Below are positions 1-47,882 of a DNA stretch of 47,882 nucleotides, one piece after another. The stretch is taken from positions 1 through 47,882 of the forward strand of contig JAIFMD010000153.1 of NCBI GenBank assembly GCA_020048755.1, read 5' to 3'. The notes under the pieces were generated by a model. It ran no database searches and was not told the DNA's origin. It was given only the letters and a program-made list of their open reading frames with translations. Position 1 is the stretch's first letter; every line of letters begins with the position of its first letter. The DNA is from Spirochaetota bacterium (lineage in GTDB: Bacteria; Spirochaetota; Spirochaetia; Treponematales; UBA12059). The position numbers and the translations under genes are program-made.

Positions 1-150
1 CCCCAACAACGCGCCTCGCGAAGCGAGCGTCTCCATCCCCCAACAACGCGCCTCGCGAAGCGAGCGCCTCCATCCCCCAACAACGCGCCTCGCTCAGCGA
101 GCGCCTCCCCCTCCCCTCAGCAACGCGCCTCGCGCAGCGAGCGTCTCCCC
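1..150. repeat. Tandem array of about 37-bp REP-like palindromic units (4 copies; may continue beyond the window edge)
   Basis: Unit CCCCAACAACGCGCCTCGCGAAGCGAGCG(T/C)CTCCATC at 1-37 and 38-74, with degenerate copies at about 75-113 and 117-150. Each contains a CTCGC-NNA-GCGAG hairpin. No unique spacers. Confidence 0.85.
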
Positions 151-174
151 AACAACCCACTCAACCTAAAAGGA

Positions 175-299
175 CTTTTTTAAAATATCGGGGATGATCG
201 CAAGGAGCGACCCGAGAGGGGCTCCGCCGGCGTACGTTGGTACGCCAAGGAGCACCGCGAGGCGAGCGACGCCGCGAGCGCCCCGAGATTTTAAAAAAG
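175..299. mobile_element. MITE-like / palindromic intergenic element with 19-bp terminal inverted repeats
   Basis: CTTTTTTAAAATATCGGGG (175-193) matches the reverse complement of CCCCGAGATTTTAAAAAAG (281-299) at 18/19. Nested inner hairpin GGCGTAC-GTTG-GTACGCC (229-246) flanked by GCTCC/GGAGC. Mobility is inferred only. Confidence 0.55.
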
Positions 300-338
300 A
301 AAAGAGGGGTATGTCTGGACGTCACCCATACCCCTCTT
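293..338 (-). terminator. Rho-independent terminator downstream of the lepB-pbp-maf operon
   Basis: 12-bp stem AAGAGGGGTATG (302-313) / CATACCCCTCTT (327-338), followed on the minus strand by a T-rich run. Confidence 0.7.
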
Positions 339-420
339 GTTGCAGGCTGTTTTTGCCTACCAATAGTATCGGAATCATTGCATGAGGCATTAACATCTAT
401 TTTGGTTGCGTTGTACTTTG

Positions 421-2211
421 CTACAGACTTCGCGCGTGCCAGCGCGCGCTTTCCGCTACGGCGCGGTAGAGTCTCGCAGTATGGATCAGGCTGTCATCCA
501 GGTTTCTTGCCCGCCCCCCGACGGCTTCAGCCGCAGAAGCAAACAGGAAGCCCACGACATCACGCGCTTCGCTTTCCAGCACGGCGGTATCAAGTTGGGT
601 CAGTTCGGCCAGCGCTTGATGAACTGCATCACCGCTGGCTCCCATGACGCTCTCGGCGACCTGAACCGCATGGTCGGCTATTCCAGCCAGCCTCAGCAGT
701 TCCAGTTTCAAGCCATCCACGACGACATCTACCGCTGTAGCGTGTGTCACATCCTGACCGCCAGGAGCGCTCATCGCATCCAGCGCGCCTCCAAGAAGAG
801 CATTCAGTTCACGACGACGCTGAGGTACATCGTACAGCGAGCCTACGGGAACATGATCCATACCTGGTATCGCGAGTCCACGAGAAGACAGGTTGTACGT
901 AGGAGCTTCGGGATGACTGGACAATTTACGGGCAAACCAGGTGGAATACAATGAAAGGCGCTCGTCACTCGTCACCTCGGAGCCATCATTGGCCCGGGCC
1001 AGGTAGGGTCGACCTCCACGCATGGCCCTGAACGCCGCGCTGGAAGCCGGGTCCAGTCTCGAACCTTCAGCCAGCGACCGTTGTTCGAAAAGACTCGCAT
1101 TGGCATGCGTTTTGCCGTCGGGAAACGACAGGTCGAGGCCTGCCATATAAATTGGAGCGCAGCCAATAATGCGGGCAAAATCCCAGGCCGTTGTAGCAAC
1201 CGAGCCACCTGCACCAAGGGAACCCTTAGGCGGACCAAGCCTGTCTTCGACATAGCGGCCAAGCGGATACATCGAAGAACACAGTGCTGTCTGCCTGGCG
1301 CGGAACCGCAATACCGAAGGCCATACGGCAGCCTCGGTGATCAGGATGCTGCCTGGAGAAGAACAGCGGTCAAGATGACGCATATTCCAGTACTGAGGGT
1401 CAACCACGATGATGAAATCAGGTTCCACACCAGTCCTGAGCACTGTCCGAAGGGCGGTATCCACACAGATTATGACCATCCGCTTTGCGAGTTCGGGCAA
1501 CAAGCCCGCGATTTCATCGAGGGAAGGGCCTGCGGCCAGCACCAGGGCGGGAAAGCCATGAAACCGTGCGACAAGGGAGGACAAGCCCGGGCAGGCCGCG
1601 GCTATTCTGATGTTCCTGGACAAGTTGTTCACCCAGAGCCGACCAAAACGACGTAGTGTAGCCGCGTTGATCTCATCCTTCTTGCGATAGCTGGCAACCT
1701 GGGATCTGAGTGCTTCCGCCGCCTCTGGGAAAGCAGCCATGGTGGCCCCGTTTTCTATGATGGCGATGGACCGGGGTGCTACTTCATCAAGATATTCCGA
1801 GACCCCGTAGCCTTCTGGACACAGAATCAGGGCACAATGTTCGTTTGATATGATGTCGACCAACTCGCTGGAATGTAGCAAGGCCGCAATCCAGGCTGCG
1901 CTGGACTCGATGACGGCAACCCTTGCACCAGAGGAGAGCGCAGCCTGTGTGGCATAGCCAAACCCCAGGCCGAGCACTACGATGAGATCGGCGCCGGTTG
2001 CAATGGCTTCATCCGCTATCCTTCGGCCTTCAGCCTGTGGGTCATAGCGAGAGTGCAACCATACCCCACAAGCCTTGGCCGTACGAGCACCGCTTCGCGC
2101 AATGGATGTTTCAAGCTGAAATGGAACAGCCGCGGCTACACAGGCAGCAAGTTCAGGCGATCGGGCGTCCAAGGCCTCAAGGTTGGCAGTATACCAGTCA
2201 GGGTTGATCAT
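421..2211 (-). CDS. Motility-associated factor (Maf) / DUF115 MptE-like protein, putative flagellin glycosyltransferase
   Basis: Motifs LHSRYDP, GLGFGY, AAGPSL, CVDTAL, VDPQ, GGSVATTA, GLDLSF typical of the Maf/DUF115 family. Overlaps the upstream PBP stop by 4 bp. Confidence 0.8.
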   Translation of the reverse strand: MINPDWYTANLEALDARSPELAACVAAAVPFQLETSIARSGARTAKACGVWLHSRYDPQAEGRRIADEAIATGADLIVVLGLGFGYATQAALSSGARVAVIESSAAWIAALLHSSELVDIISNEHCALILCPEGYGVSEYLDEVAPRSIAIIENGATMAAFPEAAEALRSQVASYRKKDEINAATLRRFGRLWVNNLSRNIRIAAACPGLSSLVARFHGFPALVLAAGPSLDEIAGLLPELAKRMVIICVDTALRTVLRTGVEPDFIIVVDPQYWNMRHLDRCSSPGSILITEAAVWPSVLRFRARQTALCSSMYPLGRYVEDRLGPPKGSLGAGGSVATTAWDFARIIGCAPIYMAGLDLSFPDGKTHANASLFEQRSLAEGSRLDPASSAAFRAMRGGRPYLARANDGSEVTSDERLSLYSTWFARKLSSHPEAPTYNLSSRGLAIPGMDHVPVGSLYDVPQRRRELNALLGGALDAMSAPGGQDVTHATAVDVVVDGLKLELLRLAGIADHAVQVAESVMGASGDAVHQALAELTQLDTAVLESEARDVVGFLFASAAEAVGGRARNLDDSLIHTARLYRAVAESARWHARSL

Positions 2212-4088
2212 TCAAGTTTCAACAGCACGGTCGAACCAGGTTCGACCAGTGAACCAGGTGCTGGCGACTGTTCCCTCACCCAGCCATCACCTTCTATTTC
2301 AACAACGATATCGTCACGTTCCAGAAGCGCTGTAAGAGCGCGTTTGGGTGTTCCACGAAGGTCTGGCATCGTTTCACCTATACGGACTGCATCCGTGCCG
2401 GTTACCATGACGCGGCCATCATGTAACGCTGAAGCTGAACCTGTCCGTGCTACCCCGTACAAATCGGCAATGACATTGGCAACATCCTTGACTAACGGAG
2501 CGGCGATGCGACCTCCGTAGGTCGATATCCCCTTGGGATTGAATATAGCCGCATATACTATGTATTCCGGAGCCTCGCTTGGAAACAATGCGATGGTACT
2601 GGCAATGAAATCGGTATCCGAATAGCGTCTCGTTTCAGGATCGATGACCTGGGCCGTACCTGTTTTTACCGACATGCGCAGGTCATCGATGCGCGCCCTG
2701 TGCCCGGTGCCCGTAGAGAGAGTCGCGTTTTCCATAGCACCGAGTATTGAATCTGCCTCAGCTTTCTCCATGACCCGCCTGATCACGATTGGCTGGGGAT
2801 CATCGATGCTGGTACCATCCGGGCCAACGATCCGGTCCAGGGTCCGTGCCCTGATGAGAATTCCGCCATTCGCGATCACGGTAGCAGCGGTGGTCATCTG
2901 CAGGGCCGTGACCAGTAATTCCTGGCCTATGGCGATAGTCGGTTTTGTCCTGCCTGACCAGGTTTCAGGCTTGCGGATGACACCGGGACTGTCGCTTGCC
3001 AGATCGGCCCCCACTCTCTCGCCAAAGCCGAATTCCCTGACTTTGGAATAAAAATCTATCGGGGACACGGTATCGGATGCATATGCCGCACCGGAATTGC
3101 AGGAATATTCAAGTATTTTTGCCACATCGACAGTGCCATGGGAACCAAGACAGGTAATGACTATCTTTTCGCCGGACGGCATGGTTTTTTCATAACTGCC
3201 GTCACACGTGAACTCAGAATGTTCATCGATGCCACCAAGGGCAATAAGCGAACTCATGCTGTAGACCTTGAACACCGAACCAGGCTCATAGGCATAGATT
3301 GAAACTCGATCCACCCATGTGGATCGGTCGGAGGCAAGGAACTGGTTAGGATCGAAATCGGGAAGGGAGACATACGCAAGGACCGAACCGGTTCTTGCTT
3401 CCATGGCTACCAGGGCTATTCCTTCTGCAGCATTCCTGACAAGCGCAGCGCGCGCAAGGCTTTCGAGCTTGAACTGCAGATCGGCATCGATACTAAGATA
3501 CACGGCGTTTCCATACGCATAGCCACCGATAGCCTGAGCAGGATCTGCCGCCAGTGAAGACTCGAAGGCGGCTTCCGCGCCGGACAGTCCGCGATTTTCG
3601 GTGCCAACAAAACCGACGAGATGCGCAGCGAGGGCTCGCTCCGGGTATACCCGACCCGCAACACGGTCGATTCTGATACCATTCATGTTGGTATCAGCCA
3701 CGGCTTGCTCGATGGAACGAGCAACATCGCTTGAAACCCGGCGGGCTATGTAGGCAAAGTCAGCGCCTTCTCCAGTCAGTCTGGCAAGGATTTCTGATTC
3801 TGGAACCCCGATGGCAGCGGCCAGAGCAGTCGCAAAAACCGCCTCTTTTCCCCTGGAGAGTGACGGTTTCCAGATGGACACGTCGTAGAGGTCAGTATCG
3901 ACGGCCAGCAAGCGACCTTCGCGGTCGTATATCGGGCCACGTATGGAAACAATCCGTGCGGACGAGGCAAGTGACTGTCCTGTTGTTCCCAGAGCCAGCC
4001 GACCGTATCGAACCAACGTCACTGATGCCAGCACAAGGAGTACGGCTAAAATGATGTAATGCCGGAAGAATCGTTTATCTATCGACAT
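2208..4088 (-). CDS. Class B penicillin-binding protein (FtsI/PBP2-like transpeptidase)
   Basis: N-terminal TM anchor, RGPIYDREG dimerisation motif, SxxK (SVFK), SxN (SCN), KTG, C-terminal PASTA-like segment. Start moved to ATG 4088 (MSIDKRF), which overlaps the lepB end. Confidence 0.9.
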   Translation of the reverse strand: MSIDKRFFRHYIILAVLLVLASVTLVRYGRLALGTTGQSLASSARIVSIRGPIYDREGRLLAVDTDLYDVSIWKPSLSRGKEAVFATALAAAIGVPESEILARLTGEGADFAYIARRVSSDVARSIEQAVADTNMNGIRIDRVAGRVYPERALAAHLVGFVGTENRGLSGAEAAFESSLAADPAQAIGGYAYGNAVYLSIDADLQFKLESLARAALVRNAAEGIALVAMEARTGSVLAYVSLPDFDPNQFLASDRSTWVDRVSIYAYEPGSVFKVYSMSSLIALGGIDEHSEFTCDGSYEKTMPSGEKIVITCLGSHGTVDVAKILEYSCNSGAAYASDTVSPIDFYSKVREFGFGERVGADLASDSPGVIRKPETWSGRTKPTIAIGQELLVTALQMTTAATVIANGGILIRARTLDRIVGPDGTSIDDPQPIVIRRVMEKAEADSILGAMENATLSTGTGHRARIDDLRMSVKTGTAQVIDPETRRYSDTDFIASTIALFPSEAPEYIVYAAIFNPKGISTYGGRIAAPLVKDVANVIADLYGVARTGSASALHDGRVMVTGTDAVRIGETMPDLRGTPKRALTALLERDDIVVEIEGDGWVREQSPAPGSLVEPGSTVLLKLE

Positions 4089-4662
4089 CAGCCGCAGCAT
4101 CCTTGGATTCATGAGATTTTCCTGCAGAGCCAGAAAGCCCGCCAGAATAGAGTAGCACTTTTCCCAGTATCTTCTCAATCGGCAGGGAACCATAGTCGCG
4201 CGAATCGAAAGACCTGTCACCGTTGTCGCCGACTATGAATACCCTGCCCGAAGGTAGATAGGAAAATCCAGAAAACCGTGACGAAGAATCCGGCTCGAGT
4301 TTCACAGAACCACCTCGGCCGGACAGCACACCAGCTTCAGCATTCAAGTATGCCGGTCCCAGTTCGAATACCCGTTTGATCACCCTTCTGGGATTCCGGT
4401 CCACAGGCGCGACGAGTACGATATCACCTGGTTCTGGTTCAGCCCAGCGCAGGACCCAGGTCCCTGAAACCGGAAGCCGCAGTCCGTAGGCACAACGGGC
4501 AACAAGGGCCACGGTACTCGTGCCAATCGTAGGACTCATGGAATCGCCTCGTATTATGACTAGGTCCACGGCAAACGTCTTCATGAACAGGGCAACCAGC
4601 ATGGCCGTCATGATGATACGCGGAACATGAATATATCTTGTATTCGTTCTCACTTCATGCAT
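4075..4662 (-). CDS. lepB: Signal peptidase I
   Basis: GDSM catalytic Ser, IKRV catalytic Lys, GDN..SFDSR box, N-terminal TM. Start uncertain (ATG 4662 with GAGG upstream, or TTG 4701). Confidence 0.85.
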   Translation of the reverse strand: MHEVRTNTRYIHVPRIIMTAMLVALFMKTFAVDLVIIRGDSMSPTIGTSTVALVARCAYGLRLPVSGTWVLRWAEPEPGDIVLVAPVDRNPRRVIKRVFELGPAYLNAEAGVLSGRGGSVKLEPDSSSRFSGFSYLPSGRVFIVGDNGDRSFDSRDYGSLPIEKILGKVLLYSGGLSGSAGKSHESKDAAADVDR

Positions 4663-4697
4663 ATGCAAAAACCTCTGTTCAACAAGGTGCTCGTCTC

Positions 4698-4725
4698 TCA
4701 ATGCCGGGCTGAGTTGCGCCGATAG
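4698..4725 (+). promoter_or_regulatory. Putative sigma28 (FliA) promoter
   Basis: TCAA-N16-GCCGATAG, with the same boxes and spacing as the promoter upstream of flaB at 37460-37487. Confidence 0.6.
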
Positions 4726-4733
4726 TAGAACGT

Positions 4734-5933
4734 ATGGAAATGCAGAATGTCATGGAAACCCAGTATGTAGCACCTCGTCAGAAGCCAGTCAGGATAATCC
4801 TCGATCAAGGCCTGATCAGTCCAGCCTGCAATGGCCGCATAGAAAGAAAAGCCTCAAGGGCCAGAATCCATCCCGGGCACAACTCCGAGCCTGGGACCAA
4901 TCAACGAATAAAAAGCCTGGAAACGCAGGTAGCGCAGCCGGTTGTTGCCCGCGAGCGGTTCCATTATATAATCCGGATCCTTGAAACGCTGTCATCCGCA
5001 AAATCACTGAAAACAGTGTTGATCATTCTCGGCGTCCTTTTATTCGCTGTAGCAATAGCGGCAGTAGGTGCAGTGGAACGCCCGGCTGATCTGCATGAGT
5101 TTTTCCTGCCTGAAGACGGAGTGGCTACCTCACTCCTGCTCGACTCCCTTATGGCGATGCCTCCCGAGCCAGACGATGCCGAACTGGTACCAGCCCTGCC
5201 CATGACACTGTCCATCTCCAGCTACCGGGTAGCAAAAAATGACACGCTTGATGCAATATCACACAGGTTCGGGATTCGCCTGGACACACTCATAAGCATC
5301 AACGGTATAGGAGACGTCCGCAGGATACAAGCGGGTGCAACTATAAAAATACCAAACCTGGATGGAGTCGCTTACAAGGTTAAAAAAGGTGAAAGCCTCT
5401 CGGGAATAGCCTCCGCAACACAGGTTTCCATGCTGGACATCGTCGATGCCAACGATCTATCGAGCCAGACTATAACGCCCGGACAGACATTGTTCATCCC
5501 GGGAGCCCGGTTATCAAGCTACGATCTTAAAAAAGCGCTGGGAAAACTGATCATCTGGCCAGTAGTTGGCAAAATCAGTTCGCAATTTGGATATCGGGCC
5601 AATCCGTTCACGGGAATACGCCAATTCCATAGCGGACTTGACATCGTTGGCCCTCTGAACTCTCCCATACATGCGTCTATGGATGGCCGGGTTGCTGAAA
5701 CGGGATACAGCACTATATTCGGTAATTTCATAATACTTACACATGCAGAAGGGTATCAGACTCTGTATGCCCACCTGAACAAGATACTTGTCAAACAAGG
5801 TGCCAGCGTGCAACAAGGCAAATCCATAGGACTACTTGGCTCAACGGGGTACAGTACTGGTGCGCATCTGCATCTGGGTGTCTTCAAACGCGGTACAGCA
5901 ATAGATCCATTGAAATTCCTGAATGGAAAATAG
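4734..5933 (+). CDS. LysM-LysM-M23 peptidoglycan endopeptidase (NlpD-like)
   Basis: TM segment, two LysM repeats (YRVAKNDTL, YKVKKGESL), M23 motifs HSGLD and HLH. Confidence 0.9.
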   Translation: MEMQNVMETQYVAPRQKPVRIILDQGLISPACNGRIERKASRARIHPGHNSEPGTNQRIKSLETQVAQPVVARERFHYIIRILETLSSAKSLKTVLIILGVLLFAVAIAAVGAVERPADLHEFFLPEDGVATSLLLDSLMAMPPEPDDAELVPALPMTLSISSYRVAKNDTLDAISHRFGIRLDTLISINGIGDVRRIQAGATIKIPNLDGVAYKVKKGESLSGIASATQVSMLDIVDANDLSSQTITPGQTLFIPGARLSSYDLKKALGKLIIWPVVGKISSQFGYRANPFTGIRQFHSGLDIVGPLNSPIHASMDGRVAETGYSTIFGNFIILTHAEGYQTLYAHLNKILVKQGASVQQGKSIGLLGSTGYSTGAHLHLGVFKRGTAIDPLKFLNGK

Positions 5934-5996
5934 CCTTCAAATCTTGAAGTAATCCAGCAGGCAGTGTATCCTGATGATGTTTCCGGAGGGTTTGCA

Positions 5997-6119
5997 ATGC
6001 GAAAACTAGTCGTTGTCATAGTTGCAGTTCTGGCAATTTTTACATTCATCAGAGAGTACAAAGTTGTGCCTGCACAGGGACTCGGACAGGCTCAGATACA
6101 AACTGCACCGCCAAACTGA
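5997..6119 (+). CDS. Small (40 aa) putative membrane or exported peptide, not in the ORF track
   Basis: GGAGG at 5985-5989, ATG 5997, TGA 6117-6119. Translation MRKLVVVIVAVLAIFTFIREYKVVPAQGLGQAQIQTAPPN has a basic N-terminus and a 15-residue hydrophobic stretch. A terminator follows. Confidence 0.6.
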   Translation: MRKLVVVIVAVLAIFTFIREYKVVPAQGLGQAQIQTAPPN

Positions 6120-6137
6120 GCGCATGTACCTCCAACT

Positions 6138-6168
6138 AAAAAAACCGTCCGTCAAGGGCGGTTTTTTT
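6138..6168 (+). terminator. Rho-independent (bidirectional-type) terminator
   Basis: A7-CCGTCC-GTCAA-GGGCGG-T7. Confidence 0.85.
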
Positions 6169-6309
6169 ATCATTTTGTATACCCTTAAAAAGGGATTTTG
6201 TGCACGAAAGTATACTTATTCCAAGAATTCTATAACTTCATCACTGCCATTTTAAATACAATTTGTTATATTATATATAATTACAAATTCATACTTCAAA
6301 TACAATTAC

Positions 6310-6326
6310 TTGGCACAGTTACTGCT
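6310..6326 (+). promoter_or_regulatory. Putative sigma54 (RpoN) -24/-12 promoter
   Basis: TTGGCACAGTTACTGCT with GG (6312-6313) and GC (6324-6325) at canonical spacing, preceded by an AT-rich tract. Confidence 0.7.
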
Positions 6327-6352
6327 CTAATAATAGGCAGAGGTAACACAAA

Positions 6353-7195
6353 ATGAGCGGAAGAACAGAGGCGTCCATGTCTGAGGACACGCTGAAGATA
6401 TATTACGAGAGAGTTAAGCAGATTCCATTGCTCACCGCAGAAGAAGAACGGGACCTCTCCATGAGAATTCAGGCTGGTGAAGAAGTAGCCAGATCCAGAC
6501 TCATCGAAGCCAACCTCCGCCTCGTCATAAAAATAGCACGCGCCTTCGCAAATTTTGACGTTCCCCTGATCGATCTCATCCAGGAAGGCAACATGGGCCT
6601 CATCAAGGCAGCCGAACGATTCGACTACCGGCGCAACGTGAGGTTTTCAACGTACGCTTCATGGTGGATCAAACAGGCTGTGACCAGGTCCCTGGTCAAT
6701 TCTCGCCGCGCGATCCGCCTCCCCCACCGCAAGGAAGAACTGATAAAACGCATCCACAAGACATATGGATACCTCTCGCAGAGCCTGTCACGGGAACCGT
6801 CCCGTTCAGAAATTGCGCGGGAACTCGGCATAGAAGAACACTTGGTCAAGGAAGCACTCGAGATGTCAGGTAGCATCATGCCACTTGAAGGTGACAACGA
6901 TGACGAGGAATCCGGTAGTGTGCTCGATGTATATGCGGATGAAACCTACAGCCCCGATGCGGCCTTTGTACGAAACTGTGTGCGGGAAAAGACTATCAAA
7001 TTACTTGAAGCCCTCATGGAAAAGGAGCGGCAGGTCTTGATTTATCGATTTGAATTTTATGGGAATCAGAAAAAAACCCTCAAGGGAATAGGCGAAACCA
7101 TGGGTATTTCAGCAGAAACCGTAAGGCAGATAGAGAAGAGGGCTATCCGCAAGCTTCGCAATCAGAGCGAATACGCTGATTTCATCGGAGCCTGA
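6353..7195 (+). CDS. Sigma-70 family group 2/3 RNA polymerase sigma factor (RpoS-like)
   Basis: Region 2 (EANLRLV, DLIQEGNMGL, RFSTYASWWI), region 3 and region 4 HTH (ETVRQIE). 280 aa with no region 1.1, so not the primary RpoD. Confidence 0.9.
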   Translation: MSGRTEASMSEDTLKIYYERVKQIPLLTAEEERDLSMRIQAGEEVARSRLIEANLRLVIKIARAFANFDVPLIDLIQEGNMGLIKAAERFDYRRNVRFSTYASWWIKQAVTRSLVNSRRAIRLPHRKEELIKRIHKTYGYLSQSLSREPSRSEIARELGIEEHLVKEALEMSGSIMPLEGDNDDEESGSVLDVYADETYSPDAAFVRNCVREKTIKLLEALMEKERQVLIYRFEFYGNQKKTLKGIGETMGISAETVRQIEKRAIRKLRNQSEYADFIGA

Positions 7196-7275
7196 CGCTA
7201 CAATTCCTGCATTGACCGGCTGCAGCCCGGGGTCTTGCGATGTTTTCCGTGACCATCGTATAGTAAAATGACACG

Positions 7276-8277
7276 ATGCCGACAAAAAAACGGAAACGTG
7301 CGCCAACGGTGCAAAGCGCTCACATCATTCTCTTGACAAGCGCATTTCTTGTAGTTGGCGCACTCGGGCTTGCTTTTTCACTCACGAGACTTCAAAGCAG
7401 CCGCATTCATACACCGCTGACTGGTTCTGGTCCAGATGAATCTGGTTCTGACGCATCCAGTCTGGTGGATCCCGTGTCCCAGGAACACGTGCCGCCGGTT
7501 GAATATGCGCAGGATCCAATTATCGATACTGAGCCAGCTGCAACTACGGCCAGACCTGTTCCAGATGCACGCAGAATAAAAAAAACCAGAGGGATACTCG
7601 TGTTCGTAATAGACGATGCCGGGCACAATGAATGGCAACTCAAGCCCTTTCTGGAACTGCCCGGACCAGTAACCATAGCCGTGCTTCCTGGCCTGCCGTT
7701 TACAACCAGTTCCGCAGAATCTGTAAGGAATGCCGGCAAGGAACTGCTGCTGCATCAGCCCATGGAGGCACTTGCAGGTCTCGACCCGGGCCCTGGAGCA
7801 ATCCGTGCCGATATGGACGATGCGACAATACGGCGGGTGCTCAGAAACAACCTGGCTCAGGTTCCTGGCGCAGCTGGAGTAAACAACCACATGGGCTCCA
7901 GGGCTACGTCCGATATCAGGGTCATGTCGACCGTACTCGATGAACTGTCCACGGCCGGCGTGTATTTTCTGGACTCTTTAACCATAAGCGATTCCGTGGT
8001 ACACTCTGTAGCCTCGCTTATGAGACAGTCTATATGGGAGCGCAGCGTGTTTCTAGATAATACCCCCGACAGAGCCTCGATGCTTCATTACATCGCCGAG
8101 GGCACTAAAATTGCAGAGAAACGGGGCTACGCCATCATGATAGGCCATGTATGGTCGGCTGAATTGGCCCAGACCCTGGCAGACCTCTATCCTCAACTCA
8201 TGGAACAGGGATTCAGCCTATCCACCATCTCGCGCATCATGATGGATTCGGATGACGATGACGATATTGGGGATTGA
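7276..8277 (+). CDS. Divergent polysaccharide deacetylase family protein (YibQ-like)
   Basis: VIDDAG, LLHQPME, NNHMGS, FLDS, VFLDN and IGH motifs; N-terminal TM. Confidence 0.85.
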   Translation: MPTKKRKRAPTVQSAHIILLTSAFLVVGALGLAFSLTRLQSSRIHTPLTGSGPDESGSDASSLVDPVSQEHVPPVEYAQDPIIDTEPAATTARPVPDARRIKKTRGILVFVIDDAGHNEWQLKPFLELPGPVTIAVLPGLPFTTSSAESVRNAGKELLLHQPMEALAGLDPGPGAIRADMDDATIRRVLRNNLAQVPGAAGVNNHMGSRATSDIRVMSTVLDELSTAGVYFLDSLTISDSVVHSVASLMRQSIWERSVFLDNTPDRASMLHYIAEGTKIAEKRGYAIMIGHVWSAELAQTLADLYPQLMEQGFSLSTISRIMMDSDDDDDIGD

Positions 8278-9274
8278 GTCATCCTGTGATGAGTGTGCGG
8301 CGGCCGTCGTCATGGACGGCCGCCGTGTCGTTTCCAGCATTGTAGCAACGCAGATTGCACGGCACGCCGAATTCGACGGTGTCGTACCGGAAATTGCTTC
8401 AAGGTTGCATACAGAATGGATACATGATGTAGTTGCCCGATCGCTCGACGAAGCGGGAATCTCCGTTTCTGACCTGGATGGAATCGCAGTTACCTCAAAA
8501 CCAGGACTCGCGGGCTCGTTGCTCGTTGGAGTTTCGTTTGCAAAAGCCCTCGCCTGGGCTGCGGGAAAACCATTTGTAGGCGTCAACCATGTGCTGGCCC
8601 ATTTATATGCCCCGTTACTGGCAGAGGACATCGAATACCCGTTCATCGGGCTCATGGTCTCCGGTGGACACACGATGATCTGCAAGACCAACGGCTTTGA
8701 TGATATCGAGGTACTCGGCACAACCATAGACGATGCCATCGGTGAAGCCTTTGACAAGGTAGCCAAGCATTACGGTCTCGGGTATCCAGGCGGCTCGGCG
8801 ATTGACAGGCTGGCACGCAAAGGCAACGCAGCTGCGTGCAAATTCCCCGCAACCAACCTGTACAAGGGCGAACACCGCTATGATGTATCGTATTCCGGCA
8901 TCAAGACGGCGGCCATCCGGCAACTTGACCAGTTCTGGAATCCTGCATTCGAGCGGACCGACGAGAACCTCGCAGCGGCATTTGAAAAAGCCGCCGTGGA
9001 CATGCTGGTATCGCGACTGTTGCGGGCTGTAGACGATACGGGCATCACTACGGTGGTAGCAGGCGGAGGGGTCGCGGCAAATACCTACCTGAGGGCCAGA
9101 CTCGCAAAGCGGTCCGACCTGACCTTGTACTTTCCACCCTTGTCACTCTGCGGAGACAATGCAGCCATGGTAGCCGGACTGGGCTACCGCATGCTCGCCA
9201 GGGGCGACCGCGACAGCCTGTCACTCAACGCTTCGCCACGAGTCACCGCCTTCAAGCGTTCCGTTCGCTCCTGA
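8252..9274 (+). CDS. tsaD: tRNA t6A threonylcarbamoyltransferase subunit TsaD
   Basis: ILGIESSCDE, GVVPEIASRLH, HxxxH, SGGHT, DDAIGEAFDK, GGVAAN, DNAAM. Start 8252 or 8258. Confidence 0.97.
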   Translation: MTMTILGIESSCDECAAAVVMDGRRVVSSIVATQIARHAEFDGVVPEIASRLHTEWIHDVVARSLDEAGISVSDLDGIAVTSKPGLAGSLLVGVSFAKALAWAAGKPFVGVNHVLAHLYAPLLAEDIEYPFIGLMVSGGHTMICKTNGFDDIEVLGTTIDDAIGEAFDKVAKHYGLGYPGGSAIDRLARKGNAAACKFPATNLYKGEHRYDVSYSGIKTAAIRQLDQFWNPAFERTDENLAAAFEKAAVDMLVSRLLRAVDDTGITTVVAGGGVAANTYLRARLAKRSDLTLYFPPLSLCGDNAAMVAGLGYRMLARGDRDSLSLNASPRVTAFKRSVRS

Positions 9275-9325
9275 CGCGCCATACACACCGACAGAAATGC
9301 AGGATACAGCACGAGGAGGCAGCAG

Positions 9326-9733
9326 TCACTCTGTAAGCCTCTTTCCCTCGTCGATCCGCCTGATGGATTCAATCCGGTTTGAGAGCCCTACCCTGCTGAA
9401 TTCCATTGCGCCGAGTACGGCGCGTTTGTCGCCATCAGGCCCTGGCGCAACCAGCACGAAGTGCAGCGTGCCATCGGCTTCTTCGCCAAAATCGTAGAGT
9501 TCATAGGTTTCCCGCGACAAGGTCCCCAGAACCAGATCAGACTGGAACGAAGAAGTCGTCAGATCTCCGACCGCGGCTTCATCAGAGTCGGACAGCGCAC
9601 GAAAATACTTGACCAGAAGAGTAGCCTTGCCTTCATTGCTGCCGGAATAGACACTCAGGGCAATGACCGCAGCAAGTCCGAGAGCTACAGCACCTGCTCC
9701 GACTCCCAGTACAAGGCGTCTGACATTCCTCAT
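9326..9733 (-). CDS. Hypothetical membrane-anchored protein
   Basis: 135-aa ORF with N-terminal TM, 14 bp downstream of kbl, AAGGA RBS. Confidence 0.7.
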   Translation of the reverse strand: MRNVRRLVLGVGAGAVALGLAAVIALSVYSGSNEGKATLLVKYFRALSDSDEAAVGDLTTSSFQSDLVLGTLSRETYELYDFGEEADGTLHFVLVAPGPDGDKRAVLGAMEFSRVGLSNRIESIRRIDEGKRLTE

Positions 9734-9747
9734 CGTATCACGTGTCC

Positions 9748-10941
9748 TTACTTCTTCACGGCACCCAGTTCAGCGCCGACTCTGGCAAACGCGGCCAACG
9801 CAGAATCGATCTGCTGCGTTGTATGGGCGGCCGAAACCTGTACGCGTATCCTCGCCTTGCCGCGTGGCACAACGGGAAAACTGAAACCGATGACATAGAT
9901 GCCTTCGTCGAGCAGCCTGTCAGCCATGGCGTGGGCGAGGCGCTCATCGTACAGCATCACAGGGCAGATGGGGTGTACTCCGGGCCGCACTTCCAGACCG
10001 GCTTTCGCGAGCCCCTCGCGGAAACGCAGGGTGTTGGATTCAAGCCTGTCCCGCAACGCAGTCGATGCGGACAGGATTTCAAGCGCCTTGAGGGTACCTC
10101 CAACGATGGCTGGAGGTACGGTGTTTGAAAATAGATAAGGCCTGGCCTTCTGGCGCAGGTATTCCACGATTTCCGCGCGCCCCGCTATACAACCGCCGGA
10201 TGCTCCGCCGAGGGCCTTGCCAAAGGTCGTGGTTATTATGTCAACGCGGCCCATAACTCCACAGTATTCTGGTGTACCTCGGCCACGCGCTCCGACGAAC
10301 CCGGTAGCATGGCTGTCATCAACCATCACCAGTGCATCGTATTTTTCGGCAAGATCGCAGATGCGTCCAAGATCGGCGATGTCGCCGTCCATGGAAAAAA
10401 CGCCGTCGGTAGCAACAAGGCGCAAGCGCTTGCCTGCCGCTGACTTGAGCTTGGCTTCAAGGTCCTCAAAATTGTTATGCTCATAAATGAGCCGGTCGGC
10501 CTTGCTGAGACGTACACCGTCGATGATCGAGGCATGGTTGAGGCTGTCTGCGATTATGGCACAATCAGCATCCAACAATGGTTCAAAGACCGCCGCATTG
10601 GCATCGAAACACGAGGAAAAGAGTATCGTGTCTTCAGTCCCCAGAAAATCCGAGAGGGCTTTTTCCAAAAGCTTGTGAGGCTGCTGGGTTCCGCAGATAA
10701 AACGGACGCTCGAGAGTCCGTACCCCCACTCATCCAGAGCTCGTTTGGCCGCCTCGCGTATTGATGGATCATTGGCCAGCCCAAGGTAATTATTGGCGCA
10801 GAAATTAACGACGCTTTTTCCATCCTTTACGGAGATGACAGAACCCTGAGGCGTCATGATGACGCGCTCGCCCTTGTAAAGGCCTTCGCTGCGTATAGCC
10901 TGGAGCTTGCCGTGCAGCTCCTCTTTCAAAGTTCCATACAT
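9748..10941 (-). CDS. kbl: Glycine C-acetyltransferase (2-amino-3-ketobutyrate CoA ligase)
   Basis: [49 protein letters not shown] (PLP Lys), RPYLFSN. Confidence 0.95.
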
Positions 10942-11017
10942 TGAAAACTCTCCTTTGGATGTACTTTATTCTATCTCCCGGCTACCCCTGAAACAATGAC
11001 TGGGGCCACAGGGACAC

Positions 11018-12331
11018 TCAAAGCAAGGTAGAAGCCAGCTCCGCGAGTTCACTCCGCTCCGTCTTCTGAAGCGTTACGTGGCCATAGATGGACTGACCTT
11101 TGAACGCATCGACCAGGTACGAGAGACCGTTGGAATTGGCATCCAGGTACATATTGTCTATCTGGTATGGATCCCCGGTCAAAACTACTTTAGTGCCCTT
11201 GCCTGCCCGCGAGACGATGGTCTTGATTTCATGCGGGGTCAGGTTCTGGGCTTCGTCGATGATGATGTATTCGTCTGGAAGCGAGCGGCCACGAATATAG
11301 GAAAGTGCTTCTATCTCTATCTGCTTGTCCTTGATCATCTGGTCTACCGTCTTCATCTTTTCTTTGTCCCGCTTGTGGGCACCCATGATGTATTCCAGGT
11401 TATCGAACAGCGGCTGCATCCAGTTGGACATCTTGGCTGACTTTTCCCCTGGCAGGTAACCGATATCCTTGCCGACCGGTACGACAGGCCGGGTGACGAG
11501 CATCTTGGCGTAGACCTTCTCGTCGAAGACCTTCCTGAGTCCTGCGGCGATCGCAAGGAGGGTCTTGCCGGTACCGGCTTTGCCGACCAGGGTGACAAGC
11601 CGTAGATTGTCGTCCATGAGCAATTCCAGAGCCACGCGCTGTCGGGCATTGAGGGGAGCAATGCCGGAGACAGAACCAACATCCTCCTTCAGAGCCTCGA
11701 TGACGCCTTCATCAGGCCTGCAGCGTGCGATGCGTTCCCGTGTCGAGCCACGTTCTTTTAGTATTACAAACTCGTTGGGCCGCAGGCGGTCCTTCCACGG
11801 CAGGCTTCCTGTGGCATCGAATGCCGCAAAAAGATCTTGTGCTACTTCCACCTCGCTCACACCCTGGTACAGCGTTGCGATATCTACTTTTTCCTTCTCG
11901 TAGTCAACTGCCTTGACACCGAGGGCTGTGGCCTTTACACGTGCGTTGATGTCTTTTGATACGAAAAAAACCTGCCGGCCGCTTTCCTTGATGGCAGCAG
12001 CGCACAGGATTATCCGGTTGTCAGGCTTTGTGGTGTCAAAACCCTTGGGACCTTTGTCAGACTGCGCCAGTGACACACGCAGGATTGAACCGTTTTCCAG
12101 CTTTACTCCATCATGGAGATCTCCGCGCCTGGATACCGAATCAAGAAAGCGTATTGCATCGCGGGCAGTCTTGGCCCGCTGGTCGGCATAGGTCTTAAGA
12201 TTGTCGAGTTCTTCGAGTACCTGGAGCGGAATCACTATTTCGTTGTCCCTGAACGACAGGATAGATTCAGGGTTGTGGATGAGCACATTGGTGTCAATGA
12301 CGAATACTTTGCGGTCGCCTGATTCAATCAT
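11018..12331 (-). CDS. PhoH family protein with N-terminal PIN domain (PhoH2)
   Basis: VIDTNVL, EELD, DNRI PIN motifs; GKAGTGKT Walker A; IGYLPG, IRGRS, IDEAQN. Start at ATG 12331 after GGAGG. Confidence 0.93.
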   Translation of the reverse strand: MIESGDRKVFVIDTNVLIHNPESILSFRDNEIVIPLQVLEELDNLKTYADQRAKTARDAIRFLDSVSRRGDLHDGVKLENGSILRVSLAQSDKGPKGFDTTKPDNRIILCAAAIKESGRQVFFVSKDINARVKATALGVKAVDYEKEKVDIATLYQGVSEVEVAQDLFAAFDATGSLPWKDRLRPNEFVILKERGSTRERIARCRPDEGVIEALKEDVGSVSGIAPLNARQRVALELLMDDNLRLVTLVGKAGTGKTLLAIAAGLRKVFDEKVYAKMLVTRPVVPVGKDIGYLPGEKSAKMSNWMQPLFDNLEYIMGAHKRDKEKMKTVDQMIKDKQIEIEALSYIRGRSLPDEYIIIDEAQNLTPHEIKTIVSRAGKGTKVVLTGDPYQIDNMYLDANSNGLSYLVDAFKGQSIYGHVTLQKTERSELAELASTLL

Positions 12332-12360
12332 GCTGCCTCCTGTGAAGATAAAACTTTTCG

Positions 12361-12918
12361 TCAGCGTTTTGCCGGTTTCAGATAGCCAAAGATGCTTCCG
12401 CAAAGACCGCCTATGATGTGGCCGAACTCCGATACGTTATTGGCCCTGAATGCGTTGAACACTTCCTTGCCCAGATACAACAGCATGATGAGGATGAAGG
12501 TCAGGGGAATCTCACCCTTGTTGAAATTGGTGAACGACGCAAGCAGTATCATCATGAAGACAATGCCGCTTGCCCCCATGAGGCCGGTGGGAAACAGCAG
12601 TATATTGAGCAAGCCGGTTACCAGGGCCGTGATTACGGCCATCAGGGCCATTCCGCCGGATCCATACGTTGCCTCCAGTATCGGGCCAAGCAACAGGATG
12701 AACGAGAAGTTGGACAGGAAATGGTTGATGTCGGCATGCCCGAATACATGCGTAAAGAGACATATATAGTCACGGATGGAACCAGCCTGGAAATCACCGC
12801 GACCAGGTACGGAAAACCAGTTGGCTGTCAGGCCCGGGAACAAGGCATTGAGAAGCAATACAACAGCACAGATAAACGTAAAAGTCAAAGTCGTGGGGGC
12901 GTTGTAGCGTATGGTCAT
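12361..12918 (-). CDS. Rhomboid family intramembrane serine protease
   Basis: Multiple TM helices, H..H..SN, GASG catalytic Ser, GH in the last TM. Start 12918 after GAGGAG. Confidence 0.85.
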   Translation of the reverse strand: MTIRYNAPTTLTFTFICAVVLLLNALFPGLTANWFSVPGRGDFQAGSIRDYICLFTHVFGHADINHFLSNFSFILLLGPILEATYGSGGMALMAVITALVTGLLNILLFPTGLMGASGIVFMMILLASFTNFNKGEIPLTFILIMLLYLGKEVFNAFRANNVSEFGHIIGGLCGSIFGYLKPAKR

Positions 12919-12931
12919 AGGGTGCTCCTCG

Positions 12932-13714
12932 TCAAAGCTCGAGCTCAAGCGTTACCGGACAATGATCGGACCCCGTAATGGCATTCCGGATAGCCGCTGA
13001 CTTTATGGCCGGCACCAGTCCTTCATCGACACAGTGATAGTCGATGCGCCAGCCTATGTCCTTCTCGCGAGCCTTCATCCGGTAACTCCACCAGCTGTAA
13101 TGGCCAGGCTCTCCTGGATGCAGGCGGCGGAAGGTGTCAGCATAACCGCTGGACAGGTATCGGGCCATCCAGGCCCGTTCTTCGGGCAAGTAGCCGGGGT
13201 TTCCTACATTTTCCTTGGGGCGGGCAAGGTCTATGGGCTCGTGGGCGATGTTGAAATCCCCGGCAACGACAATGTGCCGTCCTTCGGCAACAACGGCATC
13301 ACAGCGGGCGAGTACGGCATCACAGAATCGCAACTTGTAGTCTATCCGGGCCCCGGCATCCTGGGAGTTGGGAAAGTACGCGCTGGCAACGACAAACTCG
13401 CCAAAATCAGCTTCAAGATAGCGCCCCTCGTCGTCGAATTCCTCGACTCCGAGCAGCCGCACCGACCTGGGCTCGATCCTGGTGTATATGGCTACGCCTG
13501 AGTATCCGCGGCGTTTGGCACTGGACCAGAATGGTGTAAACCTTTTACCTTCCGCATCATCAGCCTCGAAGAATTCCTTGCTTAGTTGTGACGGATCTGC
13601 CTTGGTTTCCTGCACGCACACGATATCCGCCGATTCATCGGCAAGCCACTGAAAAAACCCTTTCGTAGAGGCCGACCGTATGCCATTCACGTTCCATGAT
13701 GCAAGTCTCGTCAT
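12932..13714 (-). CDS. xth: Exodeoxyribonuclease III / AP endonuclease
   Basis: SWNVNG, QETK, GYSGV, EGR, YFPN, GDFNIAH, GWRIDY, SDHCP. Confidence 0.95.
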   Translation of the reverse strand: MTRLASWNVNGIRSASTKGFFQWLADESADIVCVQETKADPSQLSKEFFEADDAEGKRFTPFWSSAKRRGYSGVAIYTRIEPRSVRLLGVEEFDDEGRYLEADFGEFVVASAYFPNSQDAGARIDYKLRFCDAVLARCDAVVAEGRHIVVAGDFNIAHEPIDLARPKENVGNPGYLPEERAWMARYLSSGYADTFRRLHPGEPGHYSWWSYRMKAREKDIGWRIDYHCVDEGLVPAIKSAAIRNAITGSDHCPVTLELEL

Positions 13715-13761
13715 GCGTTGCTCCATTCATCGATGCATTCCGTTGCCCGGACAGGGCAGTG

Positions 13762-14958
13762 CTATGAAAAGAAGCCGTCAAATACCATATCGCAGGCTGC
13801 ACGGCCAGCCAGAACCGGATCCCAACGATAGCCCCTGACACTCGGAGCATGCCCATCAGGTCCCGGACGCCCGGATAGATACTGCCCGGTTTCCCGCGCG
13901 ATGAGTTCCGATAGCGCTGCCGACCGTGAAATGATCATGAATTCACCCGGATCGAGCAGGTGGCGCACATTGAGCAGCGCTATCGATGCCTTTCCCATGG
14001 ATGGACCCAGTGCGTCGAACGTAGCTCGATCTCCTGCGCAGAGCAGGCTGTCGAGTTCCTTGAAATCAATGCAGGGACGAGCTGCGGCAACGGTAGAGAC
14101 AAGAGCTTCTTCCGACAGGTAGGCTTCAAGGCAACCAGTTCCACCGCAGGCGCAGCCTGGCCCGAGAGGATCCATAGTCATGTGCCCTATCTCTATGGCG
14201 GTTTTACCACCGTTTTCATAAGGTATGCCAGCCCGCACGAAAGCACCGCCAACGCCAGCCCGCACCAGCAAGGCAAAAGTACTGCCGGCATCGCTGACGC
14301 GCGAGGGCGTCGATGCATTGCGGCTGGAACCATACCGGTATGCAGCTACAGCGGCCACGGTGGCATTGTTACCCATCCTCACTGTAGCGCCAAATCGTTC
14401 AGACAGTCTGTCAGCCAGAGGAAACCCGGACAGGCCGGGGATTCTATTATATTCCAGAACTTTGCCCCGGGATAGGTCAACAACTCCAGGAGCACCTACC
14501 CCGATACCGAGAAGCGGGCCTCCGGGGGCCCGGTCCAGTGCGTCGGCAGCAAGCTGTACCACGATGGCGTAAGCCGCGTCCGCATCTGCATCAAGAGGTA
14601 TCGCACGCTCTTCGGCATACAGTACTGTAGCCGAGAAATCCTCTACCACGACCGACGCTGCACCAGCCCTGAAATCCAGCCCGACGATACGGTATGCGCC
14701 GGGAACAGTGGCATACCAGGTTGGTCTACGGCCTTTCCTGTCGGTTGCGAGCGGAGGAGACGCAACGGGTTCTATGAGTCCCGCACGCTCGAGTTCACCA
14801 AAAATCCTGAAAACAGTAGGCGCCTTGAGGCCGGATGTAGCAGCCACTTCACTCTGGGATGCCTTGGGAGCGTGGAATACCATGCCCAGGACCAACCGTT
14901 CGTTCCGTTCCTTGATATCCGCAGCCCGGATGGGTACCCGGTCCCTGAGGTCGGTCAT
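13762..14958 (-). CDS. ROK family transcriptional regulator
   Basis: N-terminal HTH with GRRP, GIGVGAPG, EIGH, CxCGxxGCLE zinc motif. Confidence 0.9.
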   Translation of the reverse strand: MTDLRDRVPIRAADIKERNERLVLGMVFHAPKASQSEVAATSGLKAPTVFRIFGELERAGLIEPVASPPLATDRKGRRPTWYATVPGAYRIVGLDFRAGAASVVVEDFSATVLYAEERAIPLDADADAAYAIVVQLAADALDRAPGGPLLGIGVGAPGVVDLSRGKVLEYNRIPGLSGFPLADRLSERFGATVRMGNNATVAAVAAYRYGSSRNASTPSRVSDAGSTFALLVRAGVGGAFVRAGIPYENGGKTAIEIGHMTMDPLGPGCACGGTGCLEAYLSEEALVSTVAAARPCIDFKELDSLLCAGDRATFDALGPSMGKASIALLNVRHLLDPGEFMIISRSAALSELIARETGQYLSGRPGPDGHAPSVRGYRWDPVLAGRAACDMVFDGFFS

Positions 14959-15941
14959 GGTGTGGCCAGAATGTTCAGTTCTACCGACAGCACTACATGA
15001 TAAACCTTGCCGCGGAGTGCCATGAACTTCCGTGTCATTGCATAGTCGCCTATTCTAAAGAACAAGGTATGCTCTCCGGGTTCCACCGCAAATCCGTCCA
15101 GTTCGGACATGGGGACTACCTGACCGTCCAGCGATACATACGTGCCGGCGGGAGCCTGGAATACCAGCAGGGGTGCATTGGGAGTAAGTGTGACATTCAG
15201 CGGTATGACGCGCCCTGCTTCGACAGCGACTGTGATTATTTCTTCACGATAACCCTCGGCACTCACCCGAACGACCCGAGGGCCTTTTTTTGCCAAGATC
15301 ATGGCTTGTGCGTCTTCGGCGCGTTTGTCATCGACGAATATCGATACTAAAGGGCGATCAGCGCCATCTGGTACTGAAACGGAAACTCTAAGGCCTCCCT
15401 CATCACGAAGCACAGGTCTGACAGTCAGCCTGAACTCGGCCGTTTCCATGGAGGGCAGGATTCCTTTACCGATGGGTGTAAGTTTGAAAACGAGTGGAAA
15501 CCGGTCGATTCCTGCAACTGATGGAACCAGACTGGCAAATGGATTGTTCTTGATGCCATGCCTGTCGATTATGGGGACTATGAGGTTCAACGATACCCGG
15601 GCCGGTAGTGGTTGGGTTGCAACGAGGTCAGCGACATAGTCAAACCTGCCAGGGGACGGCTGGGGCTGTAATCTTGTGAAGATTGACCATGCAATGGAAG
15701 ATTCTGCCCCCTGGAATGTTTTTGGTATCCGCAACTCGAACTCTACACCCTGGATGAATGTCGGATCAGCAGGAAAACTCACGGCTACAGCTTCATTGTA
15801 CCGCAGAACGACGGTTACCCCTTCAGGGTTCTCAGATGAAAGCGTTGCCACTGAGGCAAAGTCGGTCCTGAGTCCTTGCGAAAAGACCGATGCAGTGGAG
15901 AGGATCAACAGCAGGCATAAAAGGCTATGGACACGTTTCAT
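14955..15941 (-). CDS. Exported hypothetical protein with PEGA-like C-terminal domains
   Basis: Signal peptide; repeated beta-rich units (IFVDD...AEGY; VSLDG...PGEHTL). 4-bp overlaps with both neighbours. Confidence 0.7.
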   Translation of the reverse strand: MKRVHSLLCLLLILSTASVFSQGLRTDFASVATLSSENPEGVTVVLRYNEAVAVSFPADPTFIQGVEFELRIPKTFQGAESSIAWSIFTRLQPQPSPGRFDYVADLVATQPLPARVSLNLIVPIIDRHGIKNNPFASLVPSVAGIDRFPLVFKLTPIGKGILPSMETAEFRLTVRPVLRDEGGLRVSVSVPDGADRPLVSIFVDDKRAEDAQAMILAKKGPRVVRVSAEGYREEIITVAVEAGRVIPLNVTLTPNAPLLVFQAPAGTYVSLDGQVVPMSELDGFAVEPGEHTLFFRIGDYAMTRKFMALRGKVYHVVLSVELNILATP

Positions 15942-16858
15942 TGCTTCAATCCAGGTATATAACTAGAGGGATCCCTGGCTTTACCACTGAGCCGTATCTC
16001 AAAGTGAAGATGCGGCCCGGTTGACAAGCCGGTCGAACCGACCGCTCCTATTATTGTACCCGATTGAACCGTTTGGTTCAACACGACAGCAATGCGGGAG
16101 AGATGGCCATAGATAGTGCGTAGTCCCCCCTCATGTTCGAGGATGATGCGCAACCCTAAAACGGGGTCATCACCAGCAGCTACAACCGTGCCTTCCCGTG
16201 CCGCAATCACATTCGTTCCAAACGGAGCAGCTAGATCAACACCTTCATGCATCCTGTCGTGGCCATCTATGGGGCTACTCCTGAAACCATACCTGCTGGT
16301 CAACACACTGTCAGGCAGTGGCATGCGGAACCCTATTTCAAGAAAAAAAGAGCGTTCTGTGGGGAAAAGCCTTGAGCCCGGATAGAATGTAAAACCACGC
16401 TCCACGCCGCCAACTGTAGCGACTACCCGCTGCATCGGAACGTTTGCAATGGCACTACGGGACGCCAGCAGCACATCCAGATCATTGCGTGGCGTGTCTG
16501 GTACGAACACGCCTGCAATTGAAGGTATGAGGACAACTTCTCCCTCCCTGAAAGATCTTGTCTTACTGATTCCATTGAGTGTTACAAGTGTTTCGTAGGG
16601 CATCGAAAGCCGGGCGGCTACAGCAAGAAGCTCCTCACCTCCTGTCGCAATCCATTGACAGATAAAAAAATCAGGATAAGGGGCGGTTGCCATCTCAGCC
16701 CTGTAACCCTGAGCCAGGGAATCCTGGATCTGTACAAAAAGAAGATCCCGTGGTGACAGTCGCTGGATGGAGGGATAACTCGATGGGATGGCTGCCGCAG
16801 GAAGCCCCAGCAGCACTGAAAAAGAACAAAAACACAGCAAGAAAACCGCAGGCTTCAC
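15938..16858 (-). CDS. M23 family peptidase with LysM-like domain
   Basis: Signal peptide; HEGVD, YGHL and GSTGLSTGPHLHFE motifs. Confidence 0.9.
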   Translation of the reverse strand: MKPAVFLLCFCSFSVLLGLPAAAIPSSYPSIQRLSPRDLLFVQIQDSLAQGYRAEMATAPYPDFFICQWIATGGEELLAVAARLSMPYETLVTLNGISKTRSFREGEVVLIPSIAGVFVPDTPRNDLDVLLASRSAIANVPMQRVVATVGGVERGFTFYPGSRLFPTERSFFLEIGFRMPLPDSVLTSRYGFRSSPIDGHDRMHEGVDLAAPFGTNVIAAREGTVVAAGDDPVLGLRIILEHEGGLRTIYGHLSRIAVVLNQTVQSGTIIGAVGSTGLSTGPHLHFEIRLSGKARDPSSYIPGLKQ

Positions 16859-17109
16859 GATTCAGGGGCTGCGTTGGTCGAATCCGCTTTACGACGCCTT
16901 GATTTCTCACGAGTTACCGCTATGAGGCCACCTGCTGCTACGACCAGCATCAGGAACGAATAGATGCGTGTGTGCGATGTAGCAAGGTACCACAAAGGCC
17001 AGACAACCGCAGTAGCTACAGCTACGACTAACACTACGCCTGCAAGTCCGAGCAACATACTCTTTATGGCCCCTTGCACCTGCACGCAGGCAACATGAAG
17101 GGTCTTCAT
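16855..17109 (-). CDS. Small two-TM hypothetical membrane protein
   Basis: ATG 17109 overlaps the upstream stop (ATGA); two hydrophobic helices and a basic tail; stop overlaps the next start. Confidence 0.65.
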   Translation of the reverse strand: MKTLHVACVQVQGAIKSMLLGLAGVVLVVAVATAVVWPLWYLATSHTRIYSFLMLVVAAGGLIAVTREKSRRRKADSTNAAPES

Positions 17110-17858
17110 TCTGCACTCTTGAGGGCCAAGGGGATAAGACGCAAGTACGCCAGAGCCAGAGCGCATTCCTCATTTCCCAGTCTCCTCGCAGCCTTATCAA
17201 GGAGTAGCCCAGGAACGCGGCCATTAGCCGAGGCCTCATAGAGTTCGGCGACGACAGGCCTGGACTTCCATCTTCTGGCGAGCAAGGAACAGAGAGCCTG
17301 GGCTTCTTCTTTTTCATCGCCTGACAGCACGGGTTCCATGGCATCGGATTTATAGAATGCTGCAGGTCCGAGGGCCACAGCCTCGTCACGCCAGGCCTCA
17401 ACCAGGTCGACGATACGACTTTCAGAGAAATATGCACCATCTATGGCGCGCCTGAACCTGAGTACGGATTCCAGATGCCGGGGAGACGATAAAGCATGTC
17501 GCTCGCTCGCAAAGAACACCGCAGCTGCTGCCAGCGAACCCAACAGTAACTCGTCGATCAGTGGAACTGGATCCCTGACAAGGATGGACAGAAACAGGTA
17601 CACAGCTATGAAGGTCCCCGTTGTAAGGGCAAGTCGGAGATAGTACCCCTTATTCAGATAATATCGTCTGGTTCCCTTCTCCATGGCTGCGTACAACGCA
17701 GTTCTAATCGAATCAGCATCCCTGGGTGAGTCACCTGAACTATATCTGCCAATGATCGAGCCGGTTTCAGCGGATTTGAATACTTCAGCCGTATCGAATG
17801 GGTGCAGTACTATGGGCTTTCTGGAATCGAGTACGAAGATATAATTGGTTGGGCTCAT
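17106..17858 (-). CDS. Hypothetical membrane protein
   Basis: 250-aa ORF with two central TM helices joined by DPVPLIDE; first gene of a translationally coupled minus-strand run. Confidence 0.75.
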   Translation of the reverse strand: MSPTNYIFVLDSRKPIVLHPFDTAEVFKSAETGSIIGRYSSGDSPRDADSIRTALYAAMEKGTRRYYLNKGYYLRLALTTGTFIAVYLFLSILVRDPVPLIDELLLGSLAAAAVFFASERHALSSPRHLESVLRFRRAIDGAYFSESRIVDLVEAWRDEAVALGPAAFYKSDAMEPVLSGDEKEEAQALCSLLARRWKSRPVVAELYEASANGRVPGLLLDKAARRLGNEECALALAYLRLIPLALKSAE

Positions 17859-17866
17859 GTAGTGTT

Positions 17867-17895
17867 AAAGTACGATTGACCCGAGCGGCTGTCAA
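17867..17895 (-). promoter_or_regulatory. Putative sigma70 promoter (near-leaderless)
   Basis: TTGACA-17-TACTTT, 8 nt before ATG 17858; no Shine-Dalgarno. Confidence 0.6.
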
Positions 17896-20717
17896 GCGCC
17901 GCGATGCTGCAGCACTGAATCAGCCAGAGCCTTCAGGGTGCTGTCCCCGGCAGTAGTGGCGGACAAACCACTACGGTTGACGGTGTACACCCCATCGATC
18001 ATCACGATTGCGTCACCAGGCTCAGTATCTTCCAGCGGGAGGGCGTCGGACGGCCCGGTTTCAGACACGATGGGCAATTCTTCTAGCTGGCCGCTGGACC
18101 AATCAGGGTTACGATGGGAGAATGCGCTGATTATCTGGCGGTAACCAGAACCTTCAAGAGGTTCGACATCGACAATCTCTGAATCGTCAAAGGTAACAAC
18201 CTGCAACTCCTCGATACGCTCCCGTTGCTCATCGGTAAGCATAGATATTCCGTCGCTGGCTATTTCTTCTGAATAATCGGCTTCGGGCTCCGGTAATACC
18301 GAGGGTTGTACCTCCCCAAAGCTGGCATCATCGATCTCAAGGAAACCATCTTCATCGCTGTAGCCTTCGAGCCCGCTTAAATCCAGCGCGCTCAGGAAGA
18401 GGTCAAACTCGACTTCCTCAAGCAAGTCTTCCATGTCCTCAGCGGTTTCTCCAGGTTCCTGGTCAATTACCGCCAATGATACTCCCAGTTCCTGAACTGT
18501 TTCGGCTATGTCTTCAAGCGGAGATGCGAAAACCAATTCAGTAACAGGCTCTTCTTCGATGGAAATCTCGACTTCAACTCTCGCAGGTTCCTGATAGTCC
18601 GGCTCTTCTTCATACCTGCCTGCTTCAAGGTAGCCTATGATGTCAGCCAGATCAGTCTCTTCTACAAGCTCAAGGCCAAGGCTCTCAGGAATTATTGGAT
18701 AGTCATCGTCATCATCGGTTGCCAAAGCCAGAGCTTCTGCCGACAGACTGCCCCACTCGACAGCCTCTTCATCATCAGAATCAACGCTCTCAGCAAGTTC
18801 CTCGAGTTCCTCGAGAACTTCTGCTTTCTCAAGCCCGTCTGGTTTTTTGGCTTCAACTGGCTCGCTGGTTTCTTCAAGTTCCTCTAGTTCTTCAAGTTCC
18901 TCAAGTTCCTCAAGTTCCTCAAGTTCCTCAATTTCCTCAAGTTCTTCAAGTTCTTCAAGTTTTCCGGGTTCCCTGGTTTCCTCAAGTTCCCCGGCTTCTT
19001 CAAGCTCTTCAATTTCCTCTTGTTCTTGAACTTCGTTAACTACCTCGACTTCTTCAAGTTCTCCAACTTCTTCAACTTCTTCAAGTTCTTCAAGTTCTTC
19101 GGCTTCGACAAGTTCAGAAGCGGACGTGGTTGCCGGAGCTTCTACAATTTCGTCCCTGGCAATCCCGGCAGCGGCTTGTGCTTCCTCGAACGCTTCTATT
19201 TCTTCAATTTCATCAAGTTCTTCAATTTCCTCGGCTTCTTCCAACTCACCAAGTTCCTCAACGTCACCGACTTCACTGACTTCAGCGATTTCCTCGACGT
19301 CCCTGACTTCCTCAGCATCTTCAATTTCGCTGAGTTCTTCCAGGTCTTCAATTTCTTCGGCAACCTCGGTTGCTCCAACGAGGCTGGCAAGGCCGGGTTC
19401 CACCTGCACGATGCGGGAAGGACGTGTCGCAGGTGCTTGACCCTGCGCATTTCCGATAACAAATGAACCCTTGCTCAAGGCCTCTTTCAGGAGCGCTTCG
19501 ATCTTGGCCAGATCCATACCGCCCGCCCGTTCGCCCCGTGAGGTCATGACGGCAATGATCTCGTCCCAGGATTTATCTATGAGTGCATCAACATCGGCAG
19601 AGCGTTTTTTGGCTATTTTCCCAGCACTCTTGCGTATCCGGTCCCGGGTTTCGGCCCTGCGGGCCTCAAGTTCTCCCTTCCAGCGCGCGAGATCCATGTC
19701 CCCCTTGCGTTCCAGATACTCTTCAAGGAGTTCGATCTGGAAACGCTTGATCCTGCCAGCAAGCACGGCAAAACGATCCTGCCTGAGGTTCAGTAGCAAG
19801 AACAGGGCCAGATACACGGTTATGAAGAAGGTGGTGAGTAGCAACCAACGGAAGGATTCTGGCATTTCAAACCAGGAAGCGGGAACAAGCAGTCCTACGA
19901 GGCCGGATTCTCCACGCCGGGAAAACAGGATGTAGGAGCCTGAGGCTTCGGAAGCGCCTACGGGGATGGGTTCTGCGTTGGGACCGGCAGACCAGATTTC
20001 AGCTACGCGCGATACAAGATCCTGCCCCCCCCAGGCGGGGGCTCCGATCAGGATACCCTGCGTTTCTACTGCTATGACATCGTCGCCAAGCGGTATGCGA
20101 CCATCCTGCACGAGTCGTTCAAGGAGGCCAGAGAATGCAACATAGAATACGGCGCTACCGCGGTACACACCAAATCCGTCAACGAACGGGAATCTGTAGG
20201 CAAACGAGCGCTTTGTCGGAAGCGTTGTAACTGTCCCGGCCTGGCTTTCGGGGATGGACAGGAGTTCAAACGGTTCATCCCCTGCCTCGCCATAATTGCG
20301 ATACACAATCCTGAGAGATTCAGAACGGACGACATCGCCAGGAAAGGTGCTGAAGTGGATGCGTTTGCCATCCTGATCGAGGATTCTGATGCCTTGAAGC
20401 CCGGCCGTCTCCTCTGCCAGTAGTCCAAAGGTCCGCGTGCGGTCAAATATGTCCTGGGCACTCTGATTCGGCAGGAAACTGCGTCTGACATAGTCGATTT
20501 TGAGCAGTTCGGCAAAGCGCTCGATATTGCGTTGATGGTAGGCAGTCGTGGATTCGGTCAGGCCGTCTATCGAAATTTCAACAGAACGCCTGACCCGTTC
20601 ATCAAAGAAGCTGGTTTCAATGACCGAGAACAAGCCTGAATACGCCAAGGCAGCAAAGCCAGCGGCTAGCAGGGTTGAGACGAGTAGGCTTACTGAGGCC
20701 TTCTGTCCTACGGTCAT
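17892..20717 (-). CDS. Large membrane protein: TM, periplasmic sensor-like domain, TM, very acidic low-complexity cytoplasmic tail
   Basis: Long ORF (track start 20825; probable start 20717 or 20723). Two TM segments, then about 500 aa rich in E/D with (EEL)n repeats. Confidence 0.8.
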   Translation of the reverse strand: MTVGQKASVSLLVSTLLAAGFAALAYSGLFSVIETSFFDERVRRSVEISIDGLTESTTAYHQRNIERFAELLKIDYVRRSFLPNQSAQDIFDRTRTFGLLAEETAGLQGIRILDQDGKRIHFSTFPGDVVRSESLRIVYRNYGEAGDEPFELLSIPESQAGTVTTLPTKRSFAYRFPFVDGFGVYRGSAVFYVAFSGLLERLVQDGRIPLGDDVIAVETQGILIGAPAWGGQDLVSRVAEIWSAGPNAEPIPVGASEASGSYILFSRRGESGLVGLLVPASWFEMPESFRWLLLTTFFITVYLALFLLLNLRQDRFAVLAGRIKRFQIELLEEYLERKGDMDLARWKGELEARRAETRDRIRKSAGKIAKKRSADVDALIDKSWDEIIAVMTSRGERAGGMDLAKIEALLKEALSKGSFVIGNAQGQAPATRPSRIVQVEPGLASLVGATEVAEEIEDLEELSEIEDAEEVRDVEEIAEVSEVGDVEELGELEEAEEIEELDEIEEIEAFEEAQAAAGIARDEIVEAPATTSASELVEAEELEELEEVEEVGELEEVEVVNEVQEQEEIEELEEAGELEETREPGKLEELEELEEIEELEELEELEELEELEELEETSEPVEAKKPDGLEKAEVLEELEELAESVDSDDEEAVEWGSLSAEALALATDDDDDYPIIPESLGLELVEETDLADIIGYLEAGRYEEEPDYQEPARVEVEISIEEEPVTELVFASPLEDIAETVQELGVSLAVIDQEPGETAEDMEDLLEEVEFDLFLSALDLSGLEGYSDEDGFLEIDDASFGEVQPSVLPEPEADYSEEIASDGISMLTDEQRERIEELQVVTFDDSEIVDVEPLEGSGYRQIISAFSHRNPDWSSGQLEELPIVSETGPSDALPLEDTEPGDAIVMIDGVYTVNRSGLSATTAGDSTLKALADSVLQHRGA
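18871..18960. repeat. Coding 9-bp tandem repeat (about 10 copies), encoding (EEL)n
   Basis: Repeated TCAAGTTCC / TCAAGTTCT units on the plus strand; more degenerate copies extend to about 19360. Confidence 0.85.
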
Positions 20718-20856
20718 CGACATCCTAACATAAGGGTACTTCATTACATTTTCGGAATGGGCGAAGGTTTTGTTGAGCGCTACATCGCTTGTTGCACTCC
20801 GTTTGTCATAATATACTGCCAACACATGCTCGCCAAGTCAAATACAGGCGGATACC

Positions 20857-23676
20857 GTGCGGAGGATAACCTTGAAACGCTCTGTTTTGGCGGCTTTAAT
20901 GGTCGGAATGCTCGTTTGTCCAGCATCGGCAGACCTCTTCTCTCCCGATCGGCATCTTGAAATTGTGCAGACTCAATACTTCTCGTTCATATTTCCGGCA
21001 GAATCCAGGCCTGCCATAGAGTACCTGGCAGGTTTTGCCGACGATGCCTACCGGGAAATAGCGTCGTTGCTGGGAACCACTCCACAGCACCGCTTTCCCG
21101 TGGTCATCACTCCCGATTCAGAGGAGCTCAACGGCTACTTTACCTGGGTACCGTACCTCAAGATAGTGCTATACCAGGCTCCTACAGACATGAATTCCAC
21201 CCTCGGATCGTTCAACGATGACCTGCGCAAGCTCTTTTACCACGAACTGACGCATGCGGTTTCACTTACCATCCGGTCTGGAATCGAGAATGCCGTAGTT
21301 GCGATCTTTGGTGCGCCCCTTGGCGCATCTGCATACCTTGCACCGCTGTCCTTCGTTGAGGGCGTTACCGTCTCACTGGAAAGCCAAGACGGCCATGGCA
21401 GGGCCACAGATCCGCTGCTTGGTGCATGGTTGCGCCAGGATATTGTTGAAGACCGCTGGAAAAGCTTCAGTCAGGCCGCAGGCGCATGGGATCTCCATCC
21501 CGGACGTGGACTCTACTATATTTATGGTGGTTTTTTTTCCCGCTATCTGCAGAAAACCTACGGCATGGAAGCATACGCCCGGCTTTGGCGCAGCTTCGGT
21601 GCAACATCCGTGTTCAGGCCCCTCGATGACGGCTTCATCAAGAGAGGCAGGTTTTCAAGCATATACGGACTGAGCCTCACTGACGCCTGGAGCCAATTCA
21701 AAGCCTCGGTGACGCCCCGGACGCCGGTATACATGGCAGCGGAACCACTCAGAGGGCTCTCAGGCATATCAGCAATCGCGTCACAGGGGACAAGCCTGTA
21801 TTACGCTGACTATGAACACGGGATTGTCTACGAATATAACCTGAAAACCGGTTCTGAAGAGGCGCTGTTCCGCGCCGGGGCAGACATATCGCGCATCGAC
21901 GTCTCGCCCGATGGTTCGAGGCTGCTCATCTCGACAGTACGCTACAATTCCGATTTTCCGAGGTTGCTCCTGAAAACCTGGAATCTGAAGACTGGTGTGC
22001 TGGAAGACCTGCCCGCGGCAAGGATACGTGACGCGGCCTGGCTGCCTGGAAGTTCGTCATATGCCGGCATTGCGATAGACGGCTACCAGACCGACCTTGT
22101 AATCTGGAATGGAACCACGACGACAACGCTGCTTTCAGGAACTGAGCGTATCAGTTATGCGTCTCCTGTAGCCTCAATCGATGGCAAGACGTTGTATGCG
22201 CTGGCCAGGGAGGATGGAGCTGTATCCATCATACGGATAGCGCTCGATGGTTCATCAAAAGCGATCACTTCGGTGGACAGGCTGATCCTGCCGGAAAAAC
22301 TCACCTGGATACGCTACCTGTCGATGGGAACCGATGGCATCCTGAGATTCTCGTGGGATGACGAACTTTTCTACCGTCTGGCTGAACTCGACGGTGACAC
22401 CCTCGCCTATCAGAACGTACCCATGTCAGGTGGCGTACATTGGCCGCTAAGCGCCGATGGCAAGACATACTATCTGGGTAACTTCTCAGCCGGCATCGCT
22501 CCCTGCGCATTTCCGGAGGATAGGACGCCGTTCGGATTCGTCGAGGCGGAGGCTATCTGGCAACCGGCAACCGGGTTTGCGGAGGCACACTCGGTCTATG
22601 ATGAACCCGCAACGGTGGCAACCGCTCCTTACAACGTCCTGCGCTGGCTCGTACCGCAATTCTGGGTTCCCACCGCGCGTGGAGATGCCGGCGGACTGGA
22701 AGCCCTGGGCGTCCTCCTCTTCATAGCTGACCCGGCAGAACGGCTGTCGGCCTCGGCGGATGTTGACTGGAACCTGAGGGCCAGCGCAGTGGATTTTGGT
22801 ATATCGATAGATTGGTCTGGCTTTGCTGTCCCCGTCGCGCTGCAGGTATCCGATTCGTTTGAGGCCTCTGCAAACGGTACCACCGGAAGGACCAGCATGG
22901 CGACGATCGGCTTGAGCGACGTGCTATACCCATTCCGGGGCAATTCCTTTGCATGGAACCTGCAGGCAGGTTTGGCCGGAGCCGCACAAACCTCTACGGG
23001 TGCTTCCGCGTACCACCCCTGGAGCATCGTAGCGGCCATGCTCGCGGCCCAGGCGGGCTGGAGCGACTTTACCGCCGCCCGGTCGGATCAGGAAGCTCAG
23101 ACGGGATATTCAGCAACCCTTGCGGCCAGACTGGATACTCTGATCCATCCAGAGCTGGGAGCACCAGCCGCGGGCATAGAGGCCATGCTGACGGGCAGGC
23201 TCGCTCCCGGCGCCTTGTCTGTCTCGGCATATGGAGCGGCAGCCCTGACGAATGGCATGGCCTATGGACCAGCCGGGCGATACTCTTCGGTTTTCCTTTC
23301 TCCCATGCCAGCGCTTTACCCGGACTGGAATGAATTCTGGCAGTATTCAGCGGGCGTCTGGTTCGCAGAAGGCGAAGCAAGCCTCAGGCTGCTGGGGTTG
23401 GAGATCCAGCGTGGCCAGGGCGCATTCTATGCAAACAGGCTTTCCATCCGGGCAGGAGGCCGGGGCTACCTGAATTCCGGTGTCGCGTGGGCAGACGGCA
23501 TTACATACTCCGGATGGTCGCTGTTCGGACGGGCCAGCCTGACCTGGACACCGGCGATCGGTTCATGGGCCAGGATCCACCCGGTATCATATCTGGAAGT
23601 CTGGTGCCGCCCCGACCTCGCCACCGGTGACTATCTGCCACACGGGCTCTCGTACCTGCTCGTTGCGTCGTACTGA
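20857..23676 (+). CDS. Exported protein: zinc metallopeptidase-like domain, beta-propeller, putative outer-membrane beta-barrel
   Basis: Signal peptide; HELTH (HExxH) with downstream VEG Glu; TolB/PD40-like repeats (SPDGSRL, SIDGKTL); amphipathic beta-strands ending in a C-terminal aromatic residue. Confidence 0.7.
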   Translation: MRRITLKRSVLAALMVGMLVCPASADLFSPDRHLEIVQTQYFSFIFPAESRPAIEYLAGFADDAYREIASLLGTTPQHRFPVVITPDSEELNGYFTWVPYLKIVLYQAPTDMNSTLGSFNDDLRKLFYHELTHAVSLTIRSGIENAVVAIFGAPLGASAYLAPLSFVEGVTVSLESQDGHGRATDPLLGAWLRQDIVEDRWKSFSQAAGAWDLHPGRGLYYIYGGFFSRYLQKTYGMEAYARLWRSFGATSVFRPLDDGFIKRGRFSSIYGLSLTDAWSQFKASVTPRTPVYMAAEPLRGLSGISAIASQGTSLYYADYEHGIVYEYNLKTGSEEALFRAGADISRIDVSPDGSRLLISTVRYNSDFPRLLLKTWNLKTGVLEDLPAARIRDAAWLPGSSSYAGIAIDGYQTDLVIWNGTTTTTLLSGTERISYASPVASIDGKTLYALAREDGAVSIIRIALDGSSKAITSVDRLILPEKLTWIRYLSMGTDGILRFSWDDELFYRLAELDGDTLAYQNVPMSGGVHWPLSADGKTYYLGNFSAGIAPCAFPEDRTPFGFVEAEAIWQPATGFAEAHSVYDEPATVATAPYNVLRWLVPQFWVPTARGDAGGLEALGVLLFIADPAERLSASADVDWNLRASAVDFGISIDWSGFAVPVALQVSDSFEASANGTTGRTSMATIGLSDVLYPFRGNSFAWNLQAGLAGAAQTSTGASAYHPWSIVAAMLAAQAGWSDFTAARSDQEAQTGYSATLAARLDTLIHPELGAPAAGIEAMLTGRLAPGALSVSAYGAAALTNGMAYGPAGRYSSVFLSPMPALYPDWNEFWQYSAGVWFAEGEASLRLLGLEIQRGQGAFYANRLSIRAGGRGYLNSGVAWADGITYSGWSLFGRASLTWTPAIGSWARIHPVSYLEVWCRPDLATGDYLPHGLSYLLVASY

Positions 23677-23688
23677 AGGAGGCGCAGC

Positions 23689-26124
23689 ATGCTCGCGAGC
23701 GAACGATTTACCGCCGAGGCAGCCGCCGACCTGCGCGAAGCCATAGCCGATGCCGGTTACAACGAAGTCTTCGTGGCGGGCAAGCTCGACGGGAATGGAC
23801 TTGTCGCCGAGATCATCGTCGGAGCACGCGGAGGTGTATCCAGCGTTCCGGCTATTGCGGGATTCCTGGACCGTGGCGACGTCCTGATACACAACCATCC
23901 ATCAGGTCTCCTGGAACCCAGCAATGCTGACCTCTCGGTAGCCTCGCGCGCCGGCGAGAATGGCGTAGGCTCTTACATCGTCGATGGCGACGTGCGGGAA
24001 GTATACGTCGTCGCAGAGCCTGTCAGGGCACGGGCACTGATCGCCATAAATCCGGAAGAACTGGCGGGAGTACTCGATACGGGAGGCAAACTTGCCGAAC
24101 GATTGCCTGGCTATGAACCAAGACAGAGCCAGCTTGAACTCGTTAAAGCCATCGCGGATGCACTGAATGGCGGTTACGTGCTGGCCGCGGAGGCCGGCAC
24201 AGGCGTAGGAAAATCGTTCGCATACCTAATCCCGGCTTTTGCTTGGGCAGCGCGCAACAAGGAACGGGTCGTCGTCTCCACGGCTACCATAAACCTCCAG
24301 CGCCAGTTGATGGACAAGGACATCCCGCTCGTCGCGTCGATCTTCAAGAAGAAACTCAAGGCGGTACTCGTCAAGGGACGCGGCAACTACCTGTGCAAGA
24401 TACGGCTCCAGGACGCGCTGGACGAAGAAGGACTGTTCGCGGGCGAGGATCACCCGCTCAGGCAGATAGAAGCCTGGGCAGGAACCACGGGAACGGGTGA
24501 TCGCTCTGACCTGTCATTCTGGCCGGAGGACGCGCTCTGGACCAGGGTCCGCTCGGAGTCTGACGACTGCCTGAACATGGCCTGCCCCCACCGTGATTCA
24601 TGCTTCGTGCTCAAGGTAAAGCGTGATGCGGCAGATGCCGACCTGATCGTGGCAAACCACCACATTCTGTTCAGCGACCTGGCCTCCCGCGCCGGAGGAT
24701 CCGGCTACGAATCCACTGCGGTACTTCCTCCGTACAACACCATCGTGTTTGACGAGGCCCACGCCATAGAATCTAGTGCAACCAGTTTCTTTTCAGAAGA
24801 GCTGACCAGATTTTCAGTCATGCGACAGTCGTCCAAGCTGTACCGCGAAAAACGGGGCAGGAAATTCGGCGTCATAGTCAAGCTCCAGAACCTCAAGGGG
24901 CTGAAGCCAGGTATACTCAAGCGCTTTCCAGATGCGGCTGACGCACTGCTCCTGGCAATCGATGTGGCTGATGCTGCGGCGCTCGCACTCATTGGCGAGG
25001 GCATGAACTACCGCCTCGTTAACCGGAGCCCGGAGGTCGAACAGGCAATAATCAAGCCACTCGGAGAGGTCGAGCGCGCAATACTGTCCATCGCAGAATT
25101 GCTCAAGGACGCGCTGGAAGGTGTTCCCGAAGAAGACGAGGCGGACCAGTCAGTGATAGAGACCAACCTGGCGCTCGTCAGGCTTTCAGAAATGGCATCG
25201 GTCTGCGCCCGGTTCCGGACCTTCGACGAGGACCCCGAGAGTGTATTCTGGCTGGATCGACGCAAGACCAGCCAGGGAGATCCCTTCACGCAATTCAGCA
25301 TTACCCCGCTGGACATCTCCATCATGATGAACGAGGCAGTATTCGATCAGTTCCGTGCCGTAATCTGCCTCTCGGCTACACTATCAGTAGGCAATTCATT
25401 TGAATTCTGGAAGCACCGCGTAGGCCTGTCCAACTCCGACTCGCGCACCGAATGCACAGCCTTCCCCTCCCCGTTCCCCTTTGAACGCAATGCACTCCTG
25501 GCGGCCGCCAGCGATGCGCCGGAGCCAAACTCGCCTGAATGGCAACCCTGGATCAACGATGCCGTGTTCAAGCTCGTAGAGGCCTCAGGAGGCAGGGCCC
25601 TCGTGCTGTTCACATCGTATACAGCGTTGCGGGCGGCCTGGGACTCGGTGAAGCCCCGCCTCGATGCGCTGGGCATCTCAGCGTTCCGGCAAGGCGATGA
25701 CGAGCGCACCCGGCTCATGGATGCCTTCAAGACGGATATTTCAAGCGTACTGTTTGCCACCGATTCGTTCTGGGAAGGTGTAGACGCACCCGGCGAAACG
25801 CTGGAACTCGTCATCATCACGAAATTGCCGTTCCGTGTGCCGACTGACCCTGTGCAGAAGGCCCGGGCCGAGGCTGTGGAACGCCGGGGTGGGAACTCCT
25901 TCATGGACCTTTCACTACCCGAGGCTGTGATACGCTTCAAACAGGGTTTCGGCCGGCTGATACGACACTCGGACGATAGAGGCGCAGTTGTCGTCCTTGA
26001 TGTACGCCTGCTCACCAAACGTTATGGCAACATTTTTATTTCTTCGCTGCCCAGGACAAAGACCAGCTTCGGCACGCTTCCGGAAATCACCGCCGACCTG
26101 CGCGCGTTCATCGGTAGACCGTAG
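23689..26124 (+). CDS. DinG/YoaA family ATP-dependent helicase with N-terminal JAB/MPN (RadC-like) domain
   Basis: HNHPSG..PS..D JAB motif; EAGTGVGKS, KGRGNYLC, Fe-S Cys cluster (CLNMACPHRDSC), DEAH, SATL, FWEGVD, QGFGRLIR. AAGGAGG RBS. Confidence 0.92.
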   Translation: MLASERFTAEAAADLREAIADAGYNEVFVAGKLDGNGLVAEIIVGARGGVSSVPAIAGFLDRGDVLIHNHPSGLLEPSNADLSVASRAGENGVGSYIVDGDVREVYVVAEPVRARALIAINPEELAGVLDTGGKLAERLPGYEPRQSQLELVKAIADALNGGYVLAAEAGTGVGKSFAYLIPAFAWAARNKERVVVSTATINLQRQLMDKDIPLVASIFKKKLKAVLVKGRGNYLCKIRLQDALDEEGLFAGEDHPLRQIEAWAGTTGTGDRSDLSFWPEDALWTRVRSESDDCLNMACPHRDSCFVLKVKRDAADADLIVANHHILFSDLASRAGGSGYESTAVLPPYNTIVFDEAHAIESSATSFFSEELTRFSVMRQSSKLYREKRGRKFGVIVKLQNLKGLKPGILKRFPDAADALLLAIDVADAAALALIGEGMNYRLVNRSPEVEQAIIKPLGEVERAILSIAELLKDALEGVPEEDEADQSVIETNLALVRLSEMASVCARFRTFDEDPESVFWLDRRKTSQGDPFTQFSITPLDISIMMNEAVFDQFRAVICLSATLSVGNSFEFWKHRVGLSNSDSRTECTAFPSPFPFERNALLAAASDAPEPNSPEWQPWINDAVFKLVEASGGRALVLFTSYTALRAAWDSVKPRLDALGISAFRQGDDERTRLMDAFKTDISSVLFATDSFWEGVDAPGETLELVIITKLPFRVPTDPVQKARAEAVERRGGNSFMDLSLPEAVIRFKQGFGRLIRHSDDRGAVVVLDVRLLTKRYGNIFISSLPRTKTSFGTLPEITADLRAFIGRP

Positions 26125-26149
26125 CGCTGACCGCGGGTACAATGTGCTC

Positions 26150-27373
26150 ATGGCACTCTATTTGCTTGAAAACACCGTACAGAACTATGACTGGGGTTCC
26201 ACTGTGGAACTTCCCGGATTGTTGGGCAAGGACAATCCATCCGGAGAACCCTGGGCGGAACTCTGGATGGGAGCGCATCCCAAGGCTCCATCTATCGCGG
26301 TCGACCCGGCCACCGGAGCACGGATACCGCTGGACAAGCTCATAGCAGAAGCACCCATAAAAGTACTCGGCAGTTCGGTGGCAGGCCGGTTCAACAATGC
26401 GTTGCCATTCCTGTTCAAAATCCTGTCTGCGGCAAAACCCCTCTCCATCCAGGCCCATCCCTCCAAGCGCAAGGCGGAGCATGGATTCGCACGGGAGGAT
26501 TTCGCGGGCATACCTCTTGATGCACCAGAACGCAATTATAAAGACACAAACCATAAACCCGAGACAGTTGTTGCATTGACCTCGTTCGAAGGCCTATGCG
26601 GCTTCAGACCCATTGATGAGATCGTAGCGAACATCAAGTTGCTGGCACCCCAGGACTGGCAACGACTGGTTGGCAGACTGGCCGATGATCCGGGCAGACT
26701 GGAACTCTCGGTTTTTTTCCACACCATGATTTCGCAGACAGGCGATGTGATACAAAAACGCCTGGAGTATACCCTTGCCAGATGCAAGCGCATCGTTGCT
26801 TCAGAACAGCGGAACAGTCCCGGCGGCCTGCTTTTCTCCTGGGTACTCAAATTGCTGGAAACCCATCCTGGAGATGTCGGCGCTCTGGCTCCCCTGGTAC
26901 TCAACCTCTTCAGGCTCGAACCTGGCCAGGCGTTGAATATAACGGATGGCCAACCGCACGCATACCTGTGTGGAACCGCGGCAGAAATAATGGCCAACTC
27001 CGACAACGTACTCCGTGGAGGACTGACGAGCAAACATAGGGATGTTGCGGAATTCATTTCAACGCTCGGGTTTGACAGCGGACTCCTCCAGCCGGTGGTA
27101 CCGGTAGATTTGTCTGACGGTTTCAGCATGTACCACTGCGATGTTCCGGATTACGCGATAGCCAAAGCCGTTGTCTCCGGAGTTATGGAAGGACCCAAGC
27201 GGCAGTCGGTTCCCGAGATATTGCTGTGCACTGATGGAAAAGTCGAACTGGTTTCCACGAGCGGTCAACGAATTGCGCTTCCCAGGGGTACTTCAATATT
27301 CGTCACAGCCAACGAAAAACGCTATTCGATTGCTGGCAATGGAACTGTATTCAAGGCAAGCGTACCGTCATGA
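26150..27373 (+). CDS. manA: Mannose-6-phosphate isomerase, class I
   Basis: QNYDWGS, AELWMGAHP, LSIQAHP, YKDTNHKPE, PHAYL, MANSDNVLRGGLT. Start ATG 26150. Confidence 0.95.
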   Translation: MALYLLENTVQNYDWGSTVELPGLLGKDNPSGEPWAELWMGAHPKAPSIAVDPATGARIPLDKLIAEAPIKVLGSSVAGRFNNALPFLFKILSAAKPLSIQAHPSKRKAEHGFAREDFAGIPLDAPERNYKDTNHKPETVVALTSFEGLCGFRPIDEIVANIKLLAPQDWQRLVGRLADDPGRLELSVFFHTMISQTGDVIQKRLEYTLARCKRIVASEQRNSPGGLLFSWVLKLLETHPGDVGALAPLVLNLFRLEPGQALNITDGQPHAYLCGTAAEIMANSDNVLRGGLTSKHRDVAEFISTLGFDSGLLQPVVPVDLSDGFSMYHCDVPDYAIAKAVVSGVMEGPKRQSVPEILLCTDGKVELVSTSGQRIALPRGTSIFVTANEKRYSIAGNGTVFKASVPS

Positions 27374-27936
27374 CGATCTGGGCCGATGCAGATTCCTTGC
27401 CGCGCGAAGTAAAAGACCTCATCGGACGGCGCGCTGGTTCTTCCGGGGTCGAGCTTCCCATCCGGGCGGTATTCGTTGCCAACCGCCCCATGCCCCTGCC
27501 ACCTGGTAAAAACATGCAGGCCATCATCGTCGGACCCGCAGGAGCTACGGCAAAACCAGCTCGGAATCCTACGGATACTCCCGCTACAGCATGGGACAAT
27601 GCTGACGATTACATCATGTCTGCCGCCCATTATGGTGATATATTGATAACAAGAGATATTCCTCTGGCAGGAAGAGCAATAGCAAAGGGCATCACGTCGC
27701 TGAATGACAGGGGAGATCTGTGGACTGCGGATGCGGTACGTGAACGCGCATCGCTACGGGACCATATGGCAGCGTTGAGGGATCTCGGGGTCGCACCGCC
27801 TTCTCCAAAAAGCCGGAGTTACGGACTCAAAGACGTCAGGGCTTTTGCCAACGCCCTGGACAAGGCGATACGCATTGCAGCAACCGCACAGCGAGTGCAG
27901 CCGCTCAGAGATAGCGACGGTGACGGCAACGCTTAG
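27370..27936 (+). CDS. YaiI/YqxD (DUF188) family protein
   Basis: IWADADSLP, FVAN, ADDYI, ITRDIPLA, FANALD motifs. Confidence 0.85.
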   Translation: MTIWADADSLPREVKDLIGRRAGSSGVELPIRAVFVANRPMPLPPGKNMQAIIVGPAGATAKPARNPTDTPATAWDNADDYIMSAAHYGDILITRDIPLAGRAIAKGITSLNDRGDLWTADAVRERASLRDHMAALRDLGVAPPSPKSRSYGLKDVRAFANALDKAIRIAATAQRVQPLRDSDGDGNA

Positions 27937-28802
27937 CGGACATAGCGATCGAGTAGAAATTCGTAGCGCCAGAGCAGGAGTTTGCTATTGCCCAGAGTTG
28001 CGGGAGTAAACCGGATTGGCGACGAGAGCACCGCCATCAACCGTGCCATCTGAGTTGCCGTTAGATTGGCAACAGGCGCCTTGTTGTATAATTTGGAAGC
28101 CGCCTCGATGCCGAACACCCCTTTGCCCCACTCCGCCCAGGAAAAATATAACTCCAGGATTCGTTCTTTGGAAAGCAGGATTTCCAGTTCAAAGGCAACG
28201 ATCACCTCAAGGTACTTCCTTAAGTAACTCTTGAACGGCACGAGGAACAGCGTCCTGGCCGTCTGCATCGTCAGGGTCGAGCCGCCATACATGGGCCTGC
28301 CTATCTGCTGGTTCACCTCATAAGCCCGCGCAAAAGCCTCCAGATCGATGCCATGGTGCTCGTAGAACTTGTAGTCTTCTATTGAAACGAGCATGCGCCT
28401 GGCTGTTTTGGGTATGCGCCCAAGCTCTGTCTTCACAGGCCTGACGATGGCCCAGCCATCGACATACTTGCGATACACTGAAAGTGTGGTAGCAGCCGGA
28501 TCGACAAAGGAAAAACACGCCACAATTATTGTCGTGGCGCATATGTACCAGATATGAAAAATCACGGTAGCAGAAAAACCCGCCCTCAGTCCTTTCACGA
28601 GCAAGGTACGATATCTGACGCGAGCTTTCATGGCTTTCGTTGCCAGGGGAAGACTCCGGATGCGACTGGAACCTTGGTTATGCAAAACCTCTTCGGAAGA
28701 GGTACCGGGTGATGCGCCTATGGCGCTGCCTATGGCCTTGTCGCGACTCAGGGCCAAAGTGGTACGTTTAATAGCCCGTTTGCATAGAAGTGCTGTGATC
28801 AT
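27933..28802 (-). CDS. mtgA: Monofunctional peptidoglycan transglycosylase (GT51)
   Basis: EDYKFYEHHGID, GGSTLTMQTAR, RKYLE, KERILELY, GVFGIEAAS; no transpeptidase domain. Start uncertain. Confidence 0.85.
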   Translation of the reverse strand: MITALLCKRAIKRTTLALSRDKAIGSAIGASPGTSSEEVLHNQGSSRIRSLPLATKAMKARVRYRTLLVKGLRAGFSATVIFHIWYICATTIIVACFSFVDPAATTLSVYRKYVDGWAIVRPVKTELGRIPKTARRMLVSIEDYKFYEHHGIDLEAFARAYEVNQQIGRPMYGGSTLTMQTARTLFLVPFKSYLRKYLEVIVAFELEILLSKERILELYFSWAEWGKGVFGIEAASKLYNKAPVANLTATQMARLMAVLSSPIRFTPATLGNSKLLLWRYEFLLDRYVR

Positions 28803-28921
28803 CGCCTACTATAGTACATGATTCATCGGGACAAGCCTAGATGTCTACCGCAAAGACAGACATACAATAACGTATTGGCGCAAACAGATGAACGCTTCGC
28901 TACTATTTCAATATTTTTTCC

Positions 28922-28950
28922 TTGACAGGAAGAACAGGCACTCCTAGTCT
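28922..28950 (+). promoter_or_regulatory. Putative sigma70 promoter of the M16 peptidase pair
   Basis: TTGACA-17-TAGTCT, followed by a CAGGAGG RBS. Confidence 0.6.
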
Positions 28951-28976
28951 GAAACGGCTTTCAGGAGGTCTACATC

Positions 28977-30443
28977 ATGAAACGTTCTTTAGCGATGCTG
29001 GTTGTTCTGGCTATCACCGCCATGATTCCCGTTTTCGCTGACGGTACCCCCATCCAGGGACTACACAGGTACCGACTGGACAACGGACTCGAGCTGTTCG
29101 TGCTGGAAAACCATGCCGTTCCACTCACCCGGGTGCAGATTACATTCCGTTGCGGGTCGATCACGCAGGAACCAGAGACAGCAGGGTTGTTCCATCTGTA
29201 CGAGCACATGCTCTTCAAGGGCAATTCCAGATATAGAACAGAAACAGAATTCTCGGCTGCAATGACGGAACTGGGCGTCGCTGAATGGAATGGGGGCACA
29301 TCCACTGAATATGTTACCTATTACTTTACAGTACCCTCTGACAAGACAGAGGCTGGCCTCGAATTCTGGTCCTATGCCATGCGCGAACCTTCTTTTGATC
29401 CCGCTGAACTCACGGTGGAACAGGCTGTGGTAGCAAATGAAATAAACGGCTTTCTTTCAGATCCTGACCACATATACTCGGCGGCCATGGACAAGGCCCT
29501 GTTCGGAACCTACCCATGGCGCCGCGATATTGGAGGCAACGAGGCGGTCGTCCGCGCAGCTACGGTACAGAATCTTCGCGACATCCAGGCTACCTACTAC
29601 CTGCCCAATAACGGAGCATTGTTCGTGGGAGGAGATGTAGACCCCGAGTCTGTCTACGCTATGGTTCAAAAATGGTATGGCGAGTGGAAAGCCGGAGTCG
29701 ATCCGTGGGAGACGCCCGCCAAAGCCCACCCGATGCCAGGCGTTACAAAGCCCGTGTATCTGGCTTATCCTGACGAATCGCTGCCTGAGGGCATCGCATA
29801 TATCGAGGTACGCTATCGTGGCCCCGATGTGATCATGGAACCGGAACCAACCTATGCAGCCGATGTTTGGGGCTATCTCATACAGGCTCCCGGTGGCCGC
29901 TTCAAAACAAATATATTTGATACGGTACCGGCGTTGTACGAAAAGGACTACATCGGCGGCTATTACTACACGCAACGTGATGGTGGCCAGGTATCGTTTT
30001 ACACCTATGCCTTTATCGACCCGGCGTTGCCTTTAGCCCAGCGCGCCAGAACAGCATTCAAGGACGCCGTAGTTGCTGGTGAAATCAAGGCCATGGTTAC
30101 CGATCCAGCCTATTTCTCCGAGGCAGCATTCTCCATCGTCAAACAGAAAATGGAAGACGAGCAGATTATTAACCTCGAGACGCCTGAAAAATTCATAGAG
30201 ACTCTGTCGTTCTGGTGGGCTGTCGCCTCCAGCGAATACTTCTTTGAGTACGTGCCAAACATGAAAAAAGTCGAGCACAAGGATATCGTTGCGTTTCTTG
30301 AAAAATTTGTACTCTCGAATCTGGAGGTCATAGCCGTGCGCCTGAATCCGGCTGATTTCGGGCTTGAGTCAGCTTCGCTGGCCACGGCGGGTTTCGTGAC
30401 GGTGACTCCAGAGACCGCGTTCTGGTGGAAGGACGGCAAATGA
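28977..30443 (+). CDS. M16 (pitrilysin/insulinase) family zinc peptidase, catalytic subunit, exported
   Basis: Signal peptide; LDNGL; inverted zinc motif HLYEH; downstream E (VANE). Confidence 0.92.
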   Translation: MKRSLAMLVVLAITAMIPVFADGTPIQGLHRYRLDNGLELFVLENHAVPLTRVQITFRCGSITQEPETAGLFHLYEHMLFKGNSRYRTETEFSAAMTELGVAEWNGGTSTEYVTYYFTVPSDKTEAGLEFWSYAMREPSFDPAELTVEQAVVANEINGFLSDPDHIYSAAMDKALFGTYPWRRDIGGNEAVVRAATVQNLRDIQATYYLPNNGALFVGGDVDPESVYAMVQKWYGEWKAGVDPWETPAKAHPMPGVTKPVYLAYPDESLPEGIAYIEVRYRGPDVIMEPEPTYAADVWGYLIQAPGGRFKTNIFDTVPALYEKDYIGGYYYTQRDGGQVSFYTYAFIDPALPLAQRARTAFKDAVVAGEIKAMVTDPAYFSEAAFSIVKQKMEDEQIINLETPEKFIETLSFWWAVASSEYFFEYVPNMKKVEHKDIVAFLEKFVLSNLEVIAVRLNPADFGLESASLATAGFVTVTPETAFWWKDGK

Positions 30444-32038
30444 TGAAAACCCTGAAATCATATTATCCAGTGCATGCCAAAACATACAGGCGGTCAGCAC
30501 TTGCGGCCATAGCCCTTATGATGATCCAGTCTGCCTGCGTCAGTTCGCCACCAGCAGCAAGCATGATTGAACAACCAGCAGTGGCTACCGCTCCTGTCGT
30601 GACCAGCGTGCCTATCACAGCACCCGCACCAGCGGCACCTGCAAAACCGGCTTGGTCGCTGCCCGTAACACCAGTATCTACATGGAAGCTGCCTGCGATT
30701 TCGAGTCCGTACATGCAGGCTAATCTGGCGACAATGGAGACACGCACCCTGGCAAACGGTATACCGCTCATAGTCAAGAAAAATCCAGCCAATCGCATAT
30801 ACACCATTAAAATAGCCTTCAAGGGTGGCTCGGCCATGACTACCGTGGAGAAGGCCGGCATAGAAGCCATGACCCTCGCCATGCTGGCCCGCGGTTCAGC
30901 ACAGTATCCTTATGCTGAAATCAAGCGCCTGCAATACGAGCGCTCAAGCGCCCTGGGCTATAATGCATCCAGTTACGACTGGGCCAGCTTCGACCTCAAT
31001 ACCATAGATAAATATTGGGACGAGATGTTTGCGGTCTACGCAGACTGCATACTCGCACCAGCCTTTGATCCGGCCCAGTTTGCCCTGGTCAAAAACGACT
31101 TCAAGGTAAGTCTGCAGAAATCCATGGCTGATCCATACAATTATGGAGTGGCAAAACTTCATGGCACGATGTTTGCCGGACATCCTTATGCTGCGGATTT
31201 TACCGGAACTGCTTCGTCGATAGAAGCTATCACGCTTGATGACATCAAGGCGTATTACCGTGACGCGATGACTGCAGACAGGATAGTCATCGTTGCCGTG
31301 GGTAACTTCAATGCAGACAAACTAGCCACAGCACTTGACCGCACCGTTGGCACCATGAACAAAAAGGGACCGGGCGTGCCTGAAATTCAACCCTACCAAC
31401 CCCGACAAGCGCTGTATCTGGAGAAGTTTGACAAGTCCAAAGGCATAGCCTACGTTCGTGGTGACTATCCCATCGCAGATGCCCGCAGTCCCGACTTTGC
31501 CACACTGCAACTGGCATACTCGATGCTGGACGAACTGCTTTTCAGCATCGTACGCACCGAACACGGGGCAGCCTACTCTGTGTGGTCCCGTGCTTTTGGA
31601 TTCAAGAGTGCTTATGGATCCATGGTTGTCTACAAGACCGATAAACCCAGCGACGCCAAGACCTGGGTGGACGAAGCCATCGCGGTACTTGCCTCCGGAA
31701 AAACACTGAACCTCAAGGGTGGTATGGATACGTACGCGCCGCTTGCAGCGACAATTGATGCGTACAAGGCCAAGTACATAAATGCTTTCTACGGCAACCA
31801 GCAGACAAACGCCGAGACGGCCGCGCAACTTGCTTCCAGCTATGTATACTTTGGCGACCATCTGGAATACCTGCGGTTCATCGACAAGATCAATGCAATC
31901 CATCCGGAAGACATCATTGCCGCCGTCAAAGCCTACGTGATTGCGGCACCCATCACCTGGATGGTTGTCTCCGACCAGGCCACCCTGTCAAAGGTAGACA
32001 AGACAAGATTCGACCACTTCACCGGGGTTGTCGAGTAG
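30440..32038 (+). CDS. M16 family peptidase, non-catalytic subunit, probable lipoprotein
   Basis: Lipobox-like QSAC, P/A-rich linker, LANGI, no HxxEH, R/Y motif (VRTEHGAAY). ATGA overlap with the partner gene. Confidence 0.85.
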   Translation: MMKTLKSYYPVHAKTYRRSALAAIALMMIQSACVSSPPAASMIEQPAVATAPVVTSVPITAPAPAAPAKPAWSLPVTPVSTWKLPAISSPYMQANLATMETRTLANGIPLIVKKNPANRIYTIKIAFKGGSAMTTVEKAGIEAMTLAMLARGSAQYPYAEIKRLQYERSSALGYNASSYDWASFDLNTIDKYWDEMFAVYADCILAPAFDPAQFALVKNDFKVSLQKSMADPYNYGVAKLHGTMFAGHPYAADFTGTASSIEAITLDDIKAYYRDAMTADRIVIVAVGNFNADKLATALDRTVGTMNKKGPGVPEIQPYQPRQALYLEKFDKSKGIAYVRGDYPIADARSPDFATLQLAYSMLDELLFSIVRTEHGAAYSVWSRAFGFKSAYGSMVVYKTDKPSDAKTWVDEAIAVLASGKTLNLKGGMDTYAPLAATIDAYKAKYINAFYGNQQTNAETAAQLASSYVYFGDHLEYLRFIDKINAIHPEDIIAAVKAYVIAAPITWMVVSDQATLSKVDKTRFDHFTGVVE

Positions 32039-32086
32039 CCCTATATACGATTTTAACTTTTAAAAAATATGGCTGATACAGGATAT

Positions 32087-32217
32087 GAATTTGCACAGAG
32101 ACACAGAGAAGATGAGGTAAGAAAGAAAAGAGAAAGAAGGAAAAGAAATTTACAACCCCTTTTCCTTCTTAATCCTTCTTATTTCCCTCGTCTTCTCTGT
32201 GTCTCTGTGCAAAATTC
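32087..32217. repeat. About 130-bp AT-rich inverted-repeat element between convergent genes
   Basis: TTTGCACAGAGACACAGAGAAGATGAGG pairs with CCTCGTCTTCTCTGTGTCTCTGTGCAAA; inner AAGAAGGAAAAG pairs with CTTTTCCTTCTT. Confidence 0.85.
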
Positions 32218-32319
32218 TTTTTCAATATTCAACGTATCTACTCTGTGGCTCTTTGCCCAAATTTCCTACTCTATCTGCCATAACTTCTTTGTAACTGTGC
32301 CCGAAATTCCTGATAAGGT

Positions 32320-32784
32320 TCAGGTGAGGTCGGCGAAGGTGGCGTGGCTGGCTCTGGCAAGATCGTCAGGGGTAAGTATCATCTGCAGCCCTCGGGTACC
32401 TGCGCTGACTGAAATGGTCTCCCACAGCCGGGCAGTCTCGTCGATGAATACGGGCAGGTTTTTCTTTGTGCCTACAGGAGAACAACCGCCGCGTACATAC
32501 CCTGTGAGCGGTTCCAGTTCCTTTAGCGGCAGTGGTTGCACAGCCTTGTCGCCCGTTGCCCTGGCTGCCTTTTTCAGGTCAACTTCAGCGGAACCCGGCA
32601 CCACGCAGAGGAAGGGACCGTACTTGTCTCCCTGTACCACGATAGTTTTGAACACACGATCTGGATCCAGACCAAGCTTTTCTGCAGCGGCGGAGGCAGA
32701 GAGGTCGTCTTCTGACCAGGCATATGCAAGCGTCTCTACGGCAATGCCGAGCGACCGAACGATCCTCAATGCGTTCGTCGTCAT
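32320..32784 (-). CDS. ybaK: Cys-tRNA(Pro) deacylase YbaK
   Basis: TNALR, VFKTIV, TGYVRGGCSPVG, SAGTRGLQ. Confidence 0.93.
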   Translation of the reverse strand: MTTNALRIVRSLGIAVETLAYAWSEDDLSASAAAEKLGLDPDRVFKTIVVQGDKYGPFLCVVPGSAEVDLKKAARATGDKAVQPLPLKELEPLTGYVRGGCSPVGTKKNLPVFIDETARLWETISVSAGTRGLQMILTPDDLARASHATFADLT

Positions 32785-32795
32785 GACCGTAGAGC

Positions 32796-34385
32796 CTACC
32801 GTTTATGCCGGAATACCCGGTAATTGATGCTGGGGAAGATGTTGTTTCGCTTCTCGAGTTTCGTAAGCCATTCGGTGCCTACAGTATTGGCGCACAGCAT
32901 CTCATAGATGCGGTTGAAATTAGTAACCGCATCTTCTATCTGCTTGCGCGCAAAGGAACCCGATTTTCCGGCACGCAGGAGGAAGGGCCAGTCTGAAGCC
33001 TGGGCAAGCATCACTTCCCGCGCGGCCTGGTTGAGCACTCGCTCACGCAGTCCACTCTCGTTGGGGAATCTCTCGGCAAGTTCTATCATGCGCTCTATCA
33101 GCTTGAACACATGGCGGTAAACCCAGTCATTTGATTTCTCCAGCCAGATACCGCCATAGCCACCATCGCCCCACGATGAGTATTCAGGGACTGATTCAAA
33201 ATTGTCTGGATACGACCTGCGGTATTCTGACAGTGTGACAAAACGGAGGTCTTCTGTGGCTTGAGCCTTCCTGAACACTGTCTCGAGCCACCCGGGCCCT
33301 TCAAACCATCCATGTCCAAACAATTCGGCGTCGTAGGGTGCTACCATCAACGGTGGCCGGCCATTCATGTGCACAGAAGCGGCCTTTGCCTGGGCAGCCC
33401 GGGCCTGCAGGAATCGTGATGCATGTTCTTCAACCCGCGCCGCGGCCAGTTCAGGTGAATACGGCGCTTTCTGATCATTGCCACCGGTGATGGACCAGTA
33501 TTTGAAACCGGTAAATGTCCTGATCTGGTTCTGTTCGATGTACGGACCAACATAGTCCAGGGGCAGGTCAAATCCAATATCCCGGTAGAAATCACGGTAT
33601 GCGGGATCAGCAGGGTAGCCGCTGGTTTCAGACCAGACATCATTGGTAGACGCTATATCGCGTATGAAAGTTGTAAAACCATTTGGGCATGAAACAGGAG
33701 CGTATGACCCATAGCGAGGAGTTGGATCACCGAGCAAAGCGCCTCGCGTCGAGACTACACTGTATTGAAGGCCGTACGCGCTCAGGGTTTCTTCGATACC
33801 AGGGTACCATCCAAGCTGCGGCATCCAGAACCCGGATGGAGAACGACCGAATGCAGCACGGAACGAGACAACGGCCGCTTCTACCTGCGCCGTCGTAGCC
33901 GCCTGGTAATTCCGGTAGATAGGCATGAATGCGTTGGTGGCACCGCTCGTCATCAGATCTATGCGGCCCTTCTTATAATAGAAATCAAGTGCACCAAGGA
34001 GGTTGCCACTGTACAGCATGGTAAAATCTTCAGAATCCTTGAGATAGAGGTTGTAATACATCGTTGCCAGGGGCGCAAAATCCGGATCACCGGCACAACG
34101 GACCATCTCTTTCTCGGCAAGTTCAAGCTGCATCTTCAGCCAGGCGGTATAGCGGCTGCGAAGCAGGGCGTCCCCGAACATGGCCTCGAGTGTCGGGGAC
34201 AGGGCAAGAGTGAGTTTCCAGGGCACCTTGTCCGACTCAAGCCTGGCGAATACACGGAGCAGGGGCAGATAGGTTTCTGACAATGATTCAAAGAGCCAGC
34301 GCTCTTCCAGGAAACGGGGATAATCGGGTTGCCGCACAAAGGGCAGATGTGAATTCAGTACGAGAGCTACGAGTCCACTGTCCAA
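32796..34385 (-). CDS. GH57 family 1,4-alpha-glucan branching enzyme (DUF1957)
   Basis: LNSHLPFV, EERWLFE, ETYLPL, YRDFYRDIG, PYDAELFGHGWFEG, QAARE..LAQASDW. TTG start after GGAGG. Confidence 0.88.
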   Translation of the reverse strand: MDSGLVALVLNSHLPFVRQPDYPRFLEERWLFESLSETYLPLLRVFARLESDKVPWKLTLALSPTLEAMFGDALLRSRYTAWLKMQLELAEKEMVRCAGDPDFAPLATMYYNLYLKDSEDFTMLYSGNLLGALDFYYKKGRIDLMTSGATNAFMPIYRNYQAATTAQVEAAVVSFRAAFGRSPSGFWMPQLGWYPGIEETLSAYGLQYSVVSTRGALLGDPTPRYGSYAPVSCPNGFTTFIRDIASTNDVWSETSGYPADPAYRDFYRDIGFDLPLDYVGPYIEQNQIRTFTGFKYWSITGGNDQKAPYSPELAAARVEEHASRFLQARAAQAKAASVHMNGRPPLMVAPYDAELFGHGWFEGPGWLETVFRKAQATEDLRFVTLSEYRRSYPDNFESVPEYSSWGDGGYGGIWLEKSNDWVYRHVFKLIERMIELAERFPNESGLRERVLNQAAREVMLAQASDWPFLLRAGKSGSFARKQIEDAVTNFNRIYEMLCANTVGTEWLTKLEKRNNIFPSINYRVFRHKR

Positions 34386-34397
34386 GGAAATCCTCCG

Positions 34398-35102
34398 TTA
34401 CTCGTCAAAGCCGCCAAGGATGCGGGAAGGATGGCGCATGGGTGCCTGAACTATCTCGAGGATTGCAAGGCCTGAGAGCGCGGCAAGTTCCGCCGCTCCT
34501 GGATCAAGATCGGCAAGCGAATCGGCCATCAACGCCCTTGGAGTACGTATTACTGGTGAATGAGCCAATAATCGCGATTTAGTACCAGTCTTGGCATACA
34601 GATCGACCCGATATGAGCGGTCTTCTTCTGGCAGATGGAGGTACCAGTGATCATCTTCTTCACCGACGACCACCTCAAATGAAGCAGTAGACTTGCCATC
34701 GTAACCAGGTTCCTTGATGACTCTAAGAAAAAGATGCGAAAAAGAGTCAGAGGCTCTCAGCTCATCGAGTTCTTCGTCACGCAGATCCCAGAATACAAAA
34801 GCCCACGCCGGGTCGCGCGCGATCACGTGCACAATAGTTTCATTATACCTGCACACGATGCACGGAGCGGCATCGATGGAGGCGTCAATTTCGTCGAGTT
34901 CCGAGCCCGAGTACTTCTTTTCTTCTATATGAACAGCCGCATCACCAGCGGACTTGCGGTCTTCATTGTCTTCTTCAAAAGCCTCGAACAGAGCCTCGAC
35001 AATAAAGACCTTTTCAAGATCCGGGGGGAGATCGAGCGCCATCTTTTCAGAGAGGGCATAGAGAGCATCAATGGATAGACTATTCAAACGTTCGACATTC
35101 AC
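34398..35102 (-). CDS. DUF4912 domain protein
   Basis: YNET....ARDP.WAFVFWD and WYLHLP motifs; Rho-N-like N-terminal helix; adjacent to GH57. Probable GTG start at 35102 (track start 35150). Confidence 0.8.
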   Translation of the reverse strand: MNVERLNSLSIDALYALSEKMALDLPPDLEKVFIVEALFEAFEEDNEDRKSAGDAAVHIEEKKYSGSELDEIDASIDAAPCIVCRYNETIVHVIARDPAWAFVFWDLRDEELDELRASDSFSHLFLRVIKEPGYDGKSTASFEVVVGEEDDHWYLHLPEEDRSYRVDLYAKTGTKSRLLAHSPVIRTPRALMADSLADLDPGAAELAALSGLAILEIVQAPMRHPSRILGGFDE

Positions 35103-35167
35103 GTTTTCATCATCCGAGAAATAGCGCCGCCGTGTCAAGCCGTGCCTCAAAAAGCGGCACGGTTAGA

Positions 35168-36313
35168 CTAATTTCCATCGCGAGGCTTATCTTCAGCTCC
35201 ACCATGTATTGCGGGATCACCAGGACTTGTGGGGGACTTTCTCCGTCTGCGCCGCCGGGGCCGCTTTGGTTTCTGTTTAGGCTCTGGAGCCGTGAACACC
35301 GCATGGACGGCGGCTTCAACCTCTATGCGGGGCATGGTCAGTGGTGAGAGGAATTCCCTGGCGGCTTCAAGCGCATTGCGGTATGCATCCTGGGCGTCCT
35401 CGGCGGGAATGGCCTGAGCTGCTGAAACCGCATCCTTGAGGACGAAGGACAAAAGCGCACCAAGTGTTTTATCGCCCGTATCGGCCACGTACGAATCAAG
35501 CTGATCGAGGGAGGAACGCATCGAAGCCGCTGCGGCAGTGCCCGCGAGCAACCGCGCTCCAACACCTGGCATTATTGCGGACAACAGGCCATAACGCTGC
35601 AAAGAATCGATTATCCGACGGGCATTTCCTGAATACAGGATCTTTGTAGCCTCTTCGCCCAGCCTGCTGACCGATGCGCCGGAAAGCAGGGGAGCATGCC
35701 GCTTGATGGCGTGCCGTGTCAGGAACGGTATGGTAAAGCCGGTAGCCTCGGCATACTTGACCGCCCGTATCATGCGTACGGGATCTTCGGCAAAGATAGT
35801 CTTGAGCGGTATTACCGGCACGATGCGCTTGGCACGCATATCCTTGAGGCCACCGACATAATCCACCAGTTTGCGGTCCAAAGGGTCAAAATAGAGGGCG
35901 TTCATTGAAAAATCACGCCTTTTTGCATCATCGTCTATGGTGCCGTAGGTGTTGCCTACCGTGCCGTTTGCTATGGACCGGAAGGTTGAAACTTCATAGA
36001 TCCGTTCTCCGACATACACATGGACCAGCCTGAACCGTTTACCTATGATGCGACTCCGGTAAAACAGCTTCTTGATGCGCGGTGGTTCGGCATCGGTGAC
36101 TATGTCGTAGTCCTTGGGAGCCCTGCCGAGGATAAGATCCCGGACAGCGCCTCCGACTATGTAGGCGGAGTGTCCAGAGCGCCTGAGGCGTTCAATGATC
36201 CTTACAGCATCCGGATCAACGGCATCGGGATCTATCCCGTGCTCGCGCTCTGTATATACTATGGCCTTTTTTACCGGTTTGCCGTCCGGGCCGTTCTGAT
36301 ATCGTACGAGCAA
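35168..36313 (-). CDS. pcnB: Poly(A) polymerase I
   Basis: VGGAVRD, KDYD, PAP signature IIGKRFRLVHV, RRDFSMNAL, EDPVRMIRA, Arg-rich C-terminus. Confidence 0.88.
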   Translation of the reverse strand: MLVRYQNGPDGKPVKKAIVYTEREHGIDPDAVDPDAVRIIERLRRSGHSAYIVGGAVRDLILGRAPKDYDIVTDAEPPRIKKLFYRSRIIGKRFRLVHVYVGERIYEVSTFRSIANGTVGNTYGTIDDDAKRRDFSMNALYFDPLDRKLVDYVGGLKDMRAKRIVPVIPLKTIFAEDPVRMIRAVKYAEATGFTIPFLTRHAIKRHAPLLSGASVSRLGEEATKILYSGNARRIIDSLQRYGLLSAIMPGVGARLLAGTAAAASMRSSLDQLDSYVADTGDKTLGALLSFVLKDAVSAAQAIPAEDAQDAYRNALEAAREFLSPLTMPRIEVEAAVHAVFTAPEPKQKPKRPRRRRRRKSPTSPGDPAIHGGAEDKPRDGN

Positions 36314-36443
36314 TTTTTCCCCTGAAATCGATATAGGGATTGGTCCGGGCAGTCGTAGGACGACAGCACTGCGGAGTCACAACTATACTCCCTCCCGGGC
36401 CTCGCTGGTCAAGGCCGGAAAGGGGGGAGCGGGTCTGGACGGA

Positions 36444-37364
36444 TCAGTTGCAGGAGTTCAGCCAGGTAATTACGTCGGTAGTCGCTTCTTCCCTGCAGGT
36501 ATCATTGAGTACCTCATGGCGGCCCTCAGGATAGAGTTTTTTGCTCAGCTTGACGATACCGAGGGACTTGTATCGATCGAACAGCCAGTCAAAGGATCCT
36601 GTAGCGGCTCCTACGGGATCCTTGGCTCCCGCAAACATATGGAGTGGCAGGTCTTTAGGCACGCCCGCCATCGTAGCCGGAGCATGGATCCAGGAGAGGC
36701 CAGCGAGCAGGTCCCTGAAAAAGCCATAGGTACACAGAAAACCACACAAGGGACTGGCGATGTACTTGTCTACCTCAGCCGGATCGCGGGACAGCCAGTC
36801 GAACTTGGTCCGGGCTGGCTGGAACGCCTTGTTGAAGGCACCAAAACTCATCGTGTCCATCAGCGGAGCCTTGGCCTTCTGCCCCTTGAGTGCGCATCCG
36901 AGTGCCGCGACGACACTGCCAGCCTTGACCGTAATTCCTCCATCCCCTGCCGTGCCGCTCAATATGCAACCCGACAATTCCGAACCATACAGTGAAATAT
37001 AGCCCTGGGACAGGAAAGAGCCCCAGGAATGGCCGAACAGGAACAGCTTCTTGCCCGGACGGTCGGATTTGATGCGCAGGGCAAGACCGTGGAGATCCTC
37101 CACGACACGGCGGAATCCATCACGGTCTGCAAGCCAGCCCAGTTCACCCTCGGAGGCAGTCTTGCCATGCCCCCGGTGATCGGGGGCCCAGACTTCATAC
37201 CCAGCCTTGGTGAGCGATTCCGCAAACCTGGCGTAACGGGCTGCGTGTTCTGCCATTCCGTGTGCCACAAGCACGCAGGCGCTGGCCTCAGTCTCCGGGC
37301 TCCAATGGTAGACATGCACACTTTTGCCATCATCCGCTATGTAGGAAAATTCTTCTGTTTTCAT
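36444..37364 (-). CDS. Alpha/beta hydrolase (lysophospholipase-like)
   Basis: HGMAEH, DHRGHG, GHSWG nucleophile elbow, WLSRD, RHEVLN. Start ATG 37364. Confidence 0.9.
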   Translation of the reverse strand: MKTEEFSYIADDGKSVHVYHWSPETEASACVLVAHGMAEHAARYARFAESLTKAGYEVWAPDHRGHGKTASEGELGWLADRDGFRRVVEDLHGLALRIKSDRPGKKLFLFGHSWGSFLSQGYISLYGSELSGCILSGTAGDGGITVKAGSVVAALGCALKGQKAKAPLMDTMSFGAFNKAFQPARTKFDWLSRDPAEVDKYIASPLCGFLCTYGFFRDLLAGLSWIHAPATMAGVPKDLPLHMFAGAKDPVGAATGSFDWLFDRYKSLGIVKLSKKLYPEGRHEVLNDTCREEATTDVITWLNSCN

Positions 37365-37370
37365 GGTGTC

Positions 37371-37399
37371 AGTATACACCCGCTCAGGCTGAGCCGCAA
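37371..37399 (-). promoter_or_regulatory. Putative sigma70 promoter (leaderless)
   Basis: TTGCGG-17-TATACT, 6 nt before ATG 37364. Confidence 0.6.
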
Positions 37400-37459
37400 A
37401 TGGAAAGCAACCGGACACCAATGATGCATAAAGATCTGGATAATGGGGAGATTTCGTAT

Positions 37460-37487
37460 TCAAGTTTCAGGGGTAACTTGCCGATAG
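37460..37487 (+). promoter_or_regulatory. Sigma28 (FliA) promoter of the flagellin gene
   Basis: TCAAGTTT...GCCGATAG (TCAA-N16-GCCGATAG) upstream of flaB. Confidence 0.8.
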
Positions 37488-37671
37488 TTGAAGAAGAGAC
37501 GGATTTCGATCCTGGTGCGGCATTCCTGCCCTTCAGTTCGTACCCTACTCTACGATCATCGGCTCCGGCCAGAATTACTTGAGCGTGTACCGGAAGACGG
37601 AAGGCGCCAAGCAGGTCACCGAACAACGAAAGGAGAAAACAAGGCGACGACAACCGGAACCACGATCGGTA

Positions 37672-37710
37672 CGCGGGACATGGATGCCCCGCGCATAGAC
37701 TCAAGGAGGA
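37672..37710 (+). promoter_or_regulatory. Putative CsrA-binding sites in the first flaB leader
   Basis: Hairpin CGCGGG-ACATGGATGC-CCCGCG presenting ATGGA, plus AAGGAGGA overlapping the RBS. Confidence 0.6.
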
Positions 37711-37714
37711 AGTC

Positions 37715-38575
37715 ATGATCATCAACCACAACATCAGCGCCCTGTACGCCAACCGCCAGCTCGGCATCAATGGTATTTCTGTTGACAAAGGCATGGAAAA
37801 GCTGGCATCGGGCATGCGCATCAACCGCGCAGGCGACGATGCATCTGGACTCGCTGTCTCTGAAAAAATGCGATCCCAGATTCGCGGCCTCAACCAGGCT
37901 TCGAAAAATGCCGCCAATGGTGTCTCTTTCATCCAGACGACTGAAGGGTACCTCCAGGAAAGTTCTGATATCCTGCAGAGGCTCCGCGAACTTTCCATCC
38001 AGGCTGCCAACGGCGTTTATACGTCAGAAGACCGCATGCAGATCCAGGTTGAAGTCTCCCAGCTCGTAGACGAGATCGACCGCATAGCCAGCCATGCCCA
38101 GTTCAACGGCATGAACCTCCTGACTGGACGATTTGCCCGTGAAGACGGCGAAAACCTGGTTACTGGCTCCATGTGGTTCCACATCGGTGCCAACATGGAC
38201 CAGCGGGAGCGCGTGTTCATTGGCACCATGACGGCCAAGAGCCTCGGCGTCAAACAGATTTCCAGCGATGAAATCGTCTCGCTTTCCACCCCTGCTGGTG
38301 CCAACAGGACGATAGGCGTGCTCGATGAAGCCCTGAAAAAGGTTAACAAGCAGCGGGCTGACCTCGGCGCCTACCAGAACAGGCTCGAGCATGCGGTACG
38401 CGGCATCGACATCGGCGCAGAGAACCTCCAGGCAGCCGAGAGCCGCATCCGCGACACCGACATGGCGGCCGAGATGGTCAACTATACCAAGGACCGCATC
38501 CTCATCCAGGCCTCCAGCGCCATGCTCGCGCAGGCCAACCAGAAGACCGCTTCTGTCTTGCAGTTGCTCCAGTAA
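37715..38575 (+). CDS. flaB: Periplasmic flagellar core protein FlaB
   Basis: [47 protein letters not shown]; 286 aa, spirochete FlaB size. Confidence 0.97.
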
Positions 38576-38598
38576 GGGGATATACTGTTCGTTGATCG

Positions 38599-38624
38599 GG
38601 TGGCGGACCTTACGGTCCGCCGCC
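38599..38624 (+). terminator. Strong hairpin after the first flaB (weak terminator or mRNA stabiliser)
   Basis: GGTGGCGGACC-TTAC-GGTCCGCCGCC; no clean U-tract. Confidence 0.55.
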
Positions 38625-38772
38625 ATTGATCGTTCTTTGACAAACACCCTCATGCGCATGCAGGCGGAGATGCCAGCCCCCGGAAGGGGACTGGTTTCCC
38701 CGCCGCGCGGGGCATGAACGGACGGGAACCGGCGCGATGCAATAAATTCCCGGCCCCGAAGCCATGCGCACG

Positions 38773-38816
38773 GGACTTGCGGCAAGGAATGCTGCTTGTT
38801 AGTCCTGCAAGGAGGG
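38773..38816 (+). promoter_or_regulatory. Putative CsrA-binding sites in the second flaB leader
   Basis: GCGGCA-AGGAA-TGCTGC hairpin (38779-38795) inside a GGACT/AGTCC stem, followed by a CAAGGAGG RBS. Confidence 0.6.
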
Positions 38817-38820
38817 TCAT

Positions 38821-39669
38821 ATGATAATTAACCACAACATGAGCGCGATGTACTCCAACCGAGCGTTGGGTGTCACGCAGACCGAGCTCAACAAAAATAT
38901 GGAGAAGCTCGCTTCCGGGCAGCGGATCAACCGCGCCGGCGACGATGCTTCCGGCCTCGCGGTCTCAGAGAAGCTGCGCGGACAGGTCCGCGGCCTCAAT
39001 CAGGCCCAGCGGAACATCGAGAACGGCGTTTCCTTCATCCAGACCACCGAGGGTTACCTCCAGGAAACGCAGGACATCCTGCACCGTGTGCGCGAACTGG
39101 CAGTCCAGTCGTCAAACGGTATTTATACCGCTGAAGACCGCATGCAGATCCAGGTAGAAGTTTCGCAGCTCGTCGACGAGATCAACCGTATCGCGAGCCA
39201 CGCTCAGTTCAACGGCATGAACATCCTGACCGGCCGTTTCGGCAGGGAAGGCGGCCAGACCATGCAGCTGCAGGTCGGAGCCAACATGGACCAGAACGAG
39301 CGAGTGTTCATCGGTACGATGACCGCCCAGGCCCTCGGGCTCCAGGGTGCGCAGGGAACGGCCGAGATGATTTCCATCTCGACGCCCGACAGCGCAAACG
39401 CGGCGATCGGAAACCTCGACGCGGCCCTCAAGTCGGTTTCAAAGCAGCGTGCCGACCTCGGTGCCTACCAGAACCGTTTCGAGATGGCTTCCAAGGGTGT
39501 CGCGATAGCAGCCGAGAACCTCCAGGCCGCCGAGAGCCGCATCCGCGACACCGACATGGCCTCGCAGATGGTCGATTACGTGAAGAACCAGATCCTGACT
39601 CAGGCAGGTGGAGCTATGCTCGCCCAGGCCAACACCAGGACCCAGTCGGTCATGCAGCTGTTGGGTTAA
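38821..39669 (+). CDS. flaB: Periplasmic flagellar core protein FlaB (second paralog)
   Basis: MIINHNMSA and the same conserved flagellin N- and C-terminal motifs; 282 aa. Confidence 0.97.
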
Positions 39670-39741
39670 GAGAACCGTTCTGATTTCTGTAGCGGAGAGC
39701 TTCCTGGACGTCGTCTTTCCGCGACGGATTACATGCGATCG

Positions 39742-39772
39742 GAAGGGGGGGGATCGCGCCCTCCCCCCTTTC
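39742..39772 (+). terminator. Terminator-like hairpin after the second flaB
   Basis: AAGGGGGGGG...CTCCCCCCTTTC stem with a short T tail. Confidence 0.55.
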
Positions 39773-39844
39773 ACTTAACAGACGAGCCAAGCAGCCAACA
39801 CATGAAAGCGTTGTGCCATGCGGCCAATCCGATAGGAGGAACGT

Positions 39845-40177
39845 ATGTCGATAGACGTTTCCACCATTCAGACACTCTCGGTGGCGGCGGTAGCCCAGAA
39901 ACAGGCAGTTGCCGTACCCCGGGTCAAGCAGGGCGATGCAATGAAAACCGAGCCGCCCATATCCACTGAAGCCATCCTCAGTGAACTGACTGAAGTGAGC
40001 GCGGCCATGAACAAGCGCCTGACCTTCAGCATCAATGAAAAACTGGACCAAGTCGTCGTCAAGGTCGTCGATACAGCGACCGATAAGGTAATCAGGGAAA
40101 TACCGCTTGAAGCGCTACAACGCGTCCACGAACGAATCAGGGAGGTAATCGGCATCCTGTTCGACGAGAGGGCGTGA
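39845..40177 (+). CDS. flaG: Flagellar protein FlaG
   Basis: L.FSI......VVKVVD..T.KVIREIP...GILFDE motif; position between flagellin and fliD; AGGAGG RBS. Confidence 0.92.
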   Translation: MSIDVSTIQTLSVAAVAQKQAVAVPRVKQGDAMKTEPPISTEAILSELTEVSAAMNKRLTFSINEKLDQVVVKVVDTATDKVIREIPLEALQRVHERIREVIGILFDERA

Positions 40178-40202
40178 ACCGGAAGGAGGGCTTTAAAGCC
40201 CT

Positions 40203-42206
40203 ATGTCGGATATCAGCATTCCAGGCGTCACAAGCAAGTACGACACCAAAGGTATAGTCGAAGGCTTGATGGCCGTCGAACGCATACCCCAGAAACGCGC
40301 TGAAGACAGGCTCAAGCAAATAGAGCTCCAGCGCACCACGTGGATGGACCTCAACCGCCGCCTTACTGCACTCCGGGAGAGTTCCCGCTCGCTCTACTCA
40401 TTCCAGAACCCCTTCAATGAACGCCTCGCTACCTCTACTGACGAGTCGGTGCTTACCGGAACGGCAACCCGCGAAGCCATCGAGGAAACAAAAAGCTTTG
40501 TCGTCAAACGGACGGCCGCGGCGGATCGTTTCATGTCCGACCCTCTGGCTTCAGACTATAAAGTAGCCTCCGGAAACTATACCTTTACCGCAGGCGACAA
40601 GTCGGTAAAGCTCTCCTATGGCGGAGGTTCAATCAAGGACTTCGTCGATGCCATCAACCGCAAGGGTGGAGAGACAGTGCGCGCCCAGCTCGTCGCTGTG
40701 CGCTCAGATTCCAGCGTACTGGTACTGGAATCACTTAAAACAGGCGCAAAAAACAGACTGGGATTCAGCGATGCCGCGGAAAAATTCGCCCTGACCACCG
40801 GCCTTGTTGAAAAAGCCAGTTCTACACTCAGGAATTTACCATCTGACGCTCCCACACGCTTTGAAAAGCCTCTGGATATGACCAAAGTGTCATTCAAGGA
40901 TGGAGTGCTTTTCGTCGCACCAGGAGCAGAAGCAGCACTCAAGCTGTCTTCACCGACAGCTACCACAGGACTCGTACTCGAGCTGGAACTGGAACTGAGC
41001 GATAAACCCGCTGCAGGAGACACGGCTGAAGGGCCCCCGCCCGGACCGGCTATCCCCGCTACCGGAGGCATTGAATATGAAGGCATCCGCATAGAAAGTG
41101 CTCCCTCGGAAGCGGTCCTGCCCGAATGGGCCCCCCCACCTATCCCGCCCAGAAGCGATGATTTTTCACCCCTGTACCTCCTTGATGGTTCCGGAAGGCC
41201 CATTGCCTTGCCGGCTGTAACGGCGGGAACGGGATTCAGGACGATAACGGTACCGCTTTCAGCCTACCTGGACTCGCTGTCCGGAATTGGTGTCCGCAAC
41301 GGCAACACGGACCGTGAAGTACGTGTCAGAGCCGCCCGTGTCTTCGACCCTACTGAAACCGCAGGCATGCGGCCCAAAAATCCCGTCGCAACGGCATCTG
41401 ACGCCATCATCGTCATGGACGGCATCGAGGTGACCCGTGACAGCAACGCCGTGGCAGACCTGGTGCCAGGGCTGACGATCAACCTGTGGCAACAGTCAGA
41501 CAAACCGGTAAAACTGAAGATAGAACCAAACCGCGAAGTGGCCAAGGAATCCCTCATAGAGCTTGTGGGCAACTACAACCGGCTGATGGCAGAACTGAAT
41601 ATCCTGGCAAGGCCAGACGCGAACATCGTGGAAGAGATAACCTATTTTACAGAAGACGAGAAAAAAAAATACAGCGAACGTCTCGGGCTCTTTCAGGGCG
41701 ACACCACCCTGTCGCAGTTGCGCAGCACACTGCAGCGCACCCTCACCGAGGCCTACCCTACGAGTGGCGGCATAGACCAGCTTGCGGCTTTTGGCATTTC
41801 AACCGATTCGCGCCGGGGTGGATCGTACGACGCCACAAGACTCAGGGGTTACCTGGAAATTGATGAATCTGCGCTGGACAAGGCACTTCTGGAGAAATTC
41901 CCTCGGGTCAAAGAAGTTTTCGGGTATGATACCGACAATGACTTGCTTATAGACTCAGGTGCCGCCTTCAAGATGGACACGATGATGAAAGCCTATGTGG
42001 AAACCGGTGGCATCGTGCAGATCCGGACCCGGACTCTCGACGAACAGATTACACGCCAGAAGCGGGATCTGGAGAGCCTCGAGACCCAGCTGGCGCGCAA
42101 GGAAGACGACCTCAAGCGCAAGTATGGCCTCATGGAGAGTGCGCTTGGACAGATGGAAAGCTCGTCGAGCGCCTGGGACAATTTCAACACAGGTCAGGGA
42201 AAATAA
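40203..42206 (+). CDS. fliD: Flagellar filament cap protein FliD
   Basis: FliD N-terminal (L..ER.P) and C-terminal (DGIEVTRDSN, YNRL, YGLMESAL) domains with a long central insertion. Confidence 0.93.
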   Translation: MSDISIPGVTSKYDTKGIVEGLMAVERIPQKRAEDRLKQIELQRTTWMDLNRRLTALRESSRSLYSFQNPFNERLATSTDESVLTGTATREAIEETKSFVVKRTAAADRFMSDPLASDYKVASGNYTFTAGDKSVKLSYGGGSIKDFVDAINRKGGETVRAQLVAVRSDSSVLVLESLKTGAKNRLGFSDAAEKFALTTGLVEKASSTLRNLPSDAPTRFEKPLDMTKVSFKDGVLFVAPGAEAALKLSSPTATTGLVLELELELSDKPAAGDTAEGPPPGPAIPATGGIEYEGIRIESAPSEAVLPEWAPPPIPPRSDDFSPLYLLDGSGRPIALPAVTAGTGFRTITVPLSAYLDSLSGIGVRNGNTDREVRVRAARVFDPTETAGMRPKNPVATASDAIIVMDGIEVTRDSNAVADLVPGLTINLWQQSDKPVKLKIEPNREVAKESLIELVGNYNRLMAELNILARPDANIVEEITYFTEDEKKKYSERLGLFQGDTTLSQLRSTLQRTLTEAYPTSGGIDQLAAFGISTDSRRGGSYDATRLRGYLEIDESALDKALLEKFPRVKEVFGYDTDNDLLIDSGAAFKMDTMMKAYVETGGIVQIRTRTLDEQITRQKRDLESLETQLARKEDDLKRKYGLMESALGQMESSSSAWDNFNTGQGK

Positions 42207-42225
42207 AGAATCCGAGGAGCTGGAA

Positions 42226-43092
42226 ATGCTATTTACGATGAACGGAACGACTGCTCCGGTTGAGGCCGAAGGGCAGACGATAGGCGATATACTCGCGATA
42301 CTGGACGAACGTGCGGAGGCTATGGGTGAGATCATAGTCGAAGTGGCAGTCAACGGCACGGCGCTTACACCCGACGAACTGGCGGAGGCTTCGAATCTGG
42401 CCGCTGCTGGCGATGGCACGGTCGCGCTGGTCTCGGAGCCGGCGGCCGATCTCAAGGCCCGAGCGCTGGAGTCGCTGATAGAACTTGTTCACGCAGCCGC
42501 AGAGGCCATGGCTTCGGGTGATGCTGAAGCTTCGGATTCTGCCCGCAAGGCGTGGGAATCGTATCGTACAGCTTTCGGGGGCCTGTTCTCGGCAGAAGAA
42601 GCCTCGTTCATGGACGCATTCGCAGAACGCCTCGAACCCGGCAATCCAGGCGCCGCACTGAAACCGCTGGCTGATAATCTGGCAACTTTCTTTGGCGAGC
42701 GACTGGCAGAACTGCGCAATCCGGCTGAAGCTATGATGGCTGCGGCAAAATTCTTTGATTCCATAAAGGCAGACCTTTCGGAGGTGCCGGTTCGGTTGCA
42801 GACAGGCAAGGACGCCGAAGCGATGCGGACCATGGTGCTTGCTGTAGAGTTGATAAACAAGACCGTCCGGATTATGCCGGAGTTCGTGCGTACATCATCG
42901 TCTGTGCCACTGGAAGTCGAGGGCACGGACATGCCGGCGTTTTACGGAGCCCTCAACGGGGTGCTCAGGGAACTGGCACAAGCCTTTGAAAACAAGGACG
43001 GCGTGCTTATCGGCGACCTTGCCGAGTACGAAATACGGCCGCGGCTGGAATCATTTTATTCCGCGATCAGGGTTGCAGCAGGTACGCCATGA
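42226..43092 (+). CDS. Helical hypothetical protein in the flagellar operon
   Basis: ATG 42226 after GAGGAG; C-terminal AFENKDGVLIGDLAEYEI motif; ATGA overlap with the next gene. Confidence 0.8.
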   Translation: MLFTMNGTTAPVEAEGQTIGDILAILDERAEAMGEIIVEVAVNGTALTPDELAEASNLAAAGDGTVALVSEPAADLKARALESLIELVHAAAEAMASGDAEASDSARKAWESYRTAFGGLFSAEEASFMDAFAERLEPGNPGAALKPLADNLATFFGERLAELRNPAEAMMAAAKFFDSIKADLSEVPVRLQTGKDAEAMRTMVLAVELINKTVRIMPEFVRTSSSVPLEVEGTDMPAFYGALNGVLRELAQAFENKDGVLIGDLAEYEIRPRLESFYSAIRVAAGTP

Positions 43093-44192
43093 TAGCGGTA
43101 TTTGATGGCCGGGCCTTGCTCGCCCAGACATACTGGAAAGAATCTGATCCCGCTGAAACCAGGAATTTCCTGCTCCTTGTAGGCGGACTGATATTCGTAT
43201 CCATCGTATACTCCATCATCAAGCGGATAGCCTCAGGCAAAGGCATTACCCTCGGGACAGGCCAGCAAAGAGGATTCAGTGGTAGCGCTTTCAGGCGCAG
43301 GGCCGAAGATTTCGGATTTTCCTCAGGCGAGGCAGAGTTCCTGGAGTTTTATGCCCGAAAACTCGCCGTAACAAGCCCGCAGGCGGTATTCGGCAGCAAG
43401 GCACAACTCGATGCCTTCATGCGGAACGCATTCAAATATATTGAACGGCATGCGGACACCGAGGAGTCGGCAGAAGAACAGAAGCACCAGCTGTTCGGGC
43501 TCAGGGAAGCGCTGGGAGCGCGTTCCAGTTCGGGTTCCGCCATACGATCGACAAAACAGCTCAGGACAAAGACGCCGCTGTCTATCGTAACCGCCAAGGA
43601 AGCACATTACTCGTCCATCCTGGTGGTCAATGAATCCAGGGCGATGTATCTTGAACCGGCGCTGGATGCATTCGGTACTCCCATACGCTTTGGCTACGGT
43701 TCCCGCCTGACAATTTATTTCTATGCTGGCAGCCATGTTGGCTACAGTTTCCAGTCAAAATCCCGTGGCATGGTGGATATCGACGGCAAGAAATTTCTAT
43801 CAATCTCACATAGCGACAAGATAAAGCCCCTGCCCGCCAGACGACATCAGCGAAGCGAGGTGCACATCTCCGGCCGCTTCTACCTGGTGCACGTGCACGC
43901 GGCCAAGGACAAGGGCAAGGTCGTAAAGACTGTGCAGGTGGAGCGGGCGGCCGTAGCCGGCATCATCACGGACCTGTCCGGCGGTGGCCTGTCCATGCAG
44001 ACCATGAGCCCGGCCAATGCCGGCGAATTCGTCAAGCTGGAGTTTGAACTGGAATCAGGCAAAATCTCAGCGTATGCAACAGTTGTACGGGTGAGCCGGA
44101 CCAGAACGGGTGCGCTGATGCACCTGAAATTCGTGAGGGCTGCGCGGAAGACAATCAATGAAATCCGGGCCATGGTGTACGGGTACGAATGA
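43089..44192 (+). CDS. Membrane-anchored PilZ-domain c-di-GMP receptor (flagellar brake-like)
   Basis: N-terminal TM; RxxxR (RRHQR) and DxSxxG (DLSGGG). Confidence 0.88.
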   Translation: MIAVFDGRALLAQTYWKESDPAETRNFLLLVGGLIFVSIVYSIIKRIASGKGITLGTGQQRGFSGSAFRRRAEDFGFSSGEAEFLEFYARKLAVTSPQAVFGSKAQLDAFMRNAFKYIERHADTEESAEEQKHQLFGLREALGARSSSGSAIRSTKQLRTKTPLSIVTAKEAHYSSILVVNESRAMYLEPALDAFGTPIRFGYGSRLTIYFYAGSHVGYSFQSKSRGMVDIDGKKFLSISHSDKIKPLPARRHQRSEVHISGRFYLVHVHAAKDKGKVVKTVQVERAAVAGIITDLSGGGLSMQTMSPANAGEFVKLEFELESGKISAYATVVRVSRTRTGALMHLKFVRAARKTINEIRAMVYGYE

Positions 44193-44206
44193 TGCCCTGC
44201 ACGAGC

Positions 44207-44235
44207 TTGACCGGGATGGATGCTGACATTACAAT
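44207..44235 (+). promoter_or_regulatory. Putative sigma70 promoter (leaderless)
   Basis: TTGACC-17-TACAAT, 6 nt before ATG 44242. Confidence 0.7.
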
Positions 44236-44241
44236 TCGCGC

Positions 44242-44502
44242 ATGAAGATAGTTGACCTGACAAACATTCTACGCAAAGAAACACACATCTACTACCGCAG
44301 GGAATTCAAGGCCGACGCGGTCTTTGAAATAATGCAGCAGACAAAGAGTGTTCCCATCGAGTTTGTGCTTGAACATAAACCAACGGGATCAGTGGATGTC
44401 AGTGCTACTATCGTTGAGGATCTCGACTATCCAGTCATGCCCTTCGTGACAGAGCTCAAGCTCTTCATCTCAGCCATGGACAAGCGGGGAGCCTTACCCT
44501 GA
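44242..44502 (+). CDS. Small hypothetical protein heading the tsaE-tsaB operon
   Basis: 86-aa ORF directly behind a good promoter; its stop overlaps the proposed tsaE start. Confidence 0.75.
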   Translation: MKIVDLTNILRKETHIYYRREFKADAVFEIMQQTKSVPIEFVLEHKPTGSVDVSATIVEDLDYPVMPFVTELKLFISAMDKRGALP

Positions 44503-44936
44503 TCAGTATCCAGTGTGTTGATGTAGAGGCAACCGAGGCATTGGGCGAACGGATCGGACGAGTAGCCAGGCCCCGCACGGTAATCGCGTTCAGGGGCGGA
44601 CTCGGTGCCGGGAAGACGGCCATGTGCCGCGGCATTGCGCGCGGGCTCGGCGTTGCCGAACCCATTACGAGTCCTACCTATACACTTATCAACGAATACG
44701 AGGGTACGTTGCCGTTCTACCACTTTGACGCCTACCGCCTGTCCTCTGCCGACGAATTCCAGCAATTGGACTCCGACCGGTACTTTTACGATGATGGAGT
44801 CTGCGCCGTAGAATGGAGCGAACGCGTCGCGGATGCGTTGCCAGACGATGCCATCATTGTTGACATAGAACCAGAACCGGACGGAAGCCGTCGGGTAAGC
44901 ATAACCGGAGCCGCAATGGAAGGTGCGCTGGTATGA
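44499..44936 (+). CDS. tsaE: tRNA t6A biosynthesis ATPase TsaE
   Basis: GGLGAGKT, SPTYTL, HFDAYRL, VEW. Proposed CTG start at 44499 (track start TTG 44541). Confidence 0.93.
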   Translation: MISIQCVDVEATEALGERIGRVARPRTVIAFRGGLGAGKTAMCRGIARGLGVAEPITSPTYTLINEYEGTLPFYHFDAYRLSSADEFQQLDSDRYFYDDGVCAVEWSERVADALPDDAIIVDIEPEPDGSRRVSITGAAMEGALV

Positions 44937-45673
44937 ATGTGCTCGCCATCGATTGTTCAGGAGAACTTTTATCAGTCGGTGTGGGCCGGGGCTGGGCAAG
45001 CGGTGGACGTGGACCTGAATCGGTCAAACATCCTTACCGCGAGGAAGCTGGACATGGCCATGCGGCAGGCCCTGGCTTTGTAGGCATATCCATAGATGCT
45101 GGTTTCAGGCATGCAGAACGCGTGATGAGCGCTGTAGAATACTGCGTTGCCGAGGCCGGACTGAAGCCGGCGGAGCTGGACCTGCTGGCCTGTGCAGGTG
45201 GCCCAGGATCATTTACCGGCCTGCGTATAGGCATGGCTACTATCAAGGGACTGTCGCTCGGCCTCGGAAAACCCTTCGTAACGGTGCCGACGCTGGACGC
45301 GATAGCCGCGGACTGGGAGGGCTCGGCCAGTATTGTCGTACCTGTCATAGATGCCAGACGATCACGATTTTACTTTGCCGTGTACGATAAGGGCCGCCTT
45401 GTAGCTGGTCCTTATGACGACGGGCTGGCGCGGCTCATAGCGCTGACGCAAGCTTACCCGGAGGTGCTGTTCGTCGGCCCCGATGCAGATTTGCTCGAAA
45501 CGACGGTGTCGGAACGCCCGGGATACAGGATAGCCACAGAGCGGCGACGGTCGCCCATAGCGGCGATGACAAGACTGGCTGTCGGGATTTTTGAACGATC
45601 CGGGCCTGGTCAGTCGGGTTCGGGGCTGGTCTACCTGCGTGCCAGCGATGCCGAGGAAGCGGTGAAGCAATGA
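44933..45673 (+). CDS. tsaB: tRNA t6A biosynthesis protein TsaB
   Basis: LAIDCS, HAE, GPGSFTGLRIG, VPTL, DARR, YLR; contains an insertion of about 30 aa. Confidence 0.93.
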   Translation: MNVLAIDCSGELLSVGVGRGWASGGRGPESVKHPYREEAGHGHAAGPGFVGISIDAGFRHAERVMSAVEYCVAEAGLKPAELDLLACAGGPGSFTGLRIGMATIKGLSLGLGKPFVTVPTLDAIAADWEGSASIVVPVIDARRSRFYFAVYDKGRLVAGPYDDGLARLIALTQAYPEVLFVGPDADLLETTVSERPGYRIATERRRSPIAAMTRLAVGIFERSGPGQSGSGLVYLRASDAEEAVKQ

Positions 45674-46797
45674 TCGATCCAGACGACGACGGACTGGAAT
45701 TGCTGGAAGTACTCGAAGAACTGGAACCAGACGAAACCCCGGTACTCTTGCCCGAAGAGCCCGGGGAAATACAGCATCCGCTACCGGCGGGACCAATTGC
45801 CGAGATTGTAAAAGACCTGGTCTCATCGTACTCCATAGTACCCCTGCCGATCGCGATCATCGATACATCGCTCTCCTTTCTTTACAGGAACAAACCGTTT
45901 GAAACACTGCTGAGGTCGTTCAACGCATCCAATAGCCCGACTCTGTTCAGTGCTATCGGCCGGTTCCTGGAAGCCGATACAGCCAGAAATCTATATGTAA
46001 ACCTTAAAGATAGCTCAAAAGGCTATAGCTGGAGTGGCACGATACGGCTCAAAGCCAAGGATGCCAGCAACGTTTTTGCAAAGACAACAATAATGCCATT
46101 CAAACCCGAAGGTCTGAATGGTTCGGAGCCACTCGCATGGGTTGTCTTCTTTGATGACGTTACCGAAGAGCGAAGCGGTTTCCTGAGGGGACTGTTCTCC
46201 AGCCTCCTTGAGGCGTCAAAACTCAAGGACAACGACACAGGCAAGCACATCGAGCGGGTAAACCTGTATACCGAACGCCTCGCCAGGGAACTCTACAGGC
46301 TGGGGTCATGGCCTGACGTCGACATCGACTTTATCGAAAACATAGGTTTCCTTGCTGCCATGCATGATGTGGGCAAGATAGGCACGCCTGACGATATCCT
46401 GAACAAGAAGGGACCGCTTGACGAGTTCGAATGGAACATCATGAAGGAGCACACGATAAACGGAGCCTTCATCCTGTCGAGCTACCCGAACCCTATGGCC
46501 AAGCAGATAGCCCAGTCGCACCACGAGTGGTGGAATGGTTCCGGCTACCCGTACAATCTTGTGGGTGACATGATTCCGTTACCCGCCCGCATTGTATCGC
46601 TGGCGGATGTGTACGACGCATTGCGCATGAAACGTAGTTACAAGCTGCCGTTCACTCATGACCGCGCCACGCTCCTCATTGCCGCCGACGCGGGAACTCA
46701 CTTTGATCCCGCGCTTGTAGACGTGTTCAAGAGCATCGCACAGGAATTCGATGAAATCTACGAGAAGAATGCTGACAAGGCAGAAGCCGAGGCCTAG
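45670..46797 (+). CDS. HD-GYP domain c-di-GMP phosphodiesterase with PAS-like N-terminal domain
   Basis: TGKHIERV, HDVGKIG, ILNK.GPL, HHEWWNGSGYP, ADVYDAL, GTHFDP. Confidence 0.92.
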   Translation: MIDPDDDGLELLEVLEELEPDETPVLLPEEPGEIQHPLPAGPIAEIVKDLVSSYSIVPLPIAIIDTSLSFLYRNKPFETLLRSFNASNSPTLFSAIGRFLEADTARNLYVNLKDSSKGYSWSGTIRLKAKDASNVFAKTTIMPFKPEGLNGSEPLAWVVFFDDVTEERSGFLRGLFSSLLEASKLKDNDTGKHIERVNLYTERLARELYRLGSWPDVDIDFIENIGFLAAMHDVGKIGTPDDILNKKGPLDEFEWNIMKEHTINGAFILSSYPNPMAKQIAQSHHEWWNGSGYPYNLVGDMIPLPARIVSLADVYDALRMKRSYKLPFTHDRATLLIAADAGTHFDPALVDVFKSIAQEFDEIYEKNADKAEAEA

Positions 46798-47039
46798 CTG
46801 CTGGACTCGCGCCGGTTGATATAACTCTCGTATGCATCGATCATGGCCTGCACGATGATATCCTGCAGTTCGCCCCGCCCCACCCAGTTGTTGCCATCAT
46901 TTATGTACAGGTGCTTCAATTGCCCCTTGGCGTCATCAAGGGTAAACGTCGGATCATCGAATTGCCTGCGCTGCAGGCTTCTTAGCGTATCTGAATAGGT
47001 GTCATCATACGAGGTCTCTTTCCATGCAGTGGTTGACAA
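46794..47039 (-). CDS. Small hypothetical protein (about 81 aa)
   Basis: Probable TTG start at 47039 after GGAGA. The longer track ORF runs through the tRNA-like element and is unlikely. Contains Y..DG..W.GRG. Confidence 0.6.
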   Translation of the reverse strand: MSTTAWKETSYDDTYSDTLRSLQRRQFDDPTFTLDDAKGQLKHLYINDGNNWVGRGELQDIIVQAMIDAYESYINRRESSS

Positions 47040-47054
47040 AGTATCTCCATGAGT

Positions 47055-47081
47055 AAAAAGCCGCCCCTTGGGGACGGCTTT
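47055..47081 (-). terminator. Rho-independent terminator after the tRNA-like element
   Basis: Minus strand AAAGCCGTCCC-CAA-GGGGCGGC-TTTTT. Confidence 0.8.
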
Positions 47082-47092
47082 AAGGAAAACTA

Positions 47093-47145
47093 TAGCGGCG
47101 GGGGGGATTGAACCCTCGACACAACGGATATGAGCCGTTTGCTCT
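47093..47145 (-). tRNA. 5'-truncated tRNA with CAT anticodon (elongator Met-like); positions 21-73 only
   Basis: Minus strand A-GAGC-A-AACGG-CTCATAT-CCGTT-GTGTC-GAGGG-TTCAATC-CCCCC-CGCCGCT-A gives the D-stem 3' strand, a perfect anticodon arm, a 5-nt variable loop, a T-arm (one mismatch), the acceptor 3' strand and discriminator A. No 5' acceptor or D strand, no CCA. Confidence 0.8.
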
Positions 47146-47150
47146 CGGAC

Positions 47151-47179
47151 TTTATACAGAACGCAGGGCTTTTTGTCAA
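47151..47179 (-). promoter_or_regulatory. Near-consensus sigma70 promoter driving the tRNA-like element
   Basis: TTGACA (47179-47174), 17 nt, TATAAA (47156-47151). Confidence 0.8.
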
Positions 47180-47882
47180 CCGCCGGTACCGGGAAAGCCT
47201 TTGGACTCGACACGCCGGTTACGACCTGCAATGGTTACCAATCCGTCCAGGGCCAGATTCGGCATGAAAAGTCCGTAACCTGCCTCAGCCATGACCACCC
47301 TGCCGGTATCATCGCCGGTTCCTATCACCGTCACAGGCACACCCAGTTCGGCAGTCATCAACTCGACAAGTCGGCGCACCAGGCCCCCATACCCCAGAAG
47401 TATGCCAGACTGGAGCGCCTGTGCGGTATTGCGGCCTATGGCGCGCCGGGGCTGATCCAGGCGGATTTCAGGGATCTGGGCTGCCGAGGCACGCAACGAC
47501 CTGGCCGCGGTCTCAAGGCCTGGTGCTATGGATGCGCCAAGCAACTCGCCAGACTGGTCGATTGCCGAAAGGACCAGTGCCGCACCAAAATCCACGATGA
47601 TGCAGGCTCCGGCATGGGTGGCTGTTGCGGCAACGGCCGAACAGACGATATCACTCCCCAGTTCAGAGGGCGTATCAGTGCGTATCTTGAGGCCAGTCTT
47701 GATACCCGGCCCTACAACTGACGCAGCAATGCCAAAAGTCGAGGATATTGCCGCGACGATGCGGGGTGTGAGGGCCGGTACGACGCTCGATATCCAGGCT
47801 TCGGCAAGCCCGAGTTCTGCGCCAAAGCCAGCACGCCGCGCGCTGGCCTCCAGCAGGATGCCGAGTTCATCAGCACTCCGGT
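47176..47882 (-). CDS. coaX: Type III pantothenate kinase (5' end outside the window)
   Basis: Frame open to the window edge: RSADELG, ISSVVP, ELGSD, IIVDFGAA, G.SIAPG, IGRNT..ALQSG, TG, L.LDGL. Confidence 0.88.
   Translation of the reverse strand, partial: RSADELGILLEASARRAGFGAELGLAEAWISSVVPALTPRIVAAISSTFGIAASVVGPGIKTGLKIRTDTPSELGSDIVCSAVAATATHAGACIIVDFGAALVLSAIDQSGELLGASIAPGLETAARSLRASAAQIPEIRLDQPRRAIGRNTAQALQSGILLGYGGLVRRLVELMTAELGVPVTVIGTGDDTGRVVMAEAGYGLFMPNLALDGLVTIAGRNRRVESKGFPGTGG

Follow-up and report, generated by a model that had tools for sequence, protein, structure and literature searches.

At one end of the stretch of DNA analysed here, a strong promoter runs straight into a tRNA-Met gene that lacks its first 20 positions, and an intrinsic terminator follows. 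An earlier note on these letters had proposed that the unit is expressed as a three-quarter tRNA, acting as one piece of a two-piece tRNA or as a decoy, and had listed a recent deletion pseudogene and an assembly error as alternatives. The question is whether such a molecule belongs to the organism or only to the contig. The window, by which we mean the whole stretch, is an entire contig (C124) of 47,882 nt from a draft genome of 234 contigs that is 64.8% complete. Our answer, to which we assign a probability of roughly 0.85, is that the “three-quarter tRNA” is an assembly artefact and not a feature of the organism, so that of the alternatives listed earlier the assembly error is the one we favour.

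A tRNA-Met gene without its first 20 positions

The locus lies on the minus strand directly behind coaX, the gene of type III pantothenate kinase, of which the window holds the 3′ part (234 codons and the stop, 47176-47880 in the list of open reading frames; Pfam PF03309, 1.6e-44). coaX reaches the window end, and its remainder is found on another contig (C11) through a 91-nt overlap that covers window positions 47792-47882. Read directly on the minus strand, the coaX stop codon TGA (47178-47176) sits within the TTGACA box (47179-47174) that forms the -35 element of the tRNA promoter, and 17 nt past this box a TATAAA box (47156-47151) forms the -10 element. The predicted transcript start lies no more than about 5 nt from tRNA position 21, near where the earlier note had placed it, thus leaving no leader. 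From the junction at 47146/47145 onwards, positions 21-73 of an elongator tRNA-Met occupy 47145-47093, a reading supported by our own covariance model and by the alignment of relatives; they comprise the 3′ strand of the D stem, the anticodon arm (anticodon CAT at 47132-47130, stem AACGG/CCGTT), a 5-nt variable loop, the T arm, the 3′ acceptor strand and the discriminator A. The terminator (47081-47055) begins 11 nt past the tRNA end with a hairpin of an 11-bp stem and a 3-nt loop (47081-47057), and continues with a T run, the U run of a transcript, to 47055. Its predicted fold reaches -19.4 kcal/mol (z = -3.4), and none of 200 shuffles was equally stable. On the 3′ side of the terminator lies a small ORF of about 79 aa on the minus strand (46794-47033), with a possible TTG start and no Pfam family; it is also found 3′ of the tRNA in at least two relatives (G004 and G005), and the downstream DNA is conserved at the loci L002 and L004. 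This ORF is convergent with an HD/HD_5-domain gene at 45670-46797.

On this layout the earlier note was right: TTGACA-17-TATAAA, positions 21-73 and a terminator 11 nt further on are all present in the minus-strand letters. It was right as well that positions 1-20 are absent and that the window holds no 5′ piece; none is found in the assembled genome either.

The remnant resembles a tRNA far more closely than chance would allow: our covariance model, made from 15 full-length relatives, scored it at 53.3 bits (E 7.9e-11), compared with 99-105 bits for complete copies. The general tools gave little: ARAGORN called 0 tRNAs in the window, Rfam at gathering scores returned 0 matches there, and the Rfam tRNA model rated the remnant at just 13.9 bits (E 5.3). 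A consensus scan of the window listed neither the tRNA promoter nor its terminator, the promoter because the rule demands a T at the end of the second hexamer, which here is TATAAA. The support for both signals comes from direct reading, from conservation in relatives and, for the terminator, from its fold. In the predicted fold of the remnant the anticodon hairpin is kept and the T arm is absent. A complete cloverleaf, with acceptor and D stems, is missing from the window letters, while it is present at this locus in 15 relatives and in an independent contig described below.

The coaX-linked tRNA-Met gene in relatives

The earlier note had suggested aligning the region downstream of coaX in related spirochetes, and this alignment speaks against its three-quarter tRNA. 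A coaX fragment was searched in 40 relatives and ARAGORN was run on the best 25 loci; in 15 of these 25, a complete tRNA-Met(CAT) lies directly 3′ of coaX, at the exact place of the remnant. The complete gene is found at 9 of 12 loci of the same genus (all 9 readable ones), at 6 of 8 loci from other genera of the same family, and at 0 of 5 loci from other families. Among the unreadable loci of the genus, L003 meets a contig end inside the promoter and L011 a contig end inside coaX; at L004 (G005:C30), 10 N stand in place of the tRNA body, preceded by the start of the leader and followed by the final letters of the acceptor stem. Assemblies of relatives break at the coaX-linked tRNA or its promoter, or carry N there, at L003, L004 and L005. 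Assemblies across the genus thus run into trouble at this place.

At all 15 tRNA-bearing loci, TTGACA and TATAAA stand upstream with a spacer of 17-18 nt, and the tRNA is followed by a G+C-rich hairpin and a T run equivalent to the terminator of the window. Since all 15 relatives have these signals around the complete gene, the promoter and terminator around the remnant are those that a normal tRNA gene has at this place. Positions 21-73 are identical in 6 relatives of the same genus, and 3 more differ at 1-2 bases. In the full-length relatives the tRNA takes the form of a cloverleaf: 95.2% of cells are paired, and 3 pairs show compensatory changes. None of these coaX-linked genes encodes CCA. 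Among named organisms, Treponemataceae and Spirochaetae MAGs come closest, in line with the spirochetal lineage suggested earlier. In short, the underlying biology is ordinary: the locus is a single-copy elongator tRNA-Met unit, linked to coaX, whose promoter and terminator are conserved across a spirochete family. The window resembles such an ordinary bacterial gene in its promoter, anticodon arm, T arm, 3′ acceptor strand, discriminator A and terminator, all of which match the relatives; it differs from it in lacking the leader end and positions 1-20, and hence goes uncalled by ARAGORN and Rfam.

Two details of the 15-gene alignment may be added. The T-stem pair 50:64 is nonstandard (A-C, C-C or U-U) in all 11 distinct sequences; at the pair 1:72, 6 of the distinct sequences have G-U and 5 have G-C.

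The type of the tRNA was assigned against the other CAT tRNAs of the draft, of which there are two. The one on contig C109 carries the marks of an initiator, namely a C1/A72 mismatch and a GGG/CCC anticodon stem. The one on contig C60 is of a type 82-84% identical, over its full length, to the E. coli tRNA annotated as tRNA-Ile with anticodon CAT, which points to a lysidine-type tRNA-Ile2. The remnant has CAT without the initiator marks and is separate from both genes. As the full-length coaX-linked tRNA gave no BLAST match in E. coli genomes, its assignment as an elongator tRNA-Met, in which we agree with the earlier note, was made by elimination.

The genome-wide count of CAT tRNAs that had been suggested thus yielded an initiator and an Ile2-like gene, but no other complete elongator gene: a second elongator tRNA-Met was not found by ARAGORN or by our own model in the 64.8%-complete draft, whose unassembled part may contain one. 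In two near-complete relatives, G003 (99% complete) and G014 (98%), a pattern search together with ARAGORN found exactly three CAT tRNAs each, which are the initiator, the Ile2-like and the coaX-adjacent genes; the pattern searches detect only [C/T]TCATA loops that are followed at 14-18 nt by a standard T loop. They were added because the model search, which scored 150 of about 2000 candidates per genome, had missed the initiator in both. In five relatives this model search gave a single match each at 99-105 bits, with runners-up at no more than 69.4 bits that ARAGORN identifies as Phe, Ala or Asn tRNAs. The evidence that the coaX-adjacent gene is the only elongator tRNA-Met in the two near-complete relatives is strong but not exhaustive. 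With no second copy found in the draft or in these two relatives, a true loss of the gene would probably be lethal. The earlier note had counted another complete elongator tRNA-Met in this genome among the findings that would speak against a functional piece; the failure to find one in the draft instead strengthens the reading as an artefact.

The missing 33 nucleotides and other broken tRNA loci

When the window is aligned with its closest relative (locus L002, coaX 90% identical), the sole large difference is one clean gap of 33 nt at 47146/47145. The missing letters (L002:2216-2248) are the last 13 nt of the leader and tRNA positions 1-20, and the tRNA body beside the gap is identical to that of L002. 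Exact microhomology is absent from the junction in this alignment; close to each end of the gap there is one copy of an imperfect, offset 6-nt repeat (AGTCCG / AGTCGG).

Eight public sequencing runs, all of DNA, contain parts of the stretch, and the contigs of four of them, from three studies, were compared with the window over 46600-47700. None of the contigs in these four runs bridges 47146/47145 in the form of the window, in a comparison of assembled contigs, which drop rare variants. In the run X1, which contains 81% of the sampled words, a contig shows 0 differences to the coaX-side flank over 47146-47388, and past 47146 it departs from the window, its next 11 letters being those with which the normal leader begins. 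From the other side, the X1 contig carrying the tRNA (depth 61) extends 7 letters beyond 47145 and there diverges from the window as well. Two close strains are present in X1 and may share the contig that enters the leader. In X3, from a different study and a strain about 5% diverged, one contig of 2803 nt has exactly 33 letters between 47145 and 47146, and these are exactly the piece that is missing relative to L002. The missing nucleotides that the earlier note had wanted to see sought in reads are thus found in contigs, their beginning in X1 and all 33 in the sister strain of X3. The junction 47146/47145 is without independent support, and the undeleted form is joined to the same flank in X1. 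Scans of metagenomes found no match for the deleted junction, nor for the strain's own promoter stretch, and with the latter unmatched the blank for the junction is uninformative.

X1 also points to a reason for trouble at this place. Its depth rises from about 8-16 in the flanks to 46-124 over 47081-47191, and the loose contig ends at this promoter/tRNA block come from other organisms. Together these mark the block as a repeat common to co-occurring genomes.

Moreover, the draft contains two more tRNA loci with similar defects. At the first (L125, C97, about 20155-20284, minus strand), the T arm of a tRNA-Leu(TAG) is fused to position 6 of a tRNA-Gly(GCC); 58 nt that 4 of 4 relatives have are missing, from the 3′ acceptor strand of Leu through the spacer to nucleotide 5 of Gly, and ARAGORN calls neither a tRNA-Leu nor a tRNA-Gly on this fusion. 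At the second (L124, C148, about 1821-1889, minus strand), a TTGACA box abuts a tRNA-Arg(CCT) at about position 26 and a terminator follows; about 53 nt that 5 of 5 relatives have are missing, from the -10 box through the leader to tRNA position 25. Three independent losses of needed tRNAs in one genome would be far more likely to come from assembly errors than from biology. The three damaged loci, with their unrelated breakpoints, fit assembly trouble at shared repeats and no split-tRNA system.

Some features of the draft bear on how it was assembled. Nine of its 30 ARAGORN tRNAs are less than 350 nt away from a contig end, and contig ends overlap by 91 nt in 31 pairs, which suggests an assembler of the de Bruijn type with k of about 91. 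We had considered a vertex of a k = 55 graph at the junction, which lies 55 nt from the shared contig end, and rejected it on account of the 91-nt overlaps. Similarly, the runs of 22, 19 and 5 N in the draft may be scaffold gaps or equally masks, and their use as proof of scaffolding with a zero-length gap was dropped.

Artefact, deletion or functional piece

In the explanation that we favour, the native unit would consist of a strong sigma-70-type promoter, a short leader to be cut by RNase P, a tRNA with no encoded CCA and an intrinsic terminator, and the living organism would carry the complete gene and make a normal tRNA-Met. The 33 nt would have been lost by an assembly error in a metagenome-derived draft contig, at a promoter/tRNA block that is common to several co-occurring relatives and stands at 5-13 times the depth of its flanks. 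The false join may have come from the abutment of two contig ends, from a merging step or from a small number of chimeric reads. Silent joins with lost nucleotides are a named and described type of assembly error; a literature search for this type of artefact gave no paper on point. As in other metagenome assemblies that fail at shared sequence, the block is of raised depth and the contigs of relatives break there. Unlike a plain break, the contig here is joined silently, with 33 nt lost (53-58 nt at the two other loci).

The other alternative listed by the earlier note, a recent deletion, is unlikely. It would be a real 33-bp deletion in the strain or in a sub-population, arising for example by slippage near AGTCCG/AGTCGG, and would leave a dead tRNA-Met behind an intact promoter, any transcript of about 90 nt being an unprocessed by-product. 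The near-repeat that flanks the gap agrees with it, as does the presence of the junction in a deposited contig: k-mer assemblers usually require supporting reads (here at k of about 91), and it counts against an artefact that those of the de Bruijn type normally require reads that contain the junction. A rare deletion would also escape the contigs of the sequencing runs, which are blind to rare variants. Yet the deleted junction is in no independent contig, and in X1 the same flank leads into the normal leader. A deletion allele would be lethal on its own if, as in the two near-complete relatives, this gene is the only elongator tRNA-Met, and the draft has no other. Furthermore, two more tRNA loci of the draft have gaps of the same kind, including the nonfunctional Leu/Gly fusion.

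A particular form of this reading, which we consider very improbable, is a real deletion in a sub-population whose predicted RNA of about 90 nt serves as a decoy for tRNA-binding enzymes or anticodon nucleases. If this were true, the decoy would keep the anticodon arm, the T arm and the 3′ acceptor strand of the only elongator tRNA-Met, and the cells bearing it would survive by a second, unassembled copy of tRNA-Met or by cross-feeding in a mixed population.

The proposal of the earlier note itself hardly survives. It sees in the locus a functional 5′-truncated tRNA-Met RNA of about 90 nt, either the 3′ piece of a split tRNA or a mimic or decoy for MetRS, modification enzymes or anticodon nucleases. 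A strong promoter and a terminator do surround the truncated piece, its anticodon hairpin is kept in the predicted fold (though its T arm is not), and the assembled 65% of the genome holds no other elongator tRNA-Met. However, this promoter and terminator are those of the full gene in all the tRNA-bearing relatives, and the undeleted form is joined to the same flank in X1; together with the full gene of the relatives and the 33 letters of X3, they leave an expressed three-quarter tRNA, whether as half of a two-piece tRNA or as a decoy, extremely improbable.

Split tRNAs are found in Nanoarchaeum equitans and some Crenarchaeota, and permuted tRNA genes in algae and Thermofilum. According to a review (PMC4033280), the partner half of a split tRNA is separately encoded, split sites are intron sites, and complementary leaders form a bulge-helix-bulge that is cut by the archaeal splicing endonuclease; Table 1 of the same review has no entry for Bacteria. 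The window is like such genes in that part of a tRNA stands behind its own promoter while the rest of the molecule is not adjacent. It is unlike them in several respects: 1- a search with blastn-short for the 5′ piece (tRNA positions 1-20, and the 33-nt piece) in the 234 contigs, of the kind that the earlier note had suggested, gave just matches of 11-16 nt (E at least 0.28), the best of them 13 nt, which is the level of chance, 2- there is no leader able to anneal with a partner piece, 3- the splicing endonuclease (PF01974) gave 0 matches in the 64.8%-complete draft, with a positive control in four archaeal genomes, 4- the split point 20/21 is no intron position and 5- the gene is contiguous in relatives. 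In addition, the two other damaged tRNA loci are broken at unrelated positions.

Although integrases often duplicate the 3′ parts of tRNA genes, an att remnant, in which the tRNA 3′ end was duplicated by integration or excision of a mobile element, is next to impossible, as it was already unlikely to the earlier note: the remnant lies at the native place of the tRNA, with upstream gene, promoter, terminator and downstream ORF as in relatives, which leaves no room for an island on either side, a second copy of the 3′ part was not found in the draft, and the breakpoint lies in the D loop with part of the leader also removed.

If the remnant is the assembly artefact that we take it to be, it has a bearing on other drafts. 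tRNA genes common to co-occurring relatives break contigs in metagenome-derived drafts, and here they would also have caused silent losses of 33-58 nt that mimic truncated or fused tRNA genes behind genuine promoters. With three cases in one draft, odd tRNA genes in such assemblies require proof at the level of reads before they are given a biological reading.

One further tRNA call in the draft may be mentioned. On contig C127 (1492-1588), ARAGORN reports a “tRNA-Gly(gcc)” of 97 nt, which does not look like a tRNA by eye and is unlisted by the Rfam tRNA model; this call is probably false.
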